Assembly (NCBI GenBank): GCA_963842085.1
Contig: CAWJET010000001.1
Coordinates: 1,024,001-1,088,000, forward strand
DNA: 64,000 bases
Origin: an uncultured delta proteobacterium
GTDB taxonomy: Bacteria > Desulfobacterota > Binatia > Binatales > Binataceae
Reading direction: 5' to 3'
The translations under genes and the position numbers were made by a program. Below the pieces are notes generated by a model, which made no database searches, was not told the origin of the DNA, and saw nothing but the letters and a program-made list of their open reading frames with translations. Positions 1-64,000 of this stretch are shown piece after piece (within the stretch, counting starts at the first letter, position 1; every line of letters starts with the position of its first letter).

Positions 1-173
1 GTTCGGGAATCTAATGATTGCTAGCTAAAATTTCGCAAATCCGCCAGAGGCACAAGCCTCGCCCCTTGATCGATTCCCGAACTTGCGGGGTCCGGGCAGA
101 ACGGGTTATCTATCGTCCGCGACTTCGAGGCAAGAGGCGTCGAGCGATTCAGCTTCGAAAATAAACTGGCGCG

Positions 174-755
174 ATGCGAATTATTGCGGGACAAGCTCAC
201 GGCCGGCGGCTGAAAGCACCGCGCGGCTGGCACACCCGGCCCACTTCGGCGCGGGCGCGCGAGTCGATTTTCTCGCGGCTGGCGGTGCGAATGGATCTCA
301 GCGGGGTGCGCGTGCTCGACATTTTCGCCGGCAGCGGCTCGCTGGGAATCGAATCGCTCTCGCGCGGCGCCGCGCATGTCACGTTTGTGGATTCCTCGCG
401 CGACGCGGCCGCAGCGATTCGCGCCAATCTTGTCCAGCTCGAGCTGGGCGATCGCGCGCGCCTGCTCATCTCAGACGTGCGTCGCGCGCTCGCCGAACTT
501 GGGCGCGCGCACGAGTCGTTCGACCTGGTCTTCGTTGACGCGCCGTACAAGGATGACATGAGTGCGGAGGTCCTGGCGCTGCTTGCTGAACTCCATCTGG
601 TCGCGCCCGGCGGATGGGTGGTCGTGGAACAATCGAAGCGCGCGCCCGCGGCACCAGCCGCTCCCAGAGCCCACGAGCGCGCATTTGTTGCAACTCTCGG
701 TGATCATCGGATCGCCTTTTACCGGCGACCCAGTCCGGCGCCGAGTGCAGAGTGA
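174..755 (+). CDS. rsmD: 16S rRNA m2G966 methyltransferase
   Basis: MRIIAG..GRRL, TRPT..RESIF, LDIFAGSGSLGIE.LSRGA, DAPY motifs; upstream of coaD as usual. Confidence 0.95.
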   Translation: MRIIAGQAHGRRLKAPRGWHTRPTSARARESIFSRLAVRMDLSGVRVLDIFAGSGSLGIESLSRGAAHVTFVDSSRDAAAAIRANLVQLELGDRARLLISDVRRALAELGRAHESFDLVFVDAPYKDDMSAEVLALLAELHLVAPGGWVVVEQSKRAPAAPAAPRAHERAFVATLGDHRIAFYRRPSPAPSAE

Positions 756-769
756 TGGCCTAAGGGAAA

Positions 770-1282
770 ATGACCAAGAGCAAAGAGCGTTCTCCGTTGA
801 TTGCCGTCTACCCCGGCAGCTTCGACCCGATCCACAACGGGCACGTCGACGTCATCCGGCGCAGCGTCGCGATCTTCGACGAGGTGATCGTCGCGGTGAC
901 CTACAATCCGCACAAGGACGCGGCACTGTTTACCGGCGACGAGCGCGTCGAGATGATCCGCGAGGTCATCCGCGATCTCGAGCCGCGTGCCCGCGTGGAC
1001 AAGTTCAGCGGGCTGTCGGTCGATTATGCGGAACGAATCGGCGCCAAAGTGCTGATCCGCTCGCTGCGCGCCGTGACGGATTTCGATTACGAGCTGCAGA
1101 TGGCGCAGATGAACAAGCAGATGAGCCCAAACGTCGAGACCATCTTCATGTTCTCGAATCCGCGGCTGTTCTTCAGCTCCTCGCACCTGATCAAGGAAGT
1201 CGCGGGCTACGGCAAGCGCTTGCCGGAGCTGGTGCCGGAACTCGTGATCGAGCGGCTGCGCGAAAAGCTCAAGGTCGCTTGA
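770..1282 (+). CDS. coaD: Pantetheine-phosphate adenylyltransferase
   Basis: YPGSFDPIHNGH, LRAVTDFDYELQMA. Confidence 0.97.
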   Translation: MTKSKERSPLIAVYPGSFDPIHNGHVDVIRRSVAIFDEVIVAVTYNPHKDAALFTGDERVEMIREVIRDLEPRARVDKFSGLSVDYAERIGAKVLIRSLRAVTDFDYELQMAQMNKQMSPNVETIFMFSNPRLFFSSSHLIKEVAGYGKRLPELVPELVIERLREKLKVA

Positions 1283-1384
1283 GCGGTTCTTTCAAAACGC
1301 CGGGAACGATACAATCGGTCCTGTTCGCGGCGGCCGCGCGCCGTGCGTATTTCGCTGGATCATTTGCAGCCCGGACTTTAACCA

Positions 1385-2584
1385 ATGCTGAAGCTCAATC
1401 GCAGAATCGCCGCCATCAAGCCGTCCGCCACGCTGGCCGCCGACGCCCGCGCCACTGAAATGAAGCTCGCGGGCATCGACGTCATCTCGCTGGCCGCCGG
1501 CGAGCCCGACTTCGACACCCCCGAGCGCATCAAGCAGGCCGCCGACAAAGCGCTCGCCGCCGGCCAGACCAAATACACGCCGGTGGGCGGGACTGCGGCG
1601 CTCAAAAATGCGATCAAGCTCAAGCTCAAGCGCGACAACAACCTCGACTACGAGCCGGGCGAGATAATCGCGTCGGCGGGATGCAAGCAGGCCGAGGCCA
1701 ACGTAATCGCCGCGTTGTTCGACGAGGGCGACGAAGTGATCATACCGACACCCGCGTGGGTGAGTTTCGCCGCGATGGTCTCGCTGGCCGGCGCCGAGCC
1801 GAAGTTCGTGCCGTGCTCCGAGGAGTCCGGCTTCATGCTCGAGCCCGAGGCTTTGCGCCGCGCGATCACCTCGCGCACGCGCGGCATCATGCTCAACTTG
1901 CCGTCGAATCCAACCGGCGCCGTGTACGGACCCGAATCGCTCACCGCCATTGCCAGGGTGCTGGTCGACACCGACATCTGGGTGATGTCCGACGACGTTT
2001 ACGAGCACATCGTGTACGACGGACTCGCGCCGCACCTGTTCTATCTCGAACCGCGGCTCAAGTCCCACGGCATCGTTTTCAACTCGCTGTCGAAGACCTA
2101 CGCGATGACGGGATGGCGCATCGGATTTGCGGCCGGACCCAGGGAAGCGATCGCGGCCGCCGGCCGCTTGCAGAGCCAGAACAGCGGCAATCCCAATTCC
2201 ATCACGCAAGCTGCCGCGATCGAGGCGCTGACCGGTCCGCAGGACGAGCTCAAGCCGATGCTCGAGGCGTTCCGCGAACGCAACGCGCTGGTGGTCGAGC
2301 GCGTGCGGCGGATCCCGGGCTTCAAGCTGCCCAACGTACCGCAGGGCGCATTTTACGCTTTCCCCAACGTGTCGGAGTTGCTCGGCAGCCGGTTCGGCGA
2401 CAAGCAAATCACCGACGGCGACGCGCTCGCGGCATTTATCCTCGACCAGGCGCACGTCTCGCTGGTCGGCGGCAACGACTTCGGCGCGCCCGATCACGTC
2501 AGGCTTTCGTACGCCACCTCGGTGAAGAATCTGAACGAAGCATTCGATCGTATCGAGCGCGCCGTCGCGAAGCTCAAGCGCTAG
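1385..2584 (+). CDS. PLP-dependent aminotransferase class I/II (aspartate aminotransferase-like)
   Basis: GEPDFDTP, PSNPTG, SDDVY, SLSKTYAMTGWRIG. Confidence 0.93.
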   Translation: MLKLNRRIAAIKPSATLAADARATEMKLAGIDVISLAAGEPDFDTPERIKQAADKALAAGQTKYTPVGGTAALKNAIKLKLKRDNNLDYEPGEIIASAGCKQAEANVIAALFDEGDEVIIPTPAWVSFAAMVSLAGAEPKFVPCSEESGFMLEPEALRRAITSRTRGIMLNLPSNPTGAVYGPESLTAIARVLVDTDIWVMSDDVYEHIVYDGLAPHLFYLEPRLKSHGIVFNSLSKTYAMTGWRIGFAAGPREAIAAAGRLQSQNSGNPNSITQAAAIEALTGPQDELKPMLEAFRERNALVVERVRRIPGFKLPNVPQGAFYAFPNVSELLGSRFGDKQITDGDALAAFILDQAHVSLVGGNDFGAPDHVRLSYATSVKNLNEAFDRIERAVAKLKR

Positions 2585-2589
2585 CAGCG

Positions 2590-3830
2590 ATGGCCGACCC
2601 GGCGGGTTCGCGCACCTCTCTGCGCCGGCTTCCGATTACCCCGATTGCGGCGGCGATCCTCGCGCTCGTAGCGGCGCTCTCATTCGTCCACCGCGTGCGC
2701 GCGGTGCAGCACCGTTACGACGACATCGATTTCGCCATCTTTTACGGCTGGTGGACCGACTATTCGACCGGCGGCGACCCCGGAGGGTGCAGGCCACAAA
2801 ACCCGAATTGCGGCCCGGCCTCGAGCGTCCGCGCTTTTGCAATTACACGCCGTTTTTCGTCGTGGAGTTTTCGCCGCTGGCCCGGCTCGCTCAGAAAACC
2901 GCGTTCTGGGTCTGGCTGTCCGGGCAGATGCTATGCCTCGTTGTCGCCGTGCTGATGCTGGCGCGCGCGAACGCTCCTCCGCTGGGAACAGCGCCGGCGA
3001 TCATCGTGCTTTCGCTGGTGATGCTGTCGCGGCAGTTCGCGGGCGCGATGGTTGCAGCCCAGGTTACGCCGATGCTGCTGGCGCTGCTGTGCGCATCATG
3101 GTTCTGCGCGCGGCGGGAGGGCCCGGCGGCCGCGGGACTGTGCCTGGCGCTCGCGGCGCTGCTCAAGCTCTACCCCGCGGCAGTTGCCGGATATCTTTTG
3201 TTTGGCCGCCGCTGGCGCGCGCTCGGCTGGACGATCGGATTCTTTGCCGCCGGCGTGTTGCTGACGAATCCCGCCCTGTGGATCGAGCTCGCGACGCAGG
3301 GAGTGCCCGTTTCCTACCATGCCGTGGCGCACGCAGAACTCACCATGCTCGCGTTTGTTCGAAAATGCGTTGCGCACTTCGCCGGCACGACGGTTATCGC
3401 CGCGCCGTTCTTCGCGGTCCTCGCAATCACCGCGCTCATCGACCTCGCGCTGCTCGCAATCGCCGCCGCTGCCACGGTCACCGGCCGCGGCCGCACCGAC
3501 CTCGACGGTCTCGTTTTCGGACTGTGGGTCGCGCTTGCGCTCCTGATGTCGCCGCTGGCGTGGATCCCTGAAACCCTGCTGCTGCCCGCGTACCTGTTCG
3601 GGACGCTCGCCGCATGGAACGGCTTCCGGCGGCGCGAGGCCGCCCATCAGATTTCGTTGATTGCCGGCGCCGCAATACTCACCGCTTGCGTCGCAACGGC
3701 CCTGATTAAAGCCGTGCCGCATCCGGGATTTCCGGTGCTGCTCGCGGCGTACCTCAGCGCCGCGCTGATCTTCCGGGCGCGGATGCGTTCGGCGTCGCCG
3801 CGCGATGAAGTTCGACGGCTCGCGCCTTAG
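2590..3830 (+). pseudogene. GT87/DUF2029-like multi-pass glycosyltransferase, frameshifted near 2781
   Basis: ATG at 2590 gives TM + DIDFAIFY; continuation (NYTPFF, LLKLYP, many TMs) is in another frame; adding one T after 2781 restores D-P-W-R-V-Q. Confidence 0.7.
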
Positions 3831-4264
3831 CCCCGGCGCCTGCGCCAGGGAGCGGGGAATTCGCCCGTGTCGAGCCAGCGCACATAGTCGGCGAGAATTT
3901 CCGCGTGATCGAACGCGAGCGGAGTCGGCGGGTTGCGTGGATCGCACAGAGTCGCATTCTTGGCGTCATCGGCGCCGCGCGGTGTCCCCGACGCGCGCGC
4001 GACGTACACCAGTGTGATCGTCTGGCCGCGCGGATCGCGCTCGGGCCGCGAATACACGCCGAGCAGCGCGCGAAGCTTGACCTCGAGCGAAATCTCCTCG
4101 CGCGCCTCGCGCACCGCCGCATCCTCGACCGTCTCGCCAAAGTCGACGAACCCGCCGGGAATCGCCCATCCCGGTGGAAAGTTCCTGCGCTCGATCAAAA
4201 CTACTTTGTCGCCGATCTCCGTGATGATGTCGGCGGCTATCGGCGGGCATTTCGGCCGTGGCAT
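3827..4264 (-). CDS. NUDIX hydrolase
   Basis: Nudix box GGFVDFGETVEDAAVREAREEIS; RDPR and LAFDH motifs. Confidence 0.92.
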   Translation of the reverse strand: MPRPKCPPIAADIITEIGDKVVLIERRNFPPGWAIPGGFVDFGETVEDAAVREAREEISLEVKLRALLGVYSRPERDPRGQTITLVYVARASGTPRGADDAKNATLCDPRNPPTPLAFDHAEILADYVRWLDTGEFPAPWRRRRG

Positions 4265-4292
4265 GATGCGATTCTAACATGGCGGTAACTTT

Positions 4293-5315
4293 ATGCAGGT
4301 AGCTCGGCTCTACGATTTCGGCGACATCCGCGTCGAGGAAAGCGCCCGCCCCGTGGCCGGCGACGGCGACATCCTGGTCCGCGCCAGCGCGTGCGGCATC
4401 TGCTCGGGCGACATCATGCCCTGGTACATCAAGCGCAAGGCGCCGCTCGTGCTCGGCCACGAACCGGTTGGCGTCGTCGAGCAGACCGGCGCGGGCGTGC
4501 GCGGATTCAAGCGCGGCGACCGCGTCTTCGTGCACCATCATGCACCCTGCTTCCAATGCGCGGCGTGCCGGCGCGGCGAATACGTGCAGTGCGCGACCTG
4601 GCGCGCGACCAACATCGTGCCCGGCGGGATGGCGGAATTCTTTCTCGTGAGCGCCGCCAATCAGCGCGACACGCTGCGCCTCCCCGACTCGATTGCCGAC
4701 GCCGACGGCGTACTGATCGAGCCGGCGGCCTGCGTCGTCAAGTCGCTCAAGCGCTCCGGCCTCAAGGCCGGCGAGTCCATTCTGATCATTGGGCTGGGCA
4801 TCATGGGCATGATGCACGTGAAGCTGGCGCGGCATCTCGGCGCCGGGACGATCCTCGGCGCGGACCTGTTCCATTCGCGTGCCAACCGCGCGCTCGAGCT
4901 CGGTGCGGATCGCGCAATCGTCGTCGAGGGCGACAACCTGGTCGAGCAGGTGCGCGAAATCACCAACGGCGCGATGGCCGACGTCGTCATCGTCGGACCA
5001 GGCACCTCGAAAGCTATCGCCGCCGGCATTGCCGCCGCCGGCAAGGGCGCCACCGTCGTTCAGTTCACGGCGACACCGCCCGACGACGAACTGCTCGTCA
5101 AGCCGCACGACCTCTACTTCAACGAGACCCGGCTCGTACCCAGCTATTCATGCGGACCCGACGAAACGCGTGAGGCGTTGTCGATGGTCGAGCGCGGCGT
5201 AATCAACGCCGCCGAACTGGTGACGCATCGGTTCCCGCTGGCGCAGATCACCGAGGCGTTTGCGACCGCGCAGAAGCCCGAGTCGCTGAAGGTGATCGTT
5301 ACGTTCGCGGCTTGA
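4293..5315 (+). CDS. Zinc-binding alcohol dehydrogenase (MDR family)
   Basis: CGICSGD, GHE, C..C..C structural Zn, GLGIMG. Confidence 0.92.
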   Translation: MQVARLYDFGDIRVEESARPVAGDGDILVRASACGICSGDIMPWYIKRKAPLVLGHEPVGVVEQTGAGVRGFKRGDRVFVHHHAPCFQCAACRRGEYVQCATWRATNIVPGGMAEFFLVSAANQRDTLRLPDSIADADGVLIEPAACVVKSLKRSGLKAGESILIIGLGIMGMMHVKLARHLGAGTILGADLFHSRANRALELGADRAIVVEGDNLVEQVREITNGAMADVVIVGPGTSKAIAAGIAAAGKGATVVQFTATPPDDELLVKPHDLYFNETRLVPSYSCGPDETREALSMVERGVINAAELVTHRFPLAQITEAFATAQKPESLKVIVTFAA

Positions 5316-5418
5316 GATGCGCCGCGGCCGGAGCCGAGCCGTCTACGCGCGGCAACTGGGTGTCAGCAACACTGACGCCGCAACTGAGTAATCAGTCCGG
5401 CAAAAGGAACAGTAAGGC

Positions 5419-5450
5419 AAAAGAGGGCGGCTGCCGATGCAACCGCCCTC
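5419..5450 (-). terminator. Intrinsic terminator of the Ala-zipper lipoprotein gene
   Basis: GAGGGCGG...CCGCCCTC stem with adjacent A-run (U-run on minus strand). Confidence 0.6.
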
Positions 5451-5473
5451 GTCACTATCAAGCCTGAGCGAAA

Positions 5474-5890
5474 TTACGGAGTCGCAGGAGCAGGAGCGGG
5501 CGCTGGAGCCGCTTCGCCACCTCCCGACGGTGCCGCTTCAGGAGCTGCCTCCGCCGCCGCTGCCCTGTGGTGGTGATGGACGTGGACGTGGACATGATGC
5601 TCCGACATCGTCTTCGACGCGATCGCCTCTGCGCGGTCCGCAGCCGCCTTCGCATCGCTCGCCGCCTGCTCTACGCGGCTCGCCGCCGCCTGAGCCTGCG
5701 CCGCAGACGCTGCCGACTTCTGGGCCGCCGCATCGGCGCGAGCCGCAGCCTGATCAGCCTGGTTCGCCGCGTTGACGGCGCGTTGTGCTGGATCAGGCTC
5801 GTTCGACGAACATCCTGCGAGCAACGAAAGGGCCAACACAGCCCCGGCAAGACCCACCAGTTTCGAAGTTTTTCTCATTAACCCTTCCAT
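5474..5890 (-). CDS. Alanine-zipper lipoprotein with His-rich segment
   Basis: AGGAGG RBS, signal peptide with LAG-C lipobox, Ala/Gln heptads, HHVHVHVHHHH, Pro/Ala tail. Confidence 0.8.
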   Translation of the reverse strand: MEGLMRKTSKLVGLAGAVLALSLLAGCSSNEPDPAQRAVNAANQADQAAARADAAAQKSAASAAQAQAAASRVEQAASDAKAAADRAEAIASKTMSEHHVHVHVHHHHRAAAAEAAPEAAPSGGGEAAPAPAPAPATP

Positions 5891-6328
5891 TTCTTCCTCC
5901 TAAGGAATGCGCAGGAGTGTTGCTAAGTCTCGTTCACGGGCTCCTGCATTGAGACTCTCAATTTGTCTCACAAACTCCCAGCGCTATGCAAGCCTTGGTC
6001 GCGAGACGATAACCTTGATGGACTAGCTAATAGCATCTCGATCTTAGCGACGGCGCGTTCGTGAAGATGCGATTAAAACTCACTGATGAACCAGTGACGC
6101 CGAATTCATTTACGTCAACTCACAGACGGATATTCGGCATCATTGCCAATCTTCTCGCGCTCGGCAGAGTCGTATTTAGCTACTCACAACAGTTTGCCAT
6201 GTAACTATTGCGCCTGCGCGAAAACGACTATTCGATGCACGTGCCTTATGGTTCCCGTTTGATTGCTGTTTTCGTCCCCAGCGGAACCATTTTCGACTGT
6301 TTGATGATCGCCAATCTCGGGCCAGCGG

Positions 6329-8017
<1,689 letters not shown>

Positions 8018-8353
8018 TCAATAAATCTCCGTCTGGCTATCTCGTCGTGGATTTCATCCCGCACACCACCGCACCGGCGGCAGCAGGACCGTCTTGAATC
8101 TAAACATCGCGCCGTGCGATGCAAGTGGACAGGCCAAATGACACCGCATCCGCGCGCAGGCCCTTTCGATGCGGCCTGACGAGCCGCGTTTTCATTTTCG
8201 TAGCCCCCCGCTCGTTCCGCGCGAGCCGCGAGACCCAGCCTGGCGATGGAATAGAGGGCGTTTTGGAAACCGGGACAAGTATCTTTATGAAGTTCGCTCG
8301 GCATGCAAGGATGACCGTTGCAGGGTGGCCGGATTCGGCGGAGGCTATTCAAG

Positions 8354-8812
8354 GTGTATAAAATCAAAGAGCCTGGTGCGGTCAAGCGCGCGGGCGCTGC
8401 GACCGCGGTGATAGCGATAATCTGTGGAGCAATCGGGACGCTGCCGGCCTCGCTTGCGTGGCCGGCGCCGGCAGGATCAGCCGCCGGCTCCCGCCGGGTC
8501 GATTGCAAATGCCGGGAGCTGCCGCTTCAACTCGCGGCGGAGCCCGCCGCTCCGGTGACCCAGGACGAAGCCGACGACGAAGACAAGGATGTTCCGACCA
8601 GCCAGGTCGACAAGTACATCAGCGTTTACGCGGCGATGCAGAAAGACCACAACCTGACGGTCGAGCAAGCCGCTTCCCAGCAAGGTCTTACGGTTGCGCA
8701 GTTCAGGCGACTCGAGAACAAAATCGAGAACGACGACACCCTGCGCGAGCGGGTCCGCAAGGCGCTCAGGCACGCGGCGAATCCCAAAGCCTCAGACTCG
8801 TCGGACGAGTAG
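8354..8812 (+). CDS. Exported helical hypothetical protein (DUF4168-like C-terminus)
   Basis: GGAGG RBS then GTG at 8354; hydrophobic leader; GLTVAQF...I..D..LRERV motif. Confidence 0.6.
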   Translation: MYKIKEPGAVKRAGAATAVIAIICGAIGTLPASLAWPAPAGSAAGSRRVDCKCRELPLQLAAEPAAPVTQDEADDEDKDVPTSQVDKYISVYAAMQKDHNLTVEQAASQQGLTVAQFRRLENKIENDDTLRERVRKALRHAANPKASDSSDE

Positions 8813-8844
8813 GCGCCGCCCGAGCAAGCGAAAACGGGAACTGA

Positions 8845-8883
8845 ATTGAACGTGAAACCCGCCGTGGGTTTCAGCAGGGGTGA
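8845..8883. repeat. REP-like repeat family B, copy 1
   Basis: Reverse complement matches 61283-61321 at 36/39; core hairpin TGAAACCC-N5-GGGTTTCA. Confidence 0.8.
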
Positions 8884-8961
8884 TGCCTGCGCTCAATGCC
8901 AGGACGAAGATGTCGCCCGCACCCCGCTGGAAAGAATTGAGCGGGTGCGGCGGACAAGACT

Positions 8962-9001
8962 AAGCGGTGGCGAAGCGCGATTGCTCGCTCCGCCACCGCT
9001 T
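8962..9001. terminator. Strong hairpin between convergent genes
   Basis: AAGCGGTGGCG...CGCCACCGCTT stem; no clear U-tract. Confidence 0.4.
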
Positions 9002-9029
9002 CAAATCATTAGTAACGCAGTCTGATCGA

Positions 9030-9311
9030 TTACTTCGTGACCGAGGTCGCGAACGCCGCTTCCAGCCGCGACACTGCGTCGTTGGCGCGACGGACCGCAT
9101 CCTCCGCATCGCTGGCCGCAGCATCGGACTGCTGAGCCGCGGTCGCAGCCTGATTGGCCGAAGCTTCCGCCGCGTTCGCCGACGCCTCTGCCTTGGTCGC
9201 ATCCGCCTGGGCGCGATCGGTGGCGTTATTGATCGTCTTCATGTCGGGACCGCACGCGGTCACGAGCGCTGTCACGGCCACGACACCAAGCATCTTAACG
9301 ATTGTCTTCAT
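9030..9311 (-). CDS. Lpp/OprI-like alanine-zipper lipoprotein
   Basis: MKT...LVTA-C lipobox, Ala heptad coiled coil, RANDAVSRLE...SVTK with terminal Lys. Confidence 0.8.
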   Translation of the reverse strand: MKTIVKMLGVVAVTALVTACGPDMKTINNATDRAQADATKAEASANAAEASANQAATAAQQSDAAASDAEDAVRRANDAVSRLEAAFATSVTK

Positions 9312-9532
9312 CCGAGCTTTCCTCCAGTGGTTCAAGTGAACATCCAATCCAGGTACACTATCAGCACAGATTCAATAGTCAGGGCTGGACGAGTGATCGC
9401 GGTAATAGTTGCAAAACCCGTCTGCGAACGCAAGGCGATGGAATCCGAGGCGGACGCCGAACACTGCGTTCGTAACATTCTGGAAGGAAATAATCTCCGG
9501 CCGGAAGGAAGTCCGAATCGAATTCAGCGTGA

Positions 9533-9562
9533 TTGACAGGCAAAACTTTCAGCGGTTATCGT
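9533..9562 (+). promoter_or_regulatory. Putative sigma70 promoter of the ferredoxin fusion gene
   Basis: TTGACA-18 nt-TATCGT, about 80 nt upstream of ATG 9642. Confidence 0.4.
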
Positions 9563-9641
9563 CAACTGTGGCGAGCCAGTGCGGTTGCAGGCTTTCCTGG
9601 TCAGGTTTTCCTACATCATTTTACTGAGGGCCGGTTACGAG

Positions 9642-11126
9642 ATGGCGACGACGATCACGAGCGAATGTATCAACTGCGGAGCGTGCGAGCCGGAGTGTCC
9701 GAACACGGCGATATACGCGGGCGGAGTGCCGTGGGAGCTAAATGGCGCGACCAGTGCTGCGATCGCGCAGGACATCTATTACATCGTGCCGTCGAAGTGC
9801 ACCGAATGTGTCGGCTTTTACGATCATGAAGCGTGCGCCGCGGTATGCCCGGTAGATTGTTGCATTCCCGACCCGGCTAATCTCGAGACCGAGGCCGTGT
9901 TGCTCGCGCGCGCGCGGCAGTTGCATCCCGACGAGACGTTCGCCGACGACGCGCCGTCGCGCTTTCGCAAAGAAGGCGCAGCGCCGGCACCGGCGGCGGG
10001 CGGCGCGGAAGCGAAGACCAACGGCGCAGCAGTGACGCCGGCCGCGCCCAAGCCTGCGGCTGCGGCCGCGGCGCCCGCACCCAAGCCAGCGCCGGCGGCG
10101 CCCAAGCCCGCGGCGGCCGCTCCAGCAGCGGCCGCGCCAGCGCCCATAGCGACGGTGGCGGCGGCAGGCCTCGCGATGATGCATCTGCCGAAAGACATCG
10201 GCGCGTTGCCCGGGCCGGTCGGCGAGAAACATTTCCCGGGCGAGCTCGAAACTGAATTCGACACCGTGCTGGCTGCGGTCGATGCGTCGCCGGGTCGCAC
10301 GGCGCCGGCGCCGGTGCAAATCGCGTTTCGGCTGGCGGAGCCGGTGCTCGGCGCGATGCCCGACGGCGTAAAGGCCGAGCTCGAAGAGGCGGTCGGCACG
10401 ACGGCCGGGTTCTCGCGAATCCGTTCGACCGCGCTCAACATGATTCTGAACCTGATTCTTTATCCCGCGATCCTGACCGCGCTCTCGGTTAACGTGCTCG
10501 GCGACGGGCTGTTTTCGCAACGCACCGGCGGATGGATAATGCTCGGCGTGTTGATTGCCGCAGGCGAGGCCGCGTGGCGATTGCGCGAGGGCGTGATTCA
10601 CGCCAAGCCCGCGCACGAGATGACATATCGCGGATGCTGGTACGGGCTCGCGCTAGCGCCGATCGGCTCAATCCTGGTACGGGCGGGCGGAGCGGGCCGG
10701 CGCACGGAGCGCAAGGTGGCGTTCGACGGTTTCGAAGGCACGATGCATGAGGACAAAACCGAGCGCGATCGCCGTTACGGGACCGTATACACCGTCGCCG
10801 AGTATGCCAACGCGTACCTGGTTCGGCTCGAGATGCCGCGCAAGCTGCCGCCGTCGTCGCTCAAGCGGTTGTGGAATCTGCCCGACGAGATGCCCGACTA
10901 CGATTACAACATCATGCTCGGCGACAACGTGATTACGGTCAGCGCAAGCGTGCGCGGCGAGACGATCCGGCGACTCTCCTATGTGTCGTCGTCGTTCCCG
11001 GCCGATTTCACGACCCGAATCGAGTTCGGCAAGCCGGTGGGCGCGTTCAAGCATCGGATGCGCGACAAGGTGCTCGAGGTGATCGTGCTCAGGGCGGAGG
11101 CGGACCAGTTTCAGCACGCCGCCTGA
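9642..11126 (+). CDS. YfhL-type 2[4Fe-4S] ferredoxin fused to Pro/Ala linker, TM helices and an Hsp20-like C-terminal domain
   Basis: CINCGACEPEC and CTECVGF...CAAVCP; about 70-aa PA-rich linker; 2-3 hydrophobic helices; beta-sandwich-like tail. Confidence 0.8.
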   Translation: MATTITSECINCGACEPECPNTAIYAGGVPWELNGATSAAIAQDIYYIVPSKCTECVGFYDHEACAAVCPVDCCIPDPANLETEAVLLARARQLHPDETFADDAPSRFRKEGAAPAPAAGGAEAKTNGAAVTPAAPKPAAAAAAPAPKPAPAAPKPAAAAPAAAAPAPIATVAAAGLAMMHLPKDIGALPGPVGEKHFPGELETEFDTVLAAVDASPGRTAPAPVQIAFRLAEPVLGAMPDGVKAELEEAVGTTAGFSRIRSTALNMILNLILYPAILTALSVNVLGDGLFSQRTGGWIMLGVLIAAGEAAWRLREGVIHAKPAHEMTYRGCWYGLALAPIGSILVRAGGAGRRTERKVAFDGFEGTMHEDKTERDRRYGTVYTVAEYANAYLVRLEMPRKLPPSSLKRLWNLPDEMPDYDYNIMLGDNVITVSASVRGETIRRLSYVSSSFPADFTTRIEFGKPVGAFKHRMRDKVLEVIVLRAEADQFQHAA

Positions 11127-11208
11127 AAAGTTATCGCGAGCTCAAACCGGCGAACGAGCTTAGACCGGCGGAATTGGCCCGGCGGGATCGCAGCTGAGCT
11201 TGCTTGAG

Positions 11209-11655
11209 ATGGCGATCCACATCCGGAACGCCACAGGTCGCGACCTGCCCCGTATCATCGAGATCGAGCGGCTGGCCTTTCCCGCCCCCTGGACCCCGGC
11301 CTCTTTTCAACGTGAGCTGACCCTGCCGTTCTCGCGCATCATGGTCGCGCTGCCGTCCACAAGCCCGCAGATTTCCGGCTTCCTCTGCCGATGGCTGATT
11401 GCCGACGAATGTCATGTCCTCAATATCGCCGTCCATCCGGAGTCGCGCCGGCTGGGGATCGGGACCGTGCTGATTTCAGAGGCGATCAGCGAGGCAAGAT
11501 CGACGGGTGCTGGCGTGGTTACACTGGAAGTTCGCCGTTCGAATCTGGCTGCCAGGCAGCTTTATCGTAAGTTTGGATTTGAAGAACGGCGTTTGAGGCG
11601 CCACTACTACGGCCCCGGCGAAGACGCAATCATTATGGAGCTCCGGTTCAATTGA
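11209..11655 (+). CDS. rimI: Ribosomal protein S18 alanine N-acetyltransferase
   Basis: HVLNIAVHP, LEVRRSN..AR.LY..FGF, YY...EDAIIM. Confidence 0.9.
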   Translation: MAIHIRNATGRDLPRIIEIERLAFPAPWTPASFQRELTLPFSRIMVALPSTSPQISGFLCRWLIADECHVLNIAVHPESRRLGIGTVLISEAISEARSTGAGVVTLEVRRSNLAARQLYRKFGFEERRLRRHYYGPGEDAIIMELRFN

Positions 11656-11725
11656 TCTTTTTGTCATCTGATTACGAACGCTGTTCTACCACGGGTGAAA
11701 TCCCGGTTTCCTTTTGATACTGGGG

Positions 11726-11754
11726 TTACAAATCAAGTAATTTTGTGGCATAAT
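11726..11754 (+). promoter_or_regulatory. Putative sigma70 promoter of carD
   Basis: TTACAA-17 nt-CATAAT in an AT-rich spacer. Confidence 0.4.
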
Positions 11755-11817
11755 AGTATTCACATTCTAGGCTGATCGGATCGGTGATGAACCAGTGAAC
11801 TGCGCGGTCATCAACTC

Positions 11818-12354
11818 ATGTCCGAAATCCAGAGCCTGTTATCGAGTGCCATTACCGCAATGAATTTGCCGTTCAAGAAAGGTGAAAAGGTGGTTTACCC
11901 CGCCCATGGGGTGGCCGTCATCGAAGACATCCAGATGCGAGTCATTTCCGGGACGGAGCGGCGTTTTTACATGCTCCGGATTCTCGGCACCGAGAAGATG
12001 ACCATCATGATCCCGACCGAGAACGTCGAGTCGGTGGGACTGCGGCGCGTTATCGGCAAAGATATGGTGGAAAAGATCTACCGTATCCTGCGCCAGCGCA
12101 AGGTTGAGGTCGATACGCAGACCTGGAACCGGCGCTATCGCGAATACACGGAAAAGATCAAGACCGGTTCTCCGCTGGAGATCGCCAAGGTGCTGCGCGA
12201 CCTGCTGGTGCTCAAGGGCGACAAGGAATTGTCGTTCGGCGAGCGCAAGATGCTCGACACGGCGCGATCCTTGCTGGTGAAGGAATTGTCGATCGCCAAG
12301 GCGCATCCGGAAGAAAAAATCATGGAAGAGCTGAAGACGATCTTCGCGAACTAG
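11818..12354 (+). CDS. CarD/CdnL family RNA polymerase-binding regulator (alternative start 11860)
   Basis: FKKGEKVVYPAHGV, WNRRYRE..EKIKTG, LSFGERKML; carD-ispD synteny. Confidence 0.93.
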   Translation: MSEIQSLLSSAITAMNLPFKKGEKVVYPAHGVAVIEDIQMRVISGTERRFYMLRILGTEKMTIMIPTENVESVGLRRVIGKDMVEKIYRILRQRKVEVDTQTWNRRYREYTEKIKTGSPLEIAKVLRDLLVLKGDKELSFGERKMLDTARSLLVKELSIAKAHPEEKIMEELKTIFAN

Positions 12355-12382
12355 CCGACGCGCTCCATCCAAAGGCGTGAAT

Positions 12383-12414
12383 AAGGCCGGGAATTTCTCC
12401 CGGCCTTCTCTTTT
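12383..12414 (+). terminator. Intrinsic terminator after carD
   Basis: AAGGCCGGGA/TCCCGGCCTT stem followed by CTCTTTT. Confidence 0.7.
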
Positions 12415-12533
12415 GGCGAAGGCGCTTGCGATTTTGTTGAAGGTGAAGATTCGGTGTGCGAGTCTCGGCGAGATGGCGAAGCAGCGAAACGGAATATTTT
12501 TGCTCGCCGCAATTCGCTGTGGGCAACAGTAAA

Positions 12534-13220
12534 TTGACGGCTTCGGCGATCATCGTTGCGGCGGGCAGCGGGGTGCGGCTTGGGTCGAGCGCGCCCAAGG
12601 CCTTTGTGAAGCTCGGCGGCCGCACGATGCTCTCGTATTCGCTCGCGGCTGTTGGTCAAGTCAGTTCGATTGGCGAAATTGTGATCGCGGTTCCCGAAGG
12701 ATTCGAAAATGCGGCGCGCGCGGAAGGCGCGGCTGCCGGGCTGGGCGTGCCGGTCAAGATTACGCCGGGCGGTATCGAGCGGCAGGATTCGGTTCGAATC
12801 GCGCTGGGACTTACCAGTTCGGAAAGCGAACTGGTGATCGTTCACGACGCGGCGCGCCCGCTGGCGACGCCGGCAATTTTCGAGGCGTGCCTGAGTGCCG
12901 CAGCGCGCGCCGGCGGTGCGATCGCGGCGATACCGATGGCCGACACTTTGAAGCGCGTCGCGGACAACGGCAGCGCGATCGTGGCGACCGTCGCGCGGGC
13001 CGGACTGTGGCAAGCGCAAACCCCGCAGGCATTTCGCCGCGCGTTGCTGGTCGCGGCGCATCAGCAGGCAGTCGGCAGCGGAATCGTCGCGACCGACGAC
13101 GCGGATTTGGTCGAACGGACGGGCGCTCGCGTCGAAGTGGTCGAAGGCTCGACCGCCAACATCAAGATCACGACGCCATCCGATCTCGCGATAGTCGAGG
13201 CAATCATCGCGGCGCGTTAA
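12534..13220 (+). CDS. ispD: 2-C-methyl-D-erythritol 4-phosphate cytidylyltransferase (start uncertain, TTG)
   Basis: AAGSG.R, PKAF, GG.ERQDSV, HDAARP, QTPQ, TDD, NIKITTP.D. Confidence 0.93.
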   Translation: MTASAIIVAAGSGVRLGSSAPKAFVKLGGRTMLSYSLAAVGQVSSIGEIVIAVPEGFENAARAEGAAAGLGVPVKITPGGIERQDSVRIALGLTSSESELVIVHDAARPLATPAIFEACLSAAARAGGAIAAIPMADTLKRVADNGSAIVATVARAGLWQAQTPQAFRRALLVAAHQQAVGSGIVATDDADLVERTGARVEVVEGSTANIKITTPSDLAIVEAIIAAR

Positions 13221-14884
13221 TCCCGCGGGCGGGCGGGGGGGCGGTAGATTCGCCCCTCACCCTCCTCCGCTTGCTCGACCTCCTGCCCCGGCTGGATCAC
13301 GTCAACTGATATTACCCCGGCCGGCCTGACCCTGTTCGCCGCCCCGCGCCGCCGCATCCGCGCGGCATACCCGATGCTCACGGCCAGCCGCAGCATCAGC
13401 AGGATCGTGAATATCTGGCAGAGATGGCCGAACCAGTCGTCGGTGCGCGAGTAAATTGTTCGACCGGTGCCGAGCGGCAGGTTGGCGGTTGCCAGAACGT
13501 CATCGCCATGCACGGTCGCGCCCAACGCTAGCTCGCGGCCGCGAGAATCAGTCGCCGAGACGATGCCGCCGCTGGCCGCGCGCGCGAGCGAGAAGCCCGC
13601 TTCGACGCCGCGCACCACCGCCATCCGCTGGTGAATCAGTTCCGAACCCGGCCAATCCGACGCAGGCGCCATCACCACGCGCACATCATGCGCCGCGAGT
13701 TGGCGCGCGGTATCGGGAAAATCAAGGTCCTGGGAAATCAGCACCGCGGTGCGTCCCCATGGCGCGTCGAAGATCGCGGGTTGCGAGCCGGGCTTGTAGT
13801 CCCACTCGAGGCTCGCGATCAGATGATGCTTGGCGTAGGTCGCGGCGATCTTGCCATCGGGATCGAATACGACTGCGATGTTTCTTTTGGGCGTGCGCCC
13901 GATCTGATTGAGCCCGACCACCAGCCAGACGTGCGACATGCTGGCGATTCGCTGGAATCCCTGAACGACATCCCACTCGTAGCTCGGGGCGACGCCAACG
14001 ATCTTTTCGGGCATGACGACGACTTGCGCACCATCGGCAGCCGCTTGACGCACCAGCCTGGCGTACTGCCCGACGACTTCGGCGGCGTCGCTCACGTCGG
14101 TGGACTCGGACTCCGGCGTCAGGCCCTTGCTGGCAACCATTGCGACCCGCACCGACGGGGTGGTGGGCGTGGCAATCATGCGAATCAACCCCAGCAGGAC
14201 CGCCAGCGCGAAAACGCCCACTCCCATGATCGCGGGATACCGTCCGCCCATGTTCCATCGCCGCCGATACCACGCGACCGCCAGCCCCGACGGCAACAGC
14301 GACATTATGAACATCACGCCGCACAAGCCGAGCCACGACGCCGTCTGCAGCAACGGGATGAAATCGACTTGCGAGTAGGCGGGGCTGCCCCAGGTGCCGT
14401 GGGGAGATACTCCGGCGAGGGCAAAATAAAAGGCGGTTTCAAAGGTCGGGAAGACCAGCGCGGCAAGCACCCCCGACCATCGCCGCGTCGCCTCGGCCGC
14501 GCACGCCACGAAGGTCGCAAACACGATTGCGCCGCCGATGTGCGACGCAAACATCGTCAGCAGCGGCACGGCGAAACTCTCGCCACCCCAGGTCACCAGG
14601 TTGCCGACGAAGTAGGCGATAAACGCGAGCTGCGCCGCCGTTTCGGTGCGGAATTCGGGCGCCGCCGCGAGAATCGGCAGCGACGCCAACAGCGCGCACG
14701 TCCACAGCAGCGGCTCCGCGCCAGCCAGTTCGTAGAGCAAGGCCGTGGCCACTACAGAGAGGGCGGCAACCGTGAGACCGTCCGGCGGAGCGTTCGGACC
14801 GCCGGATATGTCTTGACCGGCGAAACGAACCGACGACCTAAGGTCACGCAGCCGCGCCGAATCGAAGATAGGGCGGCCGGCCAT
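13217..14884 (-). CDS. Lnt-like membrane carbon-nitrogen hydrolase with Ser at the nucleophile position
   Basis: Multi-TM N-terminus, YSQ motif, VMPEK, YAKHHL, LISQDLDFP, RGVEAG. Confidence 0.75.
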   Translation of the reverse strand: MAGRPIFDSARLRDLRSSVRFAGQDISGGPNAPPDGLTVAALSVVATALLYELAGAEPLLWTCALLASLPILAAAPEFRTETAAQLAFIAYFVGNLVTWGGESFAVPLLTMFASHIGGAIVFATFVACAAEATRRWSGVLAALVFPTFETAFYFALAGVSPHGTWGSPAYSQVDFIPLLQTASWLGLCGVMFIMSLLPSGLAVAWYRRRWNMGGRYPAIMGVGVFALAVLLGLIRMIATPTTPSVRVAMVASKGLTPESESTDVSDAAEVVGQYARLVRQAAADGAQVVVMPEKIVGVAPSYEWDVVQGFQRIASMSHVWLVVGLNQIGRTPKRNIAVVFDPDGKIAATYAKHHLIASLEWDYKPGSQPAIFDAPWGRTAVLISQDLDFPDTARQLAAHDVRVVMAPASDWPGSELIHQRMAVVRGVEAGFSLARAASGGIVSATDSRGRELALGATVHGDDVLATANLPLGTGRTIYSRTDDWFGHLCQIFTILLMLRLAVSIGYAARMRRRGAANRVRPAGVISVDVIQPGQEVEQAEEGEGRIYRPPARPRD

Positions 14885-14888
14885 GCGC

Positions 14889-15758
14889 TTAGACTTGATT
14901 GCGCGGCGGGCGAATCGGATTCGCCGTCTCGACCGCGCCGGGATTCAGACCTTCGTTCAACGAACCGGAGCGAAAGCCCTTCAGATCGATCGCGACGAAC
15001 CGAAAGCCGATCGCTTTGAACTCGCGATCGATGGTTTCGCGGAGCGCGGGCTCGAAGACGCGCGCGATCTGGGTTTGCTCGAGCTCGAGCCGCGCGACGT
15101 CGCCATGGTAGCGCACGCGCGCTACGGCGAAGCCCATCGAATGCAGCAGCTTCTCACCCGCCGCCACTTTTCGAAGCCCCGCGGGCGTTATCTCGGTGCC
15201 GTACGGAAAGCGCGACGACAGGCACGGCGACGCCGGACGATCCCAGGTCGGCAATCCCATCGCGCGCGACAGCGCGCGCACATCGGCCTTGGTCATCTCG
15301 GCTTCGACAATCGGATGGCGCACGCGGTTCTCGCGGGCAGCCTGCATCCCGGGGCGATAATCGCGCAGGTCGTCGAGGTTAAGGCCGTCCACTATCTGGT
15401 CGATACCAAGCTCGGCGGCCTTGGCCTCGCAAACCGTGAACAGGTTGTGCTTGCACAGGTAGCATCGGTTGAGCGGATTCGCCGCGTAGCCGGGGATCTC
15501 GAGCTCGTTGGATTCGACGATCAGGTGGCGCGCGCCGATCAAGCGCGCCATCGCGAGCGCCGAGTCGCGATCCTCGTCGGGCATCGTGGGCGACGTGGTC
15601 GTCAGCGCGAGCACGGAATCGCCAATTGCGTCGTGCGCGACTTTGAGCACGAAGGTGGAATCGACGCCGCCGGAAAACGCGACGATAAGACTCCGCATCG
15701 GCGCAAATATCGCACGCATCCGCTCCAGCTTCGCGTCGAGAGTCTTATCCAATCGCAT
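14889..15758 (-). CDS. larE: LarE-family ATP-dependent sulfur transferase
   Basis: PP-loop SGGVDS, RCYLCK, DD..DYRPG, SPCLSSR. Confidence 0.88.
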   Translation of the reverse strand: MRLDKTLDAKLERMRAIFAPMRSLIVAFSGGVDSTFVLKVAHDAIGDSVLALTTTSPTMPDEDRDSALAMARLIGARHLIVESNELEIPGYAANPLNRCYLCKHNLFTVCEAKAAELGIDQIVDGLNLDDLRDYRPGMQAARENRVRHPIVEAEMTKADVRALSRAMGLPTWDRPASPCLSSRFPYGTEITPAGLRKVAAGEKLLHSMGFAVARVRYHGDVARLELEQTQIARVFEPALRETIDREFKAIGFRFVAIDLKGFRSGSLNEGLNPGAVETANPIRPPRNQV

Positions 15759-15767
15759 CACTCGTCG

Positions 15768-16703
15768 TCAGATCCCTTCGGCCTGGAAAAGATCGGTCGT
15801 AAGGTACCGCTCGCCGGTGTCGCAGAAAACCACCACCACGACGTTGCCCTTGCCGAGCCGCTGCGCTATCTGCAGGGCGGCGCAGCAGTGAGCGCCGGAT
15901 GAGATGCCCACCAGCAGGCCCTCTTCGCGCGCCAGACGGCGCGAGAACAGGGTCGCGTCCTCGTCGCTCACGGCGATGATCTCGTCGTAAACTTTGGTGT
16001 CGAGATTGCTCGGCACAAAGCCGGCGCCGATGCCCTGGATCTTGTGAAAGCCCGGCTCGCCGCCCGACAGCACCGGCGAGTTTTTCGGCTCGACGGCGAC
16101 GATCAAAACTCTTTTGTCGAGATGCTCGCGCAGGTAGTGGCCCGCGCCCGTGATCGTGCCGCCGGTGCCGACGCCGGCGATAAAGGCGTCGATGCGCGCG
16201 AACTGCTGGAGCAGCTCGGGCCCGGTGCATCGATAGTGGATGTCAGGATTGGCGGCGTTGCTGAATTGCTGCGGCATGAAGTAGCGGGGGTTCTCGCGGC
16301 ACAGTTCCTCGGCCTTGGCGATCGCGCCATGCATCCCGCGCGTGTCCGGCGTCAGCACCAGCTTGGCGCCGTAAGCAACCAGCAGAGAGCGCCGCTCCTC
16401 GCTCATCGTGTCGGGCATCGTGAGGATCAGGTTGTAACCCTTAACGGCGGCGACCAGCGCGAGCCCGATCCCGGTGTTGCCCGAGGTCGGCTCGACAATA
16501 GTATCGCCTGGCTTGAGCCGCCCTGACTTCTCCGCCGCCTCGACCATGGCGAGACAAATCCGGTCTTTGACGCTGCCGCCGGGATTGAAGTTTTCGAGCT
16601 TGGCCCAAATTTCAGCGTCGTTCTTGCCCGGGATGCGATTGAGCCGCACGACCGGCGTGTTACCGATAAGCTCAAGCGGCGACTGCGCAACGCTGATAGG
16701 CAT
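15768..16703 (-). CDS. cysK: Cysteine synthase
   Basis: [39 protein letters not shown]. Confidence 0.95.
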
Positions 16704-17140
16704 GGCTGCGATTGTAGCCGGAAAACGTCGGCGCTTGGAATGCGAAGTTGATCGGTTACGAGCAGGCAACCTGAGTCGCACGAGCAGGCGACCGAGCGGC
16801 GTCTGAAGAGGAGTCGCAGGTTTGGGCCGTGGCGAAAAACGACATAATTCGTCGTCCGGCAGCAGTGATGTTGGTCGAAATCGGCCCAGATCCGGTGAAA
16901 GTAGAAAAGGCGAAAACGACCGATTTCTACTATACGTAGTAGTTTGGTGATAGGGTACCCACAATCGGTGGGTTCGTTCCGTCAAAATTAGTTTTTTTCG
17001 CGGCGAGGCAGGCTCGGCGGACGATCGCGAAGGGGAAGTGAGGGCCGGGCGCGCTCGGTGAGCGGTGGCCATGGTGGAGAGTGTAGCAGGTTTGGAGATG
17101 GTCGCGTAAGGCGGAGTCGAGGGACGCCGGATCTTTTTTC

Positions 17141-17222
17141 TTCCCCTCGCCCTGCATGGGAGGGGATGAAGGTGAGGGCCCGAATACAGCGCGCGACTTC
17201 TTTTGCGCGCGATTCAAGATTC
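17141..17222. repeat. REP-like composite repeat family A, copy 1 (inverted relative to copies 2 and 3)
   Basis: Reverse complement reads GAATCTTGAATCGCGCG...TCGCGCGCTG...CCCTCACCTTC...CCC..GGG.GAGGG, as at 19516 and 22883. Confidence 0.8.
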
Positions 17223-17258
17223 CGCCTCCGCATTCCTAACTCTCCGCTTCTGTCTTTG

Positions 17259-17288
17259 TGTCATTCAGAGCGAAGCGAAGAATCCCGG
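17259..17288. repeat. REP-like repeat family C, copy 1
   Basis: TGTCATTCAGAGCGAAGCGAAGAATCCCGG, reverse complement of the copies at 22741 and 22986 (1 mismatch). Confidence 0.85.
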
Positions 17289-17536
17289 GGCCTTCTTCCC
17301 CTCGCCCCACGAGGTGCGGAAGAGAGAAAGTGTCCCCGGATGGAATGTTGAAAAGAAGGGAATTCGGCAACGCCTAGAGTCGTACAAATTTTCTTCTGCC
17401 GTCAGCGATGCTTTGATCCGCCACGACGCAGCGTCGAAGGATTTCCCCAAATGAACTTACTAAGCTAGAACGTTCAAGGTCATGGGAGAAGAGGATTCAT
17501 ATACTCGAACTGGCCTGCCCCCCGATGCCCGTCAGA

Positions 17537-18394
17537 TTATAAGTAGAGTCGGTCGTGGTTTTGGCCCTCTCGGGGCGGTTGCTGTTGCTGTCTTTTAAGC
17601 ATGGCGAACTCGATTGGTGTCAATGCGCCGAGGCTGCTGTGTGGTCGGAGGTGATTGTAGTCGTAACGCCACGCTTCGATGGTCTCGCGCGCTTCGGCCA
17701 GGGTGAGGAAAACGTGCTCGTTGAGGCATTCGTCGCGCAGCCGGCTGTTGAACGATTCGACGAAAGCGTTCTGCACCGGCTTGCCGGGTTCGATGTATTG
17801 CCACTCCAGTCGCCCGGTGGCCCAACGCAGCACTGCGCAGCTGGTGAGCTCGGTCCCGTTGTCGCTAACCACCATCCGTGGCAGTGCGCGCTCAGCTGTT
17901 AGCCGGTCCAGTTCGCGCACCACGCGCACCCCGCCCAGTGAAGTGTCCACCACCGTGGCCAGGCATTCGCGGCTGAAGTCGTCGACCACGCATAGGATGC
18001 GGAAGCGCCGCCCGTCGCTCAGTGCGTCGGCCACGAAGTCCAGTGACCACCGTTGGTTGATCGCGCCCGGTAGCGTCATCGGCGTCCTGGTTCCCAGCGC
18101 GCGCTTGCGCCCTCTGCGCCGGCGTACCATGAGCTTTTCCTCGCGGTACAACCGATAGAGCTTCTTGCGGTTCAGCACGTGACCTTCCCTCTCCAGCAGC
18201 CAGCCCAGGCTCCGATAGCCAAAACGTCTGCGCTCAGCGGCCAGCTCGCGCAGCCGCTGCCGCAGCAGCGAATCGTCCGGCCGCCGCGGCCGATAGTGCA
18301 TGCTCGAGCGATTGAGTCCGACCAGCCTGCATGCGCGCACCTGGCTCAGCCCGCGCTGCTCGACCAGTCGAGCAACCGCCGCCTTCCGCGCCAC
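17537..18394 (-). CDS. IS3 transposase OrfB (DDE)
   Basis: [34 protein letters not shown]; reached by -1 frameshift at A6C near 18406-18412. Confidence 0.93.
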
Positions 18395-18399
18395 AGGCT

Positions 18400-18666
18400 T
18401 CAGACGTTTTTTCCGAGCAGGTCCTTCAGCGCTGAGTTGTCCAGCATTGCTTCGGCCAGCAGCTTCTTCAGCCGCCGGTTCTCATCCTCCAGCGACTTCA
18501 GGCGGCGCGCCTCGGATACGTCGAGCCCGCCGTACTTCGCTTTCCACTTGTAAAAGGTCGCGCTTGAGATCCCGTGGCGGCGGCAAACCTCCTCGGTCTT
18601 CGCCCCCGCCTCATGTTCGCGCAGCACCCCGATGATCTGCTCCTCGCTGAATCGGCTGCCTTTCAT
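18400..18666 (-). CDS. IS3 transposase OrfA (HTH)
   Basis: [33 protein letters not shown]. Confidence 0.93.
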
Positions 18667-19515
18667 TGCCCGTCTCCTTTCTGTCGACGGACTCTACCTC
18701 AAAACTGCTGGGCGTTAGGGGGTCAGGCCAGAACTATTAGCTCGCTGGAATATGCGGCTCGAGTTTATGAAAACCGACAGATTTTTCTTCTCAATTTCGG
18801 ATCTAGCTATAGATTATTCGATATTCTACTGCAGCGACTTCAGTCGGTTTGGATTCGAGTCGCTCGCGAGCGTGATAAGCAAGGGCATTCCCATCTTGGG
18901 CTGCTGATGCCCGCAACAATCCTCGAAAACCATCTTCTCCTTGGGTTCGACCACTTGGCCAGCTATCAGAGTTTTTTTGCGTGGCCGGCCTTCCGTCCCG
19001 GATTAGAAGCGTTACTGTTTATCGGCAAGTGGGTTGATGATCCGAGCGTTGTCCAGATTTGGAAAGATCGGCACGATCGCCGGGATCAGTATCGCCGCCT
19101 TTTCTCTGGGCGGGGACTGATCTCGCGCTCTCTTCCTCGTAGTGCGGAGTTTCGCGCGGTGCTGAATCGTATGAATGATGAATATCTGCACCCGAACTCA
19201 GATTTCGGATACAGACAAACTCGTGTTCGTTCCGCGTCACCTGAAACTATGGTGCTAGAGAGCCCCTTGTTTGATCGAGACCCCGTGATTCACGAGGCAC
19301 ATCTTCTGGCGTATCTACATCTGTCTGAATTGATATGCGCAAGCAGCGTGACTTTGCTGACGAACCTTCTAGGCAAAAGTGGGAAAGCAGAAATGAGCGA
19401 GGTCTCAGTGAACAGTAATCGCGCTAAAGAGATTGCTCGGGCGCATGAGGGCGCTAAAAGGGTGATGGAAGAACTCGGGCTATTCAGATTTTAGCCGGGC
19501 CAAAATCCGGACGCA

Positions 19516-19597
19516 GAATCTTGAATCGCGCGCGGAAAAGAATCGCGCGCTGGACAACGACCCTCACCTTCATCCTCTCCCTTACAGGGCGAAGGGA
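19516..19597. repeat. REP-like composite repeat family A, copy 2
   Basis: GAATCTTGAATCGCGCG...AATCGCGCGCTG...CCCTCACCTTCATCCTCTCCC..AGGGCGAAGGG. Confidence 0.8.
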
Positions 19598-19741
19598 TTA
19601 AGAGCGGAGGCGGGAAAGAAAGCTCGGGTCCCTCAGCTCGGGATGACGGAATGTCAAAGTATTCGTGTTTTGTTCTCCTGAACTAAAAGGGGATTAGTAG
19701 GTTGTTGACACCGTCATGGGAAAAATGTAATTATTGAATGC

Positions 19742-19978
19742 ATGTCGGACTACAGCGACTATAACGAGCAGTTGCGAAGGATTCGAGAACTGCTAATAGC
19801 GCTCGGCGAAGTGATAGATGACCTGACCTCAGAGGATTGGGATTCGTGGACTGAACTGAGGCGACGCCTTCCGCACGAAAAGCCAGCCGATAGTAAGCTG
19901 CTCAGGCTCAGGCACGAAACAGACGACCTGAAAAGAATGGGAGATGATTTAATTCGCATTCTCATGAGACACGAGTGA
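19742..19978 (+). CDS. Small helical hypothetical protein inside IS1595
   Basis: 78-aa ORF filling the gap between IRL and transposase, 6 nt before the tnp ATG. Confidence 0.55.
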   Translation: MSDYSDYNEQLRRIRELLIALGEVIDDLTSEDWDSWTELRRRLPHEKPADSKLLRLRHETDDLKRMGDDLIRILMRHE

Positions 19979-19984
19979 ACTACG

Positions 19985-20917
19985 ATGCAAACGTTGGATG
20001 CTTTCGACAAACGGTTTCCGGACGATAACGCCTGCAAGCAGTATCTCAAAGCGATGCGCTGGCCCGATGCCGTGCGCTGCCCGCGCTGCAAGAGCGAAAA
20101 GATATTCGAGCTAAAGGCACGCCCATTCAATTGGGTCTGCAAGAGCGGCGCGACCAGCAACGATCCGCACACTGGCAAGCTGGTGCTGTGCGACAAGCAA
20201 AACGGCTATCGCTTCTCGATCATCACGCATACGATTTTTGAGAATACCAAGCGCCCGCTCCGGTCGTGGTTCAAGATCGCGTTCCTGATGCTCGTCTCGA
20301 AGAAGGGGGTATCGGCCTTGCAGCTTCATCGCATGATGTACGGCTCGAAGCATCTGAACAATTACCATACGACTTGGTATCAGTGCATGAGACTGCGCGC
20401 CGCCATGAAAGATTCCGAGTGGGAACAACTGATGGGCGTGGTCGAGATCGATGAGGTCTATCTTGGCGGTCTGGAGCGCAACAAGCACAAGAGCGAACGC
20501 ACCAACCGGCGCGGGCTTGCCGGAAAGACCGAAGTGATCGGGGCCATCGCCCGCAAAGGCAACGTGGTCTGCCAGATGGTCGAGGATGCGGATTTCCGCA
20601 CGTATGACGATTTCGTCCGAAAAACGGTTTCGGGTAGAGTCGATCTAATCGCGACTGATGAGAGTTTCCGCTATCGCCATCTGAATCGGATGGGCTTCAA
20701 GCACGATTTCGTCACGCACAAGAACGATGAGTTCGTACGGGGCAAAGTCCATACGCAGACGATTGAGTCGTTCTGGTCGTTGCTCCGGCGCGGCATCATG
20801 GGCAGCTACCATAAGGTGAGCAAGGATTATCTGCCGCTGTATTTGAGCGAGTTTACTTATCGCCACAATCGGAGAAACGCAGACGATCCGTTTGCGGAGT
20901 TAATATCAAACGCGTAG
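19985..20917 (+). CDS. IS1595-family transposase
   Basis: RWP...CPRC Zn ribbon, KKGVSALQL, VEIDEVY, TDE, HTQTIESFW, YLSEF.YR.N.R. Confidence 0.95.
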   Translation: MQTLDAFDKRFPDDNACKQYLKAMRWPDAVRCPRCKSEKIFELKARPFNWVCKSGATSNDPHTGKLVLCDKQNGYRFSIITHTIFENTKRPLRSWFKIAFLMLVSKKGVSALQLHRMMYGSKHLNNYHTTWYQCMRLRAAMKDSEWEQLMGVVEIDEVYLGGLERNKHKSERTNRRGLAGKTEVIGAIARKGNVVCQMVEDADFRTYDDFVRKTVSGRVDLIATDESFRYRHLNRMGFKHDFVTHKNDEFVRGKVHTQTIESFWSLLRRGIMGSYHKVSKDYLPLYLSEFTYRHNRRNADDPFAELISNA

Positions 20918-20956
20918 CGGTTGCGCGTGTGCCCGTCGCTTCGGTAACGTGGCGAC

Positions 20957-21130
20957 GTGGCAACAAAGTCAGATTCACCGGCAATCAAGCGAAAGACAAA
21001 AGAACTCCGCGCCGCACTCGCAAATCCCGATATGGTGGAGTTCGATCGGATGATGCGGCATTTGACTAACGTGCCGAAATCGAAGATCGACGCTAACGAG
21101 AAAAAGATGCGGGGCAAGTCTGCTAGATAG
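20957..21130 (+). CDS. 57-aa basic microprotein downstream of the transposase (not in ORF track)
   Basis: GTG start; MATKSDSPAIKRKTKELRAALANPDMVEFDRMMRHLTNVPKSKIDANEKKMRGKSAR. Confidence 0.5.
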   Translation: MATKSDSPAIKRKTKELRAALANPDMVEFDRMMRHLTNVPKSKIDANEKKMRGKSAR

Positions 21131-21149
21131 AAGGACCGCTCGCTCTTTT

Positions 21150-21650
21150 TTACGGTCTAGGCTTGAACGATCCAGGTACCGGTCCAATCGATTCTGGCTC
21201 GATTAGGTTCCTTTGCTTGCTAATTATCGTCGGTTCAGTTGGAGTCACGAGCTTCGCGACTGACGAAAAGTCCCTGTCCCAAGCCTGCAATTCATCAACT
21301 TGCATTCGGATCGCGGTTGCCGCATGGACAGCATCTGCTGACCTAAGCGAATGGTCTCTCTCAAGGCCAAGGGCTCGGAATGCTATGTCCTGATCCGAGG
21401 GCACTTTCTCTACCCACGACCATCTAAACATCTTTTCGATTTCTGCAATTTCCGCTGGAGTTAGTAGTCTTGCGTTGGGGATGCTTACCTTCTTAGGTCT
21501 GACCGTTTCCACAATCGTATAGGTCGAGGTATAAATGCGACAATTGCCAGTTCTGGCGTTACGAAGAATATCCTCGCAAATCCGCCGTCGTTCTTGTTCC
21601 ACCGGGCTTAGGAAGCACAAGAAGACCGTCGTATCCCAATATAGTTTCAT
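21150..21650 (-). CDS. PIN-domain (VapC-like) ribonuclease
   Basis: LYWDTTVF, TIVE, ADAVHAATA, WDRDF acidic residues. Confidence 0.88.
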   Translation of the reverse strand: MKLYWDTTVFLCFLSPVEQERRRICEDILRNARTGNCRIYTSTYTIVETVRPKKVSIPNARLLTPAEIAEIEKMFRWSWVEKVPSDQDIAFRALGLERDHSLRSADAVHAATAIRMQVDELQAWDRDFSSVAKLVTPTEPTIISKQRNLIEPESIGPVPGSFKPRP

Positions 21651-21668
21651 CGCCTAAAGGAGAGAACT

Positions 21669-22475
21669 TTATTCGTCGTCGCGAATCGCCTTGATATAGT
21701 CGCGAACCGACATCCCCGCCGTTATATTCTCAATGGAGCCAGACATCCGTTCGATCGTCGGGAGTTCCTCATCCTTTGGATACGGTTCGATGTTCATTGC
21801 TTCTACGGAGACAATGTTGCCAAGCCTATTGATCCGACTCTTGCCCACCACCATTACTCTCTTTCCGAGTTCTGCCTTTGCTTTTTCCAAGAGATTGTCA
21901 CTGAAAAAACATCTCACAGCCTTTTGGTTGCGTTCATCCCAGACTCTGAATTCATTACCCTTGTGAACCGTTATCGAATCTAGACTGCCTACTATCGAGG
22001 CTTCCTCTTCACGAGCACTTCTCGTTAGGGCATCGATGTTCTCATAGACTTCTAAAGTAACTTGCGCCTCATCGTTGTCCGAAGTTACGTCGATTTCGGA
22101 GAAGCTCTTGTGACGGAAGCGCGCGAGTTTTTGCGTCCTGCTCAAAGCAGCATCCGAATAGCGCTCCGTTCTCTCGGGGCGTTCCGCTAGTAACCGAATA
22201 CCGCGAACGCATTCATGCGCTACTTCGTGCGCCCGACTTACACCCACGCTTTGAGGACGGCCTCGATATCCGATTTTGGCGGGGCTATTCTTCGACAGAA
22301 TCGATATTTCCCATTCAACGGTGCCCTGCTTATTGCCGGACACCGATGCATCCAAATCTTGAAGGAGCCAGAGGAAGTAAGTGAGCGCTTGAACAAAAGG
22401 ACGCGCCGGGATCAAATCCCCGTAGCCCGCGAGCGTCAGCACTACCGTATCTTCCATGTTCCGATTGGCGACCAT
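21669..22475 (-). CDS. Hypothetical 268-aa partner of the PIN toxin (putative antitoxin)
   Basis: Ends 18 nt upstream of the PIN gene; beta-rich OB-like region; C-terminal MSGSIENITAGMSVRDYIKAIRDDE. Confidence 0.7.
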   Translation of the reverse strand: MVANRNMEDTVVLTLAGYGDLIPARPFVQALTYFLWLLQDLDASVSGNKQGTVEWEISILSKNSPAKIGYRGRPQSVGVSRAHEVAHECVRGIRLLAERPERTERYSDAALSRTQKLARFRHKSFSEIDVTSDNDEAQVTLEVYENIDALTRSAREEEASIVGSLDSITVHKGNEFRVWDERNQKAVRCFFSDNLLEKAKAELGKRVMVVGKSRINRLGNIVSVEAMNIEPYPKDEELPTIERMSGSIENITAGMSVRDYIKAIRDDE

Positions 22476-22647
22476 AACTCACTTCCTGCCAGCAATTCTA
22501 CTCGCCGATTCAGGCGGTCATTTGCTGACTGTCGTAGCGATCAAAAGGCAAATATATCACTACGCTCATGTCAACGGTGTCCGGCCTGTCACGCAAGACG
22601 AGCCTATCAGGTCCGGTGTCAACAGTCTACTAATCCCCAACTAAAAA

Positions 22648-22663
22648 CGTTTCACGTGAAACA
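22648..22663. promoter_or_regulatory. parS-like site
   Basis: CGTTTCACGTGAAACA, 15/16 match to TGTTTCACGTGAAACA. Confidence 0.65.
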
Positions 22664-22736
22664 TTTTTGTGAAAACCCCAGCCGGACAGCGCCATTTCTG
22701 ACCATTCTCAGAAAATCGACTGCCATTGCGCGCGGC

Positions 22737-23170
22737 GGATCCGGGATTCTTCGCTGCGCTCTGAATGACACAAAAAGTGAGCAGGCCAGCTTTTTGTGAA
22801 CCCAGCGGGGCGCCCTCACCTGCCGGCCGCGATGCGGCCGGCCGCCTCTCCCGTGAAATAACGGGCGAGGTACGGGGATGCAGAATCTTGAATCGCGCGG
22901 AAAATAATCGCGCGCTGAACAAGGACCCTCACCTTCGCCTCGCCCTGCATGGGAGAGGGGATGCAAGGACGCGGCGAGAAAAGAGCCGGGATTCTTCGCT
23001 GCGCTCTGAATGACACAAAGAAATGCCCCTCCTCGCGTAAATGCCCGTCTCCTTAAACACTGGGTGCAGGGGTCACCCCTGCACCGCAAAACCGGAACCG
23101 GCGGCGCTTGCGTGCCGCTGTCCGAGATCCTTCCTGCCGCTCGCGTTGCTCGCTGCGTCAGGATGACAGA
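22737..23170. repeat. Mosaic of REP-like repeats: family C (22741-22770, 22986-23015), family A (22883-22962), family B arm (23062-23085), further hairpins
   Basis: Identical 30-mers CCGGGATTCTTCGCTGCGCTCTGAATGACA; GGTGCAGGGGTCACCCCTGCACC palindrome. Confidence 0.85.
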
Positions 23171-23207
23171 GAGTTTCAGATTCAATTGAAGTGATAGTCT
23201 CTCCCGT

Positions 23208-24227
23208 ATGACGATGGGGCCAAAGAAAGCGCGGGCGATACGGCGGGTGCTGGTTATTTTTCCCGGCGCGCTGGGAGATCTGATGTGCGTGCTGCCGGCG
23301 CTCGCCGCGATAGCGCGGCGGCATCCGGGGGCGTCGGTTGAGTTGATGGCGCGGTTCGAGCTGGCGCAGCTCGCGGTGGGGAGAACCGTCGTTGCGCGCG
23401 CGCATTCGATTGACGCTCGCGAGGTCGGCGCATTGTTCACCGAGTCCGGCGCAGATCCCGCACGCCGATTGTTTGGGGATTTCGAGCGCATTTACTCGTT
23501 CTTCGCGTCGGACGACCGGCGTTTTCGCGCGCGATTGGAAGCGGCGACCGATGGCGCGGTTTCGTTTCATCCGTTCCGCCCCGATGGCGACGGCCACGTA
23601 TCGGCGGGCTATTTGCGCGGGATCGGCGAGGAGGTTTCGCCGGTGAGTCCCGGGCTCGAACCGACCGCGGATGATCTCGCCGCGGCGGCGCATGTGCTGG
23701 CGCAATCGAAATGCGACAGCTCGAATTTGATTGTGATTTTTCCGGGCAGTGGGAGTCCGGCGAAGAATTGGCCGGCGGACAAGTTCGCGGCGCTTGCGTC
23801 GATGCTGGCGAAAGGATCCGGGATTCTTCGCTCCGCAGACTCCGCTCTGAATGACAAAGGGGCTGATCAGAACGACGAAAGGCATTCGTGCGTGGTCGTT
23901 CTCGGGCCGGCTGAAACGGCACTTGAGCCGAGCTTTCGCGCGGCTGGCCTTCCTGTGCTGACGCAGCTCGATTTGCCGACGGTCGCGGCTGTCGCGCGGC
24001 TTGCATCGGCCTTCGTCGGAGTCGATTCGGGCGTGTCGCATCTGGCGGCCGCGGCCGGCGCGTCCGGGGTGGTGCTCTTCGGGCCGACGGAGCCTGCGCG
24101 ATGGCGTCCGCTGGGGCCAGGCGGCAGCGGGCAAGTCGGCGTTCTGAGGCGGAGTCCGATCGATTCCATCGAGGTGCGCGAGGTCGCCGGCGCTTTGGCA
24201 AAATTTGTGGCGACGCATCAAAAATAA
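23208..24227 (+). CDS. Glycosyltransferase family 9 (heptosyltransferase-like) with in-frame REP insert
   Basis: [41 protein letters not shown]. Confidence 0.88.
23814..23856 (+). repeat. Family C REP copy inside the GT9 coding sequence
   Basis: GGATCCGGGATTCTTCGCT identical to 22737-22755, ends GCTCTGAATGACA, internal 9-nt expansion. Confidence 0.85.
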
Positions 24228-24285
24228 TAGACTGAGAGACCATGGATCATCGGACAACATCTGTAAGCCGCGCGAGCGAGGGGCT

Positions 24286-25143
24286 ATGAGCTTCTTCAAG
24301 ACGACGCTGCTGCTCGGGCTGATGACGGGGCTGCTGATGGTGATCGGCGGGCTGCTGGGAGGCAGGAGCGGCGTGGCGATCTTTTTCGTCATCGCGGCGG
24401 TGATGAACTTCTTCAGCTACTGGTTCTCGGACAAGATCGTGCTGCGCGCTTACGGGGCGCAGGAACTCGACGCGGCGTCGGCGCCCGAGCTCTACTCGAT
24501 CGTCAACGAGCTGGCGCATTCGGCGGGAATCCCGATGCCGCGGCTGTACCTTATCGATTCCGACACGCCCAACGCGTTTGCCACCGGCCGCAACACGCAT
24601 CATGCCGCGGTCGCGGTGACGCGCGGGATCATGCGAATCTGCACGCGCGAGGAGTTGAAGGGCGTCATCGGCCATGAACTCTCGCACGTGACCAATCACG
24701 ACATACTCACCAGCTCGATCGCGGCGACGCTGGCGGGCGCGGTGATGATGATCGGGACGATGATTCGATGGGGCGCGATTTTCGGACTTGGCAGCCGCGA
24801 CGACGAGGAAGGCGGCATCGCGGGACTGCTGATCGCGGGCATCCTCGCGCCGATCGCGGCGAGCCTGATTCAACTTGCGATCTCGCGCACGCGCGAGTAC
24901 CAGGCCGACGCGAGCGGCGCCCAGCTCACGCACAATCCCCTGTACCTGGCCAGCGCGCTGCGCAAGCTCGAGGCCGCCAACGAGCGGATGCCGCTGGACG
25001 CCAGCCCTGCGACGGCGCATCTGTTTATCGTGAATCCGCTGAGCGCGGCGGGAATCTCGCGGCTGTTCTCGACCCATCCGCCGATCGAGGAGCGAATCCA
25101 CCGGCTCGAGCAGATGGCGTCGGGACAGATCGCGCAAGGTTGA
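24286..25143 (+). CDS. htpX: Zinc metalloprotease HtpX
   Basis: [28 protein letters not shown]. Confidence 0.95.
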
Positions 25144-25154
25144 CGGTGGCATCG

Positions 25155-25634
25155 ATGGAAGAACAGGAAGACAAGCGCGGCTTCAAGGTCCAGGACCGCC
25201 GGCGTTTTTCCGCCGAGGGCGAAGCCAAAGCAGGCGTCGACAACGAAACGCCATCCGAGAGCAGTGAGGCGCTCGAGATAAAATCCAGGCCAGCCGCGTC
25301 CGGCCCCGAGCCGCTCTCCAAGCCGCAAGCCGGAGCCGCCGCGCAACCCGCGGCGAGCCGTCAATCGAGCGAGGCGCCTCCCGAGCTGACCTTCGCGGCG
25401 TTTCTATGGAGTCTGTCGGAGCAGGCGCTGGCGGCGCTTGGCGAAATACCCGACCCGGCCAGCGGCAAGGTGATGCACGACCTGATTTTGGCGCAGCAAA
25501 TGATCGACATAATCATAATGTTGCGCGACAAGACGCGGGGCAATCTCGACGGCCACGAACAAGCGATGCTCCAGGAGATTCTTTCCGGTCTGCAAATGAA
25601 GTACGTTGAATTGGCGAGACCGCCGGGCCGTTGA
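25155..25634 (+). CDS. DUF1844-like protein
   Basis: FKVQDRRRF N-terminus; A..ALG..PDP, IDII.ML..KT.GNL...E, LQMKYV. Confidence 0.85.
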   Translation: MEEQEDKRGFKVQDRRRFSAEGEAKAGVDNETPSESSEALEIKSRPAASGPEPLSKPQAGAAAQPAASRQSSEAPPELTFAAFLWSLSEQALAALGEIPDPASGKVMHDLILAQQMIDIIIMLRDKTRGNLDGHEQAMLQEILSGLQMKYVELARPPGR

Positions 25635-25657
25635 GCGGCGTCTTTGTTTAATCACAC

Positions 25658-27160
25658 ATGACTCAAAAGTTTTCCGGATCCATCGCTTTTCTTGCTGCCG
25701 CGATTTTTGCCGCAACCTTCACCGTGATCGCCGCTGGCTCCGACGCACGCGCGGCGGATTCCACGACGCCTGCGCCCGCACGCTTCTGGACCGAGCTGCC
25801 GGACGGCGCTCACGCCGAGAAAGCCCAGTCGATGCCGGATTTCGTCGAGCTGGCAGCCAAGCTCAGCCCGGCGGTCGTGAATATCTCGACCGAGGAAGCC
25901 GATGAGCCCGAGGAGGGTGTCGAGCCGCCGCCCGAAGACTCTCCGCACGGTCTCGGGCCGCACTCGCACGGTCCGTTGGAGGAGTTCGGCGGCACGCCGC
26001 ATTCCAAGGCGCTCGGCTCCGGCTTCATCATCACCAAGGACGGCTACATCCTGACTAACGAGCACGTCGTCGATAGTCCGGGCAAGGTCACCGTAACCAC
26101 GCAGGACGGCCACGAGTACACTGCCAAGATTATCGGGCATGACGAGAAGAGCGACATCGCGCTGCTGAAGATCGATGCGAAGCACGATCTGGCGGTGGCG
26201 CCGCTGGGCAACTCCGACGACCTGAAGGTGGGCGAATGGGTGATGGCGATCGGCAACCCGTTCGGCTTCGATCATTCGGTGACGGCCGGAATCGTCAGTG
26301 CCAAGGGACGCTTCATCCCGGGCAACTACGAGGATTTCATCCAGACCGACGCTTCGATAAACCCCGGCAACTCGGGCGGTCCGCTGATCGATCTGCGCGG
26401 CAACGTGGTCGGAGTCAATTGCGCGATCTACACCCACACCGGCGCCAGCATGGGAATCGGCTTCGCGGTTCCGATCGACCTGGTCAAGGAAGAGCTGCCG
26501 CAACTCAAGGCCTCGGGCAAAGTCGTGCGCGGATGGCTCGGCGTGTACATCCAGAAGGTGACGCCGGAGCTGGCCGACTCGCTCGGTCTGGCAGATGCGC
26601 GCGGCGCGCTGGTTGCCAAGGTGCTCGACAACGGCCCGGCCAAGGCCGCGGGCGTCAAGCGCGGCGACGTGATCGTCGCGTTCGACAATCAACCAGTCGA
26701 CGACTCGCGCGAATTGCCGCTGCTGGTCGGTCGCGCCGACCTGGGCCACAAAAGCGTTCTCAAGCTGATTCGCGACAAGCAGACGATCGATCTGCCGGTC
26801 ACAATAACGCAGTCGCGCGAGCCCGAAATCGTGGCGTCCGAGGAAAAAAAGGAAGAGCCTGACCTCGGCGCTGCCTCGCGCTTCGGCCTTCACGTCAAGG
26901 ACCTGAGTCCCGATCTGGCCAAGGAGCTGGGCCTCGATACGCCCGGCGGCGTCGTGATTTCGTCGGTCCAGCCGGGGAGCCGCGCCGACGAGGCCGGCCT
27001 GCGCGCGCGCGACGTGATCATCGAGGTCAATCGCGCGGCGGTCAAGGATGTGGACGCGTATCAGAAAGCGGTCAAAGCCAGCGTCAGGGGCAAGAGCGTG
27101 CTGCTGCTAATCCGGCGCGGCGACGCCACCGTCTACGTGCCCGTCAAACCGGAGGCGTGA
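25658..27160 (+). CDS. DegP/DegQ (Do) serine endoprotease with two PDZ domains
   Basis: LGSGFI, TNEHV, DIAL, QTDASINPGNSGGP. Confidence 0.95.
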   Translation: MTQKFSGSIAFLAAAIFAATFTVIAAGSDARAADSTTPAPARFWTELPDGAHAEKAQSMPDFVELAAKLSPAVVNISTEEADEPEEGVEPPPEDSPHGLGPHSHGPLEEFGGTPHSKALGSGFIITKDGYILTNEHVVDSPGKVTVTTQDGHEYTAKIIGHDEKSDIALLKIDAKHDLAVAPLGNSDDLKVGEWVMAIGNPFGFDHSVTAGIVSAKGRFIPGNYEDFIQTDASINPGNSGGPLIDLRGNVVGVNCAIYTHTGASMGIGFAVPIDLVKEELPQLKASGKVVRGWLGVYIQKVTPELADSLGLADARGALVAKVLDNGPAKAAGVKRGDVIVAFDNQPVDDSRELPLLVGRADLGHKSVLKLIRDKQTIDLPVTITQSREPEIVASEEKKEEPDLGAASRFGLHVKDLSPDLAKELGLDTPGGVVISSVQPGSRADEAGLRARDVIIEVNRAAVKDVDAYQKAVKASVRGKSVLLLIRRGDATVYVPVKPEA

Positions 27161-27178
27161 GGCGGGGACGGATTTCCG

Positions 27179-29545
27179 ATGTCCCCCAAACGCCTTCTGA
27201 AATTCGCGCTCATCGGCGTGGGCGCGCTGATCCTGTTCGCCGTTCCGCCGGCGTTGTGGCTGTTCTTCAGCTACTACAATCAGCTCGAGAATGAAGTCGT
27301 CGCGCGGTTCTCGGGCAAGCGCTGGAATATCCCGTCGCGCATCTATTCCGACTCGCTGCTGATTTACCCGGGCCAGGATCTGAAGGACCTGGGTTTCTTC
27401 CAGCGCCTGGCGCGCCTGAATTACCATCCCGTCGATCCGGGCCAGGTCACCACTCGCGGCGAGTACAGCTTCGACCGCAAACGCGGCAAGCTCGACATTT
27501 TCCTGCATAGCTTTGCGTATCCCTACGACAACTTTGGCGGCAACCTGGTCGAGCTTAGTCTCAAGGGCGATACGATCGAGTCGATGAGCGATCCGGCGAT
27601 CCGTAAACCGGTATTCTCGATCGAGCTCGAACCCGAACTCATCAGCGGCATCTTCGAAGGCGCATGGGAGCAGCGCCGCCTGGTGCGGCTGAGCCAGATT
27701 CCACCGACGATGATCAATGCGATCCTGGCCGCCGAAGACCATCGCTTCTACGAGCATCACGGCATCGACCTCGTCCGCACCATCAAGGCCGCCTGGGTGG
27801 ACTTTACCTCGGGGCACGTGCGCCAGGGCGGCTCGACGCTGACCCAGCAACTGATGAAGAACTTCTTCCTGACCAACCAGCGAAGCTACAAGCGCAAGCT
27901 CAAGGAAGCGATGATGGCGTACATCGCGGAGCGCAGGTACTCCAAGGATGAGATCCTGGAGAACTATATTAACGACATCTATTTGGGGCAGCGCGGGCAG
28001 GAAGGCATCTACGGCGTCTGGGAAGCGTCTGAGTACTACTTCTCGAAGGAGCCGCGCGATCTGACTATTGGCGAAATGGCTACGATTGCCGGCCTGATCA
28101 GTTCGCCCAACCGGCTCAATCCGCTGCATCACGCCGACGCCGCGCGCCGGCGACGCGACGAAGTCCTGGCCGCGATGCTCGACGATGGCTACATCAGCAA
28201 GTTCGCGTACGACTCGGCCGTCAGCGAGCCGCTGCGTCCGCGCGAAGTTTATGCGGAAGGCAACGACGCCCCCTACTTCGTCGATTACGTCAAGAAAGAG
28301 CTGGCCGAGCGCTATCCGCCGCAGGTGCTCAGCGGCGAGGGTCTGCGCATCTTCACCTCACTCGACGTGCATATGGAAAAGCTGGCCGAGGCCGCAATCG
28401 ATCACAACCTCAGCGATTTGGAAGCCAAACATCCCAAGCTGCTCCGCCGCGAGGCCAACGATCGCCTGGAGTCGTGCCTGGTTGCGCTCGAGCCGCAGAG
28501 CGGAAAGATTCGCGCGATGGTCGGCGGGCGCGACTACCGCTCGAGCCAGTTCAATCGGGTTACTCAGTCCAAGCGTCAGCCCGGCTCGGTCTTCAAGCCG
28601 GTGACATACCTGGCGGCCTTCGACGAGACGTTGTCAGGAGGACCGGAGAAATTCCTGCCGACCACCTATATCGAGGACGCGCCATTCACCTGGCAGTACG
28701 GCGACATGAGCTGGACGCCGAATAACTATCGCGACCGATTCTTCGGCCATGTCACGCTCGAATTTGCGCTCGGCGAGTCGCTCAACTCCGCGACCGCACG
28801 GCTGGCCAACAGCGTCGGACTCGATCGAATCCGCGCGATGGCGTCGAAGCTCGGCTTTGGCGACTTGCCGGCCTACCCGTCGATCGTGCTTGGCGGGATC
28901 GAAGTCTCACCGATGCAGGTCGCGCGCGCGTACGCGATAATCGCCAACGACGGGATGGAAATCCAGCCGTACGCGGTTACCGCCGTGGTCGATGAAAACA
29001 ACAAGGTAATCGAGGGCCACGAACTGACCGCCGAACAGGTACTCTCGCCCCAGCTCGCGTACATGATGCAGTTCATGCTCGAAAACGTGATCAATCACGG
29101 CACCGGCGAGGGCGCGCGTGCGATGGGATTCACGCGGCCGGCCGCCGGCAAGACCGGGACCACCAACGACTCCAAGGACGCATGGTTCGCGGGCTTTACG
29201 CCGAACCTGCTGGCCGTGGTGTGGACCGGTTTCGATCAAAAGGAAGAGCTGGGCCTGACCGGCGCGCAGGCTTCGCTGCCGGCGTGGACCGCCTTTATGA
29301 AAGCGGCGACCGCGGCGCGCCCGCCGCTCGATTTCACCGCTCCGCCCGGAATCGTCGAGGTGAAAGTCGATCCGACTACCGGCTACCTGGCGACACCCTA
29401 TTGCCCGGTGACGACGGAAGGCGTGTATCCGGAAGGGATGGCGCCAACTCAATACTGCCCGTATCATACTTCCCCGACGTCGCTGACGTCGGCCGACCAC
29501 AAGCTTCCCGAGGAGCCGAATCCCGTAACCGATCCCAATGACTAG
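27179..29545 (+). CDS. mrcB: Class A penicillin-binding protein, PBP1B-type with UB2H region
   Basis: EDHRFYEH.G, QGGSTLTQQL, GSVFK, SLN, KTGT; insert before TG domain (L..LNY...GEY). Confidence 0.88.
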   Translation: MSPKRLLKFALIGVGALILFAVPPALWLFFSYYNQLENEVVARFSGKRWNIPSRIYSDSLLIYPGQDLKDLGFFQRLARLNYHPVDPGQVTTRGEYSFDRKRGKLDIFLHSFAYPYDNFGGNLVELSLKGDTIESMSDPAIRKPVFSIELEPELISGIFEGAWEQRRLVRLSQIPPTMINAILAAEDHRFYEHHGIDLVRTIKAAWVDFTSGHVRQGGSTLTQQLMKNFFLTNQRSYKRKLKEAMMAYIAERRYSKDEILENYINDIYLGQRGQEGIYGVWEASEYYFSKEPRDLTIGEMATIAGLISSPNRLNPLHHADAARRRRDEVLAAMLDDGYISKFAYDSAVSEPLRPREVYAEGNDAPYFVDYVKKELAERYPPQVLSGEGLRIFTSLDVHMEKLAEAAIDHNLSDLEAKHPKLLRREANDRLESCLVALEPQSGKIRAMVGGRDYRSSQFNRVTQSKRQPGSVFKPVTYLAAFDETLSGGPEKFLPTTYIEDAPFTWQYGDMSWTPNNYRDRFFGHVTLEFALGESLNSATARLANSVGLDRIRAMASKLGFGDLPAYPSIVLGGIEVSPMQVARAYAIIANDGMEIQPYAVTAVVDENNKVIEGHELTAEQVLSPQLAYMMQFMLENVINHGTGEGARAMGFTRPAAGKTGTTNDSKDAWFAGFTPNLLAVVWTGFDQKEELGLTGAQASLPAWTAFMKAATAARPPLDFTAPPGIVEVKVDPTTGYLATPYCPVTTEGVYPEGMAPTQYCPYHTSPTSLTSADHKLPEEPNPVTDPND

Positions 29546-29551
29546 TTCGCG

Positions 29552-30475
29552 ATGATGCGACTCGGTCCATTTGCTTTTGCAATATTTCTGTCGATGCTGC
29601 CGGGTTCCGCGGCCACGTCGCTTGCGGAGAGCCGTCCGATCGTACTGGCGGAACTGCAGGAGGAATCGATTCCGGCGCAGGATCTCGCGACGCCGGCAAG
29701 TTCCGCTGCGGCGCCGAGTGCGGGCGCGTCAGGATCTCCCGCCGCCGACACAAATCCCGATACAGATTCCGATTCCGGCGACTGGACCGCCGTGCCTGCC
29801 GGGAAGGCGGCGCCCGCCGCGCCCGAGGCGCCGGGCGCCAGTGCAATATCACCAGCTTCTCAGGCTAGTCCGGCAATTCCCGCCGATATCGCACCGGCGA
29901 TCGACGTCGGCTCGATCGCGACGACGCCGCAAATCAGCGACGAGTCGCTGGCGCCGCTGATCGCCACCGCGCCAACTCCCGCGCGCGCCGCATCATTGAG
30001 AATCACCGAACAGCAACGCATCGAGCTCGAGCGCGGCCACACCGACGACGCGATACGCGAGTTGGCGCACGCGATTTCGATCGACCCGAGCAATTCGTAC
30101 GCTTACTTTTACCTCGGCCGCGCGTACGTCGCTCGCAAGGATTACGGGCAGGCGCTGACGTTCTTCAAGCGCGCGGAGATCGGGCTAGCCTCGAATTCCG
30201 CGTGGCTCGGCGAGACCTACGCGTTCGAAGGGCTGAGTCTCGAGGAGGCGGGCAAATCCGCCGAGGCCGCGGCCGCCTATCAGAAGGCGCTGGCCGCAAG
30301 TCCGGGCAACCTGACCGCGCGCGTCGGCGTTACGCGGCTGTCCGCATTCCTGCCTGCCGCCGCAAGCGCGCCCGCACCAGGCACGGACCTCGATCAGCCC
30401 GCGCCCGCGGAGCCCGAAGCTGCCCCGGCTCCCGACGAAGCGCCCGCGCCCGCGCCGCCTCCTCCAACAGACTGA
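29552..30475 (+). CDS. Exported TPR protein with long disordered linker (LpoP-like position)
   Basis: Signal peptide, PAS-rich linker, 3 TPR-like repeats (DP.N..AYFYLG.AY). Confidence 0.8.
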   Translation: MMRLGPFAFAIFLSMLPGSAATSLAESRPIVLAELQEESIPAQDLATPASSAAAPSAGASGSPAADTNPDTDSDSGDWTAVPAGKAAPAAPEAPGASAISPASQASPAIPADIAPAIDVGSIATTPQISDESLAPLIATAPTPARAASLRITEQQRIELERGHTDDAIRELAHAISIDPSNSYAYFYLGRAYVARKDYGQALTFFKRAEIGLASNSAWLGETYAFEGLSLEEAGKSAEAAAAYQKALAASPGNLTARVGVTRLSAFLPAAASAPAPGTDLDQPAPAEPEAAPAPDEAPAPAPPPPTD

Positions 30476-30480
30476 GCGCA

Positions 30481-31485
30481 ATGCTGATACTTGGAATTGA
30501 ATCTTCATGCGACGACGCTGCCGCCGCGGTGCTCGAAACCACCGCACCGGGCATTGCCGAAGTTCGCTCGAGCACGGTCGCCAACCAGGACGATATCCAT
30601 CGCGCGTACGGCGGCATCGTGCCGGAGCTGGCGTCGCGCAATCACGTCGTCACGATCGCGCCCGTCATCGAGCGCGCGCTGGACGCTGCGGGATGCCGGC
30701 TGGCGGACGTCGAGGGAATCGCCGTCACCCGCGGCCCGGGACTGGTCGGCTCGCTGCTGGTCGGCCTGATGTTCGCCAAGGGTCTGGCGCGGGCAAGCGG
30801 CGTCGCGCTGGTCGGGGTGAACCATATCGAGGGGCATCTGCTGGCGCCCCTGCTCGAAAATCGAATCGCGATGCCGTACCTCGCGCTGGTCGTGTCGGGC
30901 GGTCACACCGCGCTGTTCGCGGTCGAGGATTTCGGGCGTTATCGTCGAATCGGACGCACACGCGACGACGCCGCCGGCGAGGCGTTCGACAAAGTCGCCA
31001 AGCTGATGGGTCTGGGCTATCCGGGCGGCCGCGCAATCGACGAGCTGTCGCGGCGCGGAAATCGAAAGCGCGTGCGAATCCCGCGTGCGCACATCAAAGG
31101 TGCACCGCTGGATTTCAGTTTCAGCGGCGTGAAGACGGCGGTTGCGACGATTCTGGCCAGCGAGAACGGCCGCGCCGAGCGGCCCGAGGATCTCGCGGCG
31201 AGCTTTCAGGAAGCGGTCGTCGAGATGCTGGTGAAGCCGACGATCGCAGCCGCGCGCGAACTTGGCGCGGACACGATCGCGCTGACCGGCGGGGTCGCGG
31301 CGAATTCGCGATTGCGCGACAGGCTGGCTGCGGCGGCGGCGGCGGACGGGCGCCGGCTGGTCGCGCCGGCGCTCAAATACTGCACCGACAACGCGGCGAT
31401 GATCGCGCTGGCGGGCAGCTACCGGCTGCTGCGCGGCGAGCGCGACGCGATGAGCATCGACGCGGAAGCGAATCTCGCGCTGTAA
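30481..31485 (+). CDS. tsaD: tRNA N6-adenosine threonylcarbamoyltransferase
   Basis: LGIESSCDD, GGIVPELASRNH, NHIEGH, SGGHT, CTDNAAMI. Confidence 0.97.
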   Translation: MLILGIESSCDDAAAAVLETTAPGIAEVRSSTVANQDDIHRAYGGIVPELASRNHVVTIAPVIERALDAAGCRLADVEGIAVTRGPGLVGSLLVGLMFAKGLARASGVALVGVNHIEGHLLAPLLENRIAMPYLALVVSGGHTALFAVEDFGRYRRIGRTRDDAAGEAFDKVAKLMGLGYPGGRAIDELSRRGNRKRVRIPRAHIKGAPLDFSFSGVKTAVATILASENGRAERPEDLAASFQEAVVEMLVKPTIAAARELGADTIALTGGVAANSRLRDRLAAAAAADGRRLVAPALKYCTDNAAMIALAGSYRLLRGERDAMSIDAEANLAL

Positions 31486-31496
31486 ATTCGTAGCAG

Positions 31497-32396
31497 ATGG
31501 CAATTGCACGAAAATCGCACGGCATCGACGAAACGCCGTCGCGTCCCGCACCGGCATTGGCGAGGGCCGGCGTGCGGCCGGCCAAGTCGCGCGGCCAGAA
31601 TTTTCTCACCAGCGCCGGTGTCGCGAATCGAATCGTCGCGGCGGCGGAGCTGTCCGAATCGGACGCGGTAGTCGAGATAGGTCCCGGGCTGGGCATTCTG
31701 ACCGAAAAGATCGTGGTGCGGCCGCGACGCTCGCTGACGCTGGTGGAACTCGACTCGCGGCTTGCGGCCCGGCTCCAGGAGCGCTTCGCAGGTAGCGCGA
31801 ACGCTCGCGTCATCAACGGCGACTTTCTTGCGATCGATTTCGCGGCACTCACCGGCGATTCACCTGTCAAGGTAATCGGCAATCTTCCGTTCAATGCCGC
31901 GGCGGCTATCCTGCGGCGGCTCAGCGACAACTCGCGCCTGATTTCGAGAATGGTCCTGATGTTTCAGCGCGAGGTTGCCGCGCGTATCCGCGCCACGCCC
32001 GGCGACAACGCGTACGGCGCGCTTAGCGTGTTCGCCGCGCTGTACTGGAAGATCGATCTGCACTTCAGCGTCGCCGCCGGCAGCTTCCATCCGCGCCCCA
32101 AGGTTGACGCGGAAGTTCTCGCCTTCGCTCGACGAACGACTCCAGTGTTTGCGGCCGGCGACGAGCGTGACGTGCTCGAAACCGTGCGGGCCTCGTTCTC
32201 CGCGCCGCGCAAGACGATTCGCAACGCGCTCAGCAATTCGCTCGGAATCGACAGCACGCGAATCGCGCGCGCGCTCGAACGCGCCGCGATCGATCCGGCC
32301 ACGCGCGCCGAGACGCTCGGCGTCGCCGATTTTCCAAGACTCGCGCACGCACTGCGCACGGAACTGGCCGGCAGGATCGTCACACGCGATGCCTGA
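31497..32396 (+). CDS. rsmA: 16S rRNA dimethyltransferase KsgA
   Basis: GQNFL, EIGPGLG.LT, GNLPF, MFQREVA.R, PRPKVD. Confidence 0.95.
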   Translation: MAIARKSHGIDETPSRPAPALARAGVRPAKSRGQNFLTSAGVANRIVAAAELSESDAVVEIGPGLGILTEKIVVRPRRSLTLVELDSRLAARLQERFAGSANARVINGDFLAIDFAALTGDSPVKVIGNLPFNAAAAILRRLSDNSRLISRMVLMFQREVAARIRATPGDNAYGALSVFAALYWKIDLHFSVAAGSFHPRPKVDAEVLAFARRTTPVFAAGDERDVLETVRASFSAPRKTIRNALSNSLGIDSTRIARALERAAIDPATRAETLGVADFPRLAHALRTELAGRIVTRDA

Positions 32397-33222
32397 ACTG
32401 CCGGAAGTCGAGTCGCTGCGCCGGATACTGCTTCGAACGGCAGTCGGCAGAACGATCGTCAGCGTTCGGATCGGCGCGAAGCGCCTGCGTCGCCGCGTCA
32501 CTGCGAATTTTGCCGGAGTGATCGCCGGCCGGCGAATTGTTAAACTGTCGCGCCGCGCAAAATATCTGATCGTCGAGCTCGACGGCGACGACGCGATGCT
32601 GGTGCACCTCGGGATGTCCGGCAGTTTGACCCATCGCCACGACGGCTTCCGCGCCGACGACTTCGATCCGCGCCACGACCATCTTGAATTCACCCTCGAC
32701 GACGGCTCGCGCCTGGTCTACAACGATCCGCGGCGCTTCGGCATGGTGCGCCTCGTCAAGCGCGCGGCGTTGGCTTCCACGGCGGAGCTGAAAGGTCTCG
32801 GCCCCGAGCCGTTGTCGCGCCGGTTCAACGCCGATTATCTTGCGGCGAAGGCGCGCGGCCGGACGGCAGCGATCAAGAACCTGATAATGGATCAACGAAT
32901 CGTCGCCGGCATCGGCAACATCTATGCGTCCGAGATATTGTTTCGCGCCAGCGTGCGGCCCGCGCGGCGTGCCGGGCGCGTGACGCGAGCCGAGATCGAA
33001 AAAATCGCGGCGGCCGTGCCGGTGATCCTGCGCGCCGCGATCGGCAGCAACGGCACCACCTTTCGCAGCTATCGCGATTCGCGCGGACAGCCCGGGCGCT
33101 TCGCCGCGCGCCTGCGCGTATACGGTCGCGAGGGGAAACCGTGCTACGAATGCTCGACGCCGATCAAAAATGCGATCGTGGGCCAACGCGCCAGCTGCTA
33201 TTGCCCGCAGTGCCAGAGTTGA
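32389..33222 (+). CDS. mutM: Formamidopyrimidine-DNA glycosylase
   Basis: MPELPEVE, HLGMSG, DPRRFG, GIGNIYA.E, C-terminal Zn finger. Confidence 0.97.
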   Translation: MPELPEVESLRRILLRTAVGRTIVSVRIGAKRLRRRVTANFAGVIAGRRIVKLSRRAKYLIVELDGDDAMLVHLGMSGSLTHRHDGFRADDFDPRHDHLEFTLDDGSRLVYNDPRRFGMVRLVKRAALASTAELKGLGPEPLSRRFNADYLAAKARGRTAAIKNLIMDQRIVAGIGNIYASEILFRASVRPARRAGRVTRAEIEKIAAAVPVILRAAIGSNGTTFRSYRDSRGQPGRFAARLRVYGREGKPCYECSTPIKNAIVGQRASCYCPQCQS

Positions 33223-33315
33223 CCGGCTCGAAGGTGGATTGCGATTATGCCCGCTTATGATTTGACGATCGGTCTCTGCGCGCACCGTTGACACCGCGCA
33301 TGTTATGGTGACGCT

Positions 33316-34155
33316 ATGACATTCGATATGCCCGAGGGCATCGGCGCCGCGATTGCCTTCCTGTTCGGCGCCAGCGTCGGCAGCTTCGTTTGCGTGATCG
33401 CATACCGGCTCCCGCGCGATCTTTCGATCGTCTCGCCGCGCTCGTATTGCGAGAGTTGCGAGCGCGCGCTGCCGTGGTGGGCGAACATCCCGATTCTGGC
33501 CTACCTTGGACTGCGCGGGCGATGCGTGATGTGCGGCGCGCCGATTCCGTTCCGCCATTTCCTCGGGGAATTCGGACTCGCCATCACCGGCCTCTATCTC
33601 TACCTCGCCTTCCCGCTGCCCGACGCGATCGCGCGCTTCGTGCTATGCGCCGCGCTGTGGGCAGTCGCGTTCATCGATTACGACTGGCGGCTGATTCCGA
33701 ACATCATCACGTGGCCGGGGACGCTGGTCGGCTTCGTCGCCGCATCGCTGATGATGCCGGAGGTCGGCTGGAAAAGTTCCCTGATCGGAATCATCGTGGG
33801 CGGCGGTGTCCTGTTCGGCACCGGCTATTTCTACCAGCTTGTCCGCGGACGCGAGGGGGTGGGCCTGGGCGACGTGTGGCTGCTGGGGATGGTCGGCGGA
33901 TTTCTCGGCTGGCAGGGAGTTTTCTTTACCATGTTTTTCGGCTCGGTAATCGGCGCGATCGGGGGGATCGCGTTCGCGCTCGCCGGCGGCGGTGCGACTG
34001 CGCCCGCTCCGCTCGGCGAGCCGGCCTCCGATCCGGAGGAAGCCGACGTCTCGATTCTGCGCACCGAGGTCCCCTTCGGCCCGTACCTGGCGCTGGCCGC
34101 CGGCGTCTTCGCTCTGTTTCAGCCGGAACTCATGCGCTGGTATCTTGGCGGCTAA
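33316..34155 (+). CDS. pilD: Prepilin peptidase
   Basis: GSF..VIAYRLP, PRS.C..C, GRC..C, ID, GLGD, VPFGPYL. Confidence 0.92.
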   Translation: MTFDMPEGIGAAIAFLFGASVGSFVCVIAYRLPRDLSIVSPRSYCESCERALPWWANIPILAYLGLRGRCVMCGAPIPFRHFLGEFGLAITGLYLYLAFPLPDAIARFVLCAALWAVAFIDYDWRLIPNIITWPGTLVGFVAASLMMPEVGWKSSLIGIIVGGGVLFGTGYFYQLVRGREGVGLGDVWLLGMVGGFLGWQGVFFTMFFGSVIGAIGGIAFALAGGGATAPAPLGEPASDPEEADVSILRTEVPFGPYLALAAGVFALFQPELMRWYLGG

Positions 34156-34157
34156 CG

Positions 34158-34799
34158 ATGGCAGCCGGGGTATTCATCACGCTCGAAGGCGTCGAAGGAA
34201 GCGGCAAGACCACCCAGGCCGCGATTCTCGGCGACGCGCTGCGGAAAAACGGACGGCGCGTAACGGTCACCCATGAGCCGGGCGGAACGCGCGCCGGCGA
34301 AACGATTCGCGCGATTTTTCTCGATCCCGCGGTCTCGCTCGATGTAGCCGCCGAGCTGCTGCTCGTCCTTGCCGACCGCGCGCAGCACGTGCGCGAAAAA
34401 CTCCGGCCCGCGCTGGCCGCCGGCGAGATCGTGATCTCCGATCGCTATTCCGATTCGACCACCGCCTACCAGGGCCACGGCCGCGGCTTCGAGCTCAAGC
34501 TGCTCGGCGACTTGAACCGGCTCGCGAGCGACAATGTGACGCCCGATCTCACTATCGTCCTCGACCTGCCGGTCGAGACCGGACTGGAGCGCACGCGCGC
34601 GCGCGCCAGGGACACCGGCCGCGGCTCCGACCGCTTCGAGGGCGAACGCGCCGAGTTCCATCGCAGAGTGCGTGACGGTTTTCTCGCGATCGCGAAGGCC
34701 GAGCCTGCGCGCGTCGTCGTGATCGACGCCGACCGTCCGGTCGCCGCGGTCAGCGCCGACATCGGCCGCGCGGTGGACGGGCTGCTCGCTCACCGATGA
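34158..34799 (+). CDS. tmk: Thymidylate kinase
   Basis: FITLEGVEGSGKTTQ, EPGG, DRY..ST.AYQG. Confidence 0.96.
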   Translation: MAAGVFITLEGVEGSGKTTQAAILGDALRKNGRRVTVTHEPGGTRAGETIRAIFLDPAVSLDVAAELLLVLADRAQHVREKLRPALAAGEIVISDRYSDSTTAYQGHGRGFELKLLGDLNRLASDNVTPDLTIVLDLPVETGLERTRARARDTGRGSDRFEGERAEFHRRVRDGFLAIAKAEPARVVVIDADRPVAAVSADIGRAVDGLLAHR

Positions 34800-34809
34800 C
34801 CGGGTCGCC

Positions 34810-35889
34810 ATGCCGCTAAGCTCGATCCGCGGGCATCGCGAGATAGCCGCCCGGCTGCTCGCCGAATTGCGCAGCCGCCCCTCGCACTCCTATCTCTTCG
34901 CAGGACCGCGCGGCGTCGGGAAAGCGCTGGTGGCGACCAGTCTCGTCCATGCGCTGATGTGCGAGCGATCGCCCGGCGAGAACTTTTGCTGCTCCACCGC
35001 GCGATGCCCGGTCCGTATCGCGCCGCCGACCGAGCGCACGCGCGCACGCGCTGGTGACGCGGACGCGCCGCGATGCGATTGCTGCTCGGCGTGCGTGCAA
35101 ATCGCGACGGGCGTGCATCCGGACTTCACCTACCTGTCCAAGCCGCCAGGCCGCACCGACGTTCTGATCGAGCAGGTCCGTGAACTGATCGTGCGGCTGG
35201 GGATCAGGCCGTCGCGCTCGTCGGTTCGTATGGCAGTTATCGACGACGCCGAGACCCTCAACATTCCCGCGCAGAACGCGCTGCTGAAGACGCTCGAGGA
35301 GCCGCCCGGCCATGCGATCATCATCATGGTGACCGCCAGCGAGCGCGCCCTGCTCGACACCGTCCGCTCGCGCACGCGCACGGTCAGGTTCCCCGCGCTA
35401 AAGACCGCCGAGCTCGAGGCTATCCTTGCCGCGCATGGCGTCGCCGACAAGGCTCGCGCCAGTGCGCTTGCTCTTCTGGCGCGCGGCAGCGCTGCCAATG
35501 CGATTGCGCTTGCCGACGGCGATGAGCCGCCGATGAAAGAACTGCTCGATGCGCTGAGCACTGCCAAATCGATCGATTTCGTTCGCGCGCAATCGCTCGC
35601 GCAGGAGTTCTTTGCCAACCGCGACACGGCGGCCGGCAATTTCGAGCTGCTCGCAAGATTGCTCGAGGAAATACTATGCTACAAACTGCTTAGGACCGAT
35701 TTCGCAGCGTTTCCGGCCGAATCGCGGTCGAAAATGGCGAGCCTGGGGGATAGTCTCGATGTGGACGCGGTTGTGAAGTGTATTGACGCTGCGGTGCGCG
35801 CGGTCGAAGCCGTCGAAGCGATGGCAAATCCGCGCATGCAGGCGGAGCATTGGTGGACTATCGCCGGCCGCGCGATGCGGGGTGGGTAA
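34810..35889 (+). CDS. holB: DNA polymerase III delta-prime with Cys-rich insertion
   Basis: GPRGVGK, HPD, QNALLKTLEEPP, TVRSR; tmk-holB synteny. Confidence 0.9.
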   Translation: MPLSSIRGHREIAARLLAELRSRPSHSYLFAGPRGVGKALVATSLVHALMCERSPGENFCCSTARCPVRIAPPTERTRARAGDADAPRCDCCSACVQIATGVHPDFTYLSKPPGRTDVLIEQVRELIVRLGIRPSRSSVRMAVIDDAETLNIPAQNALLKTLEEPPGHAIIIMVTASERALLDTVRSRTRTVRFPALKTAELEAILAAHGVADKARASALALLARGSAANAIALADGDEPPMKELLDALSTAKSIDFVRAQSLAQEFFANRDTAAGNFELLARLLEEILCYKLLRTDFAAFPAESRSKMASLGDSLDVDAVVKCIDAAVRAVEAVEAMANPRMQAEHWWTIAGRAMRGG

Positions 35890-35895
35890 AAGATA

Positions 35896-36741
35896 GTGGC
35901 AGACATCGATCCGTTTGAAGGCGCACCGCCGCTGCCGAAAATCGTCGCGGTCAGTATCCAGCAGACCGGCCACCTGTACAATTTCCTGGCCGGCGACCGC
36001 GCGCTGCGCCGCGGCGAACGCGTGCTGGTCGAGAGCGAGGCGGGCACGCGGGTCGGTACCGTCGAGGTCGAGCCGCACGAGCCCGCGCGGACGATCGACC
36101 TTTCCGCGCTGCGGCCCATCATCCGGATTGCGAGTGACAACGACTTTCACATCGAGCAGGAAAATCTCTCGCGCGAGGCACACGCGCGCCGCCTGTGCGT
36201 CGAGCGCATTCGCGAGCGGCGCATCCAGATGAAGCTGGTCAGTGCCGACTACACTTTCGACTCGCGCAAGGTCACCTTCTATTTCGTCGCCGAAGGGCGC
36301 GTCGATTTCCGCGACCTGGTCCGCGACCTCGCCAACACGCTGCGCGTGCGCGTCGAGATGAAGCAGATTGGCGCCCGCGACGAGACCAAGGTCACGGGAG
36401 GGCTGGGTCCATGCGGTCGCGAGCTATGCTGCTCGAGCTGGCTGCGCGACTTCGAGGCGGTGACCGTCAAGATGGCGCGCGAGCAGGGGCTCGCACTCAA
36501 TCCATCGCGGCTGGCCGGAATGTGCGGGCGGCTGAAATGTTGCCTGCGCTACGAATACGCCACTTACGTCGAACTCAAGCGCGCGCTCCCCAACCTCGGC
36601 AAGCGCGTGCAATGCGTCAAGGGCGACGGCAAAGTGGTCCGCCAGAACATCCTCAAGCAGACCGTCCTGATTCAGCGCGAGGAAGACGGCGGCGTGGTCG
36701 AGGTCACCCTCGAAGACCTGGTCGCCTCGCGCCCGCAATAG
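35896..36741 (+). CDS. ricT: PSP1/RicT (YaaT) family protein
   Basis: RVDFRDLV, QIGARDE, GPCGRELCC, GMCGRLKCCL.YE. Confidence 0.9.
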   Translation: MADIDPFEGAPPLPKIVAVSIQQTGHLYNFLAGDRALRRGERVLVESEAGTRVGTVEVEPHEPARTIDLSALRPIIRIASDNDFHIEQENLSREAHARRLCVERIRERRIQMKLVSADYTFDSRKVTFYFVAEGRVDFRDLVRDLANTLRVRVEMKQIGARDETKVTGGLGPCGRELCCSSWLRDFEAVTVKMAREQGLALNPSRLAGMCGRLKCCLRYEYATYVELKRALPNLGKRVQCVKGDGKVVRQNILKQTVLIQREEDGGVVEVTLEDLVASRPQ

Positions 36742-36912
36742 CCTGGATCAAGTAGCGCGGGCGGGATGTCACCGAGCCCGCTCGCAATAGTTCTCTTTCT
36801 CGCGTGTCAGTGGCATTCAGAAATTAGGTTCTTCTTTTGTCCTCTCCTTGGCCAGGCCAAGGCCGACCCCCGGTCGCGCGACATCGAGTCTCCCGCTATC
36901 CTCGATCTCCTG

Positions 36913-38478
36913 ATGGCGCCTCGCATCCACATCACGACTGCGATCATCTACAGCAACGGCCCGCCGCATGTCGGCCATGCCTACGAAGTGCTGGCCACCG
37001 ACGCGTTCGCGCGCTTTCAGCGCCGCAGGCTCGGCGCCGCGAACGTCACCTTCGTCACCGGCACCGACGAGCACGGCGACAAGAACAAACGCGCCGCCGA
37101 GGCCGCCGGCCTGGATCCCAAGGCGTTCGCCGACCAGATCAGCGCGCTCTTTCGCGATGCATGGGCCGGGCTGGACATCAGCTACGACTTCTTTGTCCGC
37201 ACCACCGACCCCGTACATCAGGCGTTCGTGCAGAAGATGCTCGCGCGCAGCTACGAATGCGGCGACATCTACTTCAAGGACTATGAAGGTCTCTACTGCG
37301 TCGGATGCGAGCGCTTCTACACCGAAAAGGAATTGCTGCCCGGCAACATCTGTCCCGTGCATAACACTCCCGTCGAACGCATCAAGGAGGGCAACTACTT
37401 CCTGAAGCTCGAGAAGCATCGCGAGACCGTCCGCCGCAACATCGAGAAAAATCCCGACTTTATCCGCCCCGAGCGCTATCGCAACGAGGCGCTGCGGATG
37501 CTCGACGAGCCGCTCGAGGACCTCTGCATCTCGCGGCCCAAGGCGCGCCTCGATTGGGGCATCACGCTGCCGTTCGACGACAAGTACGTGACCTACGTCT
37601 GGTACGACGCGTTCTGGGCCTATCTGAGCGAGCTGCCGAACACCGACGACGCGTCGCTGACTGCGATCCTGCCGGTCACCGAACATTTCATCGGCAAGGA
37701 CATCCTGAAGACGCACGCGGTGTACTGGCCCGCGATGCTGTTGTCGGTCGGCTTCCCGCTCTATCGCCATCTTAACGTCCACGGATTTCTGAATTTCGGC
37801 GGCGCGCGGATGTCCAAGAGCTCGGGCAACATCCAGGATCCCGTCGCCTATCAGCAAAACATCGGACCCGACGTTCTGCGGTTCTTCATCCTGCGCGAAT
37901 TCACCTACGGCCTCGACGGCGACTTTACCGAACAGCGCGTGATCGACCGCTACAACTCAGACCTGGCCAACGACCTCGGCAACCTGACCAGCCGCGTGCT
38001 CTCGATGGCGGCGCGATACTTCGAAGGGGCGATCACGGCATCGCCCGTCGGCACCGCCGCTGGCGCGAACACCGAACCGCTCGACGTGGCGCTCGCGGAG
38101 ACGTTCGCCTCGATACCGTCGCGACTGGCGCCGCTGGTCGAGGAGCTAGCGTTCAACCGCGCTCTGGAAGCCATCTGGCAAGCCCTCGACGCGGCCAACA
38201 AGTACATCGTCGCGACCTCGCCGTTCACACTCGCCAAGGACGCCGCCAAACTGCCGCGCGTTGCACAGATCCTCGCCAACCTGGTCGAGGGGCTGCGCGT
38301 AGTCGCCGACAGCCTCGAGCCTTTCATGCCGGTAACGTCGAAAAAAATTCTCGAACTGCTCAATGTCGACGAGACGCTAGCGCGTGCGCCATACGGAGAC
38401 GGCATCAAGCCGGGGCATCGCGTAAATCCGACGACGCCGCTGTTCCCGCGCATCGACAAGAAATCTCAGCCACGATGA
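36913..38478 (+). CDS. metG: Methionine--tRNA ligase (short form)
   Basis: HVGH, GTDEHG, single Zn knuckle, YVWYDA, RMSKS. Confidence 0.95.
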   Translation: MAPRIHITTAIIYSNGPPHVGHAYEVLATDAFARFQRRRLGAANVTFVTGTDEHGDKNKRAAEAAGLDPKAFADQISALFRDAWAGLDISYDFFVRTTDPVHQAFVQKMLARSYECGDIYFKDYEGLYCVGCERFYTEKELLPGNICPVHNTPVERIKEGNYFLKLEKHRETVRRNIEKNPDFIRPERYRNEALRMLDEPLEDLCISRPKARLDWGITLPFDDKYVTYVWYDAFWAYLSELPNTDDASLTAILPVTEHFIGKDILKTHAVYWPAMLLSVGFPLYRHLNVHGFLNFGGARMSKSSGNIQDPVAYQQNIGPDVLRFFILREFTYGLDGDFTEQRVIDRYNSDLANDLGNLTSRVLSMAARYFEGAITASPVGTAAGANTEPLDVALAETFASIPSRLAPLVEELAFNRALEAIWQALDAANKYIVATSPFTLAKDAAKLPRVAQILANLVEGLRVVADSLEPFMPVTSKKILELLNVDETLARAPYGDGIKPGHRVNPTTPLFPRIDKKSQPR

Positions 38479-39269
38479 TCGTCGACACGCACTGTCATCT
38501 TGCGGATGCCAAGTTCCGCGACGACGTCGAAGCGGTGATCGCGCGCGCGTCAGCCGCCGGCGTGGCGCAGATCATCTCGGTTGGCGCGATCGGACCGATC
38601 GAAAACGATCGATTGACGGTCGAAATCGCGGAGCGTCATCAAAATGTCTTCGCCGCCGTCGGCGTGCATCCGCATGAGGCCAAGGACTGCACCTCCGAGC
38701 GCATCGCACAGTTGCGTGACCTGGCCGCGTCGAAAAAAGTGGTGGCGATCGGCGAGAGCGGGCTCGATTTTCATTACATGCACTCGCCGCGCGAGGCGCA
38801 GGAAGCGTCCCTGCGCGCGCATCTTGCACTCGCCGCCGAACTCGGTCTGCCAATCGTGATTCATTGCCGCGACGCGGAGCGCCGGTTCGTAGAGATCGTG
38901 CGCGAGACCGGGATTCCGCCGCGCGGCGGCGTGATTCATTGCTTCACCGGCGACGCCAACGCGGCGCGCGAGTTCCTCGCGCTCGGATTCTGCATCTCGT
39001 TCTCGGGCATCATCACGTTCAAAAATTCCGCGCCGATTCGCGAGGCCGCGTCGATCGTTCCCGACGACCGCGTGATGGTCGAGACGGACGCACCCTATCT
39101 CGCGCCCGAGCCGTACCGCGGCAAGCGCAATGAGCCCGCCTACCTCACGCGCACGCTCGAAATGCTCGCGAACCTTCGCCGCATCGACGCAGCTGCACTC
39201 GGTGCGCGCGTGATCGCAAACGCCGCCCACGTATTCAGGCTGCCGCCACCATCGAAAACGCTATCCTAG
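38475..39269 (+). CDS. TatD family hydrolase
   Basis: DTHCH, GVHPH, IGE.GLD, IHCR, ETDAPYLAP. Confidence 0.95.
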   Translation: MIVDTHCHLADAKFRDDVEAVIARASAAGVAQIISVGAIGPIENDRLTVEIAERHQNVFAAVGVHPHEAKDCTSERIAQLRDLAASKKVVAIGESGLDFHYMHSPREAQEASLRAHLALAAELGLPIVIHCRDAERRFVEIVRETGIPPRGGVIHCFTGDANAAREFLALGFCISFSGIITFKNSAPIREAASIVPDDRVMVETDAPYLAPEPYRGKRNEPAYLTRTLEMLANLRRIDAAALGARVIANAAHVFRLPPPSKTLS

Positions 39270-39950
39270 CGGATTGCCGCCGAAGATCATCGGATGCAGC
39301 GCGATTATCGCGGCCGTCAGCACGACGCCCGCGCCGATCGCCGCCCACGGCATGTCACCGCTGGTCCATCGAACGCGCCCGCTGACTAGCGCCGCGAAGG
39401 GCACAATCGAGGTCTTCGCGACGAACTCGCGGTAGCGCCCGCCAAGCTCGCGAAGCTTGCGCCCGTCCTGATGCATCCCGCCGATGATTCCGAGCGCGGG
39501 AAACATCCCGAAGAAAATTACGTCGCCGGCCCATCCGTTCATCAGAATGTGCGCAATTCCGAACAGGCTGAATGCGACAAATGCCGGGTGCCGCGTGACC
39601 TTCTGGATGCCGTGGGGCTCAAGCACTCCCTTCGCGCTGGCTACGCCCGGGTTCGGATTGATGAAGCTCGCGACAAACAGGATGAGCGCCGCCAGCATCA
39701 GCAACCACGCCAGCCATCGGATCGGCGCGACCGCACGCAGGTACCAGAGCAAGGGGCCCGCGTGCTTGTTGCGCGCGAACTCGTAGATCAGCGGTCCGAG
39801 CGTCGCGGCCGCGATTAGCGAATAGATGCCGCGATAGGGCTGCTCGCCGACCGCACCTATCAAACGAGGACGCACCGCCGACGACGATACAATCAGGTGG
39901 CTTAACAGGAACGAGACTGCCCACAGCGCGATCCAGACTGTCGCATCCAT
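39261..39950 (-). CDS. NnrU family membrane protein
   Basis: YRGIYSL, TRHP, AH...NG, H.D.RK, TSIVPF. Confidence 0.85.
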   Translation of the reverse strand: MDATVWIALWAVSFLLSHLIVSSSAVRPRLIGAVGEQPYRGIYSLIAAATLGPLIYEFARNKHAGPLLWYLRAVAPIRWLAWLLMLAALILFVASFINPNPGVASAKGVLEPHGIQKVTRHPAFVAFSLFGIAHILMNGWAGDVIFFGMFPALGIIGGMHQDGRKLRELGGRYREFVAKTSIVPFAALVSGRVRWTSGDMPWAAIGAGVVLTAAIIALHPMIFGGNPLG

Positions 39951-40077
39951 AGTGACCTCCCGCGAGCACGATGATCGCACGATCGCGGCTCGCGTCAACG
40001 CAGTGAATCGCTTGCAGACCGGCGCTCGATTCACGAATCGGCTCGTGCGGGGTTGTAGTCATCGGGAGCATCAAACA

Positions 40078-40260
40078 ATGATACCGACTATCCAGGTTGA
40101 CGAGGCGCGGTTCACAGAAGTCGCGGAGCGCAGTGCAGAGCGTGAGATCGGCGACGGCGTCCGGCTCGCGCAGGCGTGCATGGTCGAGGAAGTCCTCGGC
40201 GCGGTTTTCGGATCGATCACGCTGTGGTACTTGGTGACTTCGATAGCAGCACTGGCCTGA
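40078..40260 (+). CDS. 60-aa protein with C-terminal TM helix
   Basis: GGGAG upstream; stop 8 nt before the ECF sigma start. Confidence 0.45.
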   Translation: MIPTIQVDEARFTEVAERSAEREIGDGVRLAQACMVEEVLGAVFGSITLWYLVTSIAALA

Positions 40261-40268
40261 CCTGCGCG

Positions 40269-40784
40269 ATGCCGACGTTCAATCTCAAGCTGCCGCCGCC
40301 GTTCGAAGAGGCGGTGAAGAGCATGGAACGCGAGATCATGCGCTTTCTCGTGCGCTCGACCGGCGATCGCGACGACGCGATGGACCTGTTCCAGGAGACC
40401 TGGCTGCGTGCCTATCGCGCCTACCCGACGCTGCGCTCGGAAGACGGACTGCGGCCGTGGATTTTTCGAATCGCGTCGAACCTGTGCCGCAATCGAGCGC
40501 GCGACCGGATGCGCCGCGGGCGCGTGATCTCCCACGAGAGCGCCGACGGCGATTCGCTGGAGCATCGCGCGCCGAATCACCTCACCGGCGGCCCCGAAGG
40601 CGCGCTGCATTTGAAGAGATCGATCGCGCGGCTGCCGGGCAGGCAGGGGCAGGCGTTGATGATGCGCAAGTTCGCGGGACTCGAATATACCGAGATCGGC
40701 ACGGCGCTGAATTGCTCGGCCGAGAGCGCGCGCGCAAGCGTGTATCAGGCAGTGAAAAAACTGAAACTCAGGCTCGAAGAGTGA
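40269..40784 (+). CDS. ECF sigma factor
   Basis: DAMDLFQETWLRA, WIFRIA.N.C.N..R (region 2); LP..Q...GLEY.EI...L (region 4). Confidence 0.92.
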   Translation: MPTFNLKLPPPFEEAVKSMEREIMRFLVRSTGDRDDAMDLFQETWLRAYRAYPTLRSEDGLRPWIFRIASNLCRNRARDRMRRGRVISHESADGDSLEHRAPNHLTGGPEGALHLKRSIARLPGRQGQALMMRKFAGLEYTEIGTALNCSAESARASVYQAVKKLKLRLEE

Positions 40785-41593
40785 TCAAGATGAAAACCAA
40801 TCGCATGGCGACGCGAGTGAAAGAGAGTCCACCGCTCGACGACCGGGTGCTCGACGCGATGATCGTGCAGACGCGCCCGCGCATCGAGCGCGCGATGAAG
40901 ATCCTGCGGCGGCCGCAGGCGCGGGTCGGCGTGATTCCGTCACCGCTCGGACGCCTGCTGGTGGCGGAGAGCGACCGCGGCCTCGCGGCGATTCACTTTC
41001 TTTTCATAAGTGGCGGCGAGCGCACGCTCGAGATGCTGCGCAAGAAGTTCGACCTGATCGAGAATGAAGCGAGCGCCCGCCGGATCGAGGCGGAAATCGA
41101 CCGCGTGTTCGAGGGCGGCTTCGACGCGACGGTGCAGCCGGTGGATTTGAGCCTGGTCGAAAGCGATTTCCAGCGCCGCGCGTACACCTTGCTGCGAAAG
41201 GTCCCGGCAGGTGCGGTGATCACCTATCATGGGCTGGCGGCGACGGTCGGCCAGCCCAACGCCCAGCGCGCAATCGGCACTACGATGGCGACGAATCCGA
41301 TCCCGATTTTCGTGCCGTGTCATCGCGTGATTCGATCCGACGGAACGATCGGCAATTACGGCGGCGGCGTGGACAACAAGCTCAAGCTGCTGCGCGCGGA
41401 GGGATTCGAAGTCGGGCGCGACCTGCGACTGCCGTCGCGCGCGGTGATGGGCCATCGACAGACCCGAATCTTCTGCCGGCCGGGCTGCTCGGCGGCGCGG
41501 CGCGCGGATCCAACGAAGGCGCTGATCTTCGCGGATGCCACGTGCGCGGAACACGCCGGCCTGAGGGCGTGCAAGTTGTGCAAGCCGGCGTGA
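40781..41593 (+). CDS. O6-methylguanine-DNA methyltransferase with C-terminal Ada Zn-binding domain (start 40781 GTG or 40790 ATG)
   Basis: SPLG.L, FQRR.Y, RAIG, NPIPI.VPCHRV, then TRIFCRPGC...GLRACKLC. Confidence 0.9.
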   Translation: MIKMKTNRMATRVKESPPLDDRVLDAMIVQTRPRIERAMKILRRPQARVGVIPSPLGRLLVAESDRGLAAIHFLFISGGERTLEMLRKKFDLIENEASARRIEAEIDRVFEGGFDATVQPVDLSLVESDFQRRAYTLLRKVPAGAVITYHGLAATVGQPNAQRAIGTTMATNPIPIFVPCHRVIRSDGTIGNYGGGVDNKLKLLRAEGFEVGRDLRLPSRAVMGHRQTRIFCRPGCSAARRADPTKALIFADATCAEHAGLRACKLCKPA

Positions 41594-41615
41594 ATCTCCG
41601 TCCGGCTGAGAAACT

Positions 41616-41652
41616 AAAAGAGCGGCGCCGGATGCGACGCCGCTCTTCTTTT
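41616..41652. terminator. Bidirectional intrinsic terminator
   Basis: AAAAGAGCGGCG...CGCCGCTCTTCTTTT between convergent genes. Confidence 0.75.
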
Positions 41653-41672
41653 CGTCAGGCCGCGCGGTCAGC

Positions 41673-42020
41673 TTACTCGGTTTCCGACTGCGACTTGAGC
41701 TGCTGGATCTGCTCGCGTTGATTCTCGATTTCCTGCTGTTGCTGCTGCACTTGCGCCTGGGTCTGTGCGTTGGCGTTTTCCTGATTCTGCATCGAATTGC
41801 CGACTACGTAGCCGGTGCCACCGCCCAGCACACCGCCGATCGCTGCGCCCGCGAGCGGATGACCTACCGCGGCGCCCACGATTGCCCCTGTACCAGCACC
41901 CAGCGCCGTGCCACCGAGGGTGCCCTCTTCACGAGTCGAAAGCGGCTGCCCCGTGCATCCAGCAAGAACGAGTGCCCCCGCCAGCGCCAAACTCACTATT
42001 GCCGTTAAACCTTTGCGCAT
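41673..42020 (-). CDS. Glycine-zipper lipoprotein, paralog 3
   Basis: LAG-C, PLSTREEGT, GxxxG repeats, Gln-rich coil ending ETE. Confidence 0.85.
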   Translation of the reverse strand: MRKGLTAIVSLALAGALVLAGCTGQPLSTREEGTLGGTALGAGTGAIVGAAVGHPLAGAAIGGVLGGGTGYVVGNSMQNQENANAQTQAQVQQQQQEIENQREQIQQLKSQSETE

Positions 42021-42061
42021 AATGAGAACCTCCATCTTCCAATGAGTATACGTCAGCGCAG

Positions 42062-42409
42062 CTATTCGGTTTCCTCCTGCCCCTTCAATTGCTGAATCTG
42101 CTGACGCTGTTCCTCCAATTGTTGTTGCTGCTGCTGGATCTGCGCCTGGGTCTGCTGATTGGCATTGTCCTGGTTCTGCATCGCATTGCCGACCGCGAAC
42201 CCGCCCACTCCTCCTATAGCCGCGCCGATAGCAGCGCCCGCACCTGGCGCGCCGACGGCAGCGCCTATGATCGCGCCGGTGGCCGCGCCAATCGCGGTAC
42301 CGCCGATAGTGCCCTTCTCACGCGTGGAAAGCGGGTCCCCGGAGCATCCTGCAATCAGGAAGAGCGCGGCGAGCGCGAATACACCCGTGACGATAGCGCG
42401 TTTGCGCAT
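42062..42409 (-). CDS. Glycine-zipper lipoprotein, paralog 2
   Basis: IAG-C, PLSTREKGT, GAIIGAAVGAPGAGAAIG, Gln-rich coil ending ETE. Confidence 0.85.
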   Translation of the reverse strand: MRKRAIVTGVFALAALFLIAGCSGDPLSTREKGTIGGTAIGAATGAIIGAAVGAPGAGAAIGAAIGGVGGFAVGNAMQNQDNANQQTQAQIQQQQQQLEEQRQQIQQLKGQEETE

Positions 42410-42425
42410 GATCCTTCTTCGCCTG

Positions 42426-42779
42426 CTATTCGGTTTCCTGCTGATTCTTCAACTGTTGAATCTGTTGTTGCTGATTTTCGATCTGCCTTTGCTGGGAACT
42501 GATCTGCGCCTGAGTCTGTGCGTTGGCGTTTTCCTGATTCTGCATCTCGTTGCCAACCGCGAATCCTCCCAACGCGCCGATACCACCGCCGATTGCCGCG
42601 CCCGCGCCCGGTGCGCCGACCGCGGCGCCTATGATCGCGCCGGTGGCGGCCCCGATTCCGGTTCCGATGAACGTGCCCTTCTCACGTGTCGAGAGCGGCT
42701 CTCCCGAGCATCCCACCACCGCCACGAGAGCAATCGCCACGAGCAGACCCTTGATTATCGATGCAGCATTCGTCCGCAC
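42426..42779 (-). CDS. Glycine-zipper lipoprotein, paralog 1
   Basis: AGGAGG RBS, VVG-C, PLSTREKGT, same zipper and Gln-rich coil ending ETE. Confidence 0.85.
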   Translation of the reverse strand: MRTNAASIIKGLLVAIALVAVVGCSGEPLSTREKGTFIGTGIGAATGAIIGAAVGAPGAGAAIGGGIGALGGFAVGNEMQNQENANAQTQAQISSQQRQIENQQQQIQQLKNQQETE

Positions 42780-43007
42780 GAGACTTCCTCCTTAGAAGAG
42801 AGCAGTTTTCATGCCTGCCACCGGCCATACCAATTCCCAGCCAAGCGCAGGCAAGTTGGTTGAATTACCGTTAGTTTTCTATCTTCTTCGCGGGCGATCA
42901 ACCATTTGCGACTTGAACATAGCATGGAATTCTTACCGAGTCTGAAATTCGTGCGCACTCATAAACGAATATTCATCTTTTCCAGCATACCGTCGCGATT
43001 CCGAAAA

Positions 43008-43064
43008 ATAATAGGCAAGAGAACGCCGGATTGGAATGCGGGGGGCAGCCCGTCGCTCTTGCCG
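43008..43064 (-). promoter_or_regulatory. Promoter-like module, copy 1 (TTCCAA-17-TATTAT)
   Basis: 43011-43064 matches 46683-46736 at 42/54 without gaps. Confidence 0.55.
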
Positions 43065-43142
43065 CAAAAAGACCGGACCTGGTCGGACAGGGTCGGCGAT
43101 GGCCTTGACTATAATCCGAAATACTTCGATAGTTATAAAGAT

Positions 43143-43502
43143 ATGAAAAAGACCAGGGCACTGGCGGCGCTCGCCGCGTTGGCGCAGGAATCGAGGCTCG
43201 ACGTGTTCCGGATGCTGGTGCAGAGCGGGCCGGACGGGTCGCCGGCCGGGGAAATCGGCGCGCATCTCGGCGTTCCGTCGTCGACGCTCTCGTTCCATCT
43301 GAATCACCTGAAGAACGCAGGCCTGGTGACCTGCCGGCGCGACAGCCGCTCGATCATTTACAGCGCGGACTACAAGGCGATGAACGATTTGATTTCCTAC
43401 CTGACGGAAAACTGTTGCCGGGGCGATGCGGAACAGTGCGCGCCCGCAGTCTGCAAGCCAGCGCGAGAAACGAACGTCAAACAACGGCTGCGCACCGCAT
43501 GA
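43143..43502 (+). CDS. arsR: ArsR-family repressor (C-terminal CC type)
   Basis: LAQESRL.VFR.LV, STLSFHL..L, LTENCC. Confidence 0.9.
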   Translation: MKKTRALAALAALAQESRLDVFRMLVQSGPDGSPAGEIGAHLGVPSSTLSFHLNHLKNAGLVTCRRDSRSIIYSADYKAMNDLISYLTENCCRGDAEQCAPAVCKPARETNVKQRLRTA

Positions 43503-43514
43503 GCGCTTGAATCG

Positions 43515-44027
43515 ATGGCAACTCGGGAATTCAACGTCCTGTTTCTTTGCACCGGTAACTCGGCGCGCAGCATCATGGCGGAATGCGCGATGAATCGATG
43601 GGGCAAAGGCAAGTTCAAGGCATTCAGCGCGGGCAGCCATCCCACGGGAGTCGTTCATCCAATGACGATTCAACTGCTCAATGAGCTGAACTACGAAACG
43701 CGCGCGTTGCGCAGCAAGAGCTGGGACGAATTCGCGCGGGCGGACAGCCCGCCGCTGGATTTCGCTTTCACGGTCTGCGACAAAGTCGCGGGCGAGATGT
43801 GTCCGGTGTGGCCGGGACAGCCAATCACGGCGCACTGGGGCGCCGCCGATCCCGCGGCCTTCGCCGGCACCGAAGAAGCCAGACGGCGCTTCTTTTTGAA
43901 AATCTACAGCGAGCTCGAGAACCGCATAAAAATTTTCACCAGCCTTCCCTTCGACTCGCTCGACCGCTTCGCACTCGAGCGCCGGGTCAGGGAGATCGGA
44001 ACCGTCAAGCTGCCGGAAGACAAATGA
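43515..44027 (+). CDS. arsC: Arsenate reductase, LMW-PTPase fold
   Basis: [23 protein letters not shown]. Confidence 0.92.
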
Positions 44028-45115
44028 CTCCGGTCCTTCGCCGACTCTCGTTTCTCGACCGCTACCTGACGCTCTGGATTTTCCTGGCGATGGCGGCCGG
44101 GATCGCGTTGGGAGCGGCAGCGCCGGGCGTCAGGATGGTCTTCGATCGCTTGAGTGTGGGCACGACCTCGATCCCAATCGCGCTCGGACTCATCCTGATG
44201 ATGTACCCGCCGCTGGCGAAGGTGAATTACGACGAGCTTGGCGACGTCTTTCGCGATTGGAAAATCCTCTGCCTCTCGCTGGTCCAGAACTGGATCATCG
44301 GTCCGATCCTGATGTTCGCGCTGGCGGTGATATTCCTGCGCGGTCGTCCCGAGTATATGACCGGCCTGATCATCATCGGCCTGGCGCGATGTATCGCGAT
44401 GGTAATCGTGTGGAACGATCTGGCCGACGGAGACAGCGAGTATTGTGCCGGACTGGTTGCATTCAATTCGATCTTCCAGGTGCTGTTCTTTTCGCTCTAT
44501 GCGTTCGTATTCGTGACGGTTGTTCCCCGGTGGCTCGGATTGGGCGGCGCGGTCGTTGAGGTCACCATCGGCAAGATCGCGGAGAGCGTCGGCATCTATC
44601 TGGGCGTGCCGTTCGTCGCGGGCTTTGCGACCTGGAAGATCCTTACCGCGCGCAAGGGCAAGGCCTGGTATCGCGAGCATTTCGTTCCGAAGATCAGTCC
44701 GCTCACTCTCATCTTTCTTCTTTTCACCATAGTCGTCATGTTTTCGATCAAGGGCGCGAACATCGTGCATCTGCCGCTCGACGTGGTGCGCATCGCGATT
44801 CCGCTGCTGCTCTACTTCACGATCATGTTCACGCTTTCCTTCGTCCTGAGCCGCGCCGTCGGCGCAACCTATCCGCAGACGGCGACACTGTCTTTCACCG
44901 CGGCGTCCAACAATTTCGAGCTGGCGATCGCGGTTACGGTCGCGACTTTCGGCATCGACAGCGGGGCCGCATTCGCCGCCGTGATCGGTCCGTTGATCGA
45001 AGTCCCGGTGATGATCGGACTGGTCGATGTCGCCCGCTGGGCTCGGCGCATTTATTTTCCGATGTCGCCCGCCGCCATGGATTTGACCGATCGGCGCAAG
45101 GTCAAGAGAGCTTAG
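44024..45115 (+). CDS. acr3: ACR3 arsenite efflux transporter
   Basis: [37 protein letters not shown]. Confidence 0.95.
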
Positions 45116-45278
45116 CTATCTCGAAACGGCGTCGTACTGGTTCGAGCTAAGCCGAGGGACGTCGGATCTTGCCTCCCGCTCTAGCAAGGCGAGCCTGGTA
45201 TCCGAGATGTTTCGAGCACTATCTTTGTCGCAGCCTTCATCCAAAGTGTTGCGGGAGCGAGCGCTGCCGATTCCGGCC

Positions 45279-46598
45279 TTACTGAACAAGGAACAAGTGC
45301 CATTCGTCCGGAACACCCTTGAGGCCATGCATGCCCCGGTCGGCAAATCGGAGCCCGGAGCCTGCGACCAGATCCTTGACTGTGCTGGATACGAGCACCT
45401 CGTCTGGTTCCGCGGTCGCGGCGACGCGCGCCGCAATATGCACCGCGATACCGCCGATATCGTCGCCGATCAACTCGCACTCGCCGGTATGGAGCCCGGT
45501 GCGGACCTCCAGTGCCAGCGGACGCAGTTTCTCGCGCACCGCGCAGGCGCATCGTATTGCCCGGTTAGGTCCGTCGAACGTGGCGAGCAGGCCGTCGCCT
45601 GCCGTGTTCACCTCGCGGCCACGGAACGCGTTCAGCTCTTTTCGCACTACCGCGTAGTAGTCATTGAGCAGCTCGCGCCATCTCAAGTCGCCCATCTCGG
45701 CGGCGCGCTCGGTGGAGCGCACTATATCGGTGAACATCACGGTGGCGAGTACCCGGTCCGGGTCCGCACGATGGCGCACGCCGGTAGTGAATTCTTCGAT
45801 CTCGCCGAGAAGACGGTCCAGCAAATCAGGAGGGAGAGCCTGGAGCAGATGATCCTCACCGGGAAGCTCGACATACTTCGCCCCGGGGATCTTCTGAGCC
45901 ATGTCGTGTCCGCATGCGACCGGGATCGTTGAATCGTCCTTGCGATGGAGGATCAGGGTCGGCACCCGGATCGAGGGCAGCAGATGGCGGGCATCATTCT
46001 CGTAGTCGGCTCGGAACAACGCTTGAATACCCCCGGGACTCGATGCGGCGCGCTCGAGCCGGCCAAACGACTGGACGAAGGCCTTATCATTGCGCATGCT
46101 CGGCGCATTGATGGGAACGAGCATTCCTTCGCCCCAGTGCGTCTCCACTGCGGCCATGAATCGATCGAATCGATCCTGGCTCAGGCAATATGGTTCGGCT
46201 TTCATCGAAGCAAAGGTGCCAAACAGCACCAGAGCCGAGGTTCGCTCGGGGTAGGTGGCGGCGAAGAACAATGACATCGGGCCGCCTTCCGACCAGCCAA
46301 AGACGGTCGCGCGCTTCGAGCCGGCCGCATCCAACACCGCCCGCACGTCGCCGATTCGCTCTTCGAGACTTTGCTCGGCGACCCGATCGGAGAGCCCCTG
46401 GCCGCGCTTGTCGAATACGATTACCCGTGCGAAGGAGGTGAGTCTTTTCAGTATGTATTCGTTGACCGGCAGTTCCCAGTAGAGTTCCACGTGCGAAAGC
46501 GTTCCCGGCACCAGCAAGATGTCGTGCGGGCCGTCGCCGAAAACGCGGTAAGCGATATGAACCGCGCCGCTCTTGGCGTACCTGGTTTGAGCTTCCAT
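45279..46598 (-). CDS. Alpha/beta-hydrolase plus class III adenylate/guanylate cyclase (LipJ-like)
   Basis: DKRGQGLSD, GWSEGG, FTDIVRST, AGDG, GLHTGE, AVHIAAR. Confidence 0.9.
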   Translation of the reverse strand: MEAQTRYAKSGAVHIAYRVFGDGPHDILLVPGTLSHVELYWELPVNEYILKRLTSFARVIVFDKRGQGLSDRVAEQSLEERIGDVRAVLDAAGSKRATVFGWSEGGPMSLFFAATYPERTSALVLFGTFASMKAEPYCLSQDRFDRFMAAVETHWGEGMLVPINAPSMRNDKAFVQSFGRLERAASSPGGIQALFRADYENDARHLLPSIRVPTLILHRKDDSTIPVACGHDMAQKIPGAKYVELPGEDHLLQALPPDLLDRLLGEIEEFTTGVRHRADPDRVLATVMFTDIVRSTERAAEMGDLRWRELLNDYYAVVRKELNAFRGREVNTAGDGLLATFDGPNRAIRCACAVREKLRPLALEVRTGLHTGECELIGDDIGGIAVHIAARVAATAEPDEVLVSSTVKDLVAGSGLRFADRGMHGLKGVPDEWHLFLVQ

Positions 46599-46679
46599 GG
46601 CTTCCCCTGCTTTCGGGCTTCCGGCCCGGGGAGATGCTTGATGCTTGAAGCCCTGCATCCTTTGGCAGGATGCGGAAAG

Positions 46680-46736
46680 ATCATAGGAAAGATAGCGCCG
46701 TATTGGAATGCAGGGGCCAGCGCCTGCACCTTGCCG
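46680..46736 (-). promoter_or_regulatory. Promoter-like module, copy 2 (TTCCAA-17-TATGAT), upstream of the cyclase
   Basis: Homologous to 43011-43064; about 80 nt upstream of ATG 46598. Confidence 0.6.
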
Positions 46737-46781
46737 GGGAAAAGATGGAGCAGGGTTGGCGCGATCCGCGATTTCGTCTGC

Positions 46782-48548
46782 CTACCATCCGATCACTTGG
46801 GCGGGCATTACGGGGGCGGCTTGGCCGCGGGGGTCGGCGCCGCCCGACAGCACGCCCGTCTTCGTGTCGATTTGAACGCCGAGCACGTGACCCTCTGACC
46901 ACGGCGGACGGACTTCGATCTGGTGACCGCGCGCGGCGAGTGCGTCGCGCACGTTGGCGGGGACGCGATCCTCGATGCGCAACACTCCGGGGTGATTATC
47001 GTGCGGATAGAACGTCGAGCGGAAATGCGGCGTCGAGAACTTGGGCGCCTCGATCGCGGCCTGCAGGTCCATCCCGAAATCGACCACGTTCAGAAAGTAT
47101 TGCAGCGTCCATTGATCCTGCTGATCGCCGCCGGGCGTGCCGAATGCGAGCCACGGCTCGCCCTTCACCGTCGCGAGCGACGGCGACAGCGTCGTGCGTG
47201 GGCGCTTGCCTGGCTTGAGCGCATTGGGATGGCGCTCGTCGAGATAAAAGGTCTGCATCCGCGTGCCGAGGGGAAAGCCAAGTGCGTCGATCACCGGCGA
47301 GCTGGGAATCCATCCGCCGCTCGCCGTGACGGCGATCATGTTGCCGGCGCGGTCGGCCGCCGTGACGTGAATCGTGCCCGCGCCCCATGGACGCGCGCCG
47401 GCTGCGGGACCGTCGCGCAACGCACGCATCCCGATCGGATCGCCGGGCCGCTGATCCGTCGAGGAACGGCCGGAATCGATAAGCTCACGGCGAATCACCG
47501 CGTAGCGATCGCTGAGCAACGCGGTGAGAGGAACGTCGCTAAACTCCGGGTCTCCGTAGTACGCCTCCCGATCGGCGAACGAGAGCTTGGCGGACTCGAT
47601 GACGGTATGGATGTAGTCGGCGGAATTGTGGCCCATCGTGGCCAGGTCGAAGCCTTCGAGCAACTTGAGCTGCTGCAGAAAGACCGGGCCTTGCGACCAT
47701 GGCCCGCACTTGAAAACCGTGACGCCGCGGTAGTCGGCGCTCGCGGGCGCTTCGATCCGCGTTGTGAAGCGCTCGAGGTCGGGCGCGGCGAGAAGACCGC
47801 CGTTGGTGTCGGACCACGCGACGATCTCGCGCGCGATGTCGCCGCGATAGAAGCGCTCGCGCGCCGCGTCGAGGCCGGCCTCGCGCCCGCGATTTTTCGC
47901 GGATGACTCGGCGTCGAGCACGCGCTTGAAAAAATTGGCGAGCGCGGGATTCTTGAGCACGCTTCCGGGCCGCGGCACTTTGCCGTCGGGGAGATATACG
48001 CGCGCCGAAGACGGCCACTTGGTGAGGAACCGCTTGGCGTTGCTGCGGAGCGACGCGCCCGCCCCTCCCCACGCCTCATCGGTAAGATTGGGATCGCCAG
48101 ACAATCCCACGTGCATCGGGAAGCCGTCGCCCGCAAGCTCGAGCGCCGGCTCTAGAACGTCGGCCAGGGACCTGGTCCCGAAATCCCGGAGCGCAGTCAC
48201 CAGTGCGTCGAACGCCGCGGGCACGCCGGCGGCAAGCAGTCCGGCGCCGGGTATCAACTCGAGACCCAGCAAGCGGTAGTGGGCAATCGTCGCGCGCTCG
48301 GGCGCCATCATATTGCCGTTGATGGCAACAACGCGGCGGGCAGATGCCGAGTAGATCAGCATGGGCGCTTCGCCGCCGATCGTATGCATATGCGGGTTGA
48401 CGACGCCCTCGACAAATGTTGCAGCGATGCCAGCGTCGATAGCATTTCCGCCACCCGCGAAGATTCGCGCACCGGCAGCGGCAGATAGATAGTGCTCCGT
48501 CGCGAGCATCGCGCGACGGCCCATTATAAGTGGATAGATTGTAGGCAT
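46782..48548 (-). CDS. Gamma-glutamyltransferase family protein
   Basis: GGNAIDA, IGG, GTIH..AAD..GN nucleophile Thr, PGKRP.TTLSP, GTPGG, ADPR. Confidence 0.92.
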   Translation of the reverse strand: MPTIYPLIMGRRAMLATEHYLSAAAGARIFAGGGNAIDAGIAATFVEGVVNPHMHTIGGEAPMLIYSASARRVVAINGNMMAPERATIAHYRLLGLELIPGAGLLAAGVPAAFDALVTALRDFGTRSLADVLEPALELAGDGFPMHVGLSGDPNLTDEAWGGAGASLRSNAKRFLTKWPSSARVYLPDGKVPRPGSVLKNPALANFFKRVLDAESSAKNRGREAGLDAARERFYRGDIAREIVAWSDTNGGLLAAPDLERFTTRIEAPASADYRGVTVFKCGPWSQGPVFLQQLKLLEGFDLATMGHNSADYIHTVIESAKLSFADREAYYGDPEFSDVPLTALLSDRYAVIRRELIDSGRSSTDQRPGDPIGMRALRDGPAAGARPWGAGTIHVTAADRAGNMIAVTASGGWIPSSPVIDALGFPLGTRMQTFYLDERHPNALKPGKRPRTTLSPSLATVKGEPWLAFGTPGGDQQDQWTLQYFLNVVDFGMDLQAAIEAPKFSTPHFRSTFYPHDNHPGVLRIEDRVPANVRDALAARGHQIEVRPPWSEGHVLGVQIDTKTGVLSGGADPRGQAAPVMPAQVIGW

Positions 48549-48785
48549 CTGACTAGTTTTCCCGCGCTGTGTTTGTTCCGGAATCGGCTGGAACGCGAAT
48601 TATCGCGATTTGTTTTCGCGATCCTTACTCTGAGTATCACGCTCCGAATCTGGCAAAAAGATGCCTGTATTCGGGCATTGCTCCTTCACGAATCGGCGTC
48701 GCAAAGAGGAGCGGGTCGATGCTCAAATCCCGTCGGGTAATGGGAAATACGTTGATTTGTGCGGTTTTCCACAGCTCTGGATAAT

Positions 48786-48813
48786 TGAAACGTGAACCTC
48801 TCTGAGACGTCTA
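48786..48813 (+). promoter_or_regulatory. Putative ECF-sigma promoter
   Basis: TGAAAC-16 nt-CGTCTA. Confidence 0.45.
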
Positions 48814-48894
48814 AATATTAGGCCCGAAGATTGCTAGTATGAGAAGCAGGATGCGGAAGGCCGGATGAGCGGGAGGATGCGGAGGGGTAGAAAT

Positions 48895-49101
48895 ATGATG
48901 ACTAGCGTAAATACCGAAGGACTGATCGGAAAGCATTGCAAGCTACAGAGACCTGTGCGCGACCACGAGGGCCGCAGCCGTTTCAGCGAACGACCACGGA
49001 TCATCCGTGAGGTAAATAATCTGGACCGGCGGATGTACTTGGTGCAATTCGACGACGGCGCCACCACGTTTCTCTTTCCGGATGAAGTAGTCATCCAGTA
49101 G
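48895..49101 (+). CDS. 68-aa SH3-like hypothetical protein
   Basis: GGAGG RBS; beta-strand pattern ending YLVQFDDG..TFLFPDEV. Confidence 0.7.
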   Translation: MMTSVNTEGLIGKHCKLQRPVRDHEGRSRFSERPRIIREVNNLDRRMYLVQFDDGATTFLFPDEVVIQ

Positions 49102-49287
49102 CAAGTGCATGGCGCATGGCGCCCATGCACCAGCGATGGATGCGCTGATTAGCGAGGCGGGGGCTTATCGAGTATTGACCACACGCCGGGCGGGATCGAG
49201 TCGGGCGCTTCTACTGCTTCGAATCGTACCGCGGGTCGTGACCTTGGGTCTGCATCCTTCGCCAGCAACCCCAACGTGATGGCTTCT

Positions 49288-49821
49288 TCAGCCGCGGCGC
49301 TCCAGTTCGAGAAAGTCGCGGGCACGATAGAGCGCGACGATTGACTTTGCGTCCACGATGTCGCCGCGACCAATCATCGCGAAGGTTTCGTCAAACGGCA
49401 CGCGGCTGACGGTAATCACCTCGTCGTGATCGAGCTTACCCGCTCCCGCCGACAGTCCGCGCGCCAGATACAACTCGATTCGCTCGTCGCAGAAGCTTGG
49501 AATCGTGACGATCGATCCAAGATGGTCCCATCGCGCGGCCGCGACTCGCGCCTCTTCGCCTAGTTCGCGATGTGCGCATGCCAGCGAATCCTCGCCGGCG
49601 TTGCGGCATCCCGCGGGAATCTCCCACATCCAGCCGCCCATCGTGTGGCGATACTGGCGCAGCATCGCGACGGTCATGTCCGGGTACAGCGCGACGATCG
49701 CACTCGCTCCGGGATGACGGATGACGGCGAGATCGACCTGTACGCCTCCGGGCAGCGTCGCGGTCTCGACGCCGAAATCAACGACTCCCAATTTGAGGAC
49801 TGGACGACGATTTGAAGACAT
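49288..49821 (-). CDS. NUDIX hydrolase, ADP-ribose pyrophosphatase-like
   Basis: HPGA, RQYRH, EIPAG...GED...CAHRELGEEA, DAKS. Confidence 0.88.
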   Translation of the reverse strand: MSSNRRPVLKLGVVDFGVETATLPGGVQVDLAVIRHPGASAIVALYPDMTVAMLRQYRHTMGGWMWEIPAGCRNAGEDSLACAHRELGEEARVAAARWDHLGSIVTIPSFCDERIELYLARGLSAGAGKLDHDEVITVSRVPFDETFAMIGRGDIVDAKSIVALYRARDFLELERRG

Positions 49822-49920
49822 TGTGAATCAAGAATGTGCGCGCGGCGTGAGCCGCGCAAGCGCCAATTGCAGACGATGCGTGAACGGGAGATTATCGGGT
49901 CAGCGCGAAGGCGATTTGAT

Positions 49921-50526
49921 ATGAGCCGGATTCGGATTCCAATCTATTTCGATTACGCTTCGACGCTGTGCTACATCGCGTGGCGAATCGTAAGCCCGCT
50001 CGAGGACGAACTGGGCTTCGAGGCGCTGTGGAAGGGCGTGCCGATCGCGACGCGCGATTTTCGCTTCAAGCCCGGCCGCGTGCTGGGCGAGCGCGAGCGG
50101 CAAAAGGTGCTGTTCGTCGCGGCCGAGACAGGCATTCGCGTCGCGCCGCCGCCGAGCTGGATCGATTCGATACCCGCGCTGGAGGGATCGGAGATCGCGC
50201 GCGATGCGGGCGTTTTCCGGGTCTATCACGACGCGGTCTTTCGGGCGGCATTCGACGACGGCGCCGACATCGCGGACGCCCAAGTACTCGACGCGATTGC
50301 GGAGCGCGCCGGCCTTGATCGATCGAAATTCCGCGCAGCGCTCGACACCGGAGCGATGACCGCGCGCATTGCCGAGCACAAGCGCGAGGCCGACGAGTTT
50401 TCCGCTTTAGGCTACCCGACCTTTATCCTGGGCGACTTCCCGATGATCGGGATACAGCCGATCGAGTCGATGCGCCTGCTGCTCGGCCGGTTCATCCGCC
50501 AGCGCGCCGAGGAACCGCAAGCGTAG
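49921..50526 (+). CDS. DsbA/FrnE-like thioredoxin-fold protein (SxxC)
   Basis: YFDYASTLCY, GYPTFI, GIQP. Confidence 0.8.
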   Translation: MSRIRIPIYFDYASTLCYIAWRIVSPLEDELGFEALWKGVPIATRDFRFKPGRVLGERERQKVLFVAAETGIRVAPPPSWIDSIPALEGSEIARDAGVFRVYHDAVFRAAFDDGADIADAQVLDAIAERAGLDRSKFRAALDTGAMTARIAEHKREADEFSALGYPTFILGDFPMIGIQPIESMRLLLGRFIRQRAEEPQA

Positions 50527-50628
50527 CTACGATCGTGCCGAGAGAGCAGCATAAACGTCGGGCGCCGGCTCTCCTCGCGGAGTTCGGGACGTTCTGTTTC
50601 ATCGGACCAAATCGGAGCCGCGGCGAAG

Positions 50629-51465
50629 CTAGCGCGCGAGGAATACCGGGCATGGCGAGTTGCGCAGCACGTACTCGGTATTCGAGCCCAGCACCATCTC
50701 GATGATCCTGCTGTGCCCGTAGGCGCCGATGAACAGCAGGTCGGCGTCGTGCTCCTTGAGGAACTTGATAATTTCCTCGTTGGCGTGACCCTGCAGCAGC
50801 TTGAACTCGGCCTTCGGCGTGTAATTCTCGAAATAGGTGCGCGCCTCGGCCAGCGTCCGCTCGCCAAGATTGCGATCGCGGGTGCAGGTGATGACCGTGA
50901 TCGGAACGCCGAGACCGTTGGCAATTTCCGCCGCCGAGCGCATCGCGCGAGAGGCGCGTTCGCTGCCGTCGTAGGCCAGCACCGGGCGTTTGATCTCGCG
51001 AAATCGATTGGGCGAAATGAACACCTGGCGCGCCGATTTGCGCGCGACGCTTTCGGCGGTCGAACCCAAAAGCCCGGTCGAGAACTTCTCGTTGACGCCG
51101 CGATGACCGATCATGACCAGGTCGGCGCTGCGCGCGCGTTCGCAAATCTGGTTGGCGACGATTCCCATGTCGAGCACGGTCTCGACCGCCAGATTCTCGC
51201 GGCGCGCGGCGGCGGCAAATTCGTCGAGCACGCCGCGGCCGCGGGCGGTCAGCACCTCGCGCATCTTGGACGAAAAATCCAGATATGGTTCCAGCCCGAG
51301 CGAACCTGATATATCATGGAAAAACGAGCCTTCGATCGACACGATATCGACGACATGCAATCCGATCAGAGACGCACTGAAGACGCGGGCAAAATAAAAG
51401 GCGTACGCCTGGGCGTTGCGCGAGTGCTCGGAGGTGTCGATGCCGACAAGGATTTTCTTGATCAA
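50629..51465 (-). CDS. Tandem universal stress protein
   Basis: ILVGID.S, GLLGSTAE, AYDGS, GAYGHS...LGS.TE.VL. Confidence 0.92.
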   Translation of the reverse strand: MIKKILVGIDTSEHSRNAQAYAFYFARVFSASLIGLHVVDIVSIEGSFFHDISGSLGLEPYLDFSSKMREVLTARGRGVLDEFAAAARRENLAVETVLDMGIVANQICERARSADLVMIGHRGVNEKFSTGLLGSTAESVARKSARQVFISPNRFREIKRPVLAYDGSERASRAMRSAAEIANGLGVPITVITCTRDRNLGERTLAEARTYFENYTPKAEFKLLQGHANEEIIKFLKEHDADLLFIGAYGHSRIIEMVLGSNTEYVLRNSPCPVFLAR

Positions 51466-51557
51466 GCGCGTGACCTCCGCGTCAGCTACGGCGATAACAT
51501 GCCGCGCGGTGATGCCTCAAGAGGCGACGGGAACACAATCGGTTGCGGGCGGGTGAA

Positions 51558-51851
51558 ATGAGCGAACTTAGCGAGGCGCGGATGATGAGAATCGTGGACG
51601 AGCTGGCGGAGGCGGCGCAGCGCGTCGGGCTCGAGGTCCGGCGCGAAAAGATCATGCGCGAAATCGGCTATCGCACGCGCGGCGGCGCCTGCCGGCTGCG
51701 CGACAAGAACCTCATCATCATAGATCGCGATCAGCCCGCCGCCGAGCAGCTCGAAGTGATTGCCGAAGCGCTGCGCTCGCGCGATCTCGAATCCTTGTAC
51801 CTGTCCCCGGCGGCGCGGCGCGTCGTTCACCTCGGAGACGCCCCGTCCTGA
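51558..51851 (+). CDS. Conserved-looking hypothetical protein
   Basis: A.RVGLEVRRE, GGACRL, YLSPAAR; operonic with fur. Confidence 0.7.
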   Translation: MSELSEARMMRIVDELAEAAQRVGLEVRREKIMREIGYRTRGGACRLRDKNLIIIDRDQPAAEQLEVIAEALRSRDLESLYLSPAARRVVHLGDAPS

Positions 51852-51859
51852 GTGCCGAG

Positions 51860-52366
51860 ATGCCGCGTACCGCCGAAAGCGCGTCGGCTGGCCACACCGT
51901 AATCGATCGCAAGCCCGCGATCAGCGCGGAGGAGCGGATGCTCACCTTCCACGCGCGCCTCAAGGAGCGCGGCCTCAAGTCCACCGGCCAGCGCGATGAC
52001 ATCGCGCGCGTATTCTTCGAGCACGGTCATCATATCAGCGCCGAGGAATTGTACGGCGAGGTCAAGAAGATCAACCCGCACGTCGGCTACGCGACGATTT
52101 ACCGGACGCTGCGCCTGCTCAAGGAATGCGCGCTGTTGTATGAGCGCCATTTCGACGAGGGCCAGGCGCGCTACGAAGCGGTCGGCGAGCGCCATCACGA
52201 TCATTTCATATGCGAGCAATGCGGCCGGATCATCGAGTTCGAGAACGCCGCGATCGAGCGCATGCAGAATATCGTCGCGCGCGATCTCGGCGTGACGCTG
52301 ACCCGGCACAAGATGGAGCTGTACGGAATCTGCTCCGACTGCCATCACGCACAGCAAAGCATGTAG
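51860..52366 (+). CDS. Fur-family metalloregulator
   Basis: GLKST.QR, HISAEE, ATIYRTL, HHDHFIC..CG, C-terminal CxxC. Confidence 0.93.
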   Translation: MPRTAESASAGHTVIDRKPAISAEERMLTFHARLKERGLKSTGQRDDIARVFFEHGHHISAEELYGEVKKINPHVGYATIYRTLRLLKECALLYERHFDEGQARYEAVGERHHDHFICEQCGRIIEFENAAIERMQNIVARDLGVTLTRHKMELYGICSDCHHAQQSM

Positions 52367-52403
52367 ATACTCACTCGAATAGCCAGACCTGGAATCAAGA
52401 GGT

Positions 52404-52778
52404 ATGGCGATGATCAAAGCGCGCGGATTGAAGCACATCAATCTCAATGTTAGAGACATCGGGCGTTCGCTCAAGTTTTACCAGGAGGCGTTCGGCCTCG
52501 AGGTCAAGTTCTGGGAAGGGAAGACCCTGGTTTTCCTCAGCTCCCCCGGAGCCAACGACACGATCACGCCGTGCCAGGCCAAGCCGGACGATCCTGTTGC
52601 CGGCGGCGGCGTCTCGCATTTCGGGTTTTCGACGGGAAAGGGCAACCTCGACGAGATGGTGAAGCAGATCGAAAATGCCGGCGGGAAATTGCGGAGCCGC
52701 GGCGAACATGCACCGGGCGTCCCGTACGCATACATCGCCGATCCCGATGGCTACGTGATCGAGCTGGGAAACTCGTAA
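52404..52778 (+). CDS. VOC/glyoxalase family protein
   Basis: HINL.V.D..RS.KFY, HFGF, DPDGY.IEL. Confidence 0.9.
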   Translation: MAMIKARGLKHINLNVRDIGRSLKFYQEAFGLEVKFWEGKTLVFLSSPGANDTITPCQAKPDDPVAGGGVSHFGFSTGKGNLDEMVKQIENAGGKLRSRGEHAPGVPYAYIADPDGYVIELGNS

Positions 52779-52820
52779 TTAGCTAATTGCTATAGCCACT
52801 CGGCGCGGAAACTATAATCG

Positions 52821-53093
52821 ATGAAGCACGCGGGACCAGACGCGCTCGACCGACTCGAGCCAATCCTCGTCGAGATTCGGCAGCTCGGCGGACTCAAGGA
52901 AAGAAAGCGCGGAGCGTTTTATTGCGGCGGCGCCGGCTTCCTGCACTTTCACGAAGACCCGGCGGGATTTTTCGCCGACCTGAAGATCGGCGCCGACTTC
53001 GTGCGCTTCCCGCTCAATTCGAAAACTGAGACGCAAGCTTTCTTGCGCCGCGCGGCGGGCGCTCTCAATGCCGTGAAGAACGGCCGCGGGTAG
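52821..53093 (+). CDS. Hypothetical protein
   Basis: 90-aa ORF with FLHFHED..G.FAD motif. Confidence 0.7.
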   Translation: MKHAGPDALDRLEPILVEIRQLGGLKERKRGAFYCGGAGFLHFHEDPAGFFADLKIGADFVRFPLNSKTETQAFLRRAAGALNAVKNGRG

Positions 53094-53313
53094 ATCCTCG
53101 CCGGGTCGGGCGCAGGTCCGCGGCGGCCCTGGGCAACGCCTCGGGACCGGCGCGATGCCGGTACTTCATGTCGTTGCCGCAGTGCGGACAGTTGACGTCG
53201 TCGTACTTGACGATGCGACCGCAGTACGGGCACTTGTAGCGGCGCCGTCCCACCCAGTAGAAGAACGCCGCCGTCAGCGCGACCATCAGCAGGCCGATGA
53301 TTGTTTGCCGCAC
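53065..53313 (-). CDS. Small membrane-anchored zinc-ribbon protein
   Basis: N-terminal TM, CPYC...CPHC. Confidence 0.7.
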   Translation of the reverse strand: MRQTIIGLLMVALTAAFFYWVGRRRYKCPYCGRIVKYDDVNCPHCGNDMKYRHRAGPEALPRAAADLRPTRRGSTRGRSSRH

Positions 53314-53353
53314 GAGACTTGCTCCGAACGTATCGCAGCCGCCGGCACTCCGG

Positions 53354-53770
53354 TCAGGCGAGCCCGTCTTTCAGCGCCTCTTCGAGCGCGCCGATATTGA
53401 CTCGATGTCCTTGTGCCATCACCACCAGAAACGCCTTGAGCGCAGGATCGCCGACGGTCGGGACGTTTTCCTCGATCCTCCGAATCACCCATCGCTGGCC
53501 GCGATTGAGCAGCTCGAGCTTGCCGCGAAAATCTCCCACCGCGCGCACCTTCTCGACAAAGTCCCCGGTCTTCGTCGAAGGACTGCCGCCGAGCCGGCGC
53601 ACGTGCGCCGCCAGCTCTCCGGCATAGTAGCCTTCGTCGTGGCCGACCTTCTTGAGCATCTCGCGCAGCTCGAGCGAATGGGCCAGCTCGGTGAGCTCGT
53701 GCAGGACGCGGCCGCCGGCGCGCTCGGCTTCACCCAACAGATTGAGAAATCCTTCGAGTTGCGAGTCCAA
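53354..53770 (-). CDS. Ferritin-like (DUF6306-type) protein
   Basis: GGAGG then TTG at 53770; LN.L.EAERAG, DE, TGDF, LNRGQ.WV, H..N. Confidence 0.75.
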   Translation of the reverse strand: MDSQLEGFLNLLGEAERAGGRVLHELTELAHSLELREMLKKVGHDEGYYAGELAAHVRRLGGSPSTKTGDFVEKVRAVGDFRGKLELLNRGQRWVIRRIEENVPTVGDPALKAFLVVMAQGHRVNIGALEEALKDGLA

Positions 53771-53787
53771 TTGCCTGCCTCCGTTCT

Positions 53788-55530
53788 TCAGAGCATCGGC
53801 ACCACCGGACAATACGCCGCGCTGAAAATCGCGTGACCGCTGAGCGCCACGCGAATCAGCTCGATGATCGGTTCGACCAGTCTCGCCGCCGGGCGCTGCG
53901 TGATCGACGCCACCATCTTGCCGCTGGCCAGCGTCTGCAGCAGTCCAGGCTGCGCGGGAAGTTCGATGATTCCGACCGGCTGCTCGGGCGCGAGGCGCGC
54001 CAATCCTTTCGCGGCCGCCATCGCTTCGTTCAGTCCACCGAGCGAATCGACGAGCTTGAACTGGAGCGCCTGCGCGCCGGTCCAGACCCGTCCCTGCGCG
54101 ACCGCGTCGGCCTGCTCGACCGTCATGTGGCGTCCGGCGGCGACCAGTTTCAGGAAGTACTGGTAGTTGCGCTGGATATCGTCCTGGAACTGCCTGGATT
54201 GCGCCGGCGTGAAATCGGTCCACATGTCGAACATCCCGACGTTTGCCCCGCGGCTCACCGCGTCGGTGTTCGCGTAGATTTTTTGCGCGGCGGGCGTGAT
54301 GTTGAACTTGCCGCCGAGTACTCCGATCGAGCCGGTGATCGTGCCGGGTTCGGCGATAATCTTCGCCGCGGGAATCGATACCAGGTATCCGCCAGACGCG
54401 CCGTATCCCGACATGCTGACGACCACCGGTTTTTTCTTCGCCGTGAGCTCGACCTCGCGGCCGATGAGTTCCGACGCGAGCATCGAGCCGCCGGGTGAAT
54501 TGACCCGCAGGATCACGGCGCGAACGTCGTCATCCTCGCGCGCGGACTTGAACGCTTCGGCCATGTCGTCGGCCGTCATCGCCTGGGCGTCGGGAGTCGA
54601 AAATGGATCGAAGCCTTCGCCGCCGCGTTGGATCTCGCCATCTCCGTAAATCACCGCGATTTGATTTCCGCCGCCAAAACTGGAGAACAGGTTGGCACGC
54701 GCGTAATTGGTGTAGTCGATCGCCTGGTGAACCGAGCCGCCGTGGTTTTTCACGCGCTCGCTGAATTCGTCCTCGTATTCGAGTCGGTCCACCAGGTGCG
54801 CCTTCAGGCCCGCGTCCGCATTCAACGGCGCTTGATCGATTAGAGCTTTGACTGCGTCGGGACTCAGCTTGCGCTCGGCCCCGATTGCCGCGACGATCTG
54901 ATCGAACAAGCTGCCGGCCAGCCCTTCGTCCTCTTCCTTTTGCGCCGGCGAGAAGTCCTTGTTGGTAAACATGTTGGCCGCGCTCTTGTATTGTCCCGCC
55001 GAGGCGAAGTCCGGCGTGATCCCCATCCAGTCGAGCGTGCCGCGCATGAACAGCTCGCGCAGTTGTACGCCCATCAGGTTGAGATCTCCCTGCGGCATCA
55101 GCGAGACTTCGTCGGCGGCGGCCGCGACGATGTAGGGCGTATTGCCCAGGCCCGATTCGCCGGCGGTCTCGAGGTACGCCTCGGTCCATTTGCCATGGCT
55201 CTTGAAGGACTTGATCAGCGCGACGATCTCCTGCGCCTGCGCGAGTTCCATCTCGGGGTTGATAACCTTGATCTCCAGGCCGACGATTTTCGGATCTTTC
55301 GCGGCCCGGTCGATCGCATTGCGCAGAATGTTGAGCGCCGTCTGCGTTTTACTCAACAGGCCAAGCACACCACCGCTGCCGCGCTCGACCACCGGCCCGT
55401 CGAGATCGACTGTCAGCACCGAGTTGGGCGGCACGCGATGCGAGATGTAATCCGAGATTGCGACGATCGCCAACAGCACCACGGCTATGATCACCGTACG
55501 AAGAATCCACCGAAAAAACCTTCTGAACAT
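53788..55530 (-). CDS. sppA: Signal peptide peptidase (67K type)
   Basis: GQYKSA, RVNSPGGS, ASGGY, TGSIGV, AQGRVWTG. Confidence 0.93.
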   Translation of the reverse strand: MFRRFFRWILRTVIIAVVLLAIVAISDYISHRVPPNSVLTVDLDGPVVERGSGGVLGLLSKTQTALNILRNAIDRAAKDPKIVGLEIKVINPEMELAQAQEIVALIKSFKSHGKWTEAYLETAGESGLGNTPYIVAAAADEVSLMPQGDLNLMGVQLRELFMRGTLDWMGITPDFASAGQYKSAANMFTNKDFSPAQKEEDEGLAGSLFDQIVAAIGAERKLSPDAVKALIDQAPLNADAGLKAHLVDRLEYEDEFSERVKNHGGSVHQAIDYTNYARANLFSSFGGGNQIAVIYGDGEIQRGGEGFDPFSTPDAQAMTADDMAEAFKSAREDDDVRAVILRVNSPGGSMLASELIGREVELTAKKKPVVVSMSGYGASGGYLVSIPAAKIIAEPGTITGSIGVLGGKFNITPAAQKIYANTDAVSRGANVGMFDMWTDFTPAQSRQFQDDIQRNYQYFLKLVAAGRHMTVEQADAVAQGRVWTGAQALQFKLVDSLGGLNEAMAAAKGLARLAPEQPVGIIELPAQPGLLQTLASGKMVASITQRPAARLVEPIIELIRVALSGHAIFSAAYCPVVPML

Positions 55531-55624
55531 TCATCCCTCCGGACTGCGACCGCGGATAACGCGCCACCGGGCGCGTTCCCTTGACTGTCGCAACTGGCAA
55601 GAATAGCCAACCATACCCGCTTCC

Positions 55625-56896
55625 ATGGAGCCAGTCGCAAAAGTACAAGCGTCGGAGCATTCGCGCGAGCCACTGATGAACCAGCGCAAGGCCGGCGCGA
55701 TTCATCTGCGAATCGTCGCGCTGGCCTTCGCCGCCTGGATTTTCGACTTCTACGATCTGGTTCTCTACTCCTTCCTGCTGGTTCCGGTTGCGCGCGAACT
55801 CCATCTGACGCCTGAGCAGTCGTCGTTGGCGCTCGGCACGTCGCTGCTGATGACGGCGCTCGGCGGAGTCATTTTCGGCTACCTCGGCGATCGCTTCGGG
55901 CGGAAACCGGCGATCGCAGCTACGGTCGCGATTTACGGCGTCGGCACCGCGCTGTGCGGATTGAGCCATACTCTCACCCAACTGATCGTGTTCCGATCGA
56001 TAACCGGGCTCGGCATGGGCGGCGGATGGGCCCCCGGACAAAGCCTGGTCGCCGAGAGTGTGCCGGCCGAGCGCCGCGCGCGATACGCCGCATACGTGCA
56101 GACGGGGGCGCCGCTCGGGGTCTTGCTGGCGGCGGCAGCGGGCGGTTACATCGCGCCCGCAGTGGGATGGCGTCTGACGTTCATGCTTTCCGGCGTGCCC
56201 GCCGTGTTTGTCTTCGCGTCCGTGCTGAAGTGGATGCCCGAGAGCGACGTCTGGCAGGGCACGCGCACCGGCCCTGGCACGCGCGGCGTCGACCTGCGCG
56301 AGATTCTGGTACACCGGCGCATCTTCGCGCTGCTGTTCGTGGTCGTCCTGCTCAACTCCGAGGCGTATTGGTTCACCTACACCTGGATGCCGGGATATTT
56401 GGAACTCAAGCGCGGACTCACCGCCGCGGGCGCGAGCCATATGATGATCAAGATGCAGGTAGGCGGCGTGCTCGGCTACCTGACCTTCGGCCGCGTCGCC
56501 GACCGATTCGGACGCCGGCCCGCGTTTTGCGCGTACGGGATGCTGATGGCAGCCGGCACGCTCCCGCCGACGATCCTGTGGACTTCGGCGGTGGCAGTGC
56601 CGGGACTCGTCTCGGCTGCGATGTTCACGGCGGGCTTCGGCACCGGCATCTGGGCGGGAGTCGCGCCGATGATCGCCGAGCTGCTGCCGACGCGGATTCG
56701 CAACACGTCGCTGGGATTGCTGCTCAACGTCACGCGCGGATTGCAGTTCTTCACGCCCCTGCTGATTGCGGCGTTGGGCGCGCGCGTCGGTTTCGGCGCG
56801 ACGCTATCGCTCGGCGCACTCTTCTCGACGATGGGCGCCCTGCTGGTCTGGATACTCCCCGAAACCCGCGCCCGCTCGATCACCGCGCTGGATTGA
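55625..56896 (+). CDS. MFS transporter
   Basis: FDFYD, G.LGDRFGRK, AE.VP...R, about 12 TMs. Confidence 0.92.
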   Translation: MEPVAKVQASEHSREPLMNQRKAGAIHLRIVALAFAAWIFDFYDLVLYSFLLVPVARELHLTPEQSSLALGTSLLMTALGGVIFGYLGDRFGRKPAIAATVAIYGVGTALCGLSHTLTQLIVFRSITGLGMGGGWAPGQSLVAESVPAERRARYAAYVQTGAPLGVLLAAAAGGYIAPAVGWRLTFMLSGVPAVFVFASVLKWMPESDVWQGTRTGPGTRGVDLREILVHRRIFALLFVVVLLNSEAYWFTYTWMPGYLELKRGLTAAGASHMMIKMQVGGVLGYLTFGRVADRFGRRPAFCAYGMLMAAGTLPPTILWTSAVAVPGLVSAAMFTAGFGTGIWAGVAPMIAELLPTRIRNTSLGLLLNVTRGLQFFTPLLIAALGARVGFGATLSLGALFSTMGALLVWILPETRARSITALD

Positions 56897-56901
56897 CCCT
56901 C

Positions 56902-58821
56902 TCATGGCGAACTGCCCAACGGCTTGTGCTCGACCGAGGAGCTGTCGAGATACGGCTCGTCGCCGAGCCACGTGACGTGAATCGTCGTCACAGCCTCGAC
57001 GCCTGGCAGCATCAGGTCGGTCGTCATCGTTTGCGTATGCGATCCTCCCGCGCTGCGGCGGCCGTCGGTCAACGCCTCGGCCATCGCGCGTCCGGCGGGC
57101 GCTACACCGCCCGGCCCGATATTCGGCAGCGTGCCGAGTATCTCCGTGATCGTCGGCGCAACATCGGTGTTCGCGGTGGGATTGAAATCGACGAAGCCGC
57201 GGCGAAAGTCCGGGCCTGCCGCGGCGCAGAAATTGTGAATCTCGCGCTCACCTGCCGCGCCATGGATCCCCATTCCGGTCGTGAACGTTTGGCTGGTCCC
57301 GGTGTCCGCGTACACGGTTCCCTTCACCGGGTGCACCAATTCGGAGGATTTGTTCGGCGTCGAGACCTGTCCGATCCGGCCTATAAGGAACGCGGGATTA
57401 CCCGGCCCGGTCAGGCCTTTGTTGTCGGCGTCGGGCTCCTCGCGAAATGAAATCACCAGGTCCGGCGAGCGTGCCTGATTGTACAGCCCGACGATGCGCT
57501 GGCTGAAGGTGCCTTCGATCCAGCCGAGGTACGGTTTGGGCGCGCGCCGGCTGCGGCGTCCGCGACGGCTCGGCTCATCGGGTGCGGCCGCCGACTCGCG
57601 CGAGAAGATCGGTCCGCACCATTCCTGCGCCTCGGCGAAGTTGACGATCTTTTGCAGCACCGCGCGGCGCGCCTCCAGCGTGGGGAATTGCGTCGGCAAC
57701 AGGTACACGAGGTCCGCACCGCCGTTGGGCGCGACGATGATGTCGGTGCTGTCGCCCGACTTCTTGATTCCCGCCGCCACCAGCATTTCCGACAGCACGA
57801 TTCGGAATTTGATCGTCGCAAAACCATGGTCCGATACCACGATCAGGTCGGTCTTGTCGGCGATCCCCAGCGCATCGATCGCCGCGCGAAGGCGCATCAG
57901 GTTGTTGTCGCAGAGGGTCAGCGCCTCCATCGCGGGCAACGTACCCAACCCGGCAACGTGCTGCGTGAGATCGGGATTATGCTGCCAGAAGACGACCAGC
58001 GCGGGCCGGCCCGCATCCGCGGCGCGCTTGGCGGCCGGCAACGCGTCTTCCACGACCAGCCGCGCGAAATACAGGTCGCGCTGCTCGTCGGCTGCCGCGG
58101 TTTTCGAATCGGGCGGAATCGCGGAACTTATCTCTTGACTCAGCGACGGCGGCGCAACCAGGTCGTCCGAGGCGAACAGGTAGTCCTTGTGCGGCTCGCC
58201 GACAATGTCTTTGCCGTCGACGACCGTTTCGACCCGATTGTCGAACACCGAAGTCGGCCCCTGCTTGCCAATCACGGCGATGTAGCCGCCCTCGCGCTCG
58301 ACCTCCTGCGCGATAGTGTCCAGCCCTATCAACCTCCCCTTGAACTCGTTCGTCTTGTTCAGGTTGACGATCGCCCGCGCGCCCTCAGCCCAGACCATCT
58401 GACCATTCGAATCGTTCGCAATCGTTGGTGCCCCCGGCTTCGCCTCGTAGGAAGCAATGCTGCTGACGGCTGGCGCCGCATTTGCCGGCGCTGGCACATA
58501 GAACACGTTGCCCTCGAGCCCGTTGACGCCCGGCGGCGCGCCCGTGGCGAGCGCGGTGGCGTTGACCATCGTAAGCGTCGGGAAGATCGAGTGATGCTTG
58601 TCGAAGCGCACGCCCTCGCGCGCCAGCCGGTACAGATTCGGAGTATCGCGTTGCGTGACGAAGTCGGGCCGCAGCCCGTCCCACACCATCAGCACCACGA
58701 TACGGCCGCGCCCGCGATGCGCGTCGGCGGGGTATTGCGCGCGAGCCGGCGCGGCAACCAGGAAGAGCAAGATCGCGAGAATTTCAGACAGCCGTCGAAC
58801 GAAGCACATTCGATCGGTCAT
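56902..58821 (-). CDS. Exported alkaline-phosphatase-superfamily (nucleotide pyrophosphatase/phosphodiesterase) protein
   Basis: WDGLRPD, FPTLT.VN, PD.TQH, SDHG, G.HG, DVAPT. Confidence 0.88.
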   Translation of the reverse strand: MTDRMCFVRRLSEILAILLFLVAAPARAQYPADAHRGRGRIVVLMVWDGLRPDFVTQRDTPNLYRLAREGVRFDKHHSIFPTLTMVNATALATGAPPGVNGLEGNVFYVPAPANAAPAVSSIASYEAKPGAPTIANDSNGQMVWAEGARAIVNLNKTNEFKGRLIGLDTIAQEVEREGGYIAVIGKQGPTSVFDNRVETVVDGKDIVGEPHKDYLFASDDLVAPPSLSQEISSAIPPDSKTAAADEQRDLYFARLVVEDALPAAKRAADAGRPALVVFWQHNPDLTQHVAGLGTLPAMEALTLCDNNLMRLRAAIDALGIADKTDLIVVSDHGFATIKFRIVLSEMLVAAGIKKSGDSTDIIVAPNGGADLVYLLPTQFPTLEARRAVLQKIVNFAEAQEWCGPIFSRESAAAPDEPSRRGRRSRRAPKPYLGWIEGTFSQRIVGLYNQARSPDLVISFREEPDADNKGLTGPGNPAFLIGRIGQVSTPNKSSELVHPVKGTVYADTGTSQTFTTGMGIHGAAGEREIHNFCAAAGPDFRRGFVDFNPTANTDVAPTITEILGTLPNIGPGGVAPAGRAMAEALTDGRRSAGGSHTQTMTTDLMLPGVEAVTTIHVTWLGDEPYLDSSSVEHKPLGSSP

Positions 58822-58845
58822 CAAAGCGGCCCGCAGCCTGCTGTG

Positions 58846-59856
58846 TCAATCGTGGTTCGTGCTCGGACCAGGCGTCTGCGTCCGCGGATGCGTTTTGAAG
58901 AATTCCCAGATGACGTCGGTCGCGTTCAGATTGTCGCTCGGCTTGCCGACCCATTTTTCCGGCAGCCGGCTCTTGCCGCCGGGCCACACATGGCCCAATC
59001 CCCTGACCCTGTAGTACTCGACCTCTCCCCCCTTGGCGCACTGATCGTAGGTGACTTCCAGCACGCCGTTGCCGCGAGCAGTCTGCACTTCCGGCCCGCA
59101 GCCGAGCATCCGCTCCCACTCCTTGAGCGAATCTTCGACCGGCGGGTGATACTCAGTTTTCTCCCACGGGAGTTTCACGTTGCCACCGTCGATCGGGTTG
59201 AGCGGGTCCTTGGTGCCGATGATGAAGAGCAGCGGAACGGGATATGCCAGTTGTTTCTGCACGTACCAAAGATGGCCGGAAACGGGCGCTATCGCCGCGA
59301 TTAGATTCGAGAGGTTGAGGCCCACGCTGAACGTCATCGACGCGCCGTTCGAAAAGCCGGTGCAATAGATTCGCGCCGGGTCGGAGGCGTAACGCGCCTC
59401 GAGGAAGCCGATCATCGCGGCGATAAAGCCGAGGTCGTCCACATCATCCACGCCGATCGCGCCGCGGCCCGAGCCGTCATTCCACAGCCGCGGATTGAGC
59501 AGGAATCGCGCCGGCAACATCGGATGGGGCGGGGTGCCGTCGGGAAAAACCGCGATGAAGCCCTCGCGATCCGATTTCGCGTCCCATCCCGTCTCCGCCA
59601 TCGCACCCTCACCGCTGCCGCCCGCTCCGTGCAGCATAATCACCACCGGCACTTTCGACTTGCCGTCGAATCCGGGAGGCGCATGGACCACGAATGTGCG
59701 CGTCGTCTTGTTGGTGCCGGCGCCGACTTCGAGCGACTCGTCGTGATTCCCCGGCGCCGGTACCGGTTGAAAGGTCGGCGCATCCGCCGACGCGGAGAAC
59801 ACCGCGGCCGTCAAAATCGCGACGGCAACGGCCGTCGAAATGCTGAAAGTCCGCAT
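58846..59856 (-). CDS. Exported PHB-depolymerase/LpqC-like esterase
   Basis: LHGAGG, DDLGFI, GFSNG, GTKDP, GHVWPG. Confidence 0.88.
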   Translation of the reverse strand: MRTFSISTAVAVAILTAAVFSASADAPTFQPVPAPGNHDESLEVGAGTNKTTRTFVVHAPPGFDGKSKVPVVIMLHGAGGSGEGAMAETGWDAKSDREGFIAVFPDGTPPHPMLPARFLLNPRLWNDGSGRGAIGVDDVDDLGFIAAMIGFLEARYASDPARIYCTGFSNGASMTFSVGLNLSNLIAAIAPVSGHLWYVQKQLAYPVPLLFIIGTKDPLNPIDGGNVKLPWEKTEYHPPVEDSLKEWERMLGCGPEVQTARGNGVLEVTYDQCAKGGEVEYYRVRGLGHVWPGGKSRLPEKWVGKPSDNLNATDVIWEFFKTHPRTQTPGPSTNHD

Positions 59857-59941
59857 CACTGCGTGCCCTGAATCCCCAGTTCAAGGTACGCCGCGGCTGA
59901 CACGTCGTTTCAAGGTGCAACTCCATTTTTGATTTGGTAGC

Positions 59942-60889
59942 GTGACAGAAATCCGGAGGAACACCACGTTGCGTATTGCACTGCTTGGTCAGGCTGCATT
60001 CGCGGAAAAGGCGCTCGCCGCGCTGCTCGATCACGGCGACGAGATCGTTCACGTCTTCGCGCCACCCGACCCGCCCGCCGGCAAGCACGACGCGCTGACC
60101 GCCAAGGCGCGCGCGATGGGCCTGCCGCTCAGCCAGCCCAGGTCGTTCAAGAACGACGCCGCCTTCGAGCATTTCAAGGCGCTCGACGCCGACCTCGCCA
60201 TCCTTGCCTTCGTCACGCTGATCGTTCCCGAGCGTATTCTCTACGCGCCGCGCTACAAGTCGATTTGCTTTCACCCGTCCCTGCTCCCGCGCCATCGCGG
60301 CGCCAGCGGCATCAACTGGGCGATCATTCAGGGCGACGCGGAAACGGGAGTCACGTGGTTCTGGCCCGACAAGGGCATCGACACCGGCCCGATTCTCATT
60401 CAAAAGCGCGTGCCGATTGCCGAGAACGACACAGTAGGCTCGATCTATTTCAACACGCTCTTCCCGATGGGCATCGACACGATGGTGGCAGCGGTCGATC
60501 TGATCGAATCCGGCAACGCGCCCGCGATCGTGCAGGACGAGAGCAAGGCAACCTACGAGCCGCCATGCCGCGACGAGCACGCCAGGCTCGATTTCGCCAA
60601 GCCGGCGCGCGAACTCTTCAACCTGATCCGCGGATGCGACCCGCAACCCGGTGCCTTCGCAACCGTCGGCGACAAACGCTTGCGGATGTACGAGGCTGCG
60701 TTTTCAGCAAACCGCCCGGATAGTGAAGCGGGAACAATAGTCGCCATCGATGCGGATGGAATGAAAATCGCACTCGCAGGCGGAACGATTATGGTAAAGC
60801 GAGCGCGAATCGATCCGAATCCGAAGAAGGTAGCCCCCGCCGAACTCGCAGCGTCCGGCGATCTCCGCGTCGGCCTGAAGCTGGCTTAG
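59942..60889 (+). CDS. Formyltransferase-fold protein, 10-formyl-THF hydrolase (ALDH1L1 N-domain)-like
   Basis: GQAAF, FHPSLLPRHRGASGINW, FWPD.GIDTGP, LFP.G, IRGCDP.PGA. Confidence 0.8.
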   Translation: MTEIRRNTTLRIALLGQAAFAEKALAALLDHGDEIVHVFAPPDPPAGKHDALTAKARAMGLPLSQPRSFKNDAAFEHFKALDADLAILAFVTLIVPERILYAPRYKSICFHPSLLPRHRGASGINWAIIQGDAETGVTWFWPDKGIDTGPILIQKRVPIAENDTVGSIYFNTLFPMGIDTMVAAVDLIESGNAPAIVQDESKATYEPPCRDEHARLDFAKPARELFNLIRGCDPQPGAFATVGDKRLRMYEAAFSANRPDSEAGTIVAIDADGMKIALAGGTIMVKRARIDPNPKKVAPAELAASGDLRVGLKLA

Positions 60890-60898
60890 ACTCCGCGT

Positions 60899-61222
60899 TC
60901 ATTTCGCTTTCGCCTTGAGCCGTGGATCGTCGGCCGCGACGCATTGCGATTCCGCCATCCGTTTTGTCATTTCCGACTTGCTCAGCGGATGCATCTTCGC
61001 CTTCAGCGTGGTCTTCGCTGCTGCTTGATATTCAGCCGGTGTCATCGGGTTCTGGATGACGTCCGTCAGCGACTCGTCGCATTCCTTCTCGGAATCGAAC
61101 TTCACGCTCTTTCGCCACGTCGATAAGGGCGCACTCGCGTCGACTTTGTTGTCGGCGCCAATCGGCGGAATCATCAGATACCATGCGACGATCGCAAGCG
61201 CGCCGGCGTGCCGAGGGTTCAT
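60899..61222 (-). CDS. Small exported hypothetical protein with two Cys
   Basis: WYLMIPP leader, FDSEKEC, CVAADDPRL. Confidence 0.65.
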   Translation of the reverse strand: MNPRHAGALAIVAWYLMIPPIGADNKVDASAPLSTWRKSVKFDSEKECDESLTDVIQNPMTPAEYQAAAKTTLKAKMHPLSKSEMTKRMAESQCVAADDPRLKAKAK

Positions 61223-61282
61223 ACGATTCATCTTTATCTTATCATTGGGTGCAGAGTCCGTCCTGAGCCAAGCCGAAGGAGG

Positions 61283-61321
61283 TCACCCCTGCTGAAACCC
61301 ACCGCAGGTTTCACATTCAAT
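61283..61321. repeat. REP-like repeat family B, copy 2
   Basis: TCACCCCTGCTGAAACCCACCGCAGGTTTCACATTCAAT. Confidence 0.8.
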
Positions 61322-61396
61322 CAAGTTCTTCTCCGCCCCTGCCGCTGTTCCGCCGTATTCCTTTGCGCTACGATTCGGTCGCAGAGGTTTACCTGG

Positions 61397-62407
61397 ATGC
61401 GACTTTGCATCGGGACGGCCAAGGGCATTGTGATTCTGGATCCCGCGCGCGGTGCGACGCCGCTGATGGTGCTCGCCGACCCCTCGGCCATCTGGTGCAT
61501 GGCCCAGGACGCCGCCGACCCCAACCTCATCTACGCCGGCTCGACCGAGCACATCCGCGGCAAAGGCACGCTCGCGCGCTCGACCGACGGCGGCCGGACC
61601 TGGACCGACGTCACGCCCCAGCTCGCGCGCGAAGAGGAGGTCTGGTCGCTGGCCGCCTCTCCCGCGGTGAAGGATCGCGTGTTCCTCGGGACCTCGCACG
61701 CGCGCCTGTTCCGCAGCGACGACCGCGGGCGCATCTTCAAGGAATGCGCCGGCTTCCTGCAAATTCCCGGGCGCGACCGCTGGACGTTTCCGCCGCCGCC
61801 GCACATTCCGCACGTGCGTGCTATCGCCTGCGATCCGCATGAGCCGTCCACGATGTACGTCGGCGTCGAGGAGGGCGGCATCTTCCGCTCGCGCAACGAC
61901 GGCGCGACTTTCGAGCCGCTCAACGACGGCCTCTACGCCGACCTTCATACCGTCGCGGTGGACTCGCGCGACTCGCGCCGTCTCTACGCCACCACCGGCG
62001 CCGGCTTCTACCTGTCCCACAACGCCGGCAAGTCGTGGGAGCACATCACGCGCGGACTCAATCGCACCTACACCGTCCCGCTGCTGGTAAGCGCGCCCGA
62101 CCGCGACGATGTTTTCACGGCGGCCGCGATGGGCCCGCCGCCCACCTGGCGCGTCGGACCGACCGGCCCCGACGCGGTCTTGTTCCGCAGCGCCGATTGC
62201 GGCGAGAGTTTCACGCCGATTTCCACCGAACAGAGGTTTGGGCGCGGGATGGTGATGCGGCTGAAGGCTGACCCGGAGAACGACGGCAGCGGCTTCTTCG
62301 CGGTGTGCAACGACGGCGCCGTTATGCGCGCCACCACCGACGGGTCATCACTGGCAACAATCGCGGAAAAACTCCCGCCCGCCTACGACATGGCAATCAT
62401 TCCGTGA
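61397..62407 (+). CDS. BNR/Asp-box repeat beta-propeller protein
   Basis: Repeated S.D.G.T[WF] Asp boxes, WTFPPPP..PHVR. Confidence 0.85.
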   Translation: MRLCIGTAKGIVILDPARGATPLMVLADPSAIWCMAQDAADPNLIYAGSTEHIRGKGTLARSTDGGRTWTDVTPQLAREEEVWSLAASPAVKDRVFLGTSHARLFRSDDRGRIFKECAGFLQIPGRDRWTFPPPPHIPHVRAIACDPHEPSTMYVGVEEGGIFRSRNDGATFEPLNDGLYADLHTVAVDSRDSRRLYATTGAGFYLSHNAGKSWEHITRGLNRTYTVPLLVSAPDRDDVFTAAAMGPPPTWRVGPTGPDAVLFRSADCGESFTPISTEQRFGRGMVMRLKADPENDGSGFFAVCNDGAVMRATTDGSSLATIAEKLPPAYDMAIIP

Positions 62408-62419
62408 GCCGCTAACATC

Positions 62420-62495
62420 GGGTGCAGGGGTCCGCGCCGGTGGCGACACCCCTGCCCAAGGAAGTGTGAAACCCACGGCGGGTTTCACATTTAAT
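62420..62495. repeat. REP-like repeat family B, copy 3
   Basis: GGGTGCAGGGG...CACCCCTGC then TGAAACCCACGGCGGGTTTCACATTTAAT. Confidence 0.8.
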
Positions 62496-62576
62496 TACGG
62501 AATGTCCCAGTTTAAGGTAGTTGACACAATAGGTTGATTTTACTAGTATCCCAGCATCAGGTAGCGAGGTGCTGGG

Positions 62577-63455
62577 ATGAACATCACGACAATTTATCGT
62601 CTCTTTCCCACCGAAGCCGACTGCATCGCTCATATCGAGAATGTCCGTTGGCACGGCAAACCCATCTGCCCGTATTGTGGATCGGATCGCTCCACTGCGA
62701 TGCCGAAGGAACAGCGACATCATTGCAACAACTGCAAGACTAGTTTTTCCGCGACCGTCAAGACGATTTTCCATCATACTCATCTGCCATTGCAGAAGTG
62801 GTTTCTCGCTCTGTCGCTCATCCTCAACGCAAAGAAGGGGATCGCGGCGCGCCAGCTTGGCCGCGATCTGGAAGTCAACAAAGATACCGCTTGGTTCATG
62901 GCGATGCGGATTAGGCGCGCTATGGAGGAACAACCAGATCAGCGGGCATTACTCCGAGGGGTGGTTGAAGTCGATGAGACGTACATCGGCGGGAAGCCGC
63001 GGAAGAGCAACAAGCGTGGCGATGATACTCATGGAAACAAGCGCGGACGCGGCACCAAAAAGCTGGCGGTTGTTGGTGCGGTCGAACGCGACGGTAAGGT
63101 CGTGACTCGACTTGTTCCGAACGTCAGAGCCAAGACTCTCACTCAATTTATCCGCGAACACGTTGAAGCCGATGGCACCACTGTGATGACAGATCAGATG
63201 CAATCTTATTGGGGGCTGTCGGCATTCATTCAGCACAAGTCCGTTAATCATCAGGTCGAGTACGTATCCGGCAATATCCATACGAACACGGTCGAATCGT
63301 ATTGGGCTTTGCTCAAGCGCGGAGTGATGGGGCAGTACCACCGAATCAGCAAGCGCTACCTGCCGCGCTATCTCGATGAGTTCAGCTACAGGTACAACAA
63401 CCGGAAAGCGTCAAACGTCTTTGAAATCACACTAGCGAGGGGGTTGGGGAGATGA
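62577..63455 (+). CDS. IS1595-family transposase
   Basis: RW...CPYC..HCNNC, KKGIAARQL, VEVDETY, TDQ, HTNTVESYW, YLDEFSYRYN.R. Confidence 0.95.
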   Translation: MNITTIYRLFPTEADCIAHIENVRWHGKPICPYCGSDRSTAMPKEQRHHCNNCKTSFSATVKTIFHHTHLPLQKWFLALSLILNAKKGIAARQLGRDLEVNKDTAWFMAMRIRRAMEEQPDQRALLRGVVEVDETYIGGKPRKSNKRGDDTHGNKRGRGTKKLAVVGAVERDGKVVTRLVPNVRAKTLTQFIREHVEADGTTVMTDQMQSYWGLSAFIQHKSVNHQVEYVSGNIHTNTVESYWALLKRGVMGQYHRISKRYLPRYLDEFSYRYNNRKASNVFEITLARGLGR

Positions 63456-64000
63456 GCGAGACAATTCCTAAGGCTATTAGGGAAGGCAAAATCAGGATCG
63501 GCGATACGGAGTTCGATTGTGCGGTTCTTGACGATCCCCAGCAAACTCGCGTTCTCGCGCAACAGACCGTTATGCGAGCGATTGGACGTTCTCGACCAGC
63601 AGGTGCCGAAATTCAACGGGCAGCGATCGAAAAATTGCCTGTTTTTCTGGCCGCACCTAACATAATTCCTTTACTTTCCGATGATTTACGTCGATCGAGT
63701 ATTCCCCTTTTGTTTCGTTCCCAAAAAGGAGGCGGCAGACAGACGGCACAAGGTGGAAAGGGCGGCCAAGGTTACGGCGTCGGCCTTAATGCTTTGGTAT
63801 TCCCCGAAATTTGTCGCTTCTATGTCGAATCGCGAGACAAAGGGCTGCTGACAAAACCGCAAATGCGGATCGCCGTAAGATGCGAGCAATTGCTTCGCGG
63901 TCTGGCCGGTGTCGGCATAACGGCGTTGATCGACGAGGCCACTGGCTTTCAGGAAATCCGCGACAGGGACGCGCTTCAAAAAATTCTAGAGGCTTATATC
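63452..64000 (+). CDS. P63C-domain protein, partial (not in ORF track)
   Basis: ATGA overlap with tnp stop; open to window end; CAVLDD..TRVL, GITALIDEATGFQEIRDRDALQKILEAYI. Confidence 0.85.
   Translation, partial: MSETIPKAIREGKIRIGDTEFDCAVLDDPQQTRVLAQQTVMRAIGRSRPAGAEIQRAAIEKLPVFLAAPNIIPLLSDDLRRSSIPLLFRSQKGGGRQTAQGGKGGQGYGVGLNALVFPEICRFYVESRDKGLLTKPQMRIAVRCEQLLRGLAGVGITALIDEATGFQEIRDRDALQKILEAYI

Follow-up and report, generated by a model that had tools for sequence, protein, structure and literature searches.

An ECF sigma factor gene paired with an alkyltransferase gene in Binataceae: evidence on a possible damage-sensing anti-sigma role of the repair enzyme

Introduction

In a Binataceae genome, the gene of an extracytoplasmic function (ECF) sigma factor is directly followed by a gene encoding an O6-alkylguanine alkyltransferase (Ogt). 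This raises the question of what a suicide repair enzyme does at the position usually taken by an anti-sigma factor. An earlier reading of the DNA (the original prediction) proposed that self-methylation could release or activate the sigma factor, which would make the repair enzyme its own damage-sensing anti-sigma factor. The locus was analyzed in a stretch of 64,000 nucleotides (the window; contig CAWJET010000001.1 of assembly GCA_963842085.1) and compared with related loci.

The pairing of ECF and ogt genes with Ada zinc domains nearby is already catalogued, as groups ECF122 and ECF203. In their supplement, Casas-Pastor et al. (2021; PMC7826278) list ECF122 as 100% Actinobacteria, with a methyltransferase at position +1, no anti-sigma factor, and the promoter CTCAC/CGTCTAC. 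ECF203 is listed there as confined to Actinobacteria, with a methyltransferase at +1, 1.22 Ada_Zn_binding domains per ECF in its context, and TetR and MFS neighbors, and TetR is proposed as its regulator. A review counts ECF122 among the ECF groups of uncharacterized regulation (PMC8999054). In the literature searched, which covered few subscription journals, neither an experimental study of the ECF-ogt wiring nor an anti-sigma reading of it was found.

Organization of the locus

The features of the operon and its surroundings are compiled in Table 1. The inverted repeat behind the operon was not listed by the terminator scan, whose limit is exceeded by the 10-nt loop of the repeat.

Table 1. 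Features of the ECF-ogt locus (positions in the window)
Feature	Position	Strand	Remarks
NnrU-family membrane protein gene, divergent from the operon	39261-39950	-	sigma-70-like site at 39998-39971
Predicted operon promoter	40030..40057	+	-35 TTCAC at 40030-40034, 14-nt spacer, -10 GGGGTTGTA at 40049-40057
60-aa ORF, accessory	40078..40260	+	one C-terminal hydrophobic stretch; in 29/41 close loci
ECF sigma factor gene	40269..40784	+	171 aa; Pfam r2 and r4_2; ECF122-related lineage by trees
Partner gene	40790..41593	+	267 aa: N-terminal helix, Ogt, Ada zinc domain
Partner helix, residues 16-39	40835..40906	+	amphipathic; predicted contact to sigma region 2.1-2.2
O6-alkylguanine alkyltransferase domain	40916..41410	+	PF02870 and PF01035; fold matches AGT structures
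Acceptor Cys177 codon	41318-41320	+	invariant in 100/100 aligned partners
Ada-type zinc domain	41417..41587	+	PF02805; alignment to N-Ada structures
Zinc-domain Cys229, 233, 261, 264	codons 41474, 41486, 41570, 41579	+	
Possible terminator: GC-rich inverted repeat, then T-rich run	41620..41652	+	read from the sequence
Three tandem glycine-zipper lipoprotein-like paralogs, Gln-rich tails	41673-42779	-	after the operon

The original prediction had started the partner gene at a GTGA overlap with the sigma stop codon. The overlap is present in the window (40781-40784, with the GTG in frame). The overlap codon was compared in 37 loci with the window spacing; the 4 remaining sigma-bearing loci have other spacings. 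It is GTA in 20, GTG in 15, and ATG in 2 of these relatives, and an ATG is positioned 5 bases past the sigma stop in 36 of the 37. Because the GTG at 40781 is not conserved, the start was assigned to the ATG at 40790, from which the protein has the length of most close homologs; the named ones belong to Ca. Binatus and Binataceae. The genome itself falls with Ca. Binatus. The overlap thus exists, but as an argument it is weak for this copy, and translational coupling through GTGA was rejected as a conserved feature.

In the deduced partner protein, about 43 N-terminal residues are followed by an Ogt part with the PCHR motif (PF01035, E 1.7e-29) and a C-terminal Ada_Zn_binding domain (PF02805, E 2e-11), the four Cys of which align with C38, C42, C69, and C72 of E. 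coli Ada. The AlphaFold2 model (pLDDT 88) has a helix at residues 18-38 ahead of the first Ogt strand, and its fold matches solved alkyltransferases (E 4e-11) and N-Ada. Residues Y146, R160, C177, and E204, equivalent to the PCHR active site and the Tyr and Arg-finger residues, were found in 100 of 100 aligned rows. The protein therefore has the sequence features and the two-subdomain fold of an O6-alkylguanine alkyltransferase, together with the four-Cys methyl-acceptor zinc domain of an Ada regulator. An AraC-type helix-turn-helix (HTH) is not joined to this domain; the protein ends 3 residues past the last Cys, and the search for HTH families gave no match in it. The helical segment, the intact methyltransferase, the C-terminal zinc domain with all four Cys, and the lack of the AraC HTH had been predicted in this form, as had the small ORF ahead of the sigma gene, and all were recovered. 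The four zinc Cys, R238, and R259 are retained in 38 of 38 Binataceae rows; over the whole alignment the zinc domain occurs in 58 of 100 pairs.

A further zinc regulator of the Ada type was not detected in the genome, which is 100% complete. The other PF02805 match (G000:C1:2762707-2763819, L112:532-1644) was discarded as a second Ada regulator: it is the tail of a 370-aa protein, nuclease-like by sequence reading, whose degenerate Ada-zinc-like C terminus has only two Cys.

The 60-aa ORF is one of a small family and has no Pfam or NCBIfam match. Three paralogs occur in this genome (e.g., G000:C1:3116285-3116654 and C1:2102750-2102887), none with the promoter. In genome G349, a paralog at another locus (L191:125-298) has a strong copy of the promoter, with a score of 29.3. 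In several lineages, the same promoter is immediately followed by an unrelated small hydrophobic ORF of 47 to 61 aa, in several cases with an Ala-rich tail (L126 and L129, ahead of the sigma gene; L206:108-284; L209:2087-2269; L190:174-314). A role of the 60-aa product as anti-sigma factor or sensor is disfavored, since the ORF is missing from 12 of 41 close loci and is elsewhere replaced by an unrelated small ORF. Regarding the flanking genes, a glycine-zipper homolog is found near the operon in 38 of 42 close loci, and the NnrU gene is adjacent in 32 of 42 close loci and in 0 of 37 more distant loci of the class.

Conservation of the ECF-ogt pairing

The search for related loci yielded 138 matching stretches, of which the best 80 comprise 42 close and 38 distant loci. 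The sigma gene is directly upstream in 41 of the 42 close loci, and the remaining one begins at a contig edge; a related sigma gene is upstream in 27 of the 38 distant loci. The zinc motif was detected in 40 of 42 close and 0 of 38 distant loci. When 151 genomes of the class were searched with a sigma profile, 71 of them yielded a total of 80 matches, and the best 70 of the 80 were examined. An ogt gene is directly downstream of 52 of the 54 sigma genes above a clear score gap, the two others ending at a contig edge, and downstream of 0 of the next 16, weaker ECFs. With a wider profile, ogt follows the sigma gene in 13 of 15 examined loci in a sample of Actinomycetes, in 13 of 13 additional loci from a sample apparently of Actinomycetota, and in 11 of 12 examined loci in a sample of Chloroflexota; three loci whose genomes are flagged as unpublished had been removed prior to the count. 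Related genomes are not independent, so these counts describe the pairing and are not tests. The synteny survey that the original prediction had called for thus revealed pairing far beyond chance, and the ECF-ogt feature is real and widespread. A second ogt gene of this genome is not paired with a sigma gene; therefore, the +1 position is specific to the paired form. Two apparent sigma-Ogt fusions (P0072 and L050) were set aside as evidence, since both depart from the sigma frame partway along and resemble frameshift artifacts.

Relationship of the sigma factor

The sigma protein contains Sigma70_r2 and Sigma70_r4_2, lacks region 3, and matches TIGR02937 over the cutoff, as expected of an ECF sigma factor. 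Its placement was read from two quick trees. In these trees, the ogt-linked sigma factors form one side of a branch with an SH-aLRT support of 90 or 96, with exceptions: L090 and L347, which have Ogt-zinc partners, fall outside, and L346, which has no such partner, falls inside on a long branch. In the tree with the support of 96, which was made with no AU test and no named ECF122 reference protein, the Binatia sigma factor is on the same side of this branch as the actinobacterial ogt-linked sigma factors, in a separate subclade. The Binataceae sigma factors (support 99) cluster with those whose partners are of the zinc-anti-sigma type (83 and 85); the actinobacterial sigma factors are separate from them. 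By this sequence placement, the sigma factor of the window is ECF122-related. Since the Ogt-Ada-zinc partners at L090 (1492-2211) and L347 stand behind ECF sigma factors that are not part of the main clade, sigma factors may have been exchanged or the pairing may have arisen a second time.

Evidence on a possible anti-sigma role of the partner

In the partner of the window, HxxxCxxC, a three-helix bundle, and a match to an anti-sigma domain family are absent from the sequence, the Pfam search, and the model, and the N-terminal segment has no sequence match in the PDB. Relatives of the partner differ in this respect. Among 52 partners of the class, 19 combine the zinc anti-sigma motif HxxxCxxC, at the N terminus, with Ogt and the zinc tail, 17 have the short helix, Ogt, and the tail (the Binataceae type), and 16 have neither HxxxCxxC nor the tail. 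In the best 150 profile matches, a regular expression detected HxxxCxxC with the C-terminal zinc pattern in 15 and the pattern alone in 39. Pfam zf-HC2 is over the cutoff in L083 and is not reported for L084.

The Binataceae helix occupies the position of helix 4 in the relatives with the zinc motif. In anti-sigma domains (ASDs), helix 4 binds region 2.2 of the sigma factor and blocks the beta-prime coiled coil (PMC4598750). In 33 distinct segments of the Binataceae helix, seven positions are hydrophobic at a frequency of 91-100%. As to a descent from ASD helix 4, the sequence comparisons gave mixed signals: the comparison with the anti-sigma profile gave a probability of 3% and an alignment to helix 1, though above all 30 shuffles, and the register expected for helix 4 was the best one in only 6 of 20 genome partners and in 2 of 17 representatives when one residue of tolerance was allowed.

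Two further forms were observed among the partners. A lineage of partners (L154, L156, L157, L159, L160, L162, L164, L167, L168, and L171) has retained helices 1-3 of the anti-sigma domain in a zinc-free version, with a profile match of 55% (E 1e-4), and helix 4 is seemingly missing; in this it complements the Binataceae form. In one genus-level group with 12 partners (L138-L149), the zinc anti-sigma region mostly has no in-frame ATG, GTG, or TTG past the sigma stop, and the start may lie further inside the sigma gene or at another codon.

The structure of the complex was predicted from the sigma factor and partner residues 5-212, the zinc domain being left out, with a 100-row alignment per chain. 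The prediction passed with an ipSAE of 0.69, compared to 0.01 for the best of three controls. Among 157 solved complexes, 116 reach the passing mark, as do 2 of 215 mismatched pairs; with the alignments used here, these counts apply only approximately. At least 67% of the contacts are common to the runs, and the partner pLDDT is at least 86. The best predicted contacts connect partner residues L21, M24, I25, T28, and I32 with sigma residues M24, V28, M38, F41, Q42, and W45, which belong to regions 2.1-2.2, the polymerase-binding face. Further contacts are predicted from Ogt residues 46-91, so that helix 16-39 and the N-terminal Ogt subdomain together would bind a sigma surface at residues 20-53. 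No sigma contact is named for the Cys177 subdomain in this model; therefore, coupling between Cys177 and the sigma factor must be indirect. Solved ECF sigma structures are sequence relatives of the window sigma factor, and the score may partly reflect memory, because ECF/anti-sigma complexes have already been solved. As a model, the prediction supports binding between the sigma factor and its partner, as the proposed interaction demanded. The anti-sigma proposal as a whole gained from the predicted complex, from the relatives with the zinc motif, and from the promoter common to repair genes, all of which is support of a computational kind.

Promoter and candidate regulon

Analysis of the upstream regions revealed the motif YTCAC-14-GGGGTT(G/A)TA in 40 of 41 close loci. 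The promoter of the window is the best site of the genome, with a score of 29.4. Judged from its sequence, it is likely to be read by the ECF sigma factor itself, because of the position of the motif and its likeness to the promoter predicted for ECF122. At loci without the 60-aa ORF, the sigma ATG is positioned 8-10 bases past the motif at 13 of 13 such sites, which would fit leaderless transcripts and supports the assignment of the -10 element. In the window, transcripts are predicted to start near 40066-40068.

The exact motif occurs at 71 sites in 48 of 61 genomes of the family, compared to 10 sites for the reversed pattern. From the 71, 39 sites were retrieved, mostly from genomes with several: 13 precede sigma genes, 4 repair genes, and 14 other genes, whereas 2 fall at contig ends and 6 are unclear. 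The repair genes are ogt (twice), an AlkB-type oxygenase gene, and a PF09859 oxygenase gene. The 14 other sites precede genes for SRPBCC proteins (3), DUF1329 proteins (3), thioesterases (2), small membrane ORFs (4), an MFS protein (1), and an HTH protein (1). The SRPBCC (Polyketide_cyc2; L212, L213, L226), DUF1329 (L215, L220, L223), and thioesterase (L205, L218) cases come from different genomes; therefore, the regulon may extend past DNA repair.

A promoter matrix was trained on 54 sigma-operon sites, without that of the window, and applied to the best 30 second-ogt loci and the best 30 of 48 PF09859 matches. Sites with a score of at least 10 were found before the second ogt in 16 of the best 30 loci (14 of 28 without the discovery loci; controls, 0 of 60) and before PF09859 genes in 8 of the best 30 loci (7 of 29 without the discovery locus; controls, 0 of 60). 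In this genome, 7 of 5711 mechanically called ORFs of at least 200 aa have a site of at least 10, and the top two are the sigma gene and the second ogt. At a limit of 100 aa, 6 of 13260 ORFs reach a score of 14. Among all 79 genome positions scoring at least 10, the second-ogt site ranks only ninth. No site of at least 10 was detected in this genome before the PF09859 gene, alkB, or the five HhH-GPD genes, and alkB and the glycosylase genes were accordingly dropped as targets here. In the family, alkB occurs in only 3 of 61 genomes; one of the three has the site, and that one is a discovery locus.

Discussion

We consider it probable that the alkyltransferase is the anti-sigma factor of the paired sigma factor and that self-methylation, probably at Cys177, frees the latter. 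The N-terminal helix of the partner would bind the sigma factor and, by analogy with known anti-sigma factors, cover region 2.2, so that binding to RNA polymerase would be blocked. Self-methylation would then loosen or destroy the partner and release the sigma factor, which would drive the transcription of its own operon and, likely, of further genes for alkylation repair until fresh, unmethylated enzyme recaptured it and shut off the loop. Phosphotriester repair would be contributed by the zinc domain, which may also provide a second input. The common sensing site is more likely Cys177, because this residue is kept in every aligned pair and the zinc domain in 58 of 100; judging from the alignment, the zinc domain is probably not the core switch. 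Alkylation is reported to destabilize human and archaeal alkyltransferases through disturbed intersubdomain contact (PMC4605297). The N-terminal subdomain takes part in the predicted interface, and a possible route from methylation to sigma release is thereby offered.

A related explanation keeps the partner as anti-sigma factor and seeks the trigger in methylation of the Ada zinc site (Cys229), by which the protein would be drawn onto DNA, or in simple titration by damaged DNA. It agrees with the full retention of the zinc Cys, R238, and R259 in Binataceae and with E. coli Ada, where methylation of Cys38 is described as the activating event (PMC10957082). However, 42 of 100 pairs keep the sigma factor and Cys177 without a zinc domain, which therefore cannot be a family-wide switch, and we regard this trigger as a minor possibility. 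It is rather unlikely that the partner is merely a co-transcribed repair enzyme and a target of a sigma factor controlled elsewhere, with a structural or vestigial helix. The supplement cited above classifies ECF122 and ECF203 as groups without anti-sigma factors (PMC7826278), this copy matches no anti-sigma domain family, and the mixed profile and register results for the helix fit this reading as well; the passing complex prediction, the conserved hydrophobic positions of the helix, and the second ogt without a sigma gene argue against it.

The partner might also inhibit the sigma factor in response to a signal unrelated to alkylation, such as stress proteolysis or the small membrane protein, with a wider regulon. 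The motif before SRPBCC, DUF1329, thioesterase, and small membrane genes would suit such a signal, as would the unrelated small membrane ORFs directly behind the promoter in different lineages. Against this stand the invariance of Cys177, the close loci without the 60-aa ORF, and the finding that, of the additional targets tested, genes for alkylation repair are the most consistent, which together make it improbable. That the methylated partner is an activator, binding the sigma factor and aiding promoter engagement as Ada or Cada2 would, appears very improbable: both of these proteins are described as activated, not destroyed, by methylation (PMC10957082), but the interface as predicted lies over the polymerase-binding face, an HTH is lacking in the partner, and its relatives carry the zinc anti-sigma motif.

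If the alkyltransferase is indeed the anti-sigma factor, its single turnover would let it count damage stoichiometrically and pass the result to a sigma switch. Such an adaptive response would need no DNA-binding activator, and the missing regulation of ECF122 would be supplied. A likely role of PF09859 oxygenases in alkylation repair is also pointed to. New in this analysis are a complex prediction with controls, made for a copy that lacks the zinc motif, and the promoter with its candidate repair regulon. On balance, we lean towards a third bacterial adaptive-response architecture beside Ada and Cada2, distributed over Binatia, Actinomycetota, and Chloroflexota. In it, the suicide alkyltransferase would itself be the anti-sigma factor, in this lineage by means of one helix and the enzyme surface, and self-methylation would free an ECF122-type sigma factor to act on its own gene, the second ogt, the PF09859 oxygenase gene, and sometimes alkB.

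Comparison with known systems

The locus shares with ECF122 the O6-methylguanine methyltransferase at +1 and a -35 element of the TTCAC/CTCAC type. It differs in its Binatia host, the -10 element of the GGTT(G/A)TA type, the C-terminal Ada zinc domain, and the separate subclade; in the actinomycete loci retrieved with the profile, CTCAC-17-CGTCTAC was found exactly in 4 of 15. The methyltransferase at +1 and Ada_Zn_binding in the context are common to ECF203 as well, for which the supplement (PMC7826278) gives the domain in the context and does not state a zinc-domain fusion. Unlike ECF203, the window has no adjacent TetR (judged from the ORF list) or MFS gene, the neighbors being NnrU, TatD, and glycine-zipper proteins.

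Both methyl-acceptor modules of E. coli Ada, with their Cys, are present in the partner, and autoregulation and alkylation-repair targets are predicted here too. In the partner, however, the domain order is reversed and the AraC HTH is lacking, and the output would be the release of an ECF sigma factor instead of an activated DNA-binding protein. Cada2 of Caulobacter is described as activated by methylation of its PCHR Cys, with a 2OG-Fe(II) dioxygenase gene as its most induced target (PMC10957082), and a PF09859 match was obtained in Caulobacter in a control search. The two systems share the PCHR Cys as the likely sensing site and a regulon, a candidate one here, that includes additional methyltransferases and a 2OG-Fe(II) dioxygenase, whereas Cada2 is an HTH-type DNA-binding activator that contacts RNA polymerase and has no sigma partner. 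With the class I ASD proteins RseA, ChrR, and RsrA (PMC4598750), the partner shares the gene position at +1 and a helix predicted to lie on region 2.2 as ASD helix 4 does. It departs from them in that this copy has neither the three-helix bundle nor HxxxCxxC, the N-terminal Ogt subdomain completes the predicted interface, and the sensor module would be a suicide enzyme.
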